Made by a program: the position numbers and the translations under genes. The notes under the pieces were generated by a model. The model saw nothing but the letters and a program-made list of their open reading frames with translations. It made no database searches and was not told the origin of the DNA. Below, one piece after another: positions 1-64,000 of a stretch of DNA of 64,000 bases; position 1 is the stretch's first letter, and each line of letters starts with the position of its first letter. The stretch is from assembly GCA_019323015.1 (NCBI GenBank), contig JAHWHY010000008.1, forward strand, positions 225 to 64,224, written 5' to 3'. The DNA is from Candidatus Woesearchaeota archaeon. GTDB taxonomy: Archaea > Nanobdellota > Nanobdellia > Woesearchaeales > ARS49.

Positions 1-252
1 CCAGAGCCTGCTGACTTTGTTGAAGTTGATATTAAAGAATCTGCTCCAGAACCAGTTGCTGAAGAGCCAGCACCTGTTAAAGAAATTTACAAAGAACCAG
101 AACCCCCTATTTCAGAGCCAGAGGAAGAAAAACCGCCAGAAGAGTCTCTAAAACCACAGAATTATGAGGTTTTAGAGCCTGTGGAACCACAGGATTCTGA
201 GGATTCAGAGCCTGAGGAAGAAGACGACGGAATAATGTTAGAGGGAATGTAA
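1..252 (+). CDS. C-terminal fragment of an acidic Pro/Glu-rich protein (5' end outside the window)
   Basis: Frame 1 is open from nt 1 to TAA at 250-252. The translation PEPADFVEVDIKESAPEPVAEEPAP...EEEDDGIMLEGM is low-complexity with no recognisable domain. Confidence 0.4.
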   Translation, partial: PEPADFVEVDIKESAPEPVAEEPAPVKEIYKEPEPPISEPEEEKPPEESLKPQNYEVLEPVEPQDSEDSEPEEEDDGIMLEGM

Positions 253-337
253 CTACTTTCTAAAGACAAATAACCGAAAGCTTTAAAAAGGGCTATTACT
301 ATTATTATGTATAAATTATACATATGGGGTGGATTAA

Positions 338-490
338 GTGACAGAGCAGATAGTGATTACTAAGAAGATTGCCAAGCACGGAAACCAAGCTATAATAATA
401 GTTCCTAGAATTCTTGAAAAGAAGTTAAAGCCAAAGACCATCGTAAAATTGACAATTGACGTTCTTGAGGAGGCTGAAAATGCAGACTAA
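338..490 (+). CDS. small AbrB/SpoVT-like DNA-binding protein (50 aa, GTG start, below the ORF-track cutoff)
   Basis: Hand translation is VTEQIVITKKIAKHGNQAIIIVPRILEKKLKPKTIVKLTIDVLEEAENAD. The K-x-G-N-x-x-x-I-x-(I/V)-P pattern is typical of swapped-hairpin AbrB/MazE domains. GGGGTGG lies 5 nt upstream of the GTG, and the ORF overlaps the next gene by 11 nt. Confidence 0.35.
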   Translation: MTEQIVITKKIAKHGNQAIIIVPRILEKKLKPKTIVKLTIDVLEEAENAD

Positions 491-2735
491 AATGCAGGAC
501 AGGGCAGACCGCATGCTTGCAGCCTCTTATGGTGCAGATTTTGACGACCAAGAGGAGATGGAAAGGCTCAGGAATATTGTCTGCTTGGTTCTTGATGAGA
601 ATGGCGAATTGATTGAGAAGCTTCCTGGAAAAGGCGCTCTTGAAGAGCTGGGCATTGGAACTTACAAAAAGCAGTTTAATGCTGCCATGAGAAATCCTTT
701 GATAAGGACTGTGAGAAATAGCATAGAAAGGATTCTTGGCAGAGAGGAAAGACAGGAGATGCTTTGCCACTCTCATGAATTAAAGCTTGAATTAGGAAGG
801 GACTGGAAAAGGTTTTACTCTAACCTCTTGCTTGGAGAGAATAATCAGGGAATATTAAAACATCTTGCAGAACAGGGAATTATTGACAACAATTACATAG
901 AAAAACTTGCTGATAATACTGGCTGGGTTTTTAACAGGCATCCTTTGCCTATATACGAGGTTTTAGTTGACCAGTCATCTAAGCAGTCAAAAGTTGATGG
1001 CGGAGGGCTTTACAAGATTATTCTGGAAATCCGCCCAGGAGAATTCAGGACTTTTTTTGCTAAAAAGCATGCAAAGAATGATGATTACCAGAGAACACTG
1101 AAAGTTCAGCCTTTGCTTGCAAAAATCACAGATAAAGTCAGCCCTATTGTTGCTAAGGATTCTCATAATGGGATTACTATTGAGAATTACATTAATGGCG
1201 AGACCTTGACGCATGCTCTTAAGCGTGCTTCCTTGGATTTGTATCCTTACAATGATCCTGCTGAAAGAGCTGTGCAGGAAATCCGTGTAAGAGAGTATAA
1301 TGACAGGGAAAGAAAGAAAAAGTTGATTCCTGCGCTTGATGAGCTGGTGGAAATCTCCAATGCTGTTGAAGCAAACAAGCCATTATTCAGTGAACTGCGT
1401 GTTTTGGGTAAAGGCGGCAGGTCTTTTGGAGACTGGTTCAGGGAAAAATACAGTCCAAACACTGCTGGCCTGGTTTCACTTATTCAGAGAAATATCACAG
1501 ATTACCTGGATTCAGAAGATACTGTCTTCTGCCATGGTGATGCTCACACAGATAACGTTATTATGAGATTACATAAGCCTAACTGGATTGACTGGGAGTT
1601 TGCAGGCTTCAGCATTCCGCAGTGGGATGTCGTGAAGTTATTGAAAAAAACAGGCTTGAGTTCAGAGACAGAGCAGGAGATTGTTGATCATGTCTGTGAA
1701 AAAAGAAATTACGCAGACAGGGCACGTTTTAATATTGTGTACAACAAGACAAAGATTTTTGACAGGCTTGCCTCTGCTGCAAAATATCACAAGCTTTCCT
1801 TGGATTCCAGAAGGCATAGGGAAGAAAAGCAGGCTCAGGCAGATATTTACTTTACAGATGCTCTTGAGATGATTATAGCAGACAGCACAATCAGTGAAGA
1901 AGACAAATCAGCTCTTGTCAGTGGTCTTGAGAAAGATGCTAAAGGCAGGTTTTCAAGGCTTGCAGAAGAAGAGTATGCGAAAATCTCTGCAGAGCTTGAC
2001 CCTTACTCAAGCCAGTCAATAGAGAACTTTGGAACACCTTCAATCATGGAAAAGTATGCAAGGCCTCCTTTAACAGAGCGTCTTGGAAAGTTGTGGAAAA
2101 AGCATAAAGTAAAGATAGTTGCGGGAATGACTCTGTTGGCTGCTTCTGTTGCAGGCAAGTTTGTTTATGATGATGTTCAGGCTGAGAAAGCAAGACAACA
2201 AACAATGATAGAGAGAACAATGCAGTATTTTGCTGACATTGACAGGAATGAAAAGCTCATGCCTTTTGTTGAGGAATATGCAGGAAAGTATGACAATGTA
2301 AGTCCGCATGAGCTTGCTGCTGTGATTAACTCTGCTTTCCAGTATAACCAAAAGGTTGCAGATGACTTGCTTGATTACAGGCAGAATCCAGAGCCCTGGA
2401 TTCATGATGCTGGTGTCAAGAAGAAAAGAGAGATGTTCAAGCTAAAAAGCGGCTTGTCTGAAAGACAGTCTTTTGTGAAAGAAGAGCACTTGGAAGATCC
2501 TGAGAATAATGTTTTTGCTGCTGCCAAAAGGCTCAGTAATATGAAAAACTTATTTCCAGATATTGAGGATGCCATCCTGGCGTTTTATACAAGTCCTGAA
2601 TTTGTTGAAAAATGCAAGGAAAAAGCAGGAAATTATTGGGATTACTCCGAGGAAAAAGAGTTTGAGTGGAGTGATTCATTCAAGCATAATTACAAGGCCT
2701 TGACAGACAGGGCTATTGCTAACCTGGAAAAATGA
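480..2735 (+). CDS. membrane-anchored protein: N-terminal APH/choline-kinase-like phosphotransferase fold, one TM helix, C-terminal SLT-like (lytic transglycosylase-like) domain
   Basis: FCHGDAHTDNVIM and WIDWEFAG match the HGDxxxxN / IDxE motifs of aminoglycoside-phosphotransferase-type kinases. The TM segment is IVAGMTLLAASVAGKFVY. The C-terminal LEDPENNVFAAAKRLSNMKNLF...AILAFYTSPEFV resembles the SLT L.DPE.N...AYN.GP..V block. The start is moved to ATG 480, which has GAGGAGG 7 nt upstream; the track start at 456 is TTG. Confidence 0.6.
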   Translation: MQTKMQDRADRMLAASYGADFDDQEEMERLRNIVCLVLDENGELIEKLPGKGALEELGIGTYKKQFNAAMRNPLIRTVRNSIERILGREERQEMLCHSHELKLELGRDWKRFYSNLLLGENNQGILKHLAEQGIIDNNYIEKLADNTGWVFNRHPLPIYEVLVDQSSKQSKVDGGGLYKIILEIRPGEFRTFFAKKHAKNDDYQRTLKVQPLLAKITDKVSPIVAKDSHNGITIENYINGETLTHALKRASLDLYPYNDPAERAVQEIRVREYNDRERKKKLIPALDELVEISNAVEANKPLFSELRVLGKGGRSFGDWFREKYSPNTAGLVSLIQRNITDYLDSEDTVFCHGDAHTDNVIMRLHKPNWIDWEFAGFSIPQWDVVKLLKKTGLSSETEQEIVDHVCEKRNYADRARFNIVYNKTKIFDRLASAAKYHKLSLDSRRHREEKQAQADIYFTDALEMIIADSTISEEDKSALVSGLEKDAKGRFSRLAEEEYAKISAELDPYSSQSIENFGTPSIMEKYARPPLTERLGKLWKKHKVKIVAGMTLLAASVAGKFVYDDVQAEKARQQTMIERTMQYFADIDRNEKLMPFVEEYAGKYDNVSPHELAAVINSAFQYNQKVADDLLDYRQNPEPWIHDAGVKKKREMFKLKSGLSERQSFVKEEHLEDPENNVFAAAKRLSNMKNLFPDIEDAILAFYTSPEFVEKCKEKAGNYWDYSEEKEFEWSDSFKHNYKALTDRAIANLEK

Positions 2736-3670
2736 AAAAAGAAATACTTGATTGGAAAGTGCATGATGCTTTAAGAGATTTGAATAGAAAGCAGAACTAC
2801 ATGCATATTGCTGCAGAGTATGTTAAAGACAAGTGCAGGCAGGCTGTGGCTATTGGAGGCTTTGCTCTTGGTGTTTCAGGAGTTATTGTAGCCCCTCTGG
2901 GCCTGCTGGCTCTTGTTGCCGAACAGTTTGCTGGCAGCAAGGCAGAGGCTTATGAAACAAGCCGTCCAAGAAGTGATGTTTATGAGCAGAAATATTCTGA
3001 TTTGGTTGAAAAAGTCAGTGAAAAGACTGGCGTTGATGAGAGAATACTGCTTGGCTTGATTGCAGGCGGAAACTCAACATATGCTAATGATTTGAGAGAG
3101 AATGGCTATGCAGGTATTGTTCCTGTAAGGCCTGAGGAGGCTGGCGTTACTGCAGAAACATTGAGTAATGATGACGAGCAGTGCCTGTTGAGTGCTGCAA
3201 GAGTTTTTCAGGAAATTGCAGGATCACAGAATTCACATAATCTTGAGGCTGCTGTTGGGTGTTTTTGGTACAGGAAAATGCAGGAGGATGCTGAAAAAAA
3301 CTCTGCTGGAAACTGGGATTATGTTTCATCTGCAGTGCGTGCTTATGAAATGCGGCAGGATAGTGTTCGTGTTGGCAACTTGCAGGAGCAGCTGCAGGCT
3401 CATGAAGGTGCTCTTGCCATTAAAGAGAATTTAAAGCAGAGATTCTCTGGCAAAGAGCTGGATTTTTGGATGATAAGAAGCACTGGCTTGCAGAGAGAGA
3501 TTAAAGACCCTGCTTTCCTGTTCTTCTGCACTGCTGCCATAGAGGCTCATAGAAGATACCGGGCTGGAGATGAGTTTGAGTGGATTGATTTGCTTCCTGT
3601 CAAGCCGTCTGCTGCTATCGGCTGTTCTCTTGCTTACATGGACGGTGTGGAATTAACAAATGGCAAATAA
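2732..3670 (+). CDS. single-pass membrane protein with an SLT-like domain in which the catalytic Glu position is Asn
   Basis: The TM segment is AVAIGGFALGVSGVIVAPLGLLALVAEQF. ILLGLIAGGNSTYANDLRENGYAGIVPV aligns by eye to the SLT motif ..ES.(F/W)NP.A.S..GA.GLMQ(I/V). ATGA overlap with the upstream gene. Confidence 0.5.
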   Translation: MKKEILDWKVHDALRDLNRKQNYMHIAAEYVKDKCRQAVAIGGFALGVSGVIVAPLGLLALVAEQFAGSKAEAYETSRPRSDVYEQKYSDLVEKVSEKTGVDERILLGLIAGGNSTYANDLRENGYAGIVPVRPEEAGVTAETLSNDDEQCLLSAARVFQEIAGSQNSHNLEAAVGCFWYRKMQEDAEKNSAGNWDYVSSAVRAYEMRQDSVRVGNLQEQLQAHEGALAIKENLKQRFSGKELDFWMIRSTGLQREIKDPAFLFFCTAAIEAHRRYRAGDEFEWIDLLPVKPSAAIGCSLAYMDGVELTNGK

Positions 3671-4049
3671 AAACAATTTAGAAGATATGGTAAAGAAACT
3701 CAGCAAGAATCTGCCAAAATTCATAGATTTAAATACCTTTGAAAAAAGGACATTGAAAATAATACGAAGCAAATACAAACCAGATGCTGAATATAAATCA
3801 ATAAGCGGACATTCTAATAGAAAATTTGTGGAATTTGTGGGTGAAGAGGAGAAAAAATGTGCCTTGCATCCCTGCGCGAGACAAAAAGGTTCAGAATTGG
3901 TGATATCTGCTGGTCTATTTAATCAGGAAGTGGCAAAACTTGCTGCAGGAACAGGCATACCAAAAAATTATCTTATAGTATACATCAAAGGAAGCGGCAA
4001 ACTTTATAAAAAATATATTAAAAAACTGGAGGAAGAATATGAGATTTAG
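3660..4049 (+). CDS. hypothetical protein (weak HicA-like resemblance)
   Basis: A 129-aa ORF that overlaps both neighbours. SGHSNRKF...HPCARQKGSELVISAGLFNQEVAKLAAGTGI loosely recalls the HicA GSH...H.GK.L..GT...IL.QAG pattern. This is not a secure assignment. Confidence 0.4.
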   Translation: MANKNNLEDMVKKLSKNLPKFIDLNTFEKRTLKIIRSKYKPDAEYKSISGHSNRKFVEFVGEEEKKCALHPCARQKGSELVISAGLFNQEVAKLAAGTGIPKNYLIVYIKGSGKLYKKYIKKLEEEYEI

Positions 4050-4545
4050 TCAAAAGCTTTATATAGATGGAAAACAACGTATATTCCATATGGCAGACAT
4101 AGTTTATAATGCGTTTTTAGAAGAAGATGAAGGAGAAGTGTGGTATACTGCAATCGCAGAACCTGGCTGCGAAAGAGGAAGCGCGTGCATAGCTGCGCAG
4201 GGAGATACTTTTGAAGAGTTGAGGAGAGACATTCTTCAATCAATTAGAGATACTATGCAATTATCTGAAAATCACGAAGATATAGGCATACCAAAAAATC
4301 CGTCTGTTGCCGTGCGCTTTACAGAGGAACTTTATCCAGGCACTGCAGGAGAAGTACAAATTGTTGCTGAAAGGAATTGCACAAAGTATCAAACAAGACC
4401 AAATGGCGTGCTTGGTGAATCTTATTTTCATGAAAATGTTGAAGGACTGAGAGCATTGGTCAAGGATGCAGTGCAAAATGCAAATCCAAATGGCAAAAAA
4501 GTCATGCTGGTTCTTGAAGAAGTATTGCAGGATAGTTCAAACTAG
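4039..4545 (+). CDS. HicB-like (UPF0150-fold) protein
   Basis: YNAFLEEDEGEVWYTAIAEPGCERGSACIAAQGDTFEELRRDILQSI resembles the HicB N-terminal pattern (...DGGY.v.fPdlPGC.tqGdT.EEA..n..EAi). GGAGG lies 6 nt upstream of the ATG. Confidence 0.5.
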   Translation: MRFSQKLYIDGKQRIFHMADIVYNAFLEEDEGEVWYTAIAEPGCERGSACIAAQGDTFEELRRDILQSIRDTMQLSENHEDIGIPKNPSVAVRFTEELYPGTAGEVQIVAERNCTKYQTRPNGVLGESYFHENVEGLRALVKDAVQNANPNGKKVMLVLEEVLQDSSN

Positions 4546-5424
4546 AAAATAACTCAAATGAGTGATTTTCTCTAGTATGAATTCTAAGTAATGCACTAAG
4601 TATATGTTTTTCTTTTGTTTTAGTGTTGTTTCCTGCTTTTTGTGCATCTTGTCTATTGATTCTTTCATTGCAAGTATTTGTTTTCTGTCTTTTTTGTAAA
4701 AGCAGTCATAGTATTGCTCTGTTAATGCAGCTATTCCCTTGTAAAAGGACAGTGTTTCTGGTGTTATTTTTTCTTTTGTTTTTGCAAGATGGTTGCATAT
4801 GTATGTATAGTGGTCTGCCAGCTGCTCTAACACTGCTATTGCGTGGAACACAAATTTCTCTTCTTTCTGGTTTTTGTATCCGTATTTGTTGATTATTCTC
4901 AGGCAGAACAGAGTGTATTTGTTGCACATCCTTTCCTGGTCTGCGATGTTTTTCAGCCTTTGATAGTCTTTTTCTTTTATTGCTTCAAGGCTCTCTTGTG
5001 CCATTGATTTAACTAATAGAAATAATCGTCTTAATATGTTGTCAAACTCCTGCTCAAGCGCCTCTGCAACATTCTTTAGTGTGCAGCTGTTCTCTGTCTG
5101 CTTCACTAGTTCCATTCCTAAAAGTTTTTCTGTCTGTTTTACAACAAGATCCATTACTTTTGAATCATCAAACCTGACTGTTATTTCATCATATCCCTGC
5201 ATGTATGGTATGTCTATCAGCCTGTTCATGTATTCTTTTGTTGTTGGGATGTATACTTCTTTTTTCAGGGCTTCTGTTTTCTTTTCTGTTGTGATTTGGA
5301 GCTTGCCGTCTATGTCAGCTATCTCTACTTCATCTCCTTTCTTTAGTTTCTGGTCTTTTATCCACTTTGACGGCAGTGATACCATCATTGTGGCAGCTCC
5401 TTGTTTCACAAGTTTCCTTCTCAT
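4537..5424 (-). CDS. AbrB/SpoVT-domain + PhoU-like regulator (archaeal phosphate-uptake-regulator type)
   Basis: The N-terminus MRRKLVKQGAATMMVSLPSKWIKDQKLKKGDEVEI is a typical SpoVT/AbrB domain, followed by a helical PhoU-like region. It is a paralog of 47483-48400. Confidence 0.7.
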   Translation of the reverse strand: MRRKLVKQGAATMMVSLPSKWIKDQKLKKGDEVEIADIDGKLQITTEKKTEALKKEVYIPTTKEYMNRLIDIPYMQGYDEITVRFDDSKVMDLVVKQTEKLLGMELVKQTENSCTLKNVAEALEQEFDNILRRLFLLVKSMAQESLEAIKEKDYQRLKNIADQERMCNKYTLFCLRIINKYGYKNQKEEKFVFHAIAVLEQLADHYTYICNHLAKTKEKITPETLSFYKGIAALTEQYYDCFYKKDRKQILAMKESIDKMHKKQETTLKQKKNIYLVHYLEFILEKITHLSYFLV

Positions 5425-5558
5425 AAGTTAGTAATAATAGTAAGATGTTTATAAAGTTAATGGAAAATTTAAACATTTATACTAGTATATATACTTTAAA
5501 CCTAATGTTTATATCTTGACTTCTTTATTACTACTACTAAATGGTTAGTGGGTGAAAA
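5425..5558. promoter_or_regulatory. divergent intergenic promoter region with several TATA-like boxes
   Basis: A 134-nt AT-rich spacer lies between divergent genes. It contains ATGTTTATAAAG, CATTTATAC and ATGTTTATATC elements. GGGTGA lies upstream of ATG 5559. Confidence 0.4.
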
Positions 5559-6284
5559 ATGAATTTCGAGATAACCGCAAAAAGAGTAAAAAACAGAAAC
5601 AATCCCAAAGAACAATACAGTATACTTGTAGAGCTAAAAGGAGATTGGTTAGACCTGCGCAGAACAGGATTGCAAGCATTCTACAAAGGAACATTGCATG
5701 GAACTGACGCAGAAAAAAGCCTGGAATCCTTCTTGCTGGGCTTAGAGCAAAAATGCAATCTTGAATCAAAAGTTGTTGTGGCAGATAAAAACACAAGAAT
5801 ACTTGCTTGCAAAGCAGATAAAAACAATTATTTGAACCAACACCTTAACGAACTAGGAGCAAGATACCTCATCGCTCCAAGAAATGAATGGGTATCTTGG
5901 GCTGAGCTGCATGACTTCTACACACTTAATGAAGAGACTGGCTACAGGCCAGGAACTCCTGTTGAAAGATTAAGACAGGCAGCATTTGACACTCGAAGAA
6001 CTGGGAAGGCTTTCTTTAATCTTGGCGAACTAAAAGGATGGCAGCCAGATGTAGAGTTCTTGTTTGAAAATATTTCAGAAGAGGAAAGTGATAGGCTGGA
6101 GAATCAATTGCAGTATTTCCACTTTGAAGTCCACAACTACGAATCAAATGACGGGATAATCAAGCCAAAATTAACAATCAAAGAGGCTGACAAAGTTGCT
6201 AGATTATTCGAACAGATGGCAGATATTGTTGAGCCATTCTGGAATAGAGTTGAAGAAGAATATGACAGAGGTAATGAAAAATGA
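5559..6284 (+). CDS. hypothetical protein
   Basis: A 241-aa ORF with an SD-like GGGTGA upstream. Its stop overlaps the next start (ATGA). No motif recognised. Confidence 0.6.
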   Translation: MNFEITAKRVKNRNNPKEQYSILVELKGDWLDLRRTGLQAFYKGTLHGTDAEKSLESFLLGLEQKCNLESKVVVADKNTRILACKADKNNYLNQHLNELGARYLIAPRNEWVSWAELHDFYTLNEETGYRPGTPVERLRQAAFDTRRTGKAFFNLGELKGWQPDVEFLFENISEEESDRLENQLQYFHFEVHNYESNDGIIKPKLTIKEADKVARLFEQMADIVEPFWNRVEEEYDRGNEK

Positions 6285-7387
6285 AAAAAACACTTATAGC
6301 ACTGGCAATGACAGCTGCAGGAGCTTTGTTTCCTGGAGAGGCTGAAGCAGAGGATAAAAAGCCTAAGTTTAATCTTTGGGCAGAGACTTTTAATCAGGTT
6401 GATACTAATGGCCATAACTTATGGCAGCCAAGGATTGAGGTTTCTAATGGAGATAATAGTTACTTCTTCAGGGCAGACTATCAAAAAACACATGCTAGAG
6501 AAGGATACAGGATTGGTTCAAGATTGCCTGTTGATTTTGATGCTCTTAGAGGAGAAATTGGTGCTTTTGGCACAACAGATTCAGATGATAATCATGGAAT
6601 TGGTGTTGAGTTTGATGGTACTGTTGCTGATTTCCTTACAATTAGCGGTTCTCTGGAAAAGACTGTTGGTCATCAGTTAAAGCATGTAATGCTTGGCAGG
6701 GAATTTCCTTTTGGCTTGACTGCAAAACTTAGTTATTTCAACAGGGATGGAAAGAACCATTTGAACGGCGCTGCCTGGCAGACTCTTGATGACCAGTATC
6801 TCTTGGGTATTGGCGGAAGAGTTGATGAAGAAGGAAAAGGGTTCTTTAATGCCTGTTTTGGAAGGTATGCAAAGGAAAAAGGAGAAGGTATTGGTTGGAG
6901 AGTTTTTGGCCAGACTGATTTTGACGGAAACTGGTCCATGGATGGGATATTGACTTTTGGAAACAAGTATTCTTTGGCTTCTTTTGCTGGATTGCTTAAT
7001 CCTTACAAAGGCGGGCCTAATGATCCTGGAATTGTAAGCAATATTGCAGACTACAGGCCTTCAGCTACATATGGCAAGGGCGATGATGCAGTGATTAGGT
7101 TCAGGGTTTCAAAGCAAAAAGACCAGCCTGCAACTTATTTTGCAGAAGCGCACTACAATTTTGGCAAACTTGGCCCTGTTGACAATATCCGGGCAGGTGC
7201 AAGCTGGCAAAGGCTTGACACTCCTGATGCAAAAGATCTTGTCAGTGCTGTTTTCTCTGCTGAAATCGGTCCTTTGTGTGCAGAATACATCCTTAATCTT
7301 CAGCAAGGCAAAGGCCCTGTCCATAACCTTTGGTTTGGAACAAGCCTGAATGATTGTATTGATTATGCAAGGAAGCAGTTAGAATGA
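6281..7387 (+). CDS. secreted beta-rich protein of unknown function
   Basis: The N-terminal signal-like segment is MKKTLIALAMTAAGALFPGEAEA. The body is Gly/aromatic-rich with alternating hydrophobic patterns. Confidence 0.6.
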   Translation: MKKTLIALAMTAAGALFPGEAEAEDKKPKFNLWAETFNQVDTNGHNLWQPRIEVSNGDNSYFFRADYQKTHAREGYRIGSRLPVDFDALRGEIGAFGTTDSDDNHGIGVEFDGTVADFLTISGSLEKTVGHQLKHVMLGREFPFGLTAKLSYFNRDGKNHLNGAAWQTLDDQYLLGIGGRVDEEGKGFFNACFGRYAKEKGEGIGWRVFGQTDFDGNWSMDGILTFGNKYSLASFAGLLNPYKGGPNDPGIVSNIADYRPSATYGKGDDAVIRFRVSKQKDQPATYFAEAHYNFGKLGPVDNIRAGASWQRLDTPDAKDLVSAVFSAEIGPLCAEYILNLQQGKGPVHNLWFGTSLNDCIDYARKQLE

Positions 7388-7506
7388 AATGCGAATACTG
7401 TGATTACGACTGGGAACCGCGGGTAGAAAACCCAAAGAGTTGTCCTAGATGCAAGCGCAGGTTTGATTACAAGAAATTACGACAGAGTTGGTTAGAGGAG
7501 GAATGA
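7384..7506 (+). CDS. 40-aa zinc-ribbon protein (not in the ORF track)
   Basis: Hand translation is MKCEYCDYDWEPRVENPKSCPRCKRRFDYKKLRQSWLEEE, with two CxxC pairs. ATGA overlap with the upstream stop, and the ORF ends 3 nt before the next gene. Confidence 0.5.
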   Translation: MKCEYCDYDWEPRVENPKSCPRCKRRFDYKKLRQSWLEEE

Positions 7507-7509
7507 AAA

Positions 7510-7899
7510 ATGACAGAAGAACCAGATGTATACAAGAGAAGACGGATGATGAAAAATTTTGCAGAAGGTAATCCTACAAAAGAAGATATTGAATTTATGA
7601 TGCAAGATTCAGAACAGGACCGGTATGGAGAACTGGAAACAATATCAAAAGATGCCGCAGATGGCCGAAGACTTGATGCAGATTATCATGGCGAGACAAG
7701 ACAGTATTATGTACCTAGTGATGGTGCTTGGATGAGTGGAAACGGCTTCAGGCTTGACAAGGCATATCGTGTTTTTGAAGAAAATGACAACACAATGACT
7801 GTGAGAGAAGTTGAACATCCTTCTGAAAAACAAGCAATCATTCAAGGATATATGCAGGAAATCAGGAGAATCCTGGACAAATCAGAGGAACAAGAATGA
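7510..7899 (+). CDS. hypothetical protein
   Basis: A 129-aa ORF with GAGGAGG upstream. No motif recognised. Confidence 0.55.
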   Translation: MTEEPDVYKRRRMMKNFAEGNPTKEDIEFMMQDSEQDRYGELETISKDAADGRRLDADYHGETRQYYVPSDGAWMSGNGFRLDKAYRVFEENDNTMTVREVEHPSEKQAIIQGYMQEIRRILDKSEEQE

Positions 7900-8007
7900 C
7901 AAACCTAATCGGCAAAGTCTTGCTGTTAAACCCGACTAATTCCCAACCGCAAATCTTCCGCCTTCTAAACCAAAAACCTTATAAACAAGCATACCTTTTG
8001 GTACCTT

Positions 8008-8277
8008 ATGGTATCTATTCATTTAAGATTGACCAAAGAATTAGCAAAACAAATAAGCAGTATAGAAAAGCAGTTCGGCTTTAACAGTGCTCAGGAATTC
8101 ATCAGGGCAGCAATAAGGAATACTATTGATGAATATGAGAAAAGGCAGGCTTTAAGAGGATTGAAAAAACTGTACGGCACTGCAAAAGCAAAAAAGAATC
8201 CTCCCTCAAGGCAGGAGGTCTTTGAAATGCTTGCAAAGAAAAAGTCTTCAGATATTTTCAGGAAATACGGCTTGTAA
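8008..8277 (+). CDS. ribbon-helix-helix (CopG-like) protein
   Basis: IHLRLTKELAKQISSIEKQFGFNSAQEFIRAAIRNTI fits the beta-strand plus two-helix RHH pattern. Confidence 0.55.
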   Translation: MVSIHLRLTKELAKQISSIEKQFGFNSAQEFIRAAIRNTIDEYEKRQALRGLKKLYGTAKAKKNPPSRQEVFEMLAKKKSSDIFRKYGL

Positions 8278-8649
8278 GTCAGGAAAATCAAAATGTTTGA
8301 TATTCCTTGTGACTATATATTCTGCCCCTCCTTTTTTTGCCAGTAAATAGTGCAAGACGTCTCCAGGATCTGTCTTTGATATTTGCCTGGATTCAAGAAT
8401 CTCCTTTTCTGTAAAGCTCACTTGCAATGTTTTTTTCTTTATAAACTGCAATAATTGCAGTATCTGTTCTTCTGTTGCGTTCCTTTCAAGTTCTTCAAGC
8501 ACTGCATCAGAAATAAGTATATCAAACTCACATTTCACCGCCCTTCTCAACAGCTCAAAAGCAAATTCTCCTATCGGCCGGAACTTATCCTTCCGCCCTA
8601 ATAAATAGTCCAGATACACGTTTGTATCAATATAAATCCGTCTTGGCAT
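8248..8649 (-). CDS. PIN-domain protein (VapC-like)
   Basis: IYIDTNVYLDYL, ISDAVLEELE, PGDVLHYLLA and VTRNIKHF give the conserved acidic residues and spacing of PIN domains. Confidence 0.7.
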   Translation of the reverse strand: MPRRIYIDTNVYLDYLLGRKDKFRPIGEFAFELLRRAVKCEFDILISDAVLEELERNATEEQILQLLQFIKKKTLQVSFTEKEILESRQISKTDPGDVLHYLLAKKGGAEYIVTRNIKHFDFPDLQAVFPENI

Positions 8650-8805
8650 GCAAATATTGCTGATTTTGCTCTTTATATGCTCTTCCCAATAATCTCCGCA
8701 ATCTTTCCGACCATAAACAAAGTATAAACAGTTTATACAGTTTAATCTGTATCAATATATCTTTCTGGCTTATTACTATTAGCATTTGACTTTGGAGGGA
8801 AGACA

Positions 8806-9186
8806 ATGAAAGAACTAGAAACAGTGATGGATCCTATAGCAAAAGACAGTGGATTGCAGACAAACATTAACGGAGATATGTACACTTTAGGGTTTGACAA
8901 GATTGTTGATCCTAAGGATTTTTTCAGGCTTGAATTAGAGATTGCTGCTTATTTTGACAGAAAAATAGAGCTTCTGCCAGAAGACAGCGAACATGAAAAA
9001 TCCAGCAAGGCATACTTGAAAGCAGAGCCTATTCAGGAAGGACCTGTCTGGACTCAAGGCTACAGAGGTGTTATTCTTGAGCCTGCTGTTCCAGAATCTC
9101 ATGAAAAGCATTCTGAAGTAATCAATGCCCTGGAAAATGTAATCGTAGCTGCACAAGCTTGTATCAAGAAATATGAAAATGACTGA
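8806..9186 (+). CDS. hypothetical protein (first gene of the CbbQ/CbbO-type operon)
   Basis: A 126-aa ORF with GGAGGG upstream. It overlaps the next gene by 14 nt. Confidence 0.55.
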   Translation: MKELETVMDPIAKDSGLQTNINGDMYTLGFDKIVDPKDFFRLELEIAAYFDRKIELLPEDSEHEKSSKAYLKAEPIQEGPVWTQGYRGVILEPAVPESHEKHSEVINALENVIVAAQACIKKYEND

Positions 9187-9940
9187 AATTCCATATAATG
9201 AAAGAAGAAGGCTGTTGTCTGCAGCTAAAGAATTGATGAGTGATATTGCTCATCATACAGAAAGGATGCAGACTGCACTTTCTTTTGTTAATCCTGAAAA
9301 AGAAGAGTCTTTTCACGCAGATGAAATAGTGCAGGACACGATTATGCTTGAGATGATTCTAGAGGAATTTCAGGGAAATATTCCAGAAGAATTCGCGCCT
9401 TTTGAAAGAGAAGTCAACCAAAGAAGAAAAATGTATGGTGATTTATTCGGTGATCAGTGGTATGATAACAGAAGAACTGTTTTAGAAGAAGAATTAGCAG
9501 AAGCTTCTTCTGTTCCAGAAGCTACTGAAGAAGAAAAACAATGGATGCGTAGAAGATCAAAAGGCTTTAGTCCTAGAAGAGAAAAAACATCCCCTAAAAG
9601 AATACCTCTTGAGCAGACTGGAAAGATTGTCAGGATTTATTCTCAAGAAGCTCAGGAGCAGCTGCATTATTTTGAGGAAAGCAAGACAGCACATCCCTTA
9701 GAAGCTAAACTAGAGCCAGATGATATGTTGTTTTCTGAACTGCCTGAGCATTACATTATTATTTGCAAAGAAGAAGACCAGCAGCTTAAGGTAGACTTTT
9801 TGCAGACAAAAAATGCTAATCCTTTCTATCATAAGAATGCTGCAGTAGAAAAAGCGCTTAATACTGCTGCAGAGTCTGGGAAGAACATGTTCAGGCTTCA
9901 GAAATTATTTGAAAAATTAATAGAGGAAGAATATGAGTGA
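9173..9940 (+). CDS. hypothetical acidic protein
   Basis: A 255-aa ORF that overlaps both neighbours. No motif recognised. Confidence 0.55.
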   Translation: MKMTEIPYNERRRLLSAAKELMSDIAHHTERMQTALSFVNPEKEESFHADEIVQDTIMLEMILEEFQGNIPEEFAPFEREVNQRRKMYGDLFGDQWYDNRRTVLEEELAEASSVPEATEEEKQWMRRRSKGFSPRREKTSPKRIPLEQTGKIVRIYSQEAQEQLHYFEESKTAHPLEAKLEPDDMLFSELPEHYIIICKEEDQQLKVDFLQTKNANPFYHKNAAVEKALNTAAESGKNMFRLQKLFEKLIEEEYE

Positions 9941-10736
9941 GAAACAGGATTATCTTGTCAAGGAAAAGCCGTATTATGAGCCGATAAGTGATGAAGTGGA
10001 TATTTTTAAGAGAGCTCATAAACAACAGCAGCATATTGCGATTACAGGCCCTACTGGTGTTGGCAAGACAAGGTTTCTTGAGTACATGGCTTATGAGTTA
10101 AAACTTCCTTTTTTGAGGGTTGTCTGCACAGAGGACACTGATGCTTCTGAACTGCTTGGCTTGAATACTATTGATGGCTGGGTTGATGGCCCTATGTTAA
10201 AGATGGTTAACATGGGCGGTATTTGTTATTTAGATGAGGTAATTGAAGCAAGAAAAGATGTTGCAGTCCTTATACATTCTGTAACAGATACTGCGCGTTC
10301 TGTTTATGTTCCAAAGCTTGGCAAGTCTTTTCATGCTCCTGATGATTTTATGCTTGTAACCTCATACAATCCTAATTATCAGTCTATTGCAAAGGACTTG
10401 AAGCCAAGTACAAAGCAAAGATTCATTACTTTGAATTTTGATTACCCGCCAGAAGATCTGGAAAGAAAAATCATCACAGAAGAAGGCGGTGTTGATGACC
10501 CTACTGCCAATGCCTTAGTTAAGTTTGGCAAGATTACCAGGAACCTGAAGAAAAGCGGGCAGTTGGTTGAGGGTGCTGGTACAAGGCTTCTTGTGTTGGC
10601 TGCTCAGCAGATTCAGGAAGGCACTCCTCCTAAGCGTGCTTGCGAAGTTGCTGTGATTCAGCCATTGACTTATGATCCTGATGTTATGGAGTCTCTTAAG
10701 ACAGAGCATCTGGACTTGGTTTTTGGTAAAAAATGA
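9933..10736 (+). CDS. CbbQ/NirQ/NorQ/GvpN-family (MoxR-class) AAA+ ATPase
   Basis: Walker A is ITGPTGVGKTRF and Walker B is ICYLDEVIEARKDV. The family-typical strings VTSYNPNYQSIAKDLKPSTKQRF and EGAGTRLLV are present. The 267-aa length is typical for CbbQ. Confidence 0.85.
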   Translation: MSEKQDYLVKEKPYYEPISDEVDIFKRAHKQQQHIAITGPTGVGKTRFLEYMAYELKLPFLRVVCTEDTDASELLGLNTIDGWVDGPMLKMVNMGGICYLDEVIEARKDVAVLIHSVTDTARSVYVPKLGKSFHAPDDFMLVTSYNPNYQSIAKDLKPSTKQRFITLNFDYPPEDLERKIITEEGGVDDPTANALVKFGKITRNLKKSGQLVEGAGTRLLVLAAQQIQEGTPPKRACEVAVIQPLTYDPDVMESLKTEHLDLVFGKK

Positions 10737-12604
10737 AAGAGTTTTCAGAAGTATCTCACAAGAAGGGGCTTGAGCGCCTTGTTGAGGGCTTGACAGGAAG
10801 AAAGCCTGAGTTTATTTATGCAAGGCCTGATGAAAAGATTGACCGGTTTGCTCATGTTGTCAATAAAGGTGAGATTCCTGTCATTATTCCTTCTGAATTG
10901 ATTGCTTATTACGAAAAATATAAGGAAAACGCAGATTATCTTGAATTTCTTGTAGCTATTCAGGCTGGAAGGTTATTGTATGGCAGTGCTGCTGTTAGTC
11001 TTGATGACTTTATTGAGTATCAGGAAAGGCTTTATAAAGACGGTTTCATAAAGAAAGAGCAGCCCATCTGGCATATTGATGATTTTTTTTCTACTTTTGA
11101 GGAAAGGGATTATTTGGCTAAGCAGATTTTTGAGATTGTTGAGAGTGCAAGGGTTAATGCCTGCTTGAGAAGAGATTATCTTGGTTTTAAGCAGATTCTT
11201 GAGGATGTTATTCCAGCTAAATTCAAGGAGTTGCTTGATGGTCTTGGAAAACTTCCTAAGCAGATGCTTGATAATACTGTTCTTACACTGCTTCAGTACA
11301 AGCTTTTGCTTGGTTATCTTCCTGAGCACGAGATTAAGCCTAAGCAGGGAGAGCATAACAGGATTCGTGCTGCAAAAAAGAAAGGCATAATAATAAAGCC
11401 TTTTGTTCAGCAGTGTTATGATTTGCTTGATGAATGTTATGATCTTGCTTCTGTTGTCTTGGAAAGAGGCTCTGATTTAGGTGATTCTTTTATTGTGACA
11501 AAGAAACTGCACAGGATTATTTATGAGCATACTAAAGAAGTGCAACAGCAAAGTTACAGGGCACCCCAAAAAAAAGTTAAGGGATTGCGGGGTTTCTTGA
11601 ATAAAGAAACAATGATTGTTACAGATGATGTTAGCAAGTTAGAGATTTTCAAGGACAATAAAATAAAGCATTCTGCTCTTGCAAAGGAAACCCCGCAATA
11701 TCTGGAGTGGGATTCTGTTAACAATAAATATATTGAAGGTTTTCCTGTGTTTGAAAAGCAGGTGCGTCTTGGAAAAACTCATCGGATTATTGTTCCTAAT
11801 CAAACTCTTGTGCAAAAATTGAAAAGAGAATTTAGCTTGATGAAGCCTGGCGGCAGGACTGTTTTGAAAAAGCAGAGGTCTGGCGAACTTGATTATGAGC
11901 GTTTTGTTGAGTATCAAAATGATATTGCTGCCGGAGTCACTCCTGATGAAAGGATTTTTCAAAAGGTCTTGAACAGGAGGCGTGATGTTGCTGCCGCGCT
12001 TGTTGTGGATTTGAGTGGCTCCACTAACCGGTGGATTAATGAAGAGACAAGGCTTATTGATGTTATTGCAGAGGCTGTTTATTACTTGGGCTGTGGTGCA
12101 AGCCAGCTTGATGATTTAGTTGGCGTGTTTGGTTATTCCTCGTATTCCAGAAGAAGGACTGATTTTTATATTATTGCTGATTTTGGGAAAGCTCATCCTG
12201 ATAACCTGTTTTTTTTGGACGAGCTTTCAAGGATTACCGGCAAAAAACACAATCATGACGGCACTGCCATAAGGCACACCACTAAAAAATTATTAGAAAC
12301 CGGCAGGAAAGACTTGCTTTTGATTCACATAAGTGATGGCGAGCCAGAGACTGTTCCCTTGCAAAAGGATTTATACAGGGATGAGAAAAATCTGCCTGTT
12401 TACAAGGGCGAGTATGCTTGGAATGATGTCAGAAAAGCCTTGTCAGAGGCAAGGGCAAGAGGTGTTTTGCCTGTCTGCATCAGGGTTAATGACCAGCGCG
12501 CAGATAATCTTGAGCGTGCATACGGAGTTCACTACAAGGTTCTTCCAAATCCTTTTGACTTGCAGAAGGTTCTCTGCACAACTTACAAGGATTTGGTTTC
12601 CTAG
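10733..12604 (+). CDS. CbbO/NorD-like protein with a C-terminal von Willebrand factor A domain
   Basis: The MIDAS-like motif is VVDLSGSTNRW, followed by DGTAIRH and LLIHISDGEP in VWA-typical spacing. It is translationally coupled (ATGA) to the CbbQ-like ATPase. Confidence 0.75.
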   Translation: MKEFSEVSHKKGLERLVEGLTGRKPEFIYARPDEKIDRFAHVVNKGEIPVIIPSELIAYYEKYKENADYLEFLVAIQAGRLLYGSAAVSLDDFIEYQERLYKDGFIKKEQPIWHIDDFFSTFEERDYLAKQIFEIVESARVNACLRRDYLGFKQILEDVIPAKFKELLDGLGKLPKQMLDNTVLTLLQYKLLLGYLPEHEIKPKQGEHNRIRAAKKKGIIIKPFVQQCYDLLDECYDLASVVLERGSDLGDSFIVTKKLHRIIYEHTKEVQQQSYRAPQKKVKGLRGFLNKETMIVTDDVSKLEIFKDNKIKHSALAKETPQYLEWDSVNNKYIEGFPVFEKQVRLGKTHRIIVPNQTLVQKLKREFSLMKPGGRTVLKKQRSGELDYERFVEYQNDIAAGVTPDERIFQKVLNRRRDVAAALVVDLSGSTNRWINEETRLIDVIAEAVYYLGCGASQLDDLVGVFGYSSYSRRRTDFYIIADFGKAHPDNLFFLDELSRITGKKHNHDGTAIRHTTKKLLETGRKDLLLIHISDGEPETVPLQKDLYRDEKNLPVYKGEYAWNDVRKALSEARARGVLPVCIRVNDQRADNLERAYGVHYKVLPNPFDLQKVLCTTYKDLVS

Positions 12605-12705
12605 CCCACAACACAGACTCGCTAATTAAGTAGCTTAATTTCACAGTATTCTTTCGCTTTTCACTTGATTATTACTCACCAAACAGTGACTAAAGAAACA
12701 ATAGC

Positions 12706-12713
12706 TTTATAAA
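12706..12713 (+). promoter_or_regulatory. TATA-box-like element for a probably leaderless transcript
   Basis: TTTATAAA starts about 22 nt upstream of ATG 12728, and there is no SD-like sequence between them. Confidence 0.35.
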
Positions 12714-12727
12714 GGCAGAAAGCATAT

Positions 12728-15685
12728 ATGCACGATATGGGGATGGAAGAAATAATTGAAAGAGAGATATCTGCTGTATTTGGCACTGCAAAGTTTGATA
12801 ACCTTGACGAGTTCTTAAGCGTAGCCAGAAAATTTAATTTGCCTGTGGATGAATACAGCAATATCATAGACAACTTATCAATAAAAAACAAGGGAAGGAA
12901 AAAACCTCGCAAAGAAGATCTGGATGTCAGATCCAAACTGATTAAAGTAGTGAGCAGAAAGGAAATGCCTCATGATGAGCTTGCTGGGCGGGTAAGAGCT
13001 GTGGCTTCACTCCTAGGCAGTCCAGAACACTTCCAGAATTACATAAACCATTTCAATTATATCTCAAGCGAAGAATATAAGGAAAACACCAAGATTTTCG
13101 GCAAGGATCTTCCGATTGCTGTCATAAAACAGCCAGAACCATTCAAGAAATACCTAAACATATGGAGAAATCTCTCAAAAAATCCAGCCAAGGCAGGCTT
13201 GGAGTTAAAATTCAGAGAGGTTTTTCAGGAATTTTTCAGCAAAGAGCGGACTAAACTGGAGTCTTCACTGTATTCAATCTTCTGCGATCAATTCGAAATT
13301 TTAAACTCTCCAGACAACCATCTAGGAGGCTGGTGGCTGAAAGAAATGCCTTCTAAAGAAGAGTTATGGCTTTCGCTATACGCTTTAAGAGAAAGCCTAT
13401 ACTTTGAAGAGAAAAAACAAGCACTTCTTTACAAGTTCATATTAGGGGCATGCGATATCGGCAGGAACCGTCCATTGAAACACATATTGATGGAGTATCA
13501 ATCAAATCTAAGGGCACTCTTCAGGAAAGTGCCTGGAATCGTCCAGGAGATAGGTGAGCTGAGCAAAGAAGAAGCACTGCAATTCCCATTTGACCTTTTC
13601 ACATATCCGGAAATGCAGGCCAAAATATTAAGATACTTCTCAAAAGTGCTAAACACTGTCAACCAAGAATACAGGCCACATATGTTAAAATTCATGAGAG
13701 ACATTTATCATCCTAACGATCCCGGTATCGGAAATAATAGACATATCCACGATGAAGACGCATTCACAGCTCCAGTAGACCATAAGAAATGGAATGAATG
13801 GAGTAAGAGAATTTTTCTTCGGTTCCTTCATTTGGCAGAGGAATCAAATAATCTTGAATTTGCAGATGTTGCGAGTAGCGCCCAACCTACTGTGCCTAAT
13901 TGGACAGATTTTAAGGCAAAATATACCGGACTCAAGCATTTTTATATTATCTGCAAAGACTTCTATAAGAACCCAGAACCGCCGGGCAGCCCATTTGGAT
14001 TTGAGGCAGACACAAGAAAAACCCTGGAATCCCTAGCAGAGAAATGCCTTAACGAAAAAATTGGCTTCACGCGACTAAAGAACCTTCTTGGAAAGAAAGA
14101 AGCCAATAAAACTTTTGCTACCTACAAACAAGTATTTAGCACGATTATAGATCAAGTTTTTGTCAGAAAGAACAAAACATTGCACAAATTGGGAAGGTAT
14201 GGATATGACGAACTCCAAACTATAGAAGGAAGGTATGAATATAACGCACTCCAAACTATAGAAGATGCCAGAAAAGGATATATGCTGGACACAGATAGAG
14301 CCATCCAATTCTTCGAGACATTCCCTGAAATATTTGAGCTCTACGCAAAATTGTCTTCGCCAGAACATCCTCGCTACTGGAAGCAACAGAGAAGAATATT
14401 AAGGGCTTTCACAAAAACAATCCAAACCATGACACAAATAGACGATCGTATAACACTCCACTTCATATTGAACAGGCCCAATACAGAACATGAGTACTGC
14501 TATGCTTACCAGACAAGATCCCTAAGAGAGCTGGCCTTATTCGCAGAAGATGCCGCTCTTGCTTCTCCAGGTTTTAGTGTAAAGATTTTTGATGATTACA
14601 TGAACCACCTGGAGATGACTGCTGATCCAGCCGAAGGAGAGCTTGCAACTACAATACAGGAAGTCCAAGCATATAGGGATGATAAAACAGAAATCAGGCA
14701 GAAAGTGATTGCGCAGATAAAAGAACAGCTAGGAAACCCTGTTATAAAATTAAATATTCCTGACAAGATGTACACTCTCAAATCACAGGTCGAGGCTTGG
14801 AGAGAAGTTGCAGGAGATGAAGACTATATCAAAGGACAAGAGCATAACGAGGATGATTTCATAATAAAAGAGGTCTTGCCCAGGCTAACTGAACTTTGGG
14901 AAAGGAATCTTGAGATCATAACTCTAGGATGCGGAACAGGCGTTTCAGAGATAAAGGTTGCAAAAGCCATGGCAGACCAGCAAGAAAGAATGGGAAGTCT
15001 TGATTTATACTTAACTGATGTAAACGAAAGGATGCTTAATGAAGCGCGACTCAATGCGTACAGATACTATTCCAGAGCTATAATGACCATCGGAAAGCAT
15101 GCAAGCCCAAATCCCCTTGATAACGATCCGCTGATAAATCCAAGAGCAAGAAAATGTAATTTCCTGGATTCAGAAGAAGTCAAACAAACATCTTTTGGCC
15201 TGGACGAAAGAAGAATATTCCTGCTACTGGGAGGAACCGTCGGAAATTTCCCGGCAGAAGTGAGAAAAAAAATTTATAGCAACGTATACAAAGCAATGAA
15301 GCCTGGTGATGCATTGATAGTCACCTGTGGAGTAAAACCAGACCCAGAGCACTACAGGGGAAAATCAACTGCACAATTCCTATTCGCGCCATTGAAGGCC
15401 GCAGGCCTGCAAGAACATCAGATAGCAGAATTTAAAAAAGGAATGCAAAGATATGAATGTGATGTTGTTGGAAACAGGATCGTGGGCTCAGTATCACTGA
15501 ACAGGCCAGTAAAAGTAAGCGGAGTCCAGCTTAAGAAGGGCACACTGTTTGAAGTCCTTTACTCAGACAGAATAGATCCAGAATCATTCAAAAAAGAGCT
15601 GGACATGTTCGAACTGCACGGTGGAGAGCCGATACTGACAGACGGCTCAAGGGCAATAGCAGTATGCTATAAGAAAGCATCATAA
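12728..15685 (+). CDS. large protein with a C-terminal SAM-dependent methyltransferase domain (EgtD/Methyltransf_33-like)
   Basis: The last ~300 aa carry IITLGCGTGVSE (motif I), LYLTDVNERML and FLLLGGTVGNFPAE, resembling the EgtD-family ..G.G...K...L / FLGSTIGNF pattern. The N-terminal ~680 aa are unassigned. Confidence 0.6.
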   Translation: MHDMGMEEIIEREISAVFGTAKFDNLDEFLSVARKFNLPVDEYSNIIDNLSIKNKGRKKPRKEDLDVRSKLIKVVSRKEMPHDELAGRVRAVASLLGSPEHFQNYINHFNYISSEEYKENTKIFGKDLPIAVIKQPEPFKKYLNIWRNLSKNPAKAGLELKFREVFQEFFSKERTKLESSLYSIFCDQFEILNSPDNHLGGWWLKEMPSKEELWLSLYALRESLYFEEKKQALLYKFILGACDIGRNRPLKHILMEYQSNLRALFRKVPGIVQEIGELSKEEALQFPFDLFTYPEMQAKILRYFSKVLNTVNQEYRPHMLKFMRDIYHPNDPGIGNNRHIHDEDAFTAPVDHKKWNEWSKRIFLRFLHLAEESNNLEFADVASSAQPTVPNWTDFKAKYTGLKHFYIICKDFYKNPEPPGSPFGFEADTRKTLESLAEKCLNEKIGFTRLKNLLGKKEANKTFATYKQVFSTIIDQVFVRKNKTLHKLGRYGYDELQTIEGRYEYNALQTIEDARKGYMLDTDRAIQFFETFPEIFELYAKLSSPEHPRYWKQQRRILRAFTKTIQTMTQIDDRITLHFILNRPNTEHEYCYAYQTRSLRELALFAEDAALASPGFSVKIFDDYMNHLEMTADPAEGELATTIQEVQAYRDDKTEIRQKVIAQIKEQLGNPVIKLNIPDKMYTLKSQVEAWREVAGDEDYIKGQEHNEDDFIIKEVLPRLTELWERNLEIITLGCGTGVSEIKVAKAMADQQERMGSLDLYLTDVNERMLNEARLNAYRYYSRAIMTIGKHASPNPLDNDPLINPRARKCNFLDSEEVKQTSFGLDERRIFLLLGGTVGNFPAEVRKKIYSNVYKAMKPGDALIVTCGVKPDPEHYRGKSTAQFLFAPLKAAGLQEHQIAEFKKGMQRYECDVVGNRIVGSVSLNRPVKVSGVQLKKGTLFEVLYSDRIDPESFKKELDMFELHGGEPILTDGSRAIAVCYKKAS
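14192..14263 (+). repeat. in-frame tandem duplication, 2 x 36 nt
   Basis: GGAAGGTATGGATATGACGAACTCCAAACTATAGAA is followed directly by GGAAGGTATGAATATAACGCACTCCAAACTATAGAA. These encode GRYGYDELQTIE / GRYEYNALQTIE. Confidence 0.9.
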
Positions 15686-16654
15686 TTCCGGAAGGTAGTT
15701 TATTTGGTGCACTTCATAATTTAAGATTATGGTATAATCCCTCAGGACATCTGAAAATTCTTTTTTGATTTTGTTTAATAAATCATATAGCTCAAGTATG
15801 TCCTTTGCCATTGGCTCAAATTCCAGGTCTGAGATGCCTATTGCTTCTGTGATGTATATTACTTTAGGATTATATCTTAAAAAAGTCAGGAGTTTGCTTT
15901 TCTTGTCTTTTGTCAGGTTTTCAAGATAAAGAAATACCTTGAAGTATTGATAGCCTAGTTTTGCTGTATTTAACATTGCTCTGAAGCCTATAAGAATTTT
16001 TCTTTTTTGCAGATTTTTTATCCTGTTTCTTGCAGTTGCTGTTGTTATTTCCAGTTTATCTGCAATCTTATACAAAGGAATTCTTGCATTCTTTGCAAGC
16101 AGCCCAAGTATCTTTGCATCAGTAAAGTCAATTTCTTCCTGTGCATATGTTTCTATTCTCCATTCTGTATCTTCTTTTTTGTCATAAAGATAATTGTTTT
16201 TGTAATGATACACGTTTGTTGCGATGGACACTGCCTTGTTTTGGATGTTTTTGGCAAATTTCAAGTAAATGTCATCAGTTACATTTTTTAATTGGTTAAT
16301 GTCTTTTGCCCAGATGACCAAAACAAGGTTCCAGGGTCCTTCTATGCTTACTACCCATCCTATGCTTAGATGTTTTTTTACATAATCTATTATTTCCTTT
16401 TCTTTTTCAGGCGTGCTGTTCTGAAGTTTAAGCAGGAACCTGCAGTACATGTAGCCTAGTTTTGCAGTGTCTATTACTGTATAATATCCCAGAATTATCT
16501 TTTTCTCTTCTAATCTTTTAATTCTGTAATTAACTACTTCTTTGGACAGCCTTACTTTCTTTGCAATCTGTGATATGCTGGCTCTTGCATTCATGTCCAG
16601 CTCTGAAAGTATTTTTCTGTCTTTTTTGTCTAGTTTAATAGCCATTTTTATCAT
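15680..16654 (-). CDS. tandem (duplicated) Lrp/AsnC-family transcriptional regulator
   Basis: There are two HTH modules. The first is LDKKDRKILSELDMNARASISQIAKKVRLSKEVVNYRIKRLEEKKII. The second is FTDAKILGLLAKNARIPLYKIADKLEITTATARNRIKNLQKRKIL. Each is followed by a ...NTAKLGY... effector-domain start. Confidence 0.75.
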   Translation of the reverse strand: MIKMAIKLDKKDRKILSELDMNARASISQIAKKVRLSKEVVNYRIKRLEEKKIILGYYTVIDTAKLGYMYCRFLLKLQNSTPEKEKEIIDYVKKHLSIGWVVSIEGPWNLVLVIWAKDINQLKNVTDDIYLKFAKNIQNKAVSIATNVYHYKNNYLYDKKEDTEWRIETYAQEEIDFTDAKILGLLAKNARIPLYKIADKLEITTATARNRIKNLQKRKILIGFRAMLNTAKLGYQYFKVFLYLENLTKDKKSKLLTFLRYNPKVIYITEAIGISDLEFEPMAKDILELYDLLNKIKKEFSDVLRDYTIILNYEVHQINYLPEL

Positions 16655-16807
16655 ATAGTTTATTTTAGCTTATAAAACTTTCGTTTTGATAAAAAAATAA
16701 ACAAGTATTTTTATTAACATCTTTCACCATTAAACTGTTTGTGATAGTACAAAATCATCTCGGAAAACTTCCGAAAAAACAAAGGATTTTCCGATGGAGG
16801 CTAAAAA

Positions 16808-17452
16808 ATGATAATTTGGGGGTTTAAAACAAGGCTCACAGAATCTGGCGATGCTGATGTTATTAGCAATGCCTGTCCTGAATGCAGTGGAAACCTTGTG
16901 CTTCATGATCTGAAGAAATGGTTTACTCTATATTTTATTCCTGTATTTCCTTATAGTACAATAGAATCCTGCTACAAATGTATGAATTGTGAAAAGACTT
17001 TCAAGCAGGAGATTAAGGAAATGCTTCAGGATTCTAAAAAAAGCAGGGACAAGATAAAGAAAGAGATGCAGAAGATGTTTGCAACCACTCTTGCTGCCTG
17101 CATGACACATATGGCTTCTATTGATGGCAGAATCAGTAGGGAAGAAAAAGAAGAACTTGATACCTTAATGAATACCCTTCCTGATTTCAAGGCAGACATT
17201 AAGAAAACTATTGAACAGGTCAAGAAAGCTAAGAATAATGATGCTATATTTGCAAAGCTCAATCAAGCAAAGCAGGTTCTTACATCTGAAGGAATAATGC
17301 TGATTATTGCACAGCTTGCAAGAGTGCTTCTTGCAGACGGCAAAATCAACAAGAAAGAAGAGGCCTTGATGAAAGAATACCTTCTTGTCTGCGGCATCCC
17401 AAGAGATGCATACAGCACAATTATTGAAAGAGCTAAGGAGGCAAAAAAATGA
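16808..17452 (+). CDS. zinc-ribbon + TerB-like domain protein
   Basis: The N-terminal part is CPECSG...KWFTLYFIPVFP...CMNCEK (zinc-ribbon_15-like). The C-terminal part carries ASIDGRISREEKEEL and LADGKINKKEEALM, which are TerB-like repeats. GGAGG lies upstream. Confidence 0.6.
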   Translation: MIIWGFKTRLTESGDADVISNACPECSGNLVLHDLKKWFTLYFIPVFPYSTIESCYKCMNCEKTFKQEIKEMLQDSKKSRDKIKKEMQKMFATTLAACMTHMASIDGRISREEKEELDTLMNTLPDFKADIKKTIEQVKKAKNNDAIFAKLNQAKQVLTSEGIMLIIAQLARVLLADGKINKKEEALMKEYLLVCGIPRDAYSTIIERAKEAKK

Positions 17453-18249
17453 GAAGTATAATTGCAGCCCTAATTATTGCAATGATTATCTGCGTGGCAA
17501 CAGGCTGCAGCAATAATATACCGAATACGGTTTCAAGCGCAAATGATTCTGCTGTAGAAGAAACTCCTGAAGAAAAAGAAGCAAGGCTTGCAGAGGAAAA
17601 AGCTAAGGCAGACGCTGAAAAGATTGCAGAAGAGGAAGAAAAGATCATGCTTGCTAAAATTAAGAAGTCAATCAATAGCTCTGTTGAAGAGTGCAGGGAA
17701 ATTGAAGATGAATTTAATAACACGTTTTGTTTTGCAGAGCACGGCGTGATGCTGATGAAGCAGGCCAAAACTGATAGCAACCCTCACCCTGTTTTTAGCA
17801 AAGAATATCATCCAGTCTATAACTTGTGCGAATATGCAAATAATAGTGATTTATGCTATTTTTATGCTGCAGTTGTGCTTAAAGCACCTGGTTTTTGCGA
17901 TAAGGTTGAGGACAAGACCGGCTGTGAACTGCTTTCCAGCCATATGTTCTGCAGAAGAATGATTAATCCCAATCAATGCTTGCTGGACAAGGCTACACTG
18001 ATGCGGTTCATAAGCAAGAGTGCTGCAAAGCAAATATGCAGTCAGATGGATGAATTCAATAAATATCCTGATGCAGAAAAATATAATTGCAGTGAGATAG
18101 ATTTTGAAGAGGCAGAATACGACAGCGAGCCTTTCAGGGACAGGTTCTTTTTGATGTATTTCATGACAAAGATTATGGGATTTGAAGTGGACAAGACCAC
18201 TATGCGGGAATATGTAAGAGAAATGGTGGAAGAAAATGAACAAGACTAA
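17449..18249 (+). CDS. Cys-rich lipoprotein-like secreted protein
   Basis: The lipobox-like N-terminus is MRSIIAALIIAMIICVATGCSNN. An acidic coiled segment follows, then a Cys-rich domain. ATGA overlap with the upstream gene. Confidence 0.6.
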   Translation: MRSIIAALIIAMIICVATGCSNNIPNTVSSANDSAVEETPEEKEARLAEEKAKADAEKIAEEEEKIMLAKIKKSINSSVEECREIEDEFNNTFCFAEHGVMLMKQAKTDSNPHPVFSKEYHPVYNLCEYANNSDLCYFYAAVVLKAPGFCDKVEDKTGCELLSSHMFCRRMINPNQCLLDKATLMRFISKSAAKQICSQMDEFNKYPDAEKYNCSEIDFEEAEYDSEPFRDRFFLMYFMTKIMGFEVDKTTMREYVREMVEENEQD

Positions 18250-18454
18250 GATTATTGTGGAAATAATCTGTATTATCCTTTCAGTTTTTTTTATTTCCTT
18301 TGCTATTGAGAATAATATAGGAGGCTTGTTTGGGGTTTCTGTTGCAGGCGCAATTATTTTTTGGTCTGTTGTTCGCATCTGGAAAGAAATAACAGACGGC
18401 AAAAAGCTGTATTTGACAAGAAAAAACAGAAAATTCCAGATTCAAAGAAAGTAA
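18236..18454 (+). CDS. small two-TM membrane protein
   Basis: A 72-aa ORF with two hydrophobic segments (IIVEIICIILSVFFISFAI and GLFGVSVAGAIIFWSVV). It overlaps the upstream gene by 14 nt. Confidence 0.45.
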   Translation: MNKTKIIVEIICIILSVFFISFAIENNIGGLFGVSVAGAIIFWSVVRIWKEITDGKKLYLTRKNRKFQIQRK

Positions 18455-18532
18455 GTATCAAATTTAATATTTAGTTTTCCTGGAGAGGTGATTCAATATA
18501 GCGTTAGCTCTGGAAAACTAAGGAGGTTAAAA

Positions 18533-19717
18533 ATGGCAGATAAAAATCAAAAGAAAGATGAATTAGAAGTTAGGGTTAAATTATCAGGCAGGGAATTAAG
18601 ATTGAGAAAGATTGGGCTTATTGATCCTGTAAGGCACAAGGAAGAAGTTGCTGCATACCTGTCAGAGAATGGGCTAGCACTTCCAGAAAAAAGGATAATT
18701 AAAAGGCCAAAAAATGTGCCTAATATGACTACAATAAGAAGCCTGGCTGACAGAACAGTTGTGATGCAGTATGAATTTAATAGGTCGCTAAAATGGGTCC
18801 ATAATAATACATCGCTTAATAGGGTAAAAGAATTCTTTTTGCAAAAAGTGCTTGGAAAAAAGCTTATGAATCCTGATGAAGTCATTGACGCGCAACTGCA
18901 AAACATGAGTGATATTAATGCAATCTACAAAGATTTTGTGGATTATTCAATGCATTTGCTGCATAATCACCATAGCTTGATGCTTGACAGGCTGGATGAA
19001 AGGGGATATAATCGGGCAATGCTTATTGAAGCAATAAAAGCATGGAAAGAAATCTCTGAAAAGCACAAGACAGCAAGAAAAAGGCTGGCAGAAGAAAAAA
19101 AGAACAATTCTTTTGACAAGGTTCTAGCAGATGCTGTAAATGAAAACCAGCCCATGTCAGAATATGGGCCAAGAATTTTGCGTGTTACTAATGCAGAAAA
19201 AGCTATGTTAAGGGCTAATCATGATGAACAGGAATCCAGAAGAATAATCAATCTTGTATACAGGCAGGAACAGTACCTTAACACAGAGATGCGGTTCATG
19301 CTTGACCTTTACCAGTTGTCTTTTTTCATAGACGCGCATAGAATAGCTGCTTTGCAGCAAAGCCAGAACGTGACAAGAACCATTGAACAGACTAAAGATC
19401 TTGTTCATAATCTTGTGCAGGGAGGCAATTACGATGCTGCCTTGCTTGAACAACATGTTGGCTTAAACAAGAGTGTCAAGTACTTGTATGGATTTGTTTC
19501 TTCTGTTATGGACAATGTTGTTGCACTGCATAATTCCGGGTATCTGCAGCTGCCAAGCACTGACAAGACGCATATTTTTGGTGGCTTGAAAAGTGGATTC
19601 AGGAATTATCTCCTGGAGGATGCAGTCCTGGAAGACCTGGAAGAGCCAGGAATCCTTATCGACAGGATGGCTATTGCATTGCCATCAGAAATTGAAGTGG
19701 TTGAGGATGACAGCTAA
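18533..19717 (+). CDS. hypothetical helical protein
   Basis: The start is moved to ATG 18533 (MADKNQKK), which has AAGGAGG 6 nt upstream. No motif recognised. Confidence 0.55.
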   Translation: MADKNQKKDELEVRVKLSGRELRLRKIGLIDPVRHKEEVAAYLSENGLALPEKRIIKRPKNVPNMTTIRSLADRTVVMQYEFNRSLKWVHNNTSLNRVKEFFLQKVLGKKLMNPDEVIDAQLQNMSDINAIYKDFVDYSMHLLHNHHSLMLDRLDERGYNRAMLIEAIKAWKEISEKHKTARKRLAEEKKNNSFDKVLADAVNENQPMSEYGPRILRVTNAEKAMLRANHDEQESRRIINLVYRQEQYLNTEMRFMLDLYQLSFFIDAHRIAALQQSQNVTRTIEQTKDLVHNLVQGGNYDAALLEQHVGLNKSVKYLYGFVSSVMDNVVALHNSGYLQLPSTDKTHIFGGLKSGFRNYLLEDAVLEDLEEPGILIDRMAIALPSEIEVVEDDS

Positions 19718-20447
19718 AAAACCAGTAATAGATTTTCAGTCGCTTGTTGAGGATTCTGCGCAAGGCAGCAGTTGTTTTGCTGAATTGCACAGCGCTTACC
19801 AGGTAATTGCAAGCGGTTTGAAAAGCCTGTATGAAAAAACAGTCAAGAATCAGGTTTCTGCAGAAAAAAAGCTGATGAGCCATAAGATTGATTTGTTCAA
19901 TCTTGAGGCTAAGCTTGCAGACAGTGAACAAGCATATGAAACCTGCCTTAACAACAGCAGTGGTTCTTTGCTGTATCAGGCGTTTACAAATTTCAAGGGA
20001 AAAGTATTGCAGGCCAGGCAGAATAGTCATCTTGTTAAGCAGGATTTTTATGCAGGCCGCGTAATTGAAGCACAACAAAAAGCAGCGTCTTTGAATGACG
20101 TGGGAGACTTTCTTAAATATGCACTTAAAGAGTTTGAAGAATTATATTTTGTAATATGCGAGACTGACAAGAATCTTGCAATAGCTTCTGCTGCTTTCAA
20201 TGTTTTTAACGGCACTGAGCTTGAGGAAGGTATTGAAAAAGGCACAGCAAGGTCTGTTTTCTCTCTTTTTGTAGCATGCAGGGACTGGATAGAAGCTGTG
20301 GCTGCGAGGGTTCCTTCTTATGATTTCCGGGACAGGGATTTCAGGCATATAAATTCGCTAATTGAAGATGTTCAACAGGCCTGCAGGGAGTATGATCAAC
20401 AATTAGAACAAAAAGCAAGAGGTTTTTTTGAGGATGACTCTGACTAG
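19707..20447 (+). CDS. hypothetical helical protein
   Basis: The start is taken at ATG 19707 (MTAKKPVIDF), overlapping the upstream stop by 11 nt. No motif recognised. Confidence 0.5.
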   Translation: MTAKKPVIDFQSLVEDSAQGSSCFAELHSAYQVIASGLKSLYEKTVKNQVSAEKKLMSHKIDLFNLEAKLADSEQAYETCLNNSSGSLLYQAFTNFKGKVLQARQNSHLVKQDFYAGRVIEAQQKAASLNDVGDFLKYALKEFEELYFVICETDKNLAIASAAFNVFNGTELEEGIEKGTARSVFSLFVACRDWIEAVAARVPSYDFRDRDFRHINSLIEDVQQACREYDQQLEQKARGFFEDDSD

Positions 20448-21105
20448 TTGGCTTGCAGATTTTTTCAAAAGCAAAAACGAGTATTCAATGTATGAGATAG
20501 CTTCAAGAATAGTGAGATATCAGGGCACGTTGTTTTTTGAAAGAAATCAAGAAAACAAGACAGTTTTCAGGAATAATCTTGCAAAGGGCATTGCGGACAT
20601 GGAGTGTTGCCTTGAAAAAATCATAAGCTGTTTAAAAAGTGAAAAAGACGGCTTGAGGCATAGTTTGAAAGACAGGCATCTGCTTGCTAAAGAAGGTCTT
20701 GTTTCTCTGCATGAAGCTGAAATCAATAAGAACTTAAAATATATTAGGAAACAGGGATTGGATTGGTTTGGTGATGCAGACCAGTATAAATACTTGTATG
20801 CTTTTTTTAAGAACAAGGATTCTGGCACGCCTGAAAAAAAAGTTATTTCACATATTGTGCAGACAATTGATTTGTTCATAAACTCTCAATATAATGCTGA
20901 GCAGATACTGCAGACAACAAGAAATCTCAAAAGGTCTGTTTCAGATTTTCCAGGCCAGATGTTTGATGAATGGCTTTATTATTTCTTTGATAAGATGAAA
21001 AAAAGCTTGTTCTGGCACAAGGATTGCAGCAAGTTCATGAACAAAATTTATGGCGAAGAGCTTGTAGAAGAAAGCGGGGTGGAAAAATATGCACTCATTA
21101 AATGA
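20434..21105 (+). CDS. hypothetical protein
   Basis: ATG 20434 is in frame; the track start at 20428 is TTG. It overlaps both neighbours. No motif recognised. Confidence 0.5.
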   Translation: MTLTSWLADFFKSKNEYSMYEIASRIVRYQGTLFFERNQENKTVFRNNLAKGIADMECCLEKIISCLKSEKDGLRHSLKDRHLLAKEGLVSLHEAEINKNLKYIRKQGLDWFGDADQYKYLYAFFKNKDSGTPEKKVISHIVQTIDLFINSQYNAEQILQTTRNLKRSVSDFPGQMFDEWLYYFFDKMKKSLFWHKDCSKFMNKIYGEELVEESGVEKYALIK

Positions 21106-21781
21106 TTTTAATGACTTCAGCACATCAAGTTATTCTGGAGATAATAATTTAAATGAATACCTGGGTTTTGCAGCAGGCAAAAAGCCAAAAAGCAGGAAAT
21201 GGCTTCTTGCATTGGCAGGAGCAGCACTTTTGGGCCCTTGTGTTTTGTTCTCTGGAGGAAGTTCCCCAACGCTTGAAGAGACTGCAAACATGGATGTTGC
21301 AAAAATAAATCAGAATTATAATCTTACTTTAACTGAAAGAGATGATTCTAACCCTTTTATCATAGATAAAAAACTGGTTGAGATTATAAGAGAAGAAACA
21401 GAGGACTGTGATACTGAAATGGAAAAAGCAGAGGCAATCTATGACTGGATGGATGATAATGTTGATTACAGCGAGTCCCGGATTGTGGGATATAGGAATA
21501 GTTCTGAAGTTATTAATGACAAGAAGGGTATTTGCGGTGAAATGGCTTTTCTGTATATAACAATGGCCAGAAGTGTTGGGCTTGATGCGAAATATGTGAG
21601 TGTTGATAGGGATTTCAGGGGAAAAAGTGTGTTTCACGCCTGTGCTGCTGTAAAAGTGGATGGAAAGTATCTTCTTGTGGACCCTGCTTATCAGACCTTT
21701 GATATTGAGCATGAAAAGTTCCTGCTTCTTTCTGACAAGGAAGCTATTGATAGATTCAGAACTTGGAGGAAAAGAAAATGA
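21089..21781 (+). CDS. membrane-anchored transglutaminase-like cysteine protease-fold protein
   Basis: [26 protein letters not shown] ... [18 protein letters not shown] matches the Cys...His...Asp transglutaminase-core pattern (G.C..fa.l...l.R..GIpaR.V ... HaW.ev......DP). An N-terminal TM segment is present. Confidence 0.65.
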
Positions 21782-22716
21782 GCTTAGAAAAGAAGTTAAG
21801 ATTTCCAGACAAAAATTCTGTTATAGGAAAGCTTAGGTGGGCGCCGATAAAAAAGGCGCTTTGGGGGCTGGGTGTTACTGCGCTTTTGGCAGGTGTTGCT
21901 TATGCTTACACCGCAGTCAAGTCTAATGCCAATTTTAATAAAAGCAATGATGTTGTTGCATTTGTTTCCAACAGGGATGGAAACCAGGAGATTTACAAGA
22001 TGTTTTCTGATGGTTCAAGACAGACAAGGATAACATATAATCATGTTCCTGATGTAAATCCAAGCATTTCTCCTGATGGCCAGTATATTGCTTTTGCCTC
22101 GCTAAGAGGAAATGACTGGGATATATATATTATACAAAACAACGGTAAAGAAGAAAGGATAACACTTAAGGGAAGGCAGGACAATCCGCATTGGTTCCCT
22201 TCAGGAAATGCGCTTTTCTTTGAGTCAACTGATGAAAGCGGGAAAAAATCATTGATTTGCTATGATTTTTCAAACATAGAAAATAATAAAACTATAACAA
22301 TATGCAATAGTCTTGAAGATTTTTGCACAAGTTTTTCCCCTGATGCAGTGCACTATACTGCAGAATTTGAGCAGAACGGAAAGAAACAGGTAAGATTTGT
22401 TAAAAGAGATGGAAATAATAGTGATTTTGTTTACTCAGGTCTGGATAATATCCAGTTTATTAGCTGGGATCCTTACGGAGTTAAGATTGCTTTGGAATCC
22501 AATAACAGGATAACAATTACAAGATACAACCAGGCTCCTGATTGGACAGATACTATTGAAGGCAGGCATCCTTGTTTTTCCCCTGATGCAGAAAGTATAA
22601 TTTACACTAATCTTGTTGACGGCTCTTGGAAACTGTTCCGTTATGACCTGAAAAAGAAAGAGTCAACACAGCTTACTGATGGGAATTGGGATGATGTTCA
22701 GCCAGACTGGAGGTAA
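21778..22716 (+). CDS. TolB-like beta-propeller (PD40/WD40-like repeat) protein with an N-terminal TM anchor
   Basis: [15 protein letters not shown]...DGSRQTRIT...[17 protein letters not shown]...DWDIYII repeats are typical PD40 blades. ATG 21778 has GGAGG 8 nt upstream. Confidence 0.7.
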
Positions 22717-22717
22717 T

Positions 22718-23641
22718 ATGAAAACTCTTGTCAGCGCCAGTGGAAGGGTAAAGCGCACTGCCAGATGGAAACGCTTGCTGGGCAAGGCAGCATTACTAGC
22801 TGGATTAACCTTAGTGCCTTTGTATTTTGGATTGACATTCTATCAGAACCTAAGAATAAAAGCTGCAGAGAAGATTTGCGAAGCGAACAGTGTTTCTGAT
22901 TTAGAGCAGAGAGTCAGAGAGAATATTGACGGCACTTTGCTTAAAGAAGAGGGTTTAATTGCTTTTGTTTCTAACAGGTCAGGTAATGATGAAATTTACT
23001 TGATGAATTACTCTGGTGCAAATCAAAAGAGGCTGACATTCAATACCACTTTTGATGGGGACCCGGCTATTTCTCCTGACAAGAAACAGATAGCGTATGC
23101 TTCTTGTGAAAATGGGAATCTGGATATTTTTCTGATGGATTTATACGGCCTGGTGCGCCAGCAGATTACCACAGATGCTTCTAATGAAAAAAATCCTGAA
23201 TGGTCTCCTTGCGGAACATATCTTCTTTTTGAAACAGACAGAAGGAAAAACTGGGACATCTATAAGATTGATCTTATTGAAAGAAACATTTCCTCGTTTC
23301 GGGACAGGGATTGTTCTGAAAATAATCCCAAGATATCTCCTAATGGCTTATTTGTTGCTTATTCAGAATCAAATGAGGGTCGTATTTGCAATAGCAAGGG
23401 GCATGAAGCAAGATATCTTGGACATGATCTGTTCAGCCCGTTTTGGGAAAAAGACAGTTCTTTTTGTAATTTTACAAATGACCCAAATGTAATAATGGTG
23501 TATACCCCTCTTGGAGACAGGATTGTCTTTAATAAAAAAGTAGGCGGCTTTTGGCAGATATTCATCAAAAATAATCAAACAGGCATTGAAACCCAGCTGA
23601 CAAATACAAGTTCAAATAATTACATGCCGGATTGCAGATAA
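22718..23641 (+). CDS. second TolB-like PD40 beta-propeller protein with an N-terminal TM anchor
   Basis: AFVSNRSGNDEIYLMNYSGANQKRLTFN...DGDPAISPDKKQIAYAS...NLDIFLM are PD40 blades. ATG 22718 has GGAGGT upstream. Confidence 0.7.
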   Translation: MKTLVSASGRVKRTARWKRLLGKAALLAGLTLVPLYFGLTFYQNLRIKAAEKICEANSVSDLEQRVRENIDGTLLKEEGLIAFVSNRSGNDEIYLMNYSGANQKRLTFNTTFDGDPAISPDKKQIAYASCENGNLDIFLMDLYGLVRQQITTDASNEKNPEWSPCGTYLLFETDRRKNWDIYKIDLIERNISSFRDRDCSENNPKISPNGLFVAYSESNEGRICNSKGHEARYLGHDLFSPFWEKDSSFCNFTNDPNVIMVYTPLGDRIVFNKKVGGFWQIFIKNNQTGIETQLTNTSSNNYMPDCR

Positions 23642-23643
23642 AA

Positions 23644-24081
23644 ATGATATGTCAAAAAGACCTTGAAATAATTGCTCACCTCAGGCATAATGCTCGCAAG
23701 TCTTTAGTTGATATTTCTGAAATCACAAACATCCCTAAAAGCACGGTTTTTGACAAGATGAAACTGTTCCATGAGGATATTATCAAGAAATACACCACGA
23801 TTGTTGATTTTCCCAGGATTGGTTTTAATTTAAGGGTTTTTATGCTGTTAAAGGCCGTTGATGAGAATAAATTAAAGGATTTTCTTATGTCTCACAAAAA
23901 CGTAAATTCTGTTTTTCATGTAAATAACGGCTATACCTTTCTTGTTGACTGCATATTCCGGAATTCCAAGGAGTTATTTTATTTTAAGCAGGAGCTGGAA
24001 AAGCAAAAAACATCTCAAAAGCAGTTCTTTAGTATAATTGATGAGATTAAAAGAGAGGACTTCCTTTCCTTTATCAAGTAA
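23644..24081 (+). CDS. Lrp/AsnC-like transcriptional regulator
   Basis: DLEIIAHLRHNARKSLVDISEITNIPKSTVFDKMKLF is the HTH, followed by a VDFPRIGFNLRVFMLLK effector-type domain. Confidence 0.6.
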   Translation: MICQKDLEIIAHLRHNARKSLVDISEITNIPKSTVFDKMKLFHEDIIKKYTTIVDFPRIGFNLRVFMLLKAVDENKLKDFLMSHKNVNSVFHVNNGYTFLVDCIFRNSKELFYFKQELEKQKTSQKQFFSIIDEIKREDFLSFIK

Positions 24082-24132
24082 TTGCCTGTATGCAAAAGGT
24101 TTTTAAACCATTACTAGTTTTTCTCCTCTGTT

Positions 24133-27100
24133 ATGCAATATAATAAAGACATAGAGCCAGAAGTATTGAAGTTTTGGGAAGCTAATGATATTTATGAGAA
24201 GGTCAAGGCCAGGAACAAGGGAAAAGAAAAGTTCTATTTCCTGCAAGGCCCGCCATATACTTCTGGAAGACTGCATATAGCGCATGCCTGGAACAACAGT
24301 GCTAAAGATGTTGTGATGAGATACAAGCGTATGCGTGGTTTTGATGTCTGGGACAGGGCTGGTTATGACATGCACGGCCTTCCTACTGAAAATGCAGTGA
24401 TGAAAAAGCTTGGCTTGAAGACAAAAGAAGAGATTGCTGCTTATGGTGTTGATAAGTTTGTTAAAGAGTGCATCAAGTTTTCTAGTGATAATGCTTTGTT
24501 GATGGACAAGGACTTGTGGAGAGTCGGTGTCTGGATGGATTATGACAAGGCTTACTGGCCGATAAAGAAATATTATATTGAGGGCGAGTGGTGGCTAATA
24601 AAGAAAGCTCATGAGGAAAAGAGGTTATATAAGGGCAAGAAGGTCATGACTTGGTGTGCTTCTTGTGAGACTGCTTTGGCAAAGCACGAGCTTGAATATG
24701 AAACAGACCAGGATAACTCCATCTTCTTGAAATTCCAGGTTGAAGACAAGCCTAATGAATATCTAATCATCTGGACAACCACTCCCTGGACTATCCCGTA
24801 TAATTTAGCAGTTATGGTTAATCCAGAATTAGACTACGTAAAAGCAGAAGTTGATGGAGAGACATGGATTGTCTCAAAAGCATTAGTCAATGTTTTAATC
24901 AAGGGTTTGACAGATAAAGATTACAAAATCATTGAAGAATTCAAGGGAACTAAGCTTGAAGGCCTGCACTACAAGCATCCTATGATTGATGAAATCAAGA
25001 GTCTTCAGGAAGTGAAAAAGAGCCATAAGAATACTCATTCTGTGATTATGAGCACAGAGTATGTTGATGTTACAGCTGGTTCTGGTCTTGTTCACTGTGC
25101 TCCTGGCTGTGGTCCAGAAGATTATGAGGTTGGCATGGAGTATGATTTGCCTGCGTACAATAACTTGAATGAGCGCGGTATTTTTGAGGATATGGGCCCG
25201 TATGATGGCAAGCAGGCTAAGGTTGATGATAAATTTTTCATTGAAAAGCTTAAAGACATGGGTGTGTTGATTGAAGTCACCCCTGTTGAGCACGAGTATG
25301 CGCACTGCTGGCGCTGCCATAAGCCTGTTGTTTTCAGGGCAACTACTCAGTGGTTCATGAAAGTTGAGGATTTAAGAGAAAAATTAATCGATGAAAACAA
25401 GGATGTTTTCTGGGTTCCAGGCGATTTCAGCAAGCGTTATGATAATTGGATGGATAATTTAAAAGATAACTCTATCACAAGGCAGAGGTTCTGGGGTTGT
25501 CCTGTTCCTATTTGGGAATGTGAGAAATGCGGGAATGTCACAGTCATTGGTTCTGAAGAAGAGCTAAGGTCAAAGTCAGTTGATAACAAGGTTCCAGAAG
25601 ATTTGCACCGTCCTTGGATTGATGATATAAAAATCAAGTGCAAGTGCGGTGAAGAAGTCTCTAGAATTCCTGATGTCGTTGATGTCTGGATTGATTCTGG
25701 CACTGCTTCATGGAACTGTCTTGAATATCCTGCTAACAAGGAGCATTTTGAGAAATGGTGGCCTGCTGATTTTATTTTAGAGGCATCTGAGCAAGTTAGA
25801 CTATGGTACAGCATGCTTAATATCTGTTCAACAATTGCTTTTGGAAAGAAATCTTATGATGCTGTTTATTCGCATGGAATGATTCTGGACTGGCAGGGAA
25901 CCAAGATGAGCAAGTCTCTTGGAAATATTGTATCTCCTTATGAAGTGATTGACAAGTATAGCGCTGATATCTTGAGATATTACATGAATGAGACAACTGC
26001 AGGAGAAAACATTAATTTCAACTGGGAAAGCGTGAAGATAAAGCAGAGAAACCTTACTGTTTTGTGGAATATTCATAAGTTAGTCATTAATCTTGCTAAA
26101 GAATTGGGTGTTGATCCAGAGACTCTTGAGCCTAAGGAGGATTTGCTGGGTATTGAGGAAAAGTTCATGCTCTCAAGGCTGAATAGCACTATCAAACAAG
26201 TTACTGATTTATTTGAAGTGTATCAGATTGACAAGACAATCACCTTGATTGAAAAGTTATTCCTGGATTTGAGCAGGATGTACATTCAATTGACAAGAGA
26301 CAAGGCTTCTGTTGGAACTCCTGAGGAAAAAGAAGTTGTATTGTATACTGTTTATCAGGTCTTATTTGAGACAATTAAGATGTTTAATGTGATTGCTCCT
26401 TTTATCAATGAAAAGATGTATTTGAATTTCAAGGAGGTTTTTGATTTGCAGGAAGAGTCTGTAAATCTGTTGTCCTGGCCAGAGGCAGAAGAGGAATTTG
26501 TTGACGAAGAGGTTGAGAAGAACATGAATGATGCTTTCCTTGTGGTTCAATCAATATTAAATGCCAGGGAAAAAGCAGGTCTTGGCGTAAGATGGCCAGT
26601 CAAGGCAGTTGAGATTGTCACAAAAGATGAAGGCATCAAGCTTGCTTCAGATACAATGGATGCTATTATCATGCGCCAGACTAATGTTAAGGAAATTAAC
26701 ACGCATGAAGAATTTCCTGTGATTAAAAAGACTGCAAAATTGAATATTGCGCCATTAAAAGAAAGTTTTAATGATTTGGCTCCTAAGATTATTGCTAAGT
26801 TTGGCACAGAGAGCACAAAGAAGATAGCAGATAATCTTGAGAAAAAAGGAAAAGTTGAGTTGACTGTTGAGGCTCAGAAAGTTACTCTTCTTCCAGAGCA
26901 TGTGATACTTGACAGGCAGGTTCCTGATAATTTTATTGAAGTTGAGGTAAAGGGCGGCTTCATTTACTTGGACAAGACAAGAACAGATGAATTAGATGCA
27001 GAGGGTTATGCAAGAGAATCCATGCGAAGGGTTCAGGCTGCCAGGAAAAAAGCAGGCTTGCAGAAAGTTGACACTATTTCATTATACCTAAAGGTTGATG

Positions 27101-27264
27101 ATACACTAGCTAAAATGCTGGAATCCTGGTCAAAGCAGATAAAGGAAAAGTGTGGTGCTGTAAGCATCAAGATTAGCACAGAGCCTCCTGCTAAAAAGAT
27201 GGAATTTGAGTCGCAGGATAATATCAAGGGAAAGACTCTTGAGATATTCTTTGATAAGGTGTAA
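24133..27264 (+). CDS. ileS: isoleucyl-tRNA synthetase (archaeal type)
   Basis: HIAHAWN is the HIGH motif and KMSKS is present. The length is 1043 aa. The N-terminus ...IEPEVLKFWEANDIYEKV...FYFLQGPPYTSGRLH is IleRS-typical, and Cys clusters are present in the connective-peptide region. Confidence 0.93.
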   Translation: MQYNKDIEPEVLKFWEANDIYEKVKARNKGKEKFYFLQGPPYTSGRLHIAHAWNNSAKDVVMRYKRMRGFDVWDRAGYDMHGLPTENAVMKKLGLKTKEEIAAYGVDKFVKECIKFSSDNALLMDKDLWRVGVWMDYDKAYWPIKKYYIEGEWWLIKKAHEEKRLYKGKKVMTWCASCETALAKHELEYETDQDNSIFLKFQVEDKPNEYLIIWTTTPWTIPYNLAVMVNPELDYVKAEVDGETWIVSKALVNVLIKGLTDKDYKIIEEFKGTKLEGLHYKHPMIDEIKSLQEVKKSHKNTHSVIMSTEYVDVTAGSGLVHCAPGCGPEDYEVGMEYDLPAYNNLNERGIFEDMGPYDGKQAKVDDKFFIEKLKDMGVLIEVTPVEHEYAHCWRCHKPVVFRATTQWFMKVEDLREKLIDENKDVFWVPGDFSKRYDNWMDNLKDNSITRQRFWGCPVPIWECEKCGNVTVIGSEEELRSKSVDNKVPEDLHRPWIDDIKIKCKCGEEVSRIPDVVDVWIDSGTASWNCLEYPANKEHFEKWWPADFILEASEQVRLWYSMLNICSTIAFGKKSYDAVYSHGMILDWQGTKMSKSLGNIVSPYEVIDKYSADILRYYMNETTAGENINFNWESVKIKQRNLTVLWNIHKLVINLAKELGVDPETLEPKEDLLGIEEKFMLSRLNSTIKQVTDLFEVYQIDKTITLIEKLFLDLSRMYIQLTRDKASVGTPEEKEVVLYTVYQVLFETIKMFNVIAPFINEKMYLNFKEVFDLQEESVNLLSWPEAEEEFVDEEVEKNMNDAFLVVQSILNAREKAGLGVRWPVKAVEIVTKDEGIKLASDTMDAIIMRQTNVKEINTHEEFPVIKKTAKLNIAPLKESFNDLAPKIIAKFGTESTKKIADNLEKKGKVELTVEAQKVTLLPEHVILDRQVPDNFIEVEVKGGFIYLDKTRTDELDAEGYARESMRRVQAARKKAGLQKVDTISLYLKVDDTLAKMLESWSKQIKEKCGAVSIKISTEPPAKKMEFESQDNIKGKTLEIFFDKV

Positions 27265-27384
27265 AACCGAATGTTTTTTATGCTCAAAGTTCCAGAAAGG
27301 AACTTTGTTGTATAATATATATTTTCCATAATAACAATCCTTAAAAACAAACTGCCTTGTTTTTAAATAATGAGGTGTTCGTGA

Positions 27385-27567
27385 GTGAATATATCAAATG
27401 TATTAGTGTTATTGAGTGTTGCTGTGGATCATGTCAAGATTATTGCATCAAATAAAAAACAGTTAGAAGATAGAATCAAGAAACAACAGCAGGGCATTGG
27501 ATTCTTGATGGCGATTCTATTATTAGTTGGATTGATTGCCTTGGCAAGCATGCTTTGGATGTTTTAA
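27385..27567 (+). CDS. possible small tail-anchored membrane protein (GTG start)
   Basis: A 60-aa ORF with GAGGTG 8 nt upstream and a C-terminal hydrophobic segment GFLMAILLLVGLIALASMLWMF. No homology evidence. Confidence 0.25.
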   Translation: MNISNVLVLLSVAVDHVKIIASNKKQLEDRIKKQQQGIGFLMAILLLVGLIALASMLWMF

Positions 27568-27779
27568 AGAAGTTCTTTTGTTGTATAATCTGTTATTATC
27601 AGGATTACTATCCCTACAAACACAGATATCCATAAGCTGAGTGAAAGATTATTTGGAAAAAGATATATGTCCATCAGCCCCCATATTCCTCTCCAGAAGG
27701 AAATCACTGCAAAGCCTATTACAATTGCAAAAAGAAGCTTATGGGACTTTTTCTTTATCTTTCCTACTCTTTTCAGCAT
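27564..27779 (-). CDS. small two-TM membrane protein
   Basis: A 71-aa ORF with a basic N-terminus and two hydrophobic helices (LLFAIVIGFAVISFW and SLWISVFVGIVILII). Confidence 0.4.
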   Translation of the reverse strand: MLKRVGKIKKKSHKLLFAIVIGFAVISFWRGIWGLMDIYLFPNNLSLSLWISVFVGIVILIITDYTTKELL

Positions 27780-27869
27780 ATTCTTGCTTCAGCCAGACAC
27801 ATATTTAAACCTTTTGACTCCACTAAAAAATGAAAAAATATATAAACTAGTTCTTAAAACTTTTAAGCT

Positions 27870-28736
27870 ATGAAAAAACAAGTACTGATCTATACTATAA
27901 TAACAATATTGCTGGCTGTTTTTGCATCAGCAGCTTGCTATGATTCTGATGACGGCCCTCAGAATCTTGACACGCCTGCAAGATATTTGGGCATGGATGG
28001 TTTTGTGACAGTTGGAAACACTACGTATTATGATTCTTGTGTCAACAGACAGGGCGGTAATGAAGTTAATGACAGCAACTGGATCAGGGAATATTATTGC
28101 GATGATAACGGTGATGTTGCGTATGAGGATTATTTCTGTCCGTCTTATTATTATGTGGAGTGCCTGACGTTTCACAAGGCAGCTGCTTGTGATGATTATT
28201 CAGGCCCTTCTGATTACAATGAAACTAATGCCAGCTCTTCAGCAAATACCACTAATGCAACAAACACAACAGCAAATAATCAAACAAACACCACAACAAC
28301 ACCAGTTAATTGCGGAGATAACAAAGTAGAATTTGGCGAGGAATGCGATCCCCCTGGGAAAAATTGCTACACAAAAGCTGCAACAAAAGGCGTGTGTGAT
28401 TTTAATTGCGCCTGTGATCCTGCCCTGACCCCTGAATTGTTTAAGAGCTTGAACAGGACACTGAATCAAGAAAAAGATACTGAAGTCACTTCTTCAGTTA
28501 ATTTTGAAATAGAAAACATCACTCAAGAGACTGTTGTTGAAGAAGTAAAGGAAGTTAAAAACACAACACCTGCAATAACAGGAGGCATAACTATTGATCC
28601 TATTAATGATTTGATTAAAGAGGCAAAACAGCCTGGCGAGGATTTCAGCGATAGTTTTGGAATCAAGATAACTTCTGCCATAACAAAGGCTGTAATGGGT
28701 GTATGGAACATTCTTATGAATTTAATTGGAGGTTGA
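27870..28736 (+). CDS. secreted Cys-rich, Asn/Thr-rich protein
   Basis: The signal-like N-terminus is MKKQVLIYTIITILLAVFASAAC. A poly-N/T linker follows, then a CGDNKVEFGEECDPPGKNC cysteine-rich repeat. Confidence 0.65.
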   Translation: MKKQVLIYTIITILLAVFASAACYDSDDGPQNLDTPARYLGMDGFVTVGNTTYYDSCVNRQGGNEVNDSNWIREYYCDDNGDVAYEDYFCPSYYYVECLTFHKAAACDDYSGPSDYNETNASSSANTTNATNTTANNQTNTTTTPVNCGDNKVEFGEECDPPGKNCYTKAATKGVCDFNCACDPALTPELFKSLNRTLNQEKDTEVTSSVNFEIENITQETVVEEVKEVKNTTPAITGGITIDPINDLIKEAKQPGEDFSDSFGIKITSAITKAVMGVWNILMNLIGG

Positions 28737-28738
28737 AA

Positions 28739-29674
28739 ATGAAGAAATTGTTGCTTTTATTGCTGTTTTTGGTTGTTCTTAGTGCAGCTGCCAGTGCGCA
28801 GGTTCTTGTCTCTGTTGAAGAGAAGACTGTGTGCGGTGATGGAATCAGGGAAGGTCATGAGATGTGTGAGCCTGACACTGATCAGGATTTATGTGAGGCT
28901 GCTGGAAAAGTTATTGGTATTGCAATGGTTTGTGATGAGCGTGACTGCACCTGTCTTCCTAAGAGGATGGATTGCGGCAATGAAATAAGGGAGGGTGCTG
29001 AGTTTTGTGATCCTGGCGAAAAAGAAGACAAGGAAGAAAATGATTTTTGCCCTGCTTTAGGAAACTTATTCAATGAAACTTTTACTTGTGATCCAGATAC
29101 CTGCTTGTGTAAGCCTGAGACCATCTTTGGTGCAGAGCCTCCTGCTATTTGCGGTGATGGCAACATAACTAGGGATGAAGAATGTGAAAAAGACGAAGAC
29201 TGCAGGGCGGATTATGAATGCAAGAACTGTTCATGCGTTAGAAAAGAGTGGATTAATGAATCTGTTATTACAGAAGTAAAGAAAAATCTCACAAAAAAGC
29301 AAGAGCCAGAAAAAAAGCCTAAAGAAGAAGTGAAAAAGACAGACTACCATGATTTTGTTGGCGTGATTCTTCCTGATTATTTGCAGAAGGATTTCCAGAA
29401 AGCAAGGGTTAATGTCTATATTGAGTTAGAGAATGGCTCTACACAGGTTGTTGGCGTGACTACACTGCATAATGTTGTCCAGGAGATTGAGGACGAAAAA
29501 TTAAGCAGTGTTAATTATGATGTTTTTGTTAAAAAAAAGAAAGCAAATGCTATACTCAATGCAGATGACCAGGGTGCTGCTTTAAAGAAAGCATTTGATG
29601 ATGGCAGCGTTACTTACAAGCCCAAAGGCCTGTTCTCAAGGTTCTGGGCTTGGTTAGTGGGTCTGTTCTCATGA
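28739..29674 (+). CDS. secreted protein with three CG(D/N)x(I/V)xxxxExC(D/E) cysteine-rich repeats
   Basis: The signal peptide is MKKLLLLLLFLVVLSAAASAQ. The repeats are CGDGIREGHEMCEPD, CGNEIREGAEFCDPG and CGDGNITRDEECEKD. ATG 28739 has GGAGGT upstream. Confidence 0.7.
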   Translation: MKKLLLLLLFLVVLSAAASAQVLVSVEEKTVCGDGIREGHEMCEPDTDQDLCEAAGKVIGIAMVCDERDCTCLPKRMDCGNEIREGAEFCDPGEKEDKEENDFCPALGNLFNETFTCDPDTCLCKPETIFGAEPPAICGDGNITRDEECEKDEDCRADYECKNCSCVRKEWINESVITEVKKNLTKKQEPEKKPKEEVKKTDYHDFVGVILPDYLQKDFQKARVNVYIELENGSTQVVGVTTLHNVVQEIEDEKLSSVNYDVFVKKKKANAILNADDQGAALKKAFDDGSVTYKPKGLFSRFWAWLVGLFS

Positions 29675-30123
29675 AAAAGCAAACAGTTTCAAAAGAGGTG
29701 CCTTTGGCAGAGATAACCTTAAGAAAGTATGAAAAGCCGTATAATCTTAAGGAAAGGGATTTGATTAAGAAGCTCTGCCTCAGTATTGGCCTGCTTCAGC
29801 CAGGTGACTCCAGGGATGTTGTTGTTGATGTCTTTCATGTTTTGCTGAAAAACGACAATTTAACCAGTGCAGAGGTTGAGGAAAAGGTTATTGCTGCTAG
29901 AAAGACACAGAAGCTTCCGCCTGTTGGCATTGCGTCATCTAATATCAGGAGGCACTTGAAGAGATTAAAAAATCTTTTCTTGATTGAGAACAAGGGCAGC
30001 TCTTACAGGATTACTGAAAATGCTAAATTGTCTGAGATTTTCACAGAAAAGATAGAACAATATTATCTGAAAACAATCTCAGAAAGAGTCAAGGAATATT
30101 TTGAGGCTCTGGATAAGGAGTGA
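29671..30123 (+). CDS. putative winged-helix DNA-binding protein
   Basis: A 150-aa ORF with ATGA overlap to the upstream stop. ITLRKYEKP...LIKKLCLSIGLLQPGDSRDVVVDVFHVLL and IRRHLKRLKNLFLIENKGSSYRIT look like an HTH/wing. The assignment is tentative. Confidence 0.4.
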   Translation: MKKQTVSKEVPLAEITLRKYEKPYNLKERDLIKKLCLSIGLLQPGDSRDVVVDVFHVLLKNDNLTSAEVEEKVIAARKTQKLPPVGIASSNIRRHLKRLKNLFLIENKGSSYRITENAKLSEIFTEKIEQYYLKTISERVKEYFEALDKE

Positions 30124-30131
30124 ATGAAGAT

Positions 30132-31547
30132 ATGGTATATGCAAAACAGATAGAATCTCATGGCATTGTAGGCAATGTTGAAGTGCCAAGCGAGGCTTAT
30201 CTTGCTAAAAATGGAGAGTTATTTTATACAAAAAGTGGAGTACATATACCAAAAAATAATTTGACTATAGAAGATATGCTTAGCAGACATAGAATTGCAA
30301 CAAGAATGCATTCTGCAGAGGGTGAAACAGTTAGGCATCTTGCAACGAGAGCAGTTGAAGGATTAAACATCATGCCAGAGGTTCTTATTGTTGCTCATAA
30401 CGAATGGCCAGCTCCACTCCCTGCTATTGCAGGCATTGCACAATACCTTTGTGGATATGGTGATGCCCCATTTTGTGACATGATTACTAATGATAATTTA
30501 CCAGGCACTGTAATTGCAGAAGCTCTTGTTAATTCTGGCAAATACAAGCGTGTTGTTTATGCAAGTTCTACAGAAGTCTCTAAGATGAGGACTGAAGAAT
30601 TATTTAATGTTGATAAATTTGAAAATGCAGCAAAATTGTTTCAAAAGGGGCAAAAACCAATTGACGTTAAAAACATAGACCCGAAATCAATTGATTATGT
30701 CCTTGTTGATCACAAAGATTTTTTTGAGTCTAGGTCTGATTGGGTCAAGGAAGATCTTAAATTAATAGGTGTCCAGACCTTGGATGTTATTGCCTGCTGT
30801 CCTGGTTATATACTGGCTGTTGAGATTGCTGACGCCTTGATTAAAACAAGAACATTTGAGACTATTACCTGTGTTGGTGCTGAAACCATGGAAAAGATGG
30901 CAGACCCGCGTCATTTAGATCACAGCTTGTATGGGTCTGGTGCTGGTGCCACGACTTATCAAGCAAGCAGTGAGCCAGGGATTATTTGTTTTCACATAAA
31001 GGGTTTTGGAAATTTATGGGGGTACCTGAAGTGGGGTCCTGGAGTTCCGCTTGCAGATAATACTCCTACTGGCCCGTATATGATTATGGAAGGTCCGCAT
31101 TTATATCGTTTTGTTTTGAGAACATTGCCTAAACTTTTGAACGAGCTTATTGAAAAATCAAATAATACTCCTGATTCAAATCTTAATCCAATTGACCTGG
31201 AATCAAGCATTCTTTTGCTTCATCAGATGAATGGCAAGTTAATAGAGCATATTATTTGTGACATTCTTGGAATAGATATCACTGTAAAGCAGCTTAGTGA
31301 GATGTTTATTCCAGAACGTGTACAGGAAGTTATTGATCAGCAGGTTCCTCTTTCTGTTCACAAGTACGGCAACTCTTCCTCTGCATCTATCCCCGTTCTG
31401 GAGGATCATGCAAGAAGAGGTCTTATTCGCAGTAGGTTCTCTGAGAAATCATTTGAAGATAAGCTTAAGATTGGTTCTGGTACTATTGTTTTTAAAGAGG
31501 CTGCTGGCGCAGGTTTTATTATAGGAGGTTACAAAGAACGATTGTAA
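30132..31547 (+). CDS. FabH-like (KAS III / thiolase-fold) condensing enzyme with extra inserted sequence
   Basis: Candidate Cys-His-Asn triad contexts are DVIACCPGYILAVEIA, LLLHQMNGKLIE and HKYGNSSSASIPVL (compare FabH AC.G, HQAN, GNTSAAS). ATG 30132 has AAGGAG 11 nt upstream; GTG 30120 is an alternative start. Confidence 0.65.
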   Translation: MVYAKQIESHGIVGNVEVPSEAYLAKNGELFYTKSGVHIPKNNLTIEDMLSRHRIATRMHSAEGETVRHLATRAVEGLNIMPEVLIVAHNEWPAPLPAIAGIAQYLCGYGDAPFCDMITNDNLPGTVIAEALVNSGKYKRVVYASSTEVSKMRTEELFNVDKFENAAKLFQKGQKPIDVKNIDPKSIDYVLVDHKDFFESRSDWVKEDLKLIGVQTLDVIACCPGYILAVEIADALIKTRTFETITCVGAETMEKMADPRHLDHSLYGSGAGATTYQASSEPGIICFHIKGFGNLWGYLKWGPGVPLADNTPTGPYMIMEGPHLYRFVLRTLPKLLNELIEKSNNTPDSNLNPIDLESSILLLHQMNGKLIEHIICDILGIDITVKQLSEMFIPERVQEVIDQQVPLSVHKYGNSSSASIPVLEDHARRGLIRSRFSEKSFEDKLKIGSGTIVFKEAAGAGFIIGGYKERL

Positions 31548-31551
31548 AAAG

Positions 31552-32703
31552 ATGGTGATTTATTATCCGCGGGAGGATTCATACCTCCTTGAAAAGCATG
31601 TGAAGCGTCTTGCTATAGGCAGTGTTCTTGATATGGGTACTGGCACAGGTATTCAGGCTCTTGCTGCTGCTAATAGCAAGAGGGTCAGGAAGGTTCTTGC
31701 TGTTGATATTGATAAAGGTTCAATAGAATACTGTAAGAAGAATTCAAGGCACAAGAAAATCAAGTATAAGTTAAGTGATTTGTTCAGCAAGATTCCTAAG
31801 CAGAGGTTTGATACGATTATCTTTAATCCGCCTTATCTTCCGCAGGAGCAGTCAAGAAGGAATATTTCCATTGAAGGCGGAAAAAAAGGCTATGAAGTTA
31901 TCCAGAAGTTTATTGACAAAACAAGTGCTTATCTTAAATCAAACGGCAATATTTTGTTGTTGTTTTCTTCCTTGACCAACCGGAAGATGGTTGAGGAGTT
32001 TCTTCATAATAAGATGTTGGATTTTAAGATGATTGATTCTATTCATTATTTTTTTGAGGAATTGTATGTTTATAACATAATAAAGTCTCCTTTGTTAAGG
32101 GTTTTAGAGAAAAAAGGCGTCAAGGATATTGATTATCTTGCAAAAGGCAAGCGCGGAGTTGTTTATACTGGAAAATACAGGAAAAAGAAGATTGCGATTA
32201 AGACAAAGCGAAAGGAAAGCGAGGCTGTTGGCAGGATTAAGAATGAAATTAAGTATCTTAAGATTTTGAACAAGCACAGGATTGGCCCTAAGCTGGTCAT
32301 GCACAATAAGAACTGGCTTGCTTATGAGTTTGTTCCTGGAGAATTCATAAGAGACTGGATTCCCAAGGCTAAAAAAAAGGATTTAAAGCGTGTTTTTAAG
32401 AATGTTTTTAACAAGTGCTTTAAGATGGACCAGTTGGGAATCAATAAAGAAGAGATGCATCACCCTGTAAAGCATGTCATTATCGGAAAATCAGTAAAAC
32501 TAATTGATTTTGAGCGCGCCAGAAAGACTAAAGACCCTAAGAATGTCTCTCAGTTCTGCCAGTTTGTCATGTCTTTAAAGCCTGTTCTTGAAAAGAAAGG
32601 TTTTAAGATAAATAAGAATGAAATTATTTCTTCTGCTAAAGAATACAAACAGGATTTTAAAACCCAAAGATTTAAAAAGGTCTTAAAAACAATAGGACTA
32701 TAA
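31552..32703 (+). CDS. fusion protein: HemK/Mtq2-like NPPY methyltransferase + atypical Bud32/RIO-like kinase domain
   Basis: The N-terminal half has YYPREDSYLL, VLDMGTGTGIQA, LAVDID and IIFNPPYLP. The C-terminal half has LAKGKRGVVYTG..IAIKTKR (Gly loop and VAIK-like Lys), EIKYLKILN and VKLIDFERA (DFG-like). Confidence 0.6.
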   Translation: MVIYYPREDSYLLEKHVKRLAIGSVLDMGTGTGIQALAAANSKRVRKVLAVDIDKGSIEYCKKNSRHKKIKYKLSDLFSKIPKQRFDTIIFNPPYLPQEQSRRNISIEGGKKGYEVIQKFIDKTSAYLKSNGNILLLFSSLTNRKMVEEFLHNKMLDFKMIDSIHYFFEELYVYNIIKSPLLRVLEKKGVKDIDYLAKGKRGVVYTGKYRKKKIAIKTKRKESEAVGRIKNEIKYLKILNKHRIGPKLVMHNKNWLAYEFVPGEFIRDWIPKAKKKDLKRVFKNVFNKCFKMDQLGINKEEMHHPVKHVIIGKSVKLIDFERARKTKDPKNVSQFCQFVMSLKPVLEKKGFKINKNEIISSAKEYKQDFKTQRFKKVLKTIGL

Positions 32704-33827
32704 TGGGTGAAGAGCATATTAATAAGTGGTTAGCTAGTATTCCTATCTATGGCCAGTTCTATCTAGCTGAAAAATTAAGGAAAGCTATTGTTGAAAATCA
32801 TAGGCTGGAGGTTCGCAGGCTTAAGCTTGCAAAGGGAACTGCTGAGATTGAACAGCAAAGAGATTCTCTTGAACAGGCGCTTAAGAGAACTCAGCCTAAG
32901 CTGGATGCACTTGAACAGCTCAAGATCCGTATCGAAGCGCAGAAAAGGGACATTGAAGCTACTAAAAAAGAGCGCGGTACTCTTCAGGAAAGACTAAGAG
33001 AAGCAAATGATATTGCAAGCAAAAATGCAAATGCAGTTCTTGTAGCTAATGAGAAAAAAGAGCGCTGGAAACAGTGGGCCCATACCCTAAAAGAAGTAAT
33101 CAAAGATAGCGATGCCAAGGCAGATGATGCTATTCATATTGTTATGCCTGAGATTATTAATATTCTTGGCCTGCGTGTTTTGTTTTTTGATAAAGATGAA
33201 AAAATTAGTTTTGCCACTCCTGCTGCTGCAGAAAGATTAAGAATATCTATTTCTGATATTACAAATAAGCAGTTTACAAAAATTTTTGATTGCCCAAGTA
33301 TTAATTGGCTCTTGACAATAGGGCCAGAGTATCCATTGCTTGTTGCAGAGACTGGCGAGGAAGTTGGTGCTGCAATTGCAGAGGTTCCCTATGATGACAG
33401 CAATAAATATAAATATGCTATTGCATTGAGAGAACCTGCCGCAAAGCAGGGGTTAGTGCGCAGATTTGTGCCCAACAGAATTCCTGCACCGCAAAATCTG
33501 GTTTTTAGTTATAGAAAAGATATTGCCAGTGCTCTGGCAGCATCTTCTGCCAAAGCAAAATTTAGCAGCGACATATATATTGATTTAAGGAAAACAACAA
33601 GTATAGATCATAAGTTTGGTGAGTGGCTTGCAAGTATTATTAAAGAACGTAATCAGCCAGATAATAGGGGCACTGTTTATCTATGCATGCCTTCTGAAAG
33701 AGTGTATCGACAGTTGAGATCACTGCAAATCCCGGATAAAAACATAAAACTTCCAAGAAAAACTGGGTCAATGCGTTCTATTAAATATACTCAGCCTGCT
33801 GCAATCGCTCTTGTGCGCGGAACATGA
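32703..33827 (+). CDS. coiled-coil protein of unknown function
   Basis: A 374-aa ORF. The N-terminal ~130 aa are heptad-like and charged, and the C-terminal globular part is unassigned. Confidence 0.55.
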   Translation: MGEEHINKWLASIPIYGQFYLAEKLRKAIVENHRLEVRRLKLAKGTAEIEQQRDSLEQALKRTQPKLDALEQLKIRIEAQKRDIEATKKERGTLQERLREANDIASKNANAVLVANEKKERWKQWAHTLKEVIKDSDAKADDAIHIVMPEIINILGLRVLFFDKDEKISFATPAAAERLRISISDITNKQFTKIFDCPSINWLLTIGPEYPLLVAETGEEVGAAIAEVPYDDSNKYKYAIALREPAAKQGLVRRFVPNRIPAPQNLVFSYRKDIASALAASSAKAKFSSDIYIDLRKTTSIDHKFGEWLASIIKERNQPDNRGTVYLCMPSERVYRQLRSLQIPDKNIKLPRKTGSMRSIKYTQPAAIALVRGT

Positions 33828-34135
33828 TAACTGCATTCCAGAAAAAAGTTTATTCTCTTTGCAAAAAAGTCCCTAAAGGCAAAATTACGACCTATAAAGA
33901 AATTGGCAGAACCATAGGCAAAAAAGGGCAGGTTTATCGCGCCGTGGGGGCCGCGCTTAATAAAAACCCTTTTGCTCCTGTTGTGCCTTGTCACAGGGTT
34001 GTTAAATCAGATGGTTCTGTCGGCGGTTTTGCCTCAGGAACAAGGAAAAAGATAAATTTATTAAGAAAAGAAGGTATTATCATTAAAAACAATAAGATTG
34101 TTGACTTCAAAAAGAGGTTTTACAGGTTTAAATGA
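33824..34135 (+). CDS. ogt: MGMT-family protein (O6-alkylguanine-DNA alkyltransferase, DNA-binding/active-site domain only)
   Basis: KVPKGKITTYKEIGR...RAVGAALNKNPFAPVVPCHRVV contains the PCHR active-site motif and the preceding HTH. Confidence 0.85.
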   Translation: MITAFQKKVYSLCKKVPKGKITTYKEIGRTIGKKGQVYRAVGAALNKNPFAPVVPCHRVVKSDGSVGGFASGTRKKINLLRKEGIIIKNNKIVDFKKRFYRFK

Positions 34136-35268
34136 TAAACATAATTTTGCTGGGCATTGTCAGTTTCTTGACAGATGTCAGTTCTGAGATGATTATGCCT
34201 ATTCTTCCTTTGTTTATCAAGCAGTTAGGCGGGGCAGGCATTGCAGTTGGCTTGATAACAGGTGTTGCCGGCAGTGTTGCTTCTTTATTAAAAGTTTTTT
34301 CTGGTTATTTTTCTGATATTTACGGCAAAAGAAAGCAGATGGTTTTTGCAGGTTATTTTGTTTCTGCATTGGCAAAGTTGTTTTTTCCTTTGTCTACTGC
34401 ATGGCAGCATATTCTGCTGCTTAGGCCTATAGAAAGAATTGGAAAAGGCATAAGGGTTGCTCCAAGAGACGCTATGGTTTCGTTTTATACAAAAAAGAAG
34501 ACGCGGGGAAAGGGTTTTGGCATCCTGCGTGCAATGGATACTGCTGGTGCTGTGCTTGGTTCATTGCTGGCATTGCTGTTGTTCTGGTATCTTGGTTTTA
34601 GTTTTAAGTCAATATTCTTTATTGCTGCATTGGTTGCGTTTTTGGCATTGATTCCTATCTTTTTTGTTAAAGAGCCTAAGGTCAAGCCTGCAAGATTCAG
34701 CTTAAAGGTTGGCTTTTCACAACTGTCTGTTCCTTTGCGGTGGCTGATTGCAGCTGCAACTGTTTTTGCTTTGGGTAATTTCAGTTATATGTTTTTTATT
34801 CTTAAGACGCAGGAGGCTTTTACAGCTAAGTTTGCTTTTGTTATTCCTATTTTATTGTATGTCTTGTTTAATGTTTTTTATGCCTCTTTTGCGATTCCTG
34901 TCGGCATGCTTTCAGACAAGATTGGAAGAAAAAAGATTTTACTTGCAGGTTATTTCTTGTTTGCAGTGACTTGCTTTGGCTTTACTTACTCTGATTCACT
35001 TGCATATTTCATTGTTTTGTTCGCATTATACGGCTTGACTTATGCTCTTGTTGATGCCACGCAGAGAGCTTATGTTTCTGATTTAGCTCCAAGAAATATA
35101 AGGGGAACTGCTCTGGGAACATTCCACACAGCAATTGGCATAATAACTCTTCCTGCTGGCTTGATTGCAGGTTATCTGTGGGACTTAAGCACAATTTATA
35201 CTTTTTATTTTGGTGCTGCAACAGCAGTTATTGCAGTTGTTTTGTTGTTCTTTGTCAAGTCTAAATAA
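34132..35268 (+). CDS. MFS transporter
   Basis: There are about 11-12 hydrophobic helices. The N-terminus ...FLTDVSSEMIMPILPLFIKQLG and the loop motifs GYFSDIYGKRKQ / GMLSDKIGRKK are MFS-typical. Confidence 0.8.
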   Translation: MINIILLGIVSFLTDVSSEMIMPILPLFIKQLGGAGIAVGLITGVAGSVASLLKVFSGYFSDIYGKRKQMVFAGYFVSALAKLFFPLSTAWQHILLLRPIERIGKGIRVAPRDAMVSFYTKKKTRGKGFGILRAMDTAGAVLGSLLALLLFWYLGFSFKSIFFIAALVAFLALIPIFFVKEPKVKPARFSLKVGFSQLSVPLRWLIAAATVFALGNFSYMFFILKTQEAFTAKFAFVIPILLYVLFNVFYASFAIPVGMLSDKIGRKKILLAGYFLFAVTCFGFTYSDSLAYFIVLFALYGLTYALVDATQRAYVSDLAPRNIRGTALGTFHTAIGIITLPAGLIAGYLWDLSTIYTFYFGAATAVIAVVLLFFVKSK

Positions 35269-35289
35269 AATCCTTCAATATCCAGAAAT

Positions 35290-36252
35290 CTAATCTTCAA
35301 AATCCTTTAATAACTCTTCTAAATCCCCTTCATCATCAGGGTATTTTCCGTATCTTAATCTTTCTGCTTGCTTTTCTGGCAGGCCAGCAAGTTTCATTTT
35401 TTGTATTGTTTTTTCAAAATCATATGGCAGCCTTCGCCATATTATCTTGTCATCTTCAACTATCACATAGCTTGCTCTGTTGTCCCTGTCTCTTGGCTGT
35501 CCTACTGAACCGCAAAAAACTAAACATATCTTGTCTGGTTCTTTTTCAAATGTAAATGTTTCTGGTTCTTTGGGTGTTTTGTCAAGCAGAGGCCTGTGTG
35601 CCAGCATTATTTCCGGGACATAATCAAGGTTTTCTTCTGCATAGTCTCCTATGCATCCTGCAACATGCAGATGGCCTGTAAAACAAGTTTGCACTCCTTT
35701 TTTGCGCATTACGTCAAATATTGAATTTATTTTTGCTTCATCATAAATCTGCAGGGACATCTGCCTTAGCCCGCCCTCTGTGTATTCAACTCTGCTGCGC
35801 CCCACATAATCATCTTTTGATATTATGTAATCATTTATTTTTGCTATATCTATTATTTTAGGGCTTACTATTTTTGGAAGATCTGGTGCAGGATTACCGT
35901 GAACAAAAAGGCGTGTTCCTTCCTGAAGCTCTGCTGGAAGGCTTATTAAGAATTTTTTTTGGCTTTTCCAGAGCTTTTTGTTTGCATGTTCAATTCCTTG
36001 CTTTGGCCCGTTATGCATAAGGAGTGATTTTCCTTCAAAGACTCTCTGCAGTGCTAATTCGTGGTTTCCTTTTGTTATTCTGCCTTGGCAGTGTTTTCTG
36101 ACATCTTGTGTGCAAGCATACGGGTCAGGCCCATAGCCTATTATATCCCCTATACAATAAACTTCTGTTATGCCTTTTTCTTGTATATCAGCTAGAACTA
36201 CTTGTGTTGCTTCCCTGTTTGCGTGCGTGTCGGATATGACGGCATATACCAT
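35290..36252 (-). CDS. calcineurin-like metallophosphoesterase
   Basis: VISDTHAN, CIGDIIGYGPDP and KGNHE are metallophosphoesterase motifs I-III. Confidence 0.8.
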   Translation of the reverse strand: MVYAVISDTHANREATQVVLADIQEKGITEVYCIGDIIGYGPDPYACTQDVRKHCQGRITKGNHELALQRVFEGKSLLMHNGPKQGIEHANKKLWKSQKKFLISLPAELQEGTRLFVHGNPAPDLPKIVSPKIIDIAKINDYIISKDDYVGRSRVEYTEGGLRQMSLQIYDEAKINSIFDVMRKKGVQTCFTGHLHVAGCIGDYAEENLDYVPEIMLAHRPLLDKTPKEPETFTFEKEPDKICLVFCGSVGQPRDRDNRASYVIVEDDKIIWRRLPYDFEKTIQKMKLAGLPEKQAERLRYGKYPDDEGDLEELLKDFED

Positions 36253-36297
36253 ATGTTTAACCAGCCCACACCTCTTTAATTAGAAATAAAAAAATAA

Positions 36298-37233
36298 TTA
36301 TCTTTTTCTTTTCTTTGTTTTCTTGATTTCCTTGTCTAGCTTGAGCTTGTCCAAGAGTTCCTTGTACCGGTTTCTTATTGTTACTTCTGTCACTCCTGCA
36401 ACATCTGCTACTTCTCTCTGTGTTCTTTTTTCTCCGTGTATCAGTGCGGATACATATAGTGATGCTGCTGCTATTCCTGTTGGCCCTCTTCCGCTTGTTA
36501 GTTCTGCTTGCTGTGCTTTCTCTAAGATTTCTACTGCTTTGCTCTGCGATTCTGCTGTTAGCTTTAATGAACTTGCGAATCTTGCGATGTAGTCTGCTGG
36601 ATTGCTTGGCAAAATTGTTATTCCTAATTCTCTTGTCACGAACCTGTATGTTCTTCCTATCTCTTTTTTCTCTATTCCACTTGCTTCTGACAGTTCATCT
36701 AGTGTTCTTGGAACCTCGTGTCTTCTGCATGCCGCGTATAATGCTCCTGAGACAACTGATTCCATTGATCGTCCTCTCACTAATCCTCTCTGTACTGCCT
36801 GCGTGTAGATCATTGCAGCCTCTTCTTCTACCATTTTTGGTAATTTCAAATAAGAAGACACTCTTTTTAATTCTGCTAATGCCAGTTTTAGGTTTCTTTC
36901 GATTGCTGTGGAAATCCTGTATTGCCATTTTCTTAATCTGAAGAATTTGTTTCTGTCCTTGCTTCCTAAGTTGAATAAGTCTGCTTTCCTGCCGACCTCT
37001 GTTCCCAGTCCTTGGTCAAACTGGGTGTATGTCATTGGCGCTCCTGTCCGTCTTCCTGACTGCTGTCCGCCGCTGTCTGACTCAAACTCCCTCCATTCTT
37101 TTCCAAATTCTACCATCTTATCTTCTATGACAAGACCGCAGTCTTTACAGATGATCTCTCCTTTGTCGCGATTTACAAATAGGTTTATGCCCCCGCATTC
37201 AGGGCAGTTTTTTATGTAATACATTTGGCACAT
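36298..37233 (-). CDS. tfb: transcription initiation factor IIB (TFB)
   Basis: The N-terminal Zn ribbon is CPECGG...ICKDCGLVI. Two cyclin-like repeats follow (...RNLKLALAELKRVSSYLKLP..., ...ADYIARFASSLKL...). The length is 311 aa. Confidence 0.93.
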   Translation of the reverse strand: MCQMYYIKNCPECGGINLFVNRDKGEIICKDCGLVIEDKMVEFGKEWREFESDSGGQQSGRRTGAPMTYTQFDQGLGTEVGRKADLFNLGSKDRNKFFRLRKWQYRISTAIERNLKLALAELKRVSSYLKLPKMVEEEAAMIYTQAVQRGLVRGRSMESVVSGALYAACRRHEVPRTLDELSEASGIEKKEIGRTYRFVTRELGITILPSNPADYIARFASSLKLTAESQSKAVEILEKAQQAELTSGRGPTGIAAASLYVSALIHGEKRTQREVADVAGVTEVTIRNRYKELLDKLKLDKEIKKTKKRKR

Positions 37234-37417
37234 CCCCCTAATCTAACTAATACTGTGAGATATTCAAACCCCCACATTCATATCATAAACTATATACCTT
37301 ACCACAATTAAGTTTATATACAAAAGGGGAAGGTTATATTTAAATGTTTGCCTTTTTCCAGAAGGTTTTTAAGTCTTTTGTAACCACTTGGTGTTATTTT
37401 AGCTATGGAAAAGAAGT

Positions 37418-46113: not shown

Positions 46114-46186
46114 TTGATTTTCACCTCAGTATTAAAGTAAAAGGCTTGCAAAATCTTTGATTTGGCAGTGTCTTTTACCTTCAATT

Positions 46187-47263
46187 TCATATTTTCATGC
46201 CTTCTTTCTGGTAGATATCAATGAATGACTTTAATGCGGATAATATCAATGGCCCTATTATGAATCCTGCAAAACCGAATAATTCCAGTCCGCCTATTAC
46301 GCCTAACAAGACAAAAACAGGGTGCAGTCCTGCCCTGTCTCCAATGAGTTTTGGCTTTAGTATGTTGTCTGCGCTTGAGATTATGAATGTTCCGTATAAT
46401 AATAACCCCACCCCGTGCCATATCAAGACGGTGTTTCCTTCTGACGAGCCTTTTGCAATCAGGTATAATGCTGCAGGTATCCAGATTATTGCTGTGCCGA
46501 CAAATGGCACAAGTGCAAAAAGTGCTATTATCATACCCCAGACATAAAAAGTCCCTATTCCAAACAGCCAGAAGCCCAGTGCTCCTAGTGCGCCCTGTAT
46601 CAGCGCAATGACTATTGAGCCGTACATTACTGCGTGGGTTGTCTCTTTTATTTTATATAATACCCTTGTCTTGTGGCTTCTCTTTAATGGCAAAAGGTCT
46701 TTGATTTTTTTAACAATTTCCGGGCCGTCCTTGAATAGATAGAATAGTATAAAGAATGTTATTACGATTTGAAGTATGATTCCTGGAAGAGAAAATATTA
46801 TCTGGGATGTTTTTTCTATTGCAGTTGTAGTGAATCTTCCCAGCATGTCCTGCAGGTAAAATTTCACTTCCGGGTCCTCTACCCATACTTTCAGGTATTC
46901 TGAGGACCTGCACAGCAGGTTGTCCTGGTTTGTGCAGTCTATGTCTATTATGTCGCCTGTAAGTATTTTCTGCTTTGCTCTTATGTACATGTATTGCGCC
47001 TCTGATGCAGATGACTGAAGCAGGAATGAAAAAGGAATCGTTATCAGCAGTATGACGAATATTGACACGATTAATGCGCAAATTGTCTTGTTCTTTATTT
47101 TCTTGTTTAATAGCTTGAACAATGGATAGAATATGTATGCTATGACTATGCTTGCCAGTATTGAGTTTATGAAAGGCTTGACTACAAGAAAGCTCAGGAA
47201 CACAAGTAGCAGAAACGCAGCCAAGAAAACATATTTTACTGTATTATTTTGTTTCTCACCCAT
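46187..47263 (-). CDS. AI-2E family transporter (PerM/UPF0118)
   Basis: A 358-aa protein with about 7-8 TM helices and the family-typical C-terminal half (...PFVGTAIIWIPAALYL...ILKPKLIGDRAGLHPVFVLLGVIGG...GFIIGPLIL). Confidence 0.75.
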   Translation of the reverse strand: MGEKQNNTVKYVFLAAFLLLVFLSFLVVKPFINSILASIVIAYIFYPLFKLLNKKIKNKTICALIVSIFVILLITIPFSFLLQSSASEAQYMYIRAKQKILTGDIIDIDCTNQDNLLCRSSEYLKVWVEDPEVKFYLQDMLGRFTTTAIEKTSQIIFSLPGIILQIVITFFILFYLFKDGPEIVKKIKDLLPLKRSHKTRVLYKIKETTHAVMYGSIVIALIQGALGALGFWLFGIGTFYVWGMIIALFALVPFVGTAIIWIPAALYLIAKGSSEGNTVLIWHGVGLLLYGTFIISSADNILKPKLIGDRAGLHPVFVLLGVIGGLELFGFAGFIIGPLILSALKSFIDIYQKEGMKI

Positions 47264-47305
47264 TTTTTAATTAATATATAGACTTAGTATTTATAAATGT
47301 TGTGA

Positions 47306-47399
47306 TGGGCCCGCCCGGAATCGAACCGGGGACCTCCTCGATTTTGAGTTATTTTTCATAACACGTCAACGAGACGTCATGCCGCTAGACCACGGGCCC
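47306..47399 (-). tRNA. tRNA-Val (anticodon GAC) with a 22-nt canonical BHB intron at 37/38
   Basis: Reverse-complement fold: GGGCCCG acceptor with CGGGCCC+A, D arm, anticodon stem TCTCG/CGAGG, loop TTGACG[intron]T, T arm CCCGG-TTCGATT-CCGGG. The intron is at about 47342-47363. The TTGA/TCAA helix is flanked by the 3-nt bulges CGT and AAT, with an inner hairpin GTTAT/ATAAC. Confidence 0.88.
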
Positions 47400-47482
47400 G
47401 TTAAGGCAATAAAATTAGAAGTAATTTATAAGGTTTATGCTACTATTTGCTTTTGTATTCTATTTAAGGCGTACATAAAAAT

Positions 47483-48400
47483 TTAAATGTTTTGCTTGAG
47501 CGTGAACAGTATTCCGCCGTTTCTTGCAGTGTCTTTTATTATCTGTGATGCTCCTAACAGCAGGATGTTTTCCTGGTTTTTTTTCTTTAATAGGTTTGGG
47601 AGCAGTTTGTTGTTTAGCTCGCCTTTGATGGTAGAAAGCCTGGGTATGTCTTTTATTTTCTTGTTGTAGTATGTGTCGTATAATAGCACGTAAAAATCGT
47701 GTGTTTTTTTCATGAATTCAATCTCGCTTTTTGTGATGTTCAGCTTGTTTTTTGCTGAAAGCTGTTCGTAGATGTATTCTATTGTGTTTGCTATGGATAT
47801 CAGTCTTGTTATTAGAACGTACATTCTTGCTGCTTTGAAGTCGTCAAACATTTTTCTCTTAAAGATTGTTCTTCTGCAGTAATCCCCGAATTGGTGTATG
47901 TTTTTTGTTATTCCTCTTATCTGTTCCGTGTTTTGCAGTTTATTTTTTTTGAGGTCTTCGCACAGCATCTCAAGAAGGTTTTTGTTCAGCAGGAAAACTT
48001 TTCTTAAAAGAACTGAGAATTCCTCGTTCATTACCGATGATAGGTTTTTAATTAGGCATCCTTTGTCTGACTGCTCGATTACATGAAACCCTATCAGTTC
48101 ATCCACTGCCTGGTTTATGTATTTTATGCTCTTGCTGTCAAAGAACTTGACATATATCTCATCGTGTCCTCCCAAGTAAACATTTCTTATTATTTGCCGG
48201 ATGTATATTGAGTTGTTGGACTCCAGCGTTATTTCTACTGCCTGGCCTTTTTTTGCTTTTGAGCCGGATACTATTAATTCATTGCCTGATTCCTCGACGT
48301 CAAGTTCGCTCTCTCCTGTCAGGCCCATTTGGTCTGCCCATTTTTTGGGAAGTGTCATAGTAAGGGTTCCGTTACCCTGTTTTATCACTTTTCGTTTCAT
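47483..48400 (-). CDS. AbrB/SpoVT-domain + PhoU-like regulator (paralog of 4537-5424)
   Basis: The N-terminus is MKRKVIKQGNGTLTMTLPKKWADQMGLTGESELDVEE. The helical PhoU-like remainder has the same architecture as 4537-5424. Confidence 0.7.
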   Translation of the reverse strand: MKRKVIKQGNGTLTMTLPKKWADQMGLTGESELDVEESGNELIVSGSKAKKGQAVEITLESNNSIYIRQIIRNVYLGGHDEIYVKFFDSKSIKYINQAVDELIGFHVIEQSDKGCLIKNLSSVMNEEFSVLLRKVFLLNKNLLEMLCEDLKKNKLQNTEQIRGITKNIHQFGDYCRRTIFKRKMFDDFKAARMYVLITRLISIANTIEYIYEQLSAKNKLNITKSEIEFMKKTHDFYVLLYDTYYNKKIKDIPRLSTIKGELNNKLLPNLLKKKNQENILLLGASQIIKDTARNGGILFTLKQNI

Positions 48401-48500
48401 ACGCCTTATAAAACAATCTAAGTATTTAAATTTTTTGATATATCAATATATCATTTATATTGCATAGATATATATTTTTCTTTCACCATATTATTGTAAA

Positions 48501-49061
48501 ATGGCAATAAAAGGAGTTTTTGTCCGGGCAATACCGAATAATGGGCCGACAGCAGGTTATCCTGAGCAGAACACGAAGATTCTTGAGGGTTTGAGGAAAA
48601 AATATGAGATAATAACTTATGAAAGTCTTGAGAATGCAGCATATCAAATGACGCATGATGACAAAAAAAGGTGCAGCGATGTTTCTTTCATGATAACAAA
48701 TATACCTTACACAGTGCAGACGCCGGTTGTTGCAGCAATCAAGGCAGAGAAGATTCGTGAAAGGCTAGAGAACCTTGTTGGAGAGGAAAGAAAGAAGGAA
48801 TGCAATAGGATATCTGAAGAGAATGAGTTCAATGCATACGAAGAGGCTTTTGAGTGCCTCAGGAAACTTAAGGAAGCCTTTCCTAAGATGAAAATTATTG
48901 CATACACTGCTGCCCATGATAATGTCAGAAGAAAGGTGTATGATGACAAATTGGTTTTTCGTGTGCACCAAAGAAACCACAGGTCCGGCCCTGTATGGGA
49001 AAAAGTTAATTTAATTCACGGTGTTGAATCAGCTCTTGAGGGCTGGCAGGGGTGTGAATGA
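48501..49061 (+). CDS. hypothetical protein; paralogous to the N-terminal domain of 50190-51425
   Basis: Shared strings are GVFV / GLFV, FMITNIPY / FLITNFPP, and YEEAFECLRKLKEAFPKMKIIAYTAA...VFRVHQR / YEQSFKSLGEIQANLPNLLVILYTGA...VEVLHRDR. Confidence 0.55.
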   Translation: MAIKGVFVRAIPNNGPTAGYPEQNTKILEGLRKKYEIITYESLENAAYQMTHDDKKRCSDVSFMITNIPYTVQTPVVAAIKAEKIRERLENLVGEERKKECNRISEENEFNAYEEAFECLRKLKEAFPKMKIIAYTAAHDNVRRKVYDDKLVFRVHQRNHRSGPVWEKVNLIHGVESALEGWQGCE

Positions 49062-49804
49062 TGCTTGAAAAAATTGTTAGAGGCGCAAGGAATTTTTTGC
49101 TTTTGGGTGCGCTGGCAGTTGCAGGCTGTTCTGCTTATGCGCCGATTGAAGGCACGAACATTCTTGATTCTAAAAAAACAAAAACTCAGGTCTGCATGCG
49201 GTCTGGCATTGATTATGTTGGTTGGACTCCGCACACGACCAGCGAGCAAAGAACTGTTCCGGTTCATCCTGCAGACGGCGGGGCATCAAGAGGCAAAATA
49301 ACAACGCAGAATTATTATGACTGCCCTTTTCGGCCAAGGCTGGGAATTGCTGGCTCTCTTGGAAATGATTCCTGCAGGATAAAGATAGGCCTTGACAACA
49401 TGTTCAATTTGGGAATCATGAATGGCGAAGAACAGGACCTGCCAAAACCGTATGAATCCTATGGATTCTCTACGTTCCATCCTGACTTGATTACTTTCAA
49501 GCCGTTTATTGGATTAGAAACTGAATTTCTTGATACACTGTTAATCAGTTTAGAGACTGGTATTACTTACTCCTCATTCAGGCTTTACAAAGGCCATTAC
49601 AGATGGGCGGATTATGAGAAAATAGAAAAATATTCTCTTGGTTATGGCCCTGGCATTTTTGCCGGTGCGGCTCTTGCCTTGAAGTTTGATGATGATATGT
49701 ATTTCGGCGCGCAGTTTGGTTTTGAGAATTATTTTATTGACGGCAGGCCAGATATACAATGCTACTCATTTTCGCTTTTGTTGAGAAAAACTTTCGGGGG
49801 ATAA
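49058..49804 (+). CDS. lipoprotein-like beta-rich protein
   Basis: The lipobox-like segment is LLLGALAVAGCSAY. The body is Gly/aromatic-rich with alternating patterns. It overlaps the upstream stop. Confidence 0.55.
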   Translation: MMLEKIVRGARNFLLLGALAVAGCSAYAPIEGTNILDSKKTKTQVCMRSGIDYVGWTPHTTSEQRTVPVHPADGGASRGKITTQNYYDCPFRPRLGIAGSLGNDSCRIKIGLDNMFNLGIMNGEEQDLPKPYESYGFSTFHPDLITFKPFIGLETEFLDTLLISLETGITYSSFRLYKGHYRWADYEKIEKYSLGYGPGIFAGAALALKFDDDMYFGAQFGFENYFIDGRPDIQCYSFSLLLRKTFGG

Positions 49805-49805
49805 T

Positions 49806-50168
49806 ATGGGATTGAGATTTAATGTGGAAAATGCGCGTGTTATGCTTGATGTTTTGTATGAGCCAGGTTATACTTTCAGGATTTCAGGCAGTTCTTTTGG
49901 CTCCTCAGGTGATGATGAAGAGGGTTTTTGGGTCTATTTCAGCAATGGAAAAGAGTCTATTGACATGATTGTTACTTATAGGGGTGAAGGGATTTATCTT
50001 GAGAGAACTCCGGGTTACAGGAGTCATGCAGAAGACCATCCTTTTCAGGAAAATCGTCCTGCGATTACTGGTGATCCGCAGTCTTTGCGGGATTTTTTTG
50101 AAAAGATGAAAAAGCTTCCAGGCTCTAGGCCTGGGGAGATTACAGATCTCGTGCATAGGTTTGATTAG
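49806..50168 (+). CDS. hypothetical protein
   Basis: A 120-aa ORF starting 1 nt after the upstream stop. No motif recognised. Confidence 0.5.
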   Translation: MGLRFNVENARVMLDVLYEPGYTFRISGSSFGSSGDDEEGFWVYFSNGKESIDMIVTYRGEGIYLERTPGYRSHAEDHPFQENRPAITGDPQSLRDFFEKMKKLPGSRPGEITDLVHRFD

Positions 50169-50189
50169 CTTTATTAATCAAGAAAGGCT

Positions 50190-51425
50190 ATGAAGGTTAA
50201 AATGAAGAAATATGGCTTGTTTGTTCATCCAGATGTGAATGATCCCAGCTTTGGCAATCCTAGTTTTGGAAGGCTTGAGCCTGGCGGCAGGATTGCCTGT
50301 TCTGAAGAAGGGCATACTCTTCAAAGATACTTGGATAACAGGAAAATAATTCAGGAACTGGGCAGGACTTGTGAGATGCGGTGGATGAATGATTTCTGGT
50401 ATGCTGCTTCAAGGATTATCCGGGGCGACCCTCTTGATAGGTTTGATTTTTTGATTACTAATTTTCCTCCGAGAAGGGATGCGCGGGAATTAAGTGTCAG
50501 GCGAGGCAATGAAATTAATGCACTCGCTAAAGGCAAGAGTCCTGAGGAAAGAAAAATGATATTTACTGATTTTAGCAGGAGTGATACTGATTTCACAGAT
50601 ATGCTTTACGAGCAGAGTTTTAAGTCTCTTGGCGAAATACAGGCAAACCTGCCTAATCTTTTGGTTATCTTGTATACTGGTGCGCCGGAGTATGTCAGAA
50701 GTAAGTGCAGGGATTTGGGTGTAGAGGTCCTGCATAGGGACAGGTATGGCCTTAATGTGGAACTTGGTGAATTAAAAAGGAATATTAGCAAAATACATTC
50801 CACACCCGAATTACTTGAAATGCTCCTGCAAAAAAAAGATATTCAATTTGCTGCTGAAGCGCTGGGTAATCGCAAGGATACAGGTGTTGTTCCTGATTTG
50901 ATTGAATTGCTGAATTCTTCTGGCTTGAGCCCGAAACAAAAGGAATATATTGCTCTTGCTTTGGGTGATATTGGTGATGTTCGTGCTGTTGATCCTCTTT
51001 ATGCGTTTTTAGATGATCCTGGCGGCTTGTTTATTGATTACAGCAGTGATTTTGGTGTTTGCAGGGCTCTTCGCAGTATTGGCCTGGACAAAGGAAGGGA
51101 ACAGGTTGTGCAGGGCGCTATTGCTTACTTGAACGAGAGAATAATGATTGACAAAAGGCATTTTAACTGGTATCATGCTGCTTATGTTCTTGGAGAGCTG
51201 CGTGCAGAGGAAGGAGTTGATATCCTTGTTGAGCTTATTTGTGAAGACCACCCCCACAGTGCCAAGTTTTTTGCGATAGATGCTCTTGGAAAGATTGCCT
51301 CTGATAAGGCAACAGAGGGATTGAGAGAGTGTGTCAAGAAGGGTTTTGGTGATGTTGTAAAGGAGAGAGTCTCTCAATACAAGTATTTGTTAAAAAGAAA
51401 TCCTGCTCTTCAGGAATTCAGGTAA
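50190..51425 (+). CDS. protein with an N-terminal domain paralogous to 48501-49061 and C-terminal HEAT-like (PBS-lyase-type) repeats
   Basis: AAEALGNRKDTGVVPDLIELLNS...ALALGDIGDVRAVDPLYAFLDD... and ...AIDALGKIASDKATEGL are HEAT_2-type repeats. The alternative start ATG 50202 cannot be excluded. Confidence 0.6.
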   Translation: MKVKMKKYGLFVHPDVNDPSFGNPSFGRLEPGGRIACSEEGHTLQRYLDNRKIIQELGRTCEMRWMNDFWYAASRIIRGDPLDRFDFLITNFPPRRDARELSVRRGNEINALAKGKSPEERKMIFTDFSRSDTDFTDMLYEQSFKSLGEIQANLPNLLVILYTGAPEYVRSKCRDLGVEVLHRDRYGLNVELGELKRNISKIHSTPELLEMLLQKKDIQFAAEALGNRKDTGVVPDLIELLNSSGLSPKQKEYIALALGDIGDVRAVDPLYAFLDDPGGLFIDYSSDFGVCRALRSIGLDKGREQVVQGAIAYLNERIMIDKRHFNWYHAAYVLGELRAEEGVDILVELICEDHPHSAKFFAIDALGKIASDKATEGLRECVKKGFGDVVKERVSQYKYLLKRNPALQEFR

Positions 51426-51849
51426 TTTTTAAATCATTACCCTGTTTCCGCTGTTTGATTCTGTTCTGTAGCGGATTATTCTTCTTACATTTGCTCTGGA
51501 AATATTTACAGGCAGCTTTGGCTTGTATTTCCTGCAGATATAGCTTCCTTCTGGCCCTTCTCTCTGCATTGGGCAAACTTGTTCTTTTAAACTGCAGGGC
51601 AGCTGCTCGCTTTCTCCTATTGTTTTCCTGACTAAGAATTTCTTTTCTTTTCCGTTTATGCAGTTGATTATGTCTTTTGCTAAGTTGATGTCGCCCATTG
51701 TAATCACTCGCCCCTAGAAATAGGCTGTCATTCTTTAAAAAGCTGATGACATATTTATAGAACAGCTTACCGGCTGCGCGGCGCAATAAATCGCCAGCTT
51801 TGTCGTACAGCTCTTGCAAGTCCTTTGTCTCTTCTTCTGCAGGCTTCAA
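51418..51849 (-). CDS. Lys/Arg-rich ORF lacking an ATG start; possibly the downstream half of a frameshifted gene
   Basis: The track start is TTG. The frame is open upstream to 51906 without an ATG. It overlaps ORF 51767-52147 by 83 nt in a different frame. Confidence 0.3.
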   Translation of the reverse strand: MKPAEEETKDLQELYDKAGDLLRRAAGKLFYKYVISFLKNDSLFLGASDYNGRHQLSKRHNQLHKRKRKEILSQENNRRKRAAALQFKRTSLPNAERRARRKLYLQEIQAKAACKYFQSKCKKNNPLQNRIKQRKQGNDLKIT

Positions 51850-52147
51850 GAGCTTTTTCTGCAGTGATAGAAGAATATCCTTTTGGTGACAGGCCGTGTT
51901 CTTCTCTTATTTCAGCTCCCCATTCATCACACAAGCCCCGGATAGAAGTTTGTTCTATGTGCTGATACACTTCTTCTCCCATGTTTCCAGCAAGTACTCT
52001 GCCCATAAGTCCTTGTATCTTGTCTCTTAGTAACTTTTTAGGAATACAGTGCAAATTCTCAACTTTTTTTCTTCTTGCATACAAATCTGCTTCTGTTAGT
52101 TTACAGTAAACAGGATCTTCTATCTTTTTATCAGGATTATTTGTCAT
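51767..52147 (-). CDS. hypothetical protein; possibly the upstream half of a frameshifted gene
   Basis: A 126-aa ORF preceded by a 19-codon mini-ORF (52149-52208). Its 3' end overlaps the 51418-51849 frame. Confidence 0.4.
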   Translation of the reverse strand: MTNNPDKKIEDPVYCKLTEADLYARRKKVENLHCIPKKLLRDKIQGLMGRVLAGNMGEEVYQHIEQTSIRGLCDEWGAEIREEHGLSPKGYSSITAEKALEACRRRDKGLARAVRQSWRFIAPRSR

Positions 52148-52198
52148 TTTAGCTCTTTACGGGTTCAATCCTAGCATCAACACCCTTATTAAATAACG

Positions 52199-52222
52199 TA
52201 TCATTCATTTTATCCCCCCTCA
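52199..52222 (-). repeat. left copy of a 24/25-nt direct repeat (SD + ATG AAT GAT leader)
   Basis: TATCATTCATTTTATCCCCCCTCA. On the minus strand this reads TGAGGGGGGATAAAATGAATGATA and starts the mini-ORF MNDTLFNKGVDARIEPVKS. Confidence 0.9.
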
Positions 52223-52426
52223 ACCAAACTAACAGGAAAATATGTTGGCTATTTAAATAATTTGCTGAAAAAATAAAATACTTTAAACAAAATTTTATAA
52301 ACTAAAGCATATTTATAGTGTATATCAGGAGGTTTTTGATGAATTTGCATTAAGAAGGATTTATTGCCTGTTTTCTGATGATTTAAACACGTAATTCAAG
52401 CAAATTTTTTTATTTGGCTGGTAAAA

Positions 52427-53407
52427 ATGAAAGAGATAACAATATTGAGCACTGAAATTAAGCCTGCAGGCGGCATGCCTTTTTCAAGTGTAGAGAATAA
52501 TGATTCTTTTGCGCATCTCTGTCAGATTGGAGAAGCTAATGGGATATATATTGTCGTGACTGGTTTTGAGAGTTATGAATCAGGTGTTGTTTCTGATGCA
52601 TGGGTGTATGAAACACATGGCTGGAACAGGACCGGCAGAAGACCTGTTGAGTTTATTTGGGACAGGTGCAATATCAGTAATAAACAAAGGCAAAAGCTTA
52701 ATGAAAACAAGGATATTCCTGTATTTAATCATTTCAGTTTAATGGCTTTGTGCAGGGATAAAAAGGCAAATAGTGATTTGTCTCCTGAATCTGTAATACC
52801 GACTGAAACAGTGAATGGGTCTATTGATGAAATTGTAGATAAAATAGAAAAAATCAGGAAAATGTCATTGCACCCGGATTTAGACCCTTGTAAGATTGTT
52901 TTAAAACCACGGTTTGAGTATTCAGGAAGAGGAATACTTGGCATCAAGGATGAAAATTATGAAAAATTAAAAGGTATTGAAAATCGAGATTATGTTATTC
53001 AGCCGTTTCTTGAAACTTCAACAGGAATCCGAGAGCTTGGAATAGAAGGCAGGCATGATCTGAGGATTATTGTTTTGAATGGCAGACCTTTGCTGTCCTA
53101 CGCGCGGTTGGCTAGGCAAGGGCATTTTATCAGCGGAGTCAGATATGGCGCAAAAGTAAAGTATGTCAAAATTGCAGATATTGGTTCGCAGTTTATGGAT
53201 GTTGTCTGCAGTATTGACGGCAAGTTGAATATTTTTAATCCAAGAATGTATTCTGTGGATTTGGGTAAAGGAAAAGAGCGAACCTGGATTTTTGAATTAA
53301 ATGGTTTTCCTTCTGTTGTGTGGGAGCCTGACGATACAAGGGATATACAAAATACTAAAAAAATGCATGAGAGAATAATCAAGACTCTTGCAGAATATCT
53401 TCAATGA
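52427..53407 (+). CDS. ATP-grasp enzyme (YheC/D- or RimK-like)
   Basis: IVLKPRFEYSGRGILGI, YVIQPFLE, HDLRIIVLNGRPL and WIFELNGFPS follow the ATP-grasp order: K-containing strand, Gly-rich loop, hinge, then E/N Mg-binding end. Confidence 0.6.
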   Translation: MKEITILSTEIKPAGGMPFSSVENNDSFAHLCQIGEANGIYIVVTGFESYESGVVSDAWVYETHGWNRTGRRPVEFIWDRCNISNKQRQKLNENKDIPVFNHFSLMALCRDKKANSDLSPESVIPTETVNGSIDEIVDKIEKIRKMSLHPDLDPCKIVLKPRFEYSGRGILGIKDENYEKLKGIENRDYVIQPFLETSTGIRELGIEGRHDLRIIVLNGRPLLSYARLARQGHFISGVRYGAKVKYVKIADIGSQFMDVVCSIDGKLNIFNPRMYSVDLGKGKERTWIFELNGFPSVVWEPDDTRDIQNTKKMHERIIKTLAEYLQ

Positions 53408-53537
53408 TGCTTTATTCTAACAGCATTTTTTCTACGCTTCTTATTTTCTGCAGGCAAATTATTTTTTCATTTCTGTTTATGAGAATATGCCTTTTAGAAA
53501 AAATTTGTTTAAAATAAATTAATAAAAATTGCTTTGC

Positions 53538-53960
53538 TTATTCATACAATGCGCGAACAGCATCATCTACAGACAATATTGTGGCTTTTACTTCTTCAAT
53601 ATTATCTTTGTTAAAGTCTCCAGATACAGTTACTCGGTGTTCTTCTGCTCCAAATTTATAAGGAGTTTCTTCGATGCGCTCTGATAATTCTATTGTTGTT
53701 TTTGCTCGTCTTTCAAATTCGCAGTCTTCTGGAAACAAGGCTTCAAAATAGAATGTTCCTTTTGCGCACGTGTCTGGGTCAAATTCCAGTGTCACGTTTG
53801 TTTCATCATTTTTTTCATTGAAATAAGTTGCTGGATTGTTTCCAACGCCCATAAATGCCCTTTGGTAAGTTGCACTCACGCAGTGCGACCGCAACATTAA
53901 CGGCAAAATTATATCATCACTTATTTTGCGGAAATTTTCTTTTCTTTCTTTATCATTCAT
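53538..53960 (-). CDS. hypothetical protein
   Basis: A 140-aa ORF (MNDKERKENF...). Its SD and first three codons lie in the right copy of the 24/25-nt repeat. Confidence 0.5.
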   Translation of the reverse strand: MNDKERKENFRKISDDIILPLMLRSHCVSATYQRAFMGVGNNPATYFNEKNDETNVTLEFDPDTCAKGTFYFEALFPEDCEFERRAKTTIELSERIEETPYKFGAEEHRVTVSGDFNKDNIEEVKATILSVDDAVRALYE

Positions 53961-53975
53961 TTTATCCCCCCCTCA
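53951..53975 (-). repeat. right copy of the 24/25-nt direct repeat
   Basis: TATCATTCATTTTATCCCCCCCTCA is identical to 52199-52222 except for one extra C in the C-run. Confidence 0.9.
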
Positions 53976-54173
53976 TAAAAAGGCATCTAACAATATATTC
54001 TTTTTAAAGTTTCGCAAGAAATATATACGCCCCAGCTGGACTCTGAGACTTGAAGTATAAAGCCCATCCCTGAGTTCTTATTTTTTAATTAAAATGGTAA
54101 AACAAGTATATAAACTTTGTTATTATGAAAAGTAGAGGATTTTAGGAGAAAATGGGGCCAAAAAACTTAAGAT

Positions 54174-54512
54174 TCAAACTTTCTCCTGCACCAGATACAG
54201 TAGAATAGGCAGAGCCTCTTTTTTCTTTTCCATATTCTTGATGGCTTTTTTCAGCTCTTCATAAGAGGCATAAAAACTCATTTTATAGCTGAACTTGGTT
54301 CTTCTCTGCCTGAGTTGAGGGAATTGCTTGACAAAATTCTTTCTTACTCTAATTGTATTCCAGCATCTAGCATTATTATCATAAGACATAACACCCTTGG
54401 CTTCAAGAGTATCATACCAAGGACGCAAGACCAACCCCATACTTACATTATATAAGAACTCCTTAATTAAATACACTCCATAGCCTATAAGAGGCCACGG
54501 GCCATGGCCCAT
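54174..54512 (-). CDS. hypothetical small protein (start uncertain: 54512, 54440 or 54389)
   Basis: A 112-aa maximal ORF. Its first ~24 codons overlap the operator-like repeats, so a downstream ATG may be the real start. Confidence 0.35.
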   Translation of the reverse strand: MGHGPWPLIGYGVYLIKEFLYNVSMGLVLRPWYDTLEAKGVMSYDNNARCWNTIRVRKNFVKQFPQLRQRRTKFSYKMSFYASYEELKKAIKNMEKKKEALPILLYLVQEKV

Positions 54513-54549
54513 AGCTTATAAGAGGACATGGAGAGTGTACGTTTATAAA
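54486..54549 (-). promoter_or_regulatory. promoter/operator copy A: TATA box plus two direct TATAAGAGG(C/A)CA(C/T)GG motifs
   Basis: TTTATAAA lies at 54542-54549. The motif copies are at 54486-54500 and 54517-54531. The block 54521-54549 matches 57974-58002 at 24 of 29 positions (hand alignment). Confidence 0.5.
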
Positions 54550-54571
54550 AAGAACTATTTTGATTAGTATT

Positions 54572-55540
54572 TTAGGTAATATGGGCCCATTTTCTATTTT
54601 TATTTCTATATTTAGGATATTCACTTAAATATTTATCTGCAAGTTTAAAATCATTATCTTTTGAAAAAATAAATTGTGTGGATGAAAATATCTGTAAATT
54701 ATTTTCATATATCACTCTGCCCTCAATCACATATTCTTTATCGGGCAACAAATCCACCAACCTAAAATTAACTTTTTCATTAATTTTTGAAATCTTGGCA
54801 CGATAATTTGGGTCTTTTATTGTTTTAGACTTAGATAAATCCCTTATTCTTGTATTGGGATCCAATAAGATTAATAATAACCTATGAGAAAGAGGAAAAT
54901 GCAATTGAAAACCCTTGCATTTTAAACCCATATTACTTACGAAGGGATCAGATTCTAATTCATTATAAAATACAATTGGATTATCTGATGTCCAGAAAGG
55001 CATTTTCGTATTATTAATACATAATTTCCAAGATAATTCTGTTTGTATTATTTTAGATATGTCTTCAATAAAAGAAAATATTGAACTTATATGTAACCGT
55101 TTCAGGCTATCCTCTGTAAGAGTAACTTGTCCTTCTTTAAAATCAGCTAATTGAGACTTACCAATCTTATCAAATAATCCATCGCAGATTTGCTTGTATG
55201 TTAATCTAAACTGTTTGGTTCTAAATAATTGCGCAGCAATAAAATAAGATAGAACTTTTTTATCTGATTCATTCAATTTATCTAAATCTTCAGCTTGAAT
55301 AAGTTTTTGCAGAGGTATATTAAATTCGGACTCAATTTTGCTAAATATTTTTTCTGTTATCTGGGTTTCATCAATATCATAAAAATAATTCTCGCAGGCA
55401 ATTTTTCTAATATTCGCTTGAAAACATTTTTTATTTTCTTTGTTATACACAAATAAATATTTTTCTTTATTCCTTTGCGTAGAAAATCCTTTTAAATATA
55501 ATTGAGGAACGTAATGTTGTTTTTTTATTTTATGCGACAT
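54572..55540 (-). CDS. DUF4238-like protein
   Basis: The N-terminus MSHKIKKQHYVPQLYLKGFS matches the hallmark HYVPQ.YL..F start of DUF4238 proteins. The length is 322 aa. Confidence 0.6.
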   Translation of the reverse strand: MSHKIKKQHYVPQLYLKGFSTQRNKEKYLFVYNKENKKCFQANIRKIACENYFYDIDETQITEKIFSKIESEFNIPLQKLIQAEDLDKLNESDKKVLSYFIAAQLFRTKQFRLTYKQICDGLFDKIGKSQLADFKEGQVTLTEDSLKRLHISSIFSFIEDISKIIQTELSWKLCINNTKMPFWTSDNPIVFYNELESDPFVSNMGLKCKGFQLHFPLSHRLLLILLDPNTRIRDLSKSKTIKDPNYRAKISKINEKVNFRLVDLLPDKEYVIEGRVIYENNLQIFSSTQFIFSKDNDFKLADKYLSEYPKYRNKNRKWAHIT

Positions 55541-55591
55541 ACAATTTTATAAAAGTACCGGCAGTTATAAAATTATCTAAAGTTAATTAGA

Positions 55592-56557
55592 TCAATTATG
55601 TTCCCAGCTCAAATTAAATTTCAATCCGCCAGGAATATTCTGCATTCTCCAGTATAAGAATCTTTGCCCGCCAGAATCATATGATATTGGCTGTAAGCAG
55701 AGAAAGTCTTTTGTCAGTGATTTCTTGCCGACTACATCTAACTGAATGCTTTTTTCTATGATCTTGTGATTCAAAGGCAGTTCTATGATGAAAGTAAAGA
55801 ATTTTATTGGATACGCTTTTGTATCTATGCAATAATCCCATTGCTTGTAAACATTTTTCAGCATTTCTGGCCAGTCATATTCATACCAGAAGTCAACACA
55901 ATCTCCTTTTTTCAAAGGTTTTCTGAAATTGACTTTGAAATGTTTTTTGGTTGTGTCATCAACAATCATTTCTTTGGATTTTATGTTTTCAGACAATTTT
56001 AATCTGAAAGTATTCTGCAAAGGAGTATCGCTTGTAATGTCATAAAAAGCATGAGTCAATGGTTTGTCAGTTGGATTTCTTAGACACCAATTATACCATA
56101 TTCTGCAAAGGCTTTCTCCATCTACTTTTATTCTGATAAATACGTGTTCATAATAAGGATTTTTCTTGCTGAATACTTTTGGCTTTTCTCCGCTTATTAT
56201 TTCATTAAAGTTATTCAATGCTTGCCATAATCTTTCACCTTTTTCTGTGATTGCATATTTTCCATAGTCTCTTTTTTCTATCAGGCCTTGATCTATAAAT
56301 GCAGTAAAGACTTTTTTCCTGCTTGACCTGGAATTACTGAATAATTCATCTAATTCCCGTTTGATATTGTTATCAAGCAGATTAATATTTCTCCAGCACA
56401 TCAACTTGGAGAAAATCTGAATCCTGAATCCAAGGCCTTCTTTAAGAATTGAGCTTGGGCATAAAGAACTTACGAGCTGATGGAATTCACTAGCATTTTG
56501 GCATAATCTTTGGTGTTCTGCACCTAATTGAATCCTTGATTTACGAAGTATTGGCAT
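55592..56557 (-). CDS. putative winged-helix protein with an unknown C-terminal domain
   Basis: KVFTAFIDQGLIEKRDYGKYAITEKGERLWQAL looks like the recognition helix plus wing of a wHTH. It overlaps the upstream gene by 17 nt. Confidence 0.45.
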   Translation of the reverse strand: MPILRKSRIQLGAEHQRLCQNASEFHQLVSSLCPSSILKEGLGFRIQIFSKLMCWRNINLLDNNIKRELDELFSNSRSSRKKVFTAFIDQGLIEKRDYGKYAITEKGERLWQALNNFNEIISGEKPKVFSKKNPYYEHVFIRIKVDGESLCRIWYNWCLRNPTDKPLTHAFYDITSDTPLQNTFRLKLSENIKSKEMIVDDTTKKHFKVNFRKPLKKGDCVDFWYEYDWPEMLKNVYKQWDYCIDTKAYPIKFFTFIIELPLNHKIIEKSIQLDVVGKKSLTKDFLCLQPISYDSGGQRFLYWRMQNIPGGLKFNLSWEHN

Positions 56558-57686
56558 ACTTCACAGCTCCGACCTCCAGGTAATTCTTGGTGGTATCGTA
56601 ACAAACCTTGCCCTTGTTGACCGTAATGAGGAAAAAACCTTTCTGAAGCTCTCTGAGCGCCTTTAAAGTGGCCTTCCGGTCAAGACTGTGTTGTTTAATC
56701 AGATCATTTACCTTCATCTTTTTCTTTAGTAATCCTGCAACGTGGTAAGCCATGGGGCTTATGCGCAGTGAATGCTGTACAGAAATAAAATAATCTGCAA
56801 TTCTATCAAGTTCAGGAGTCCAGCCACCTTTTTTAATCTTTATTTTATTATATTTTCCTTGTAAACATAATTTTTCAGCTTCCCTGATATGATTTCTTCC
56901 TTTTTTAATCAGGTTAATCATTCCTTTGATTCCAATATTCTTGTATAACAGACAAGCCTGGACTAATGCTTCTCTATACAGGTCTAGTAATTCCTGTGTT
57001 TTATAATAACTGAATTTGGAGTGATAATTAATGTTCTTTGCTTTGTCAAAGCCTTCAATCAAACCAAATAAATATATTGATCCGACAAAATCACAAATCC
57101 CTTCTTCCAGTCCTCTGGAAATTGTGTTATCTTTCTTTGTATACTGATTAATGATTATATGAATCAATTCATGGCACAAATTTTTTGTAATTGCAAAGCT
57201 CTGCATAATCTTATCTTTTCTCAGATAAATTCCTGGTGTTATGTCATCATCTTCCTCTTCTTCTTCATCTTTGTCAAAAAAAGCGCATAACCAATTCATT
57301 TTATGATATGGTTTTGGAAAAGTGTCTACAATAAAATATTCTGGAAAATTATCTGTCAAACCAAGTTTTTTACAGATTTTTTTCAGCTTGGCATAGTTTG
57401 TTTTCAGATCATCCATTGGCTTGGGAATATTCACATTCTTAAGTGTATCCCGAATCTTCTCCAAGTCCCTAGACAATAAAATCCTCTGAGCCTTTTCATT
57501 GTCAACAACCCCCTTATTATTTTTATAATCTTTAATCAAAGAATTGATTTTTTTCAAAACTGCCTTTTTGGAATAAGGCAAGGGCTCGAAAAATTTGACA
57601 AACCTGTTTCTAAAGAAAACATAGTCACAAAAATCACATCTAGTAATCATCAGTGCAGATTGAAAATAGCTTCCCCCGTTAACCAT
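56541..57686 (-). CDS. HExxH metallopeptidase-like protein (M78/ImmA-IrrE-like motif spacing)
   Basis: NLCHELIHIIINQYTKKDNTISRGLEEGICDFVG has HExxH plus a downstream E-x-x-x-x-F element as in DUF955/M78. The start is moved to ATG 57686, which has GGGGGT 6 nt upstream. Confidence 0.5.
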   Translation of the reverse strand: MVNGGSYFQSALMITRCDFCDYVFFRNRFVKFFEPLPYSKKAVLKKINSLIKDYKNNKGVVDNEKAQRILLSRDLEKIRDTLKNVNIPKPMDDLKTNYAKLKKICKKLGLTDNFPEYFIVDTFPKPYHKMNWLCAFFDKDEEEEEDDDITPGIYLRKDKIMQSFAITKNLCHELIHIIINQYTKKDNTISRGLEEGICDFVGSIYLFGLIEGFDKAKNINYHSKFSYYKTQELLDLYREALVQACLLYKNIGIKGMINLIKKGRNHIREAEKLCLQGKYNKIKIKKGGWTPELDRIADYFISVQHSLRISPMAYHVAGLLKKKMKVNDLIKQHSLDRKATLKALRELQKGFFLITVNKGKVCYDTTKNYLEVGAVKYANTS

Positions 57687-57721
57687 TTTCCGACCCCCTA
57701 AAAGAAAAAAAGGGCGCACCT

Positions 57722-57901
57722 TTATGGTGCTGAGCCTCCACCTCCGCCGCCAATACTTTCTCTTTGCGAATACGGTCCTGATCCACCGCCTCCGCCACCA
57801 ATTCTGGCTCTCACGTACATGTCTTGAGGCAAAGCGCTCTCATACAAAGGTTTTAGCTCTTTATCTAGAGCTAAACTTTCCAGACTTTCGTATTTTTTCA
57901 T
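57722..57901 (-). CDS. 59-aa peptide with two IGGGGGGS runs
   Basis: Hand translation is MKKYESLESLALDKELKPLYESALPQDMYVRARIGGGGGGSGPYSQRESIGGGGGGSAP. GGGGGTG lies 6 nt upstream of ATG 57901. The stop is 35 nt upstream of the proposed ATG 57686 start of the HExxH gene. Confidence 0.5.
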   Translation of the reverse strand: MKKYESLESLALDKELKPLYESALPQDMYVRARIGGGGGGSGPYSQRESIGGGGGGSAP

Positions 57902-57961
57902 ACCACACACCCCCACAGTATGTTATGAATTCGGAAGATGTCCAACTATATAAAATGTTCT

Positions 57962-58002
57962 CCGTGGCCTCTTAGAGGACACGAAGCGTATACGTATATA
58001 AA
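57962..58002 (-). promoter_or_regulatory. promoter/operator copy B: TATA box plus a near-palindromic GTGGCCTCTTAGAGGACAC
   Basis: TATATAAA lies at 57995-58002 (minus-sense TTTATATA). The 19-nt imperfect palindrome at 57964-57982 is built from the same TAAGAGG(C/A)CAC half-site as copy A. Confidence 0.5.
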
Positions 58003-58057
58003 TGAAGAGGGAGTATAAAAAATTAGAGATTATAAATTATATAAAAATCGTCTATAT

Positions 58058-60226
58058 TTACAGTTTTGGGAAATCCACCTTAAAACCAATTCCATCTATT
58101 CGTTTGTCACATTCGCTGTCAATAACTGAAATTTTTCCAGTATAAAGAGAAAGCATTTCTGATGAAATAAACATGCCCAACCCTCTTCCATGAGTTTTGG
58201 CCGTGACAAAAGGCAGCTTAAACAAATTTGATTTAATATTGGATGCAAGTGTTGGCCCATTATTCGCTATTAACAATGAATTTTTCTCTTCATCAAAGAA
58301 TATAAGGAGATTCCTGTCATCTTTTTGTGATTTGGTAGATAACCAGTACACCGCATTGGATATGATATTATTAAGTATCTGAGCAACAGAATAATCAGGC
58401 ATTCTTGTAGTAATACCTTTACCTTCTATCTGTATTTGAATGTTTGCTTGTTTTATTTCATCCTGATATATCATCAGAATAAGATTTAAAATTTTCATAA
58501 CAGACGTCTTTCCTTCCTGAGGAGATCCTTTGATATATCGCATTGCACTCATTAATCTTACTTCGTTCTTTAGAGCTTTAGTGAATAATTCTATTTTAGT
58601 TATATCATCATCAGGCCCGTATTTTTTTCTGAGGTTTTGTGCTGCTTCAGACACTGAGAAAACCATTCTTTCAAATTCATGTGAAAATCTTTCTGAAGCA
58701 AGACCCATTCCAACAAGATGCAGGAAAACTTCCCGATTTTCGCCTTCGCTTTCAATATATTCTTTGAGAGAACTACATACCGCAGTGTATTTGTCTTCAA
58801 AATCATCCAACTTTTCTTTTGGAATAACAACCATTTCCTCTTTTGGTTTCTGTTCAGTAATTTCTTTTTTACTTTCTTCCTCTTCTTTTTGTCTGAATTC
58901 CTCATATTTCTTTGAAGTCTCCTGCAAATCCTTGATTTCCTTTTTTAAGTCTTCAATTGTTGACTCCATTTTATCTTTTTTTGTTTGTGTTTTGGTGATT
59001 TTTTTTCTTGAAGACATACATTCCTGTTCGAGTTTTGAAACACAACCCAAAACAAGAGATTTCATGTCAAAAAATGCTTGATTTTCCTGAAGCCCTTCTC
59101 TGCTTGTCTTATCTATAAGGCAAGAGTTGTCCTGTTGATTTAATTCAACAAAACCTATTATTTGCCGGTTACCTAATCTTGATGCGGGCACATTAATTCT
59201 CCGTTGGTCAAGCTGTAACCAATCATCTCCCGGATCTCCATACGGCAGAATTCTAAATCCGTCACGAAATATGCTAACGCCAGATAATTCCTGAAGATGG
59301 TCTCTTGTTATTCCAAAATTTTTAAGGTTCTGGGTTTCTCTTAACCAAGCAAACAATCTGATTTTAAATGGGCCACACATAGGATTCCCACTTGATTTTT
59401 CCTTGTCTCTGACTTCAGCCCATAAATCACAGGATTTTTTTATTTTTGTTTTTCCATTACTTCCTTTTCGTTCTGTATAAGAATAATTAACAAATCCTTT
59501 TTCATCAACAGAGCATTCTATCAAAAATTGAAATCTGTCCAGAATATCTGATCTATTAAGATTCTCTAACTCCGGAGCATCAGGACAAATAAAAGTCAAA
59601 TCAAACTCTGAATCAACAATCCCTGGCGAACGTAATCTTATCAGACTGGCCTGAAGACGGGCAAGATCTTTCTTGGTCCAGTTTTCTCTGGCCTTTTTTA
59701 CTCTTATAAAAGTGCCGTGTGGTTCATCCTTAAATTGTTTGACTGGTCTTTTTTCATAAGGTATACTTATCTCATTAATAAATTTTGAATTATCCTCAAA
59801 ATCCTTCCAGTTAATATTAAGAACAATTTCATAATCCTTCCCTTTCGGTCTTGTAATAAGTTCCAGCTCTTTACCAAGTTTCTGGACTGCAAACCTGCCA
59901 ACTCCCTTTTCTCCCAAAGGTATTCTTCCCTTTGCCGATTTTTGCATTCTTTTTTTGGAATCGTCTTTTGCACCATGCGCCGGCTCAAACCATCTGCCTT
60001 CAATAATATCAGAATCCATCCCAGCACCGTTATCTTTTATCACCACTTGTGTTGTTTCAGGCGATCGTGTACCTTCAATCAACAGTTCAACTTTTTCAGC
60101 ATCCGCGTCATAGGCATTCTTTATCAATTCCAGAACACCAACAGTATTATCTCTGATAAGATGCTCTCCTAAGATTTTAATTAACCGTGCTCTTGGCTTA
60201 AAAATAACTTTATGTTCTTCTTTCAT
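58058..60226 (-). CDS. double GHKL ATPase: N-terminal MORC/HATPase_c_3-like domain, coiled coil, C-terminal histidine-kinase-like DHp + HATPase_c
   Basis: The N-terminal half has VLELIKNAYDADA (N box), VIKDNGAGMD (G1) and GEKGVGRFAVQKLG (G2). A Lys/Glu-rich coiled coil follows. The C-terminal half has RFSHEFERM (H-box-like), ILNNIISNAVYW (N box), IANNGPT and THGRGLGMFISSEM (G2). Confidence 0.7.
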   Translation of the reverse strand: MKEEHKVIFKPRARLIKILGEHLIRDNTVGVLELIKNAYDADAEKVELLIEGTRSPETTQVVIKDNGAGMDSDIIEGRWFEPAHGAKDDSKKRMQKSAKGRIPLGEKGVGRFAVQKLGKELELITRPKGKDYEIVLNINWKDFEDNSKFINEISIPYEKRPVKQFKDEPHGTFIRVKKARENWTKKDLARLQASLIRLRSPGIVDSEFDLTFICPDAPELENLNRSDILDRFQFLIECSVDEKGFVNYSYTERKGSNGKTKIKKSCDLWAEVRDKEKSSGNPMCGPFKIRLFAWLRETQNLKNFGITRDHLQELSGVSIFRDGFRILPYGDPGDDWLQLDQRRINVPASRLGNRQIIGFVELNQQDNSCLIDKTSREGLQENQAFFDMKSLVLGCVSKLEQECMSSRKKITKTQTKKDKMESTIEDLKKEIKDLQETSKKYEEFRQKEEEESKKEITEQKPKEEMVVIPKEKLDDFEDKYTAVCSSLKEYIESEGENREVFLHLVGMGLASERFSHEFERMVFSVSEAAQNLRKKYGPDDDITKIELFTKALKNEVRLMSAMRYIKGSPQEGKTSVMKILNLILMIYQDEIKQANIQIQIEGKGITTRMPDYSVAQILNNIISNAVYWLSTKSQKDDRNLLIFFDEEKNSLLIANNGPTLASNIKSNLFKLPFVTAKTHGRGLGMFISSEMLSLYTGKISVIDSECDKRIDGIGFKVDFPKL

Positions 60227-61878
60227 TCAGTCATTCCTCTATTGCTTGTACAGGGTCTGACATCAACCATCAGAGGATGTCGAAATTGTGGTGAAATCAT
60301 AAGACATCTGCCCTGCCCTATCACAGGTATTTCCGACCACACTGCAGGGTTAACGCCGCCTGCTGAAGCTTTTATTGCATTAAGATTTCTTCCACCAGTA
60401 ATCTGATGAACTATTTTTGTATTGCATAATTCATAAATTTCAGGAGGCAGGTGTGACGGCTGTTGGCTTATAAAACACAGACTCAACCATCTTTTTCTTC
60501 CACGTCTGCTAATATCTCTCAGTACATCAAGTGTTTCGTCCATTGTTTTTGCACGTTCCTTGCTTATGAAACTGTGTGCTTCTTCTATTATAACTATAAC
60601 CGGCGGGAGATTCGGGTTATCTTTGTTGTCGCGCAATTTTAAATCAAATATTTTGTTTAACAAATTGCTGATTATTATGTTATTTATCCATAGGTTTTGA
60701 GAATTGCTCATGTCAAATACACTAACAAGGCCGTTCTTTAGTAAATCACTACAGTCGCCTAAATGTTGTTTAGTGTCAAATACGCGCGTTTTTTTCAATT
60801 TTTTTATTTTTCTCAGGACAACTGCATAGGAAGATCTATCGCCAATATTTGAGGCCTTGTCTAATTTACTCCTTATTTTATCTATAAAATCTTGTAGAGT
60901 TATGCCTATTACTGCTTCTTTATCTTCAGACAGTGTTTCCACCATGCTTCGGGCTTTCTTAGTTGATGCTGTCTTTTTCTCCTGATCAGAATCAAGTTCA
61001 AAGTAAGCTTCCATAAAACGATCACTTTGTGCAGCATTCAGGTCCAGAATTTCTGCGAGCAAATGAGGACTTACATCGGCAAAACGAATTCCAAATTCTT
61101 CTGATTTATCAGGTCTATTGCTTTCAGTATGTATCGGGTTGAAGATTCTGAGATTATCTATGCCTTTTGGCTCTACTTTAAATCTTTCCATGAGTTTTTT
61201 GATTACTTGCTTAGATTCTGCTTCTTTGGAAGGCTTATCCATTTCAACATATTCCCCTTCAACATCCAAGACAATTATTGCCCAGCCGGCTTTTGATAAT
61301 TCTTCTATTAAAACCTGGCTTGTATTTGTCTTTCCAGAGCCAACAGTCCCAAAAATGCCTGTATTTCTTGGCAGAACTTTTTTTAGATGCTGTTTAAACT
61401 GAACTCTTATTCCTGGATAACCGGAAAGTTCACCCATATAAACATCCCCTTTTATATCCAATAATTTTTCTATATCATCGCCATCAAGAGGCAAAACTGC
61501 AGTTTGAGGGAAAGGCCTGTTACTGGACCCAGTTAGGATAAGGTTTTCTTCATCAATAATTTCTCCTAATACTTCCGCAGTACATACGCCATGAAAATCT
61601 GGTCTGAACTTTACTTTATCTGCCTCCAGAATAGCGGCTCTTGCGAATGCTGAATCTTTACTGACTGCATCTGGTTGAAAAAAAGGTCCCTTAATTATTC
61701 TGGACAGATATAGTCTTGAATCATTTGAAACGTCTGACTGTAAAAGGACATACTGTCCTCTTCTGATGTTGCTCAGTTTTTTATTTGGAATTCTGATTTC
61801 GATTTCGTTATTTTCTCCTGTAACGCCATCAAAATTGATAAAACCTATTGGGTTTTTTTGTTTGTTCATTTTTCTCAC
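60223..61878 (-). CDS. HerA-like (DUF87/FtsK-HerA superfamily) ATPase
   Basis: The N-terminal barrel-like segment is GQYVLLQSD...LYLSRII. Walker A is GIFGTVGSGKTNT and Walker B is PPVIVIIEEAHSF. The C-terminal RRGRKRWLSLCFISQQPS is typical of HerA. Confidence 0.8.
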   Translation of the reverse strand: MRKMNKQKNPIGFINFDGVTGENNEIEIRIPNKKLSNIRRGQYVLLQSDVSNDSRLYLSRIIKGPFFQPDAVSKDSAFARAAILEADKVKFRPDFHGVCTAEVLGEIIDEENLILTGSSNRPFPQTAVLPLDGDDIEKLLDIKGDVYMGELSGYPGIRVQFKQHLKKVLPRNTGIFGTVGSGKTNTSQVLIEELSKAGWAIIVLDVEGEYVEMDKPSKEAESKQVIKKLMERFKVEPKGIDNLRIFNPIHTESNRPDKSEEFGIRFADVSPHLLAEILDLNAAQSDRFMEAYFELDSDQEKKTASTKKARSMVETLSEDKEAVIGITLQDFIDKIRSKLDKASNIGDRSSYAVVLRKIKKLKKTRVFDTKQHLGDCSDLLKNGLVSVFDMSNSQNLWINNIIISNLLNKIFDLKLRDNKDNPNLPPVIVIIEEAHSFISKERAKTMDETLDVLRDISRRGRKRWLSLCFISQQPSHLPPEIYELCNTKIVHQITGGRNLNAIKASAGGVNPAVWSEIPVIGQGRCLMISPQFRHPLMVDVRPCTSNRGMTE

Positions 61879-61879
61879 C

Positions 61880-62965
61880 TTATTTCAGTCTTAAATCGCG
61901 TTCAGGGGCTTCACTAAGGTACTGTCCTGTACGTGACAGCTCCCATTCCATCATTCGCTTAAAATCTCCTGATGAAAAATATTGCGAACATAATGTATCT
62001 GCATAATCAATTAAAAGTGGAAATCCTTTTTCTTTTTGAAAAAGAGCATCTCTTGCTATAATTGCTGCTGCCAAATCGAAAATTTCTTCATGCGCATGGA
62101 AAACATAAGGTCTTTCGCCTATTCTGATAACTCCTATGAGAATCTTTTCAGCATGGTCTCTTAAAAATTCCTCTATTTTTTTTCTTTCATCAGCCCTCCA
62201 TTTTTCTTTCCATTTCATAAAATTGCTGGTATTCTGCAAATAATGACCCAGAGTGTATTCTGCAATAGTAAAATATTGAAATGGCTCTATTGCTCTGCCG
62301 AATGTGAGAAAATCCTGAAATGATGTGCTTGATATTACTGAAAAGAATCTTTTTTCTCTTATTATTCTGCGCAACACATCCAGCGTTGTATCCAAAGCCC
62401 GCAGTCTTCCGAGTCCGCTCATAAGCTCAAAAGGCAGAAGGGGTCCATGAAACATTATATATTTATCTTTGAATCTTGGATCCAAACCTGCTTCTCTCTC
62501 CCGATATAACATAAGACCTCTTATTGCCATATCAGATAGATTTTCTTCATGCCGTGCTCTTCCTGAGATTTTTTCTATTATATCTTCTGTCTCTAGTTTC
62601 AGACTTGCCTCAGAAATAAAGAAAGAATGTCTGATTTTTTCTCCAACATAATTTACGGCAACAACACCAATCTGACATCTAAGTCCGGATAATAATCTAT
62701 AATCGGATCTTGTGCCGTCCACACCAACCACGTCTCCTTTGAGGAGAAGTGCTTCCGCTTTAGGCAATTTATCTTTTACACTCTTGATTTTTAGCTTCTT
62801 AAAGGTGGGATGTGCTTTTAGCTGTGCTATAAGTTCTTTTTCTTCCTGAATATGTGCTTTAACTTCTGCTTCCAGAATCTCATTAGCTTCTCTAACAAAA
62901 TCACCATAATCCGTCCACGTTTTCTGATCTATTAAATCAGCAAAAGTTACTGATCTGTTTCTCAT
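61880..62965 (-). CDS. NurA-like nuclease
   Basis: DVVGVDGTRSDY resembles NurA motif I (..a.DGS..). The size (361 aa) and the position immediately upstream of herA-like (stop and start 1 nt apart) fit NurA. This assignment is weaker than the HerA one. Confidence 0.55.
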   Translation of the reverse strand: MRNRSVTFADLIDQKTWTDYGDFVREANEILEAEVKAHIQEEKELIAQLKAHPTFKKLKIKSVKDKLPKAEALLLKGDVVGVDGTRSDYRLLSGLRCQIGVVAVNYVGEKIRHSFFISEASLKLETEDIIEKISGRARHEENLSDMAIRGLMLYREREAGLDPRFKDKYIMFHGPLLPFELMSGLGRLRALDTTLDVLRRIIREKRFFSVISSTSFQDFLTFGRAIEPFQYFTIAEYTLGHYLQNTSNFMKWKEKWRADERKKIEEFLRDHAEKILIGVIRIGERPYVFHAHEEIFDLAAAIIARDALFQKEKGFPLLIDYADTLCSQYFSSGDFKRMMEWELSRTGQYLSEAPERDLRLK

Positions 62966-63022
62966 ATTTATAGGCTTAAATTAACCCCCCATCGATGATA
63001 AATGTTCTCAAGGTTTAAAAAA

Positions 63023-64000: not shown

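What the first reader, a model, noticed from the sequence alone, without database searches (positions are those of the whole stretch)
57722..57901. 59-aa peptide with two IGGGGGGS runs encoded directly upstream of an HExxH protein
Seen in the sequence: there is a well-placed SD (GGGGGTG, 6 nt upstream) and an ATG. The peptide has an acidic, helical-looking N-terminal half (MKKYESLESLALDKELKPLYESALPQDMY). Its C-terminal half contains two near-identical units, RIGGGGGGS and SIGGGGGGS, encoded by similar but not identical DNA (ATTGGTGGCGGAGGCGGTGGATCA / ATTGGCGGCGGAGGTGGAGGCTCA). The stop is 35 nt upstream of the proposed ATG 57686 start of the HExxH-motif gene (2 nt if the GTG 57719 track start is used).
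Inference: the leader-plus-Gly-rich-core layout next to a putative metallopeptidase resembles a precursor or substrate peptide (RiPP-like or protease-gated). It could also be a disordered adaptor, or not translated at all.
Basis: partly seen in the sequence, partly recalled or inferred. Interest (0 to 1): 0.6.

Follow-up and report, generated by a model that had tools for sequence, protein, structure and literature searches.

The report
Glycine-run peptide paired with zinc peptidase
The 59-codon gene is real and under protein-level selection, and it belongs to an undescribed family of tiny glycine-motif peptides that archaea and bacteria encode directly in front of one family of zinc-protease-like proteins, so it is most likely that enzyme's own substrate or precursor peptide.

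Summary
On the minus strand, 57722-57901 encodes a 59-aa peptide with a Shine-Dalgarno (SD) site 6 nt upstream and two I-G6-S units.

- **Rarity.** The 1.15-Mb archaeal genome has only 12 runs of five or more Gly in six frames. Two of them lie in this ORF.
- **Selection.** Variants in three other contigs give dN/dS of about 0.1.
- **Recurrence.** In 16 distinct homologous loci (20-90% identical HExxH), all but one carry a small SD-led ORF with a Gly motif directly upstream. A shuffle control expected about 1 hit in 19 locus entries. A distant paralogous subfamily has none (0 of 6).
- **Peptide types.** They range from leader plus Gly runs in archaeal loci to 9-12-aa micro-ORFs (MWQEGNGDGD, MEIGNGGGGGK).
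- **Context elsewhere.** In the micro-ORF loci the pair sits with a two-TM protein and a B12 or SPASM radical-SAM enzyme. In six loci a strong hairpin follows the micro-ORF.
- **The enzyme.** The HExxH protein has about 283 representative clusters and no curated family. It is a DA1-like gluzincin with invariant HExxH and Glu, plus a C-terminal winged helix.

Best reading (about 0.5): a leader-plus-two-core substrate or precursor cut by the peptidase. Rivals are a pseudo-substrate or ligand role and a regulatory uORF. No processing or expression data were obtainable. I found no description in the papers or libraries searched, and the scan has not reported this family on other DNA.

The parts
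57722..57901 (-). 59-aa peptide gene. It has a leader-like N-terminal half (residues 1-32) and two I-G6-S units.
   Evidence: JGI called the same gene on an identical contig. Variants P0004, P0005 and the L002 43-mer were found. dN/dS is 0.09-0.12.
57908..57914 (-). Shine-Dalgarno site GGGGGTG, 6 nt before the ATG
   Evidence: Read. GTGGGGGTGT is invariant in the four aligned loci.
57779..57805 (-). Unit 1, R-I-G6-S (residues 33-41)
   Evidence: Read. Gly is kept across loci while the third codon positions vary. The same (E/R/S)-I-G-(G/N)-G-G motif occurs in L002, L005 and the L021 micro-ORFs.
57731..57757 (-). Unit 2, S-I-G6-S (residues 49-57)
   Evidence: Read. It is present in L005 and L006 and absent from L002, which has one unit.
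57700..57711 (-). T-run TTTTTTTCTTTT between the peptide stop and the HExxH SD. It looks like an archaeal oligo-T terminator (inferred).
   Evidence: Read. T-runs stand at the same place in L005 and L006 but not in L002. The bacterial-type relatives have a strong hairpin at the equivalent place.
56541..57686 (-). 381-aa HExxH protein: a DA1-like gluzincin core (H172, E173, H176, E194) with a C-terminal winged helix (about residues 315-365)
   Evidence: The family has 283 representative clusters. Invariant columns are P124, H172, E173, H176, E194, G196 and R264 in 65 sequences. DA1-like PF12315 hits 28 of 65 members weakly, best E 4.5e-6. Weak winged-helix matches came from the PDB profile search.
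55592..56557 (-). 321-aa partner protein, overlapping the HExxH gene by 17 nt: a winged helix (about residues 60-120) and a beta-rich C-terminal domain
   Evidence: It is kept next to the HExxH gene in L002, L003, L008 and L019 at 29-59% identity to the window's copy. Pfam gives weak HTH_45 and HVO_A0261_N hits. The AF2 model is poor, pLDDT 56. Foldseek gives only a weak lead to the M1-peptidase N-domain and to MarR/ArsR.
57947..58047 (-). Conserved promoter region. It holds AT-rich/TATA-like boxes at about 58027-58047, 57995-58002 and 57947-57955, and an imperfect palindrome CGTGTCCTC-TAA-GAGGCCACG at 57963-57983.
   Evidence: It is conserved in the window, L006, L005 and L002, and homology between these loci begins here. 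The genome encodes TBP, so TATA-type promoters apply. No Rfam family matches.
54480..54560 (-). Second, doubled copy of the palindrome unit ((A/G)TG(T/G)CCTCTTATA(A/G)GCTATGG, twice) in front of the 112-aa ORF 54174-54512. It is a possible second operator or a cassette boundary.
   Evidence: Read. One unit matched the genome pattern search. The link to the peptide operon is inferred.

Best explanation
**Shown**
- 57722-57901(-) is a translated gene under purifying selection.
- It is the first gene of a horizontally moving cassette: peptide, HExxH-winged-helix protein, then a 321-aa winged-helix/beta-domain partner.
- It belongs to a family of Gly-motif small peptides that are encoded directly upstream of this one HExxH protein family in DPANN-type archaea and in other, probably bacterial, metagenomic lineages.

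**Inferred**
- The peptide is the cognate substrate or precursor of the zinc peptidase.
- The conserved amphipathic N-terminal segment ((S/T)-L-x-E-x-h-h-L ... P ... Y) acts as a recognition leader. It is probably held by one of the two winged-helix domains.
- The two (R/S)-I-G6-S units are the parts presented to the HExxH/Glu active site and released as short Gly-rich peptides. The window's peptide would then be a two-core precursor.
- The T-run after the stop lets the peptide transcript outnumber the enzyme transcript.
- The palindrome in the promoter is the likely site of autoregulation by a winged-helix protein of the cassette.

In related branches the same peptide-peptidase pair is joined to a two-TM protein and a B12 or SPASM radical-SAM enzyme, which is a RiPP-like layout. 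The archaeal branch has swapped these for the soluble partner.
For: 1. **Real gene.** It has an SD and an ATG. JGI called it as a gene. Differences are 10 synonymous to 4 non-synonymous against L006 and 22 to 11 against L005, giving dN/dS 0.10 and 0.09. Replacements against L002 are conservative: K/R, L/M, D/E, S/T.
2. **Cassette moves as a unit.** The upstream genes differ in the window (GHKL ATPase), L002 (SDH protease), L005 (HD/OB protein) and L006, while homology starts at the promoter. GC is low at 0.27-0.38, against 0.385 for the genome.
3. **Pairing is specific.**
   - Gly-motif ORFs stand upstream of HExxH in L008/L026 (MIRMGDGTGGSGSFGGGAKRA), both L019 copies, L023 and L025.
   - They also stand in L021 (MEIGNGGGGGK and MGIGNGGSK), L022 (MWLHGDGGH) and L024.
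   - The MWQ type is in L027, L030, L032, L033, L035 and L037 (MWQxGNGxxD).
   - The count was 15 of 19 against 1.07 expected. Only L020 lacks one. The distant paralogue subfamily has 0 of 6.
4. **Peptide type follows enzyme clade and partner type**. The two tandem cassettes of L019 each carry their own, different peptide.
5. **Active-site residues.** HExxH and Glu are invariant in 65 divergent members.
6. **RiPP-like context of relatives.** A B12 radical-SAM enzyme is present in seven lineages (six MWQ loci plus L022) and a SPASM radical-SAM in L021. 11-17-bp hairpins follow the micro-ORFs and are not predicted to pair with them.
7. **L003.** This type-A operon continues with an alpha/alpha-toroid protein, DUF362 and a marginal Peptidase_C39-like protein.
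Against: - No cleavage, modification or expression data exist.
- The window's cassette has no modifying enzyme or exporter.
- A poly-Gly core has no side chains to modify.
- No PqqD/RRE domain was detected in 65 members.
- The 9-12-aa relatives have no leader, so 'leader recognition' cannot be general.
- Both AF2 models are poor (pLDDT 40 and 56), so no structural support exists.
- The peptide is as conserved as the enzyme (or more so) in the MWQ clade. That fits a cofactor, signal or arrest peptide as well as a substrate.
- The co-occurrence counts come from about 16 lineages that are related to each other.
Confidence: 0.5

Rival explanations
1. The peptide is a trans-acting partner that is not consumed. 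It could be a pseudo-substrate or pro-peptide-like inhibitor that keeps the zincin silent, with the Gly run lying in the cleft. It could instead be a small ligand or signal that sets the DNA-binding state of the HExxH-winged-helix protein or the winged-helix partner on the promoter palindrome.
For: - There are two winged-helix domains in the cassette and a conserved palindrome in the promoter, with further copies at 54.5 kb and on contig C13.
- The MWQxGNGxxD peptides are at least as conserved as their enzymes, which are 51-63% identical.
- The cassette lies in defence-island or mobile contexts: HerA/GHKL/MTase and DUF4238 here, and KAP NTPase, UvrD, TnpV and IS110 elsewhere.
- The host genome's large proteins carry poly-Gly linkers that the peptide could mimic.
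Against: - No known inhibitor or signal family matches.
- The peptides have no signal sequence, and type A has no exporter.
- Radical-SAM partners in the relatives point to chemical modification of a peptide rather than mere binding.
- Two repeated units, or two tandem micro-ORFs in L021, fit product dosage better than a 1:1 ligand.
Confidence: 0.25
2. The small ORF is a cis-regulatory leader (uORF). Ribosomes slow or stall on the Gly run or the G(N/D)GG motif, and this controls termination at the following T-run or hairpin and hence expression of the HExxH operon. This would resemble amino-acid-run leader peptides or arrest peptides.
For: - It is a short SD-led ORF with a run of one amino acid directly upstream of an operon.
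- It is followed by an oligo-T tract in the window, L005 and L006, or by a hairpin starting 5-20 nt after the stop in six micro-ORF loci.
- ORF length varies from 9 to 91 codons while the Gly motif is kept.
Against: - Gly codons are mixed (GGT, GGC, GGA) and change synonymously between loci.
- Non-Gly residues (W, Q, N, D) and the leader helix are conserved at the amino-acid level.
- No alternative antiterminator pairing with the ORF is predicted.
- No Rfam leader or riboswitch matches.
- L002, L008 and L025 have only 4-21 nt and no terminator between the genes.
- The downstream genes are not Gly metabolism.
- Tandem L019 cassettes carry divergent peptides.
Confidence: 0.15
3. The ORF is not a gene. 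It is a chance open frame over a G-rich (GGN)n DNA or RNA element, for example a G-quadruplex or a repeat.
For: (GGN)6 tracts could form G-rich structures. The opposite strand and other frames are also open over this stretch.
Against: - dN/dS is about 0.1 with many synonymous changes.
- The SD and start are conserved.
- There is amino-acid-level conservation of the non-Gly N-terminal half, and homologous peptides stand in loci with no DNA similarity.
Confidence: 0.03

Closest known systems
RiPP precursor plus leader-peptidase cassettes, for example class III lanthipeptide precursors with M1 zinc peptidases (AplP/EryP) and multi-core precursors such as cyanobactin PatE
   Same: - A small gene sits first in the operon, followed by a terminator or hairpin.
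- The peptide has a leader-like N-terminus and repeated core-like units.
- A gluzincin is encoded next to it.
- Relatives sit beside radical-SAM enzymes.
   Different: - The window's cassette has no modifying enzyme, RRE or exporter.
- The 'core' is only Ile, Gly and Ser.
- The peptidase is DA1-like, not M1, M16 or subtilisin.
- No product is known.
Biarylitides (BytA, pentapeptide MRYYH) and other minimal, leaderless RiPP precursors (PMC12951456, found)
   Same: Relatives of this peptide are 9-12-codon leaderless micro-ORFs next to a dedicated tailoring enzyme.
   Different: The enzyme here is a B12 or SPASM radical-SAM, not a P450. The window's peptide has a 32-residue N-terminal extension and no tailoring enzyme.
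DA1-like peptidase domain (Pfam PF12315; plant DA1 ubiquitin-activated peptidases)
   Same: It has the HExxH motif followed by (L)EEGxC. From my own knowledge of plant DA1, that family reads HEMMH...EEGICQ.
   Different: - Hits are below the Pfam cut-off (best 4.5e-6; 28 of 65 members).
- There are no LIM or UIM domains.
- It has a prokaryotic C-terminal winged helix.
- It is paired with a micro-peptide.
Amino-acid-run leader peptides of attenuators (hisL, pheL, leuL)
   Same: A tiny ORF with a run of one residue stands upstream of an operon and before a terminator-like element.
   Different: - Gly codons are mixed.
- Other residues are conserved.
- No antiterminator is predicted.
- The host is an archaeon.
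- The downstream genes are unrelated to Gly supply.
ImmA/IrrE (M78) peptidase with HTH repressor modules. This was another first-stage note's reading (e1-3233796).
   Same: An HExxH protein next to a helix-turn-helix protein on mobile DNA.
   Different: - Peptidase_M78 matched only 1 of 65 family members, at E 0.0074.
- The gene order differs.
- The small peptide has no counterpart in those modules.
Double-glycine leader bacteriocins with C39 peptidase exporters; microcin B17 (Gly-rich McbA)
   Same: Gly-Gly-containing small peptides that are processed by a dedicated protease.
   Different: - There is no LSxxELxxIxGG spacing.
- The cassette has no C39-ABC exporter. Only a marginal stand-alone C39-like gene occurs in L003.
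- There are no Ser or Cys residues for azole formation.

Membership tests
RiPP biosynthetic cassette (generic definition) | A ribosomal precursor peptide is encoded with its processing genes | tested here: met
   A small ORF under selection stands directly upstream of the HExxH gene in 15 of 16 distinct loci.
RiPP biosynthetic cassette (generic definition) | A post-translational modification enzyme is in the same cluster | tested here: not met
   The window's cassette has only HExxH, the winged-helix/beta partner and DUF4238. The feature is met only in relatives: a B12 radical-SAM in seven lineages and a SPASM radical-SAM in L021.
RiPP biosynthetic cassette (generic definition) | A leader-recognition element (PqqD-like RRE) | tested here: not met
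   There was no PqqD hit in 65 HExxH members or 5 partners at E <= 0.01-0.05. Generic winged helices are present but are not shown to be RREs.
RiPP biosynthetic cassette (generic definition) | A modified or cleaved peptide product | not testable with these tools
   This needs mass spectrometry.
DA1-like peptidase (PF12315) | Match above the Pfam gathering score | tested here: not met
   The window protein had no hit at E <= 0.01. Among members the best E was 4.5e-6, and the three member scores shown are 15.8-22.2 bits against a cut-off of 25.
DA1-like peptidase (PF12315) | HExxH plus a downstream EEGxC-type Glu (gluzincin ligands) | tested here: met
   H172, E173, H176, E194 and G196 are invariant in 65 sequences.
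ImmA/IrrE M78 peptidase (PF06114) | Profile match | tested here: not met
   1 of 65 members matched, at E 0.0074. The window protein did not match.
Leader-peptide attenuator | Alternative terminator and antiterminator structures that overlap the ORF | tested here: not met
   MFE folds keep the hairpin separate from the ORF in six loci. There is no Rfam leader. The archaeal loci L002, L008 and L025 lack any terminator.
Leader-peptide attenuator | Effect on downstream expression in cis | not testable with these tools
   This needs reporter assays.
Double-glycine (C39/PCAT) bacteriocin precursor | Consensus leader ending in GG at fixed spacing, plus a C39-ABC exporter nearby | tested here: not met
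   No such spacing is present in the peptide. There is no C39 or ABC gene at 52-64 kb of the window.
Known anti-phage defence system (PADLOC-DB 2.0) | Profile match of the cassette proteins | tested here: not met
   The peptide, HExxH and partner gave no hits. Only the neighbouring genes matched, namely HerA and DUF4238.

The most novel reading that the evidence does not exclude
The window's peptide is one member of an undescribed class of ribosomal Gly-motif micro-peptides, 9 to about 90 aa, with core G-(N/D/G)-G-G. The class is spread across DPANN archaea and bacteria and is obligately paired with a DA1-like zincin-winged-helix protein. The pair forms the core of a new peptide-maturation or peptide-signalling system. 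Different branches have completed it with either a TM protein plus a B12 or SPASM radical-SAM enzyme, or, in archaea, a soluble winged-helix/beta-domain subunit. In the archaeal form a two-core precursor is cut into oligoglycine peptides with a function of their own.
Probability: 0.4. Interest if true: 0.75.

Novelty: new variant of a known kind. Interest (0 to 1): 0.62.

Why it matters
- **Missed genes.** Gene callers miss most of these micro-ORFs. In L021, L022, L027-L038 and L008 they were uncalled or swallowed by a mis-set start. A protein family with about 283 representative clusters has therefore stayed without a partner or a function.
- **A testable pair.** Linking the family to a conserved Gly-motif peptide gives a concrete substrate-and-enzyme pair to test. 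It points to a peptide system shared by bacteria and DPANN archaea, a group from which, to my knowledge, no modified or processed peptide has been characterised.
- **Oligoglycine product.** If the product is an oligoglycine peptide, it would be an unusual product, because its core has no side chains.

Tried and rejected
- **Structure.** AF2 with shallow alignments gave unusable models: HExxH pLDDT 40 and partner pLDDT 56. Foldseek on the partner gave only low TM-scores of 0.25-0.30 to the M1-peptidase N-domain and OST1, so I treat it as a lead only.
- **Curated libraries.** Pfam, NCBIfam and PADLOC gave no family for the peptide or the HExxH protein and only weak, below-cutoff winged-helix hits for the partner. 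NCBIfam gave only a negligible SagF-like hit for the two-TM protein. The PDB profile search gave only weak winged-helix hits.
- **Partner homology.** hhalign found no homology between the archaeal partner and the TM protein of the other branch.
- **Other collections.** There were no relatives in plasmids, phages or IMG/VR viral contigs.
- **Papers.** Searches for the peptide strings and for B12-rSAM/HExxH/DA1-like combinations found nothing relevant.
- **Readings rejected.** The M78/ImmA reading and the double-glycine/C39 reading are rejected (see the membership tests). A chance ORF or G-rich element is rejected on dN/dS.

Full report
**Observation.**
- Read on the minus strand, 57722-57901 is a 59-codon ORF. 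The ATG is at 57901, and GGGGGTG at 57908-57914 lies exactly 6 nt upstream.
- The product is MKKYESLESLALDKELKPLYESALPQDMYVRARIGGGGGGSGPYSQRESIGGGGGGSAP.
- The two units are RIGGGGGGS (57779-57805) and SIGGGGGGS (57731-57757).
- The stop is 35 nt before ATG 57686 of the HExxH gene. Homologues support that start rather than GTG 57719.
- The genome is a 1.15-Mb, 95%-complete assembly that encodes TBP. A same-class relative is labelled 'MAG: archaeon'. Earlier notes of this scan call it a DPANN archaeon, which I did not test further.
- Six-frame translation of the whole genome (GC 38.5%) holds only 12 runs of at least 5 Gly. Two are in this ORF and nine of the other ten lie in open frames of 500-1400 codons.

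**Is it a gene?**
- A protein search with the peptide found two variants, P0004 (59 aa) and P0005 (57 aa).
- A 67%-identical HExxH homologue (L002) is preceded by a 43-aa version with a single I-G6 unit: MELYETLKKVVLEEEFRPMYEANTPQRMYKKNEIGGGGGGRGR.
- Nei-Gojobori counts give 10 synonymous to 4 non-synonymous differences against L006 and 22 to 11 against L005. That is dN/dS 0.10 and 0.09, close to the 0.04-0.11 of the HExxH gene itself.
- The SD and ATG are invariant. JGI's gene caller also called the ORF on an identical contig.

**The cassette.**
- In the window, L002, L005 and L006 the genes upstream differ. They are a GHKL ATPase, an SDH-type protease, an HD/OB protein and another gene. DNA homology begins about 150 nt before the peptide ATG.
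- That conserved stretch holds AT-rich/TATA-like boxes and an imperfect palindrome, CGTGTCCTC-TAA-GAGGCCACG, at 57963-57983.
- A doubled version of the palindrome unit stands before the 112-aa ORF at 54174-54512. An orphan copy lies on contig C13.
- Downstream, a 321-aa protein overlaps the HExxH gene by 17 nt. It is kept in L002, L003, L008 and L019. It has a weak winged-helix match and a beta-rich C-terminal domain.
- GC falls to 0.27-0.38 across the cassette.
- The unit is thus a mobile three-gene cassette (peptide, HExxH, partner). Here it is dropped between a methylase/NurA/HerA/GHKL block and a DUF4238 gene.

**The HExxH family.**
- A profile search of 1.84 billion representatives found 283 clusters, 216 of them at E <= 1e-10, nearly all 370-400 aa.
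- In a 65-sequence alignment P124, H172, E173, H176, E194, G196 and R264 are invariant. That is HExxH plus a Glu 18 residues after the second His, within LEEGICD.
- Pfam gives only weak DA1-like hits: 28 of 65 members, best E 4.5e-6. M78 matched in one member only.
- The C-terminal ~50 residues resemble GntR-type winged helices weakly.
- The protein is best described as a DA1-like gluzincin with a winged helix. It is not in Pfam, NCBIfam or PADLOC as a family.

**The pairing is general.** I read the DNA upstream of every homologue I could fetch.

*Archaeal-type loci (with the 321-aa partner where the contig allows)*

| Locus | Peptide |
|---|---|
| L008/L026 | MIRMGDGTGGSGSFGGGAKRA, with a taggaggt SD |
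| L019, first cassette | 47 aa, ...CEIGTPTGPGGIY... |
| L019, second cassette | 76 aa, ...GRGGGSGPK |
| L023 | ...AGGGGSSGGGK |
| L025 | ...HGPGGGGGDSDGNGS... |

All the L019, L023 and L025 peptides share an N-terminal (S/T)-L-x-E-x-h-h-L segment with the window's peptide.

*Loci where the HExxH gene is followed by a two-TM protein*

| Locus | Peptide | Radical-SAM enzyme |
|---|---|---|
| L021 | MEIGNGGGGGK and MGIGNGGSK, each with a strong SD | SPASM type, upstream |
| L022 | MWLHGDGGH | B12 type, upstream |
| L027, L030, L032, L033, L035, L037 | MWQ(Q/E/N)GNG..D | B12 type, downstream |

- L024, whose contig ends just after the HExxH gene, has MDDGGSDG....
- Only L020 lacks such an ORF.
- With a fixed rule (an ATG-ORF of at least 7 codons with at least 3 Gly in 5 residues, within 250 nt upstream), 15 of 19 locus entries score, against 1.07 expected from dinucleotide shuffles. 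Some entries are near-duplicates.
- Six loci of a distant paralogous subfamily that sits in core-genome contexts score 0 of 6.
- In the MWQ clade the enzymes are 51-63% identical, while the peptide keeps M, W, Q, G, N and G throughout and a terminal acidic residue in most, with synonymous codon changes.
- On the HExxH tree the peptide type follows the clade and the partner type. Because relatives share labels, this is suggestive rather than a test.

**Mechanism.** What is shown is co-inheritance, selection on the peptide, and intact catalytic residues.
- *Substrate or precursor (confidence about 0.5).* This is the simplest reading. The peptide gene stands first and is followed by an oligo-T tract in the window, L005 and L006. 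In the micro-ORF loci it is followed by 11-17-bp hairpins that differ in sequence and do not pair with the ORF. That is the usual layout of structural genes in peptide operons. Relatives recruit radical-SAM enzymes. The window's peptide has a conserved leader and two copies of the motif, where L021 has two separate genes. Tandem cassettes in L019 carry their own divergent peptides. One type-A operon (L003) continues with an alpha/alpha-toroid protein, DUF362 and a marginal C39-like peptidase.
- *Against it.* No enzyme in the window's cassette could modify a peptide. Gly has no side chain. No RRE is detectable. Nothing is known about products.
- *Non-consumed inhibitor or ligand (0.25).* This fits the two winged helices, the promoter palindromes, the defence-island and mobile contexts, and the high conservation of the micro-peptides.
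- *Cis-acting leader uORF (0.15).* This fits the run of one residue before a terminator-like element. It fits poorly with the mixed and drifting Gly codons, the conserved non-Gly residues, the lack of an antiterminator and the tight gene spacing in L002, L008 and L025.
- *Chance ORF.* This is essentially excluded.

**Comparison with known systems.** It works most like a RiPP-type precursor and peptidase cassette, but it fails two defining features in this window: there is no modifying enzyme and no RRE. It is not an M78/ImmA module, not a double-glycine/C39 bacteriocin and not a listed defence system (see the membership tests). I found no paper holding the peptide strings or describing the gene set.

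**Limits.**
- Both structure predictions were run on shallow alignments and are unusable.
- Contexts could be read for about 16 distinct lineages out of 283 clusters.
- The domain assignment of the micro-ORF lineages as bacterial is inferred from neighbouring genes only.

**Verdict.** This is a real, undescribed peptide-peptidase family whose function is still to be shown. Interest 0.62.

Noticed in passing
L027 4904-8827; L030 4603-8481; L032 577-4489; L033 4806-8654; L035 941-4979; L037 428-4640: A conserved four-part cluster in probably bacterial metagenome contigs. It consists of the 10-12-codon micro-ORF MWQxGNGxxD, a strong hairpin, a DA1-like HExxH protein, a ~390-aa two-TM protein and a B12-binding radical-SAM enzyme. 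The micro-ORF is uncalled, or swallowed by a mis-set start, in every record. It looks like an undescribed leaderless RiPP-like cluster.
   Followed up: partly
L021 2722-2757 and 2850-2879: Two tandem micro-ORFs, MEIGNGGGGGK and MGIGNGGSK, each with a strong SD. They lie between a radical-SAM/SPASM gene and the HExxH gene.
   Followed up: partly
window 54480-54560; G000:C13:81986-82005 (L039 about 1460-1545): The roughly 75-nt promoter/palindrome element of the peptide operon recurs. A doubled form stands before the 112-aa ORF 54174-54512. An orphan copy lies next to a Dam-like methylase on another contig. It may be an operator of a small regulon or a cassette boundary.
   Followed up: partly
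L019 1414-5846; L023: Two complete peptide-HExxH-partner cassettes stand in tandem. Their HExxH proteins are only 31% identical, and each cassette has its own peptide.
   Followed up: partly
L003 1779-4392: Downstream of a type-A HExxH/partner pair there are three further genes: an alpha/alpha-toroid protein (SQHop_cyclase_C, 52 bits), DUF362, and a 205-aa protein just over the Peptidase_C39 cut-off (23.1 against 22 bits). On the opposite strand at the far end of the same contig there are an archaeal-type ATPase and an integrase.
   Followed up: no
G000 contigs C8 (82825), C10 (14545, 60847), C14 (50539): Large open frames of this genome (830-1423 codons) carry G6-G8 linkers followed by Ser (GGGGGGGGSS). 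The peptide's I-G6-S units resemble these linkers.
   Followed up: no
L009, L013, L043-L046: A distant paralogous subfamily of about 370-aa HExxH proteins (MINLSELRVIEDAFF...) sits in core-genome contexts of related archaea, next to histidyl-tRNA synthetase in L009. It has no upstream Gly micro-ORF.
   Followed up: partly
L005 2323-2856: The contig end repeats the HExxH C-terminus and the partner N-terminus in inverted orientation. This is probably an assembly chimera.
   Followed up: no
window 54572-57900: GC drops to 0.27-0.32 across the DUF4238 and partner genes, against 0.385 for the genome. This fits recent acquisition of the cassette.
   Followed up: yes
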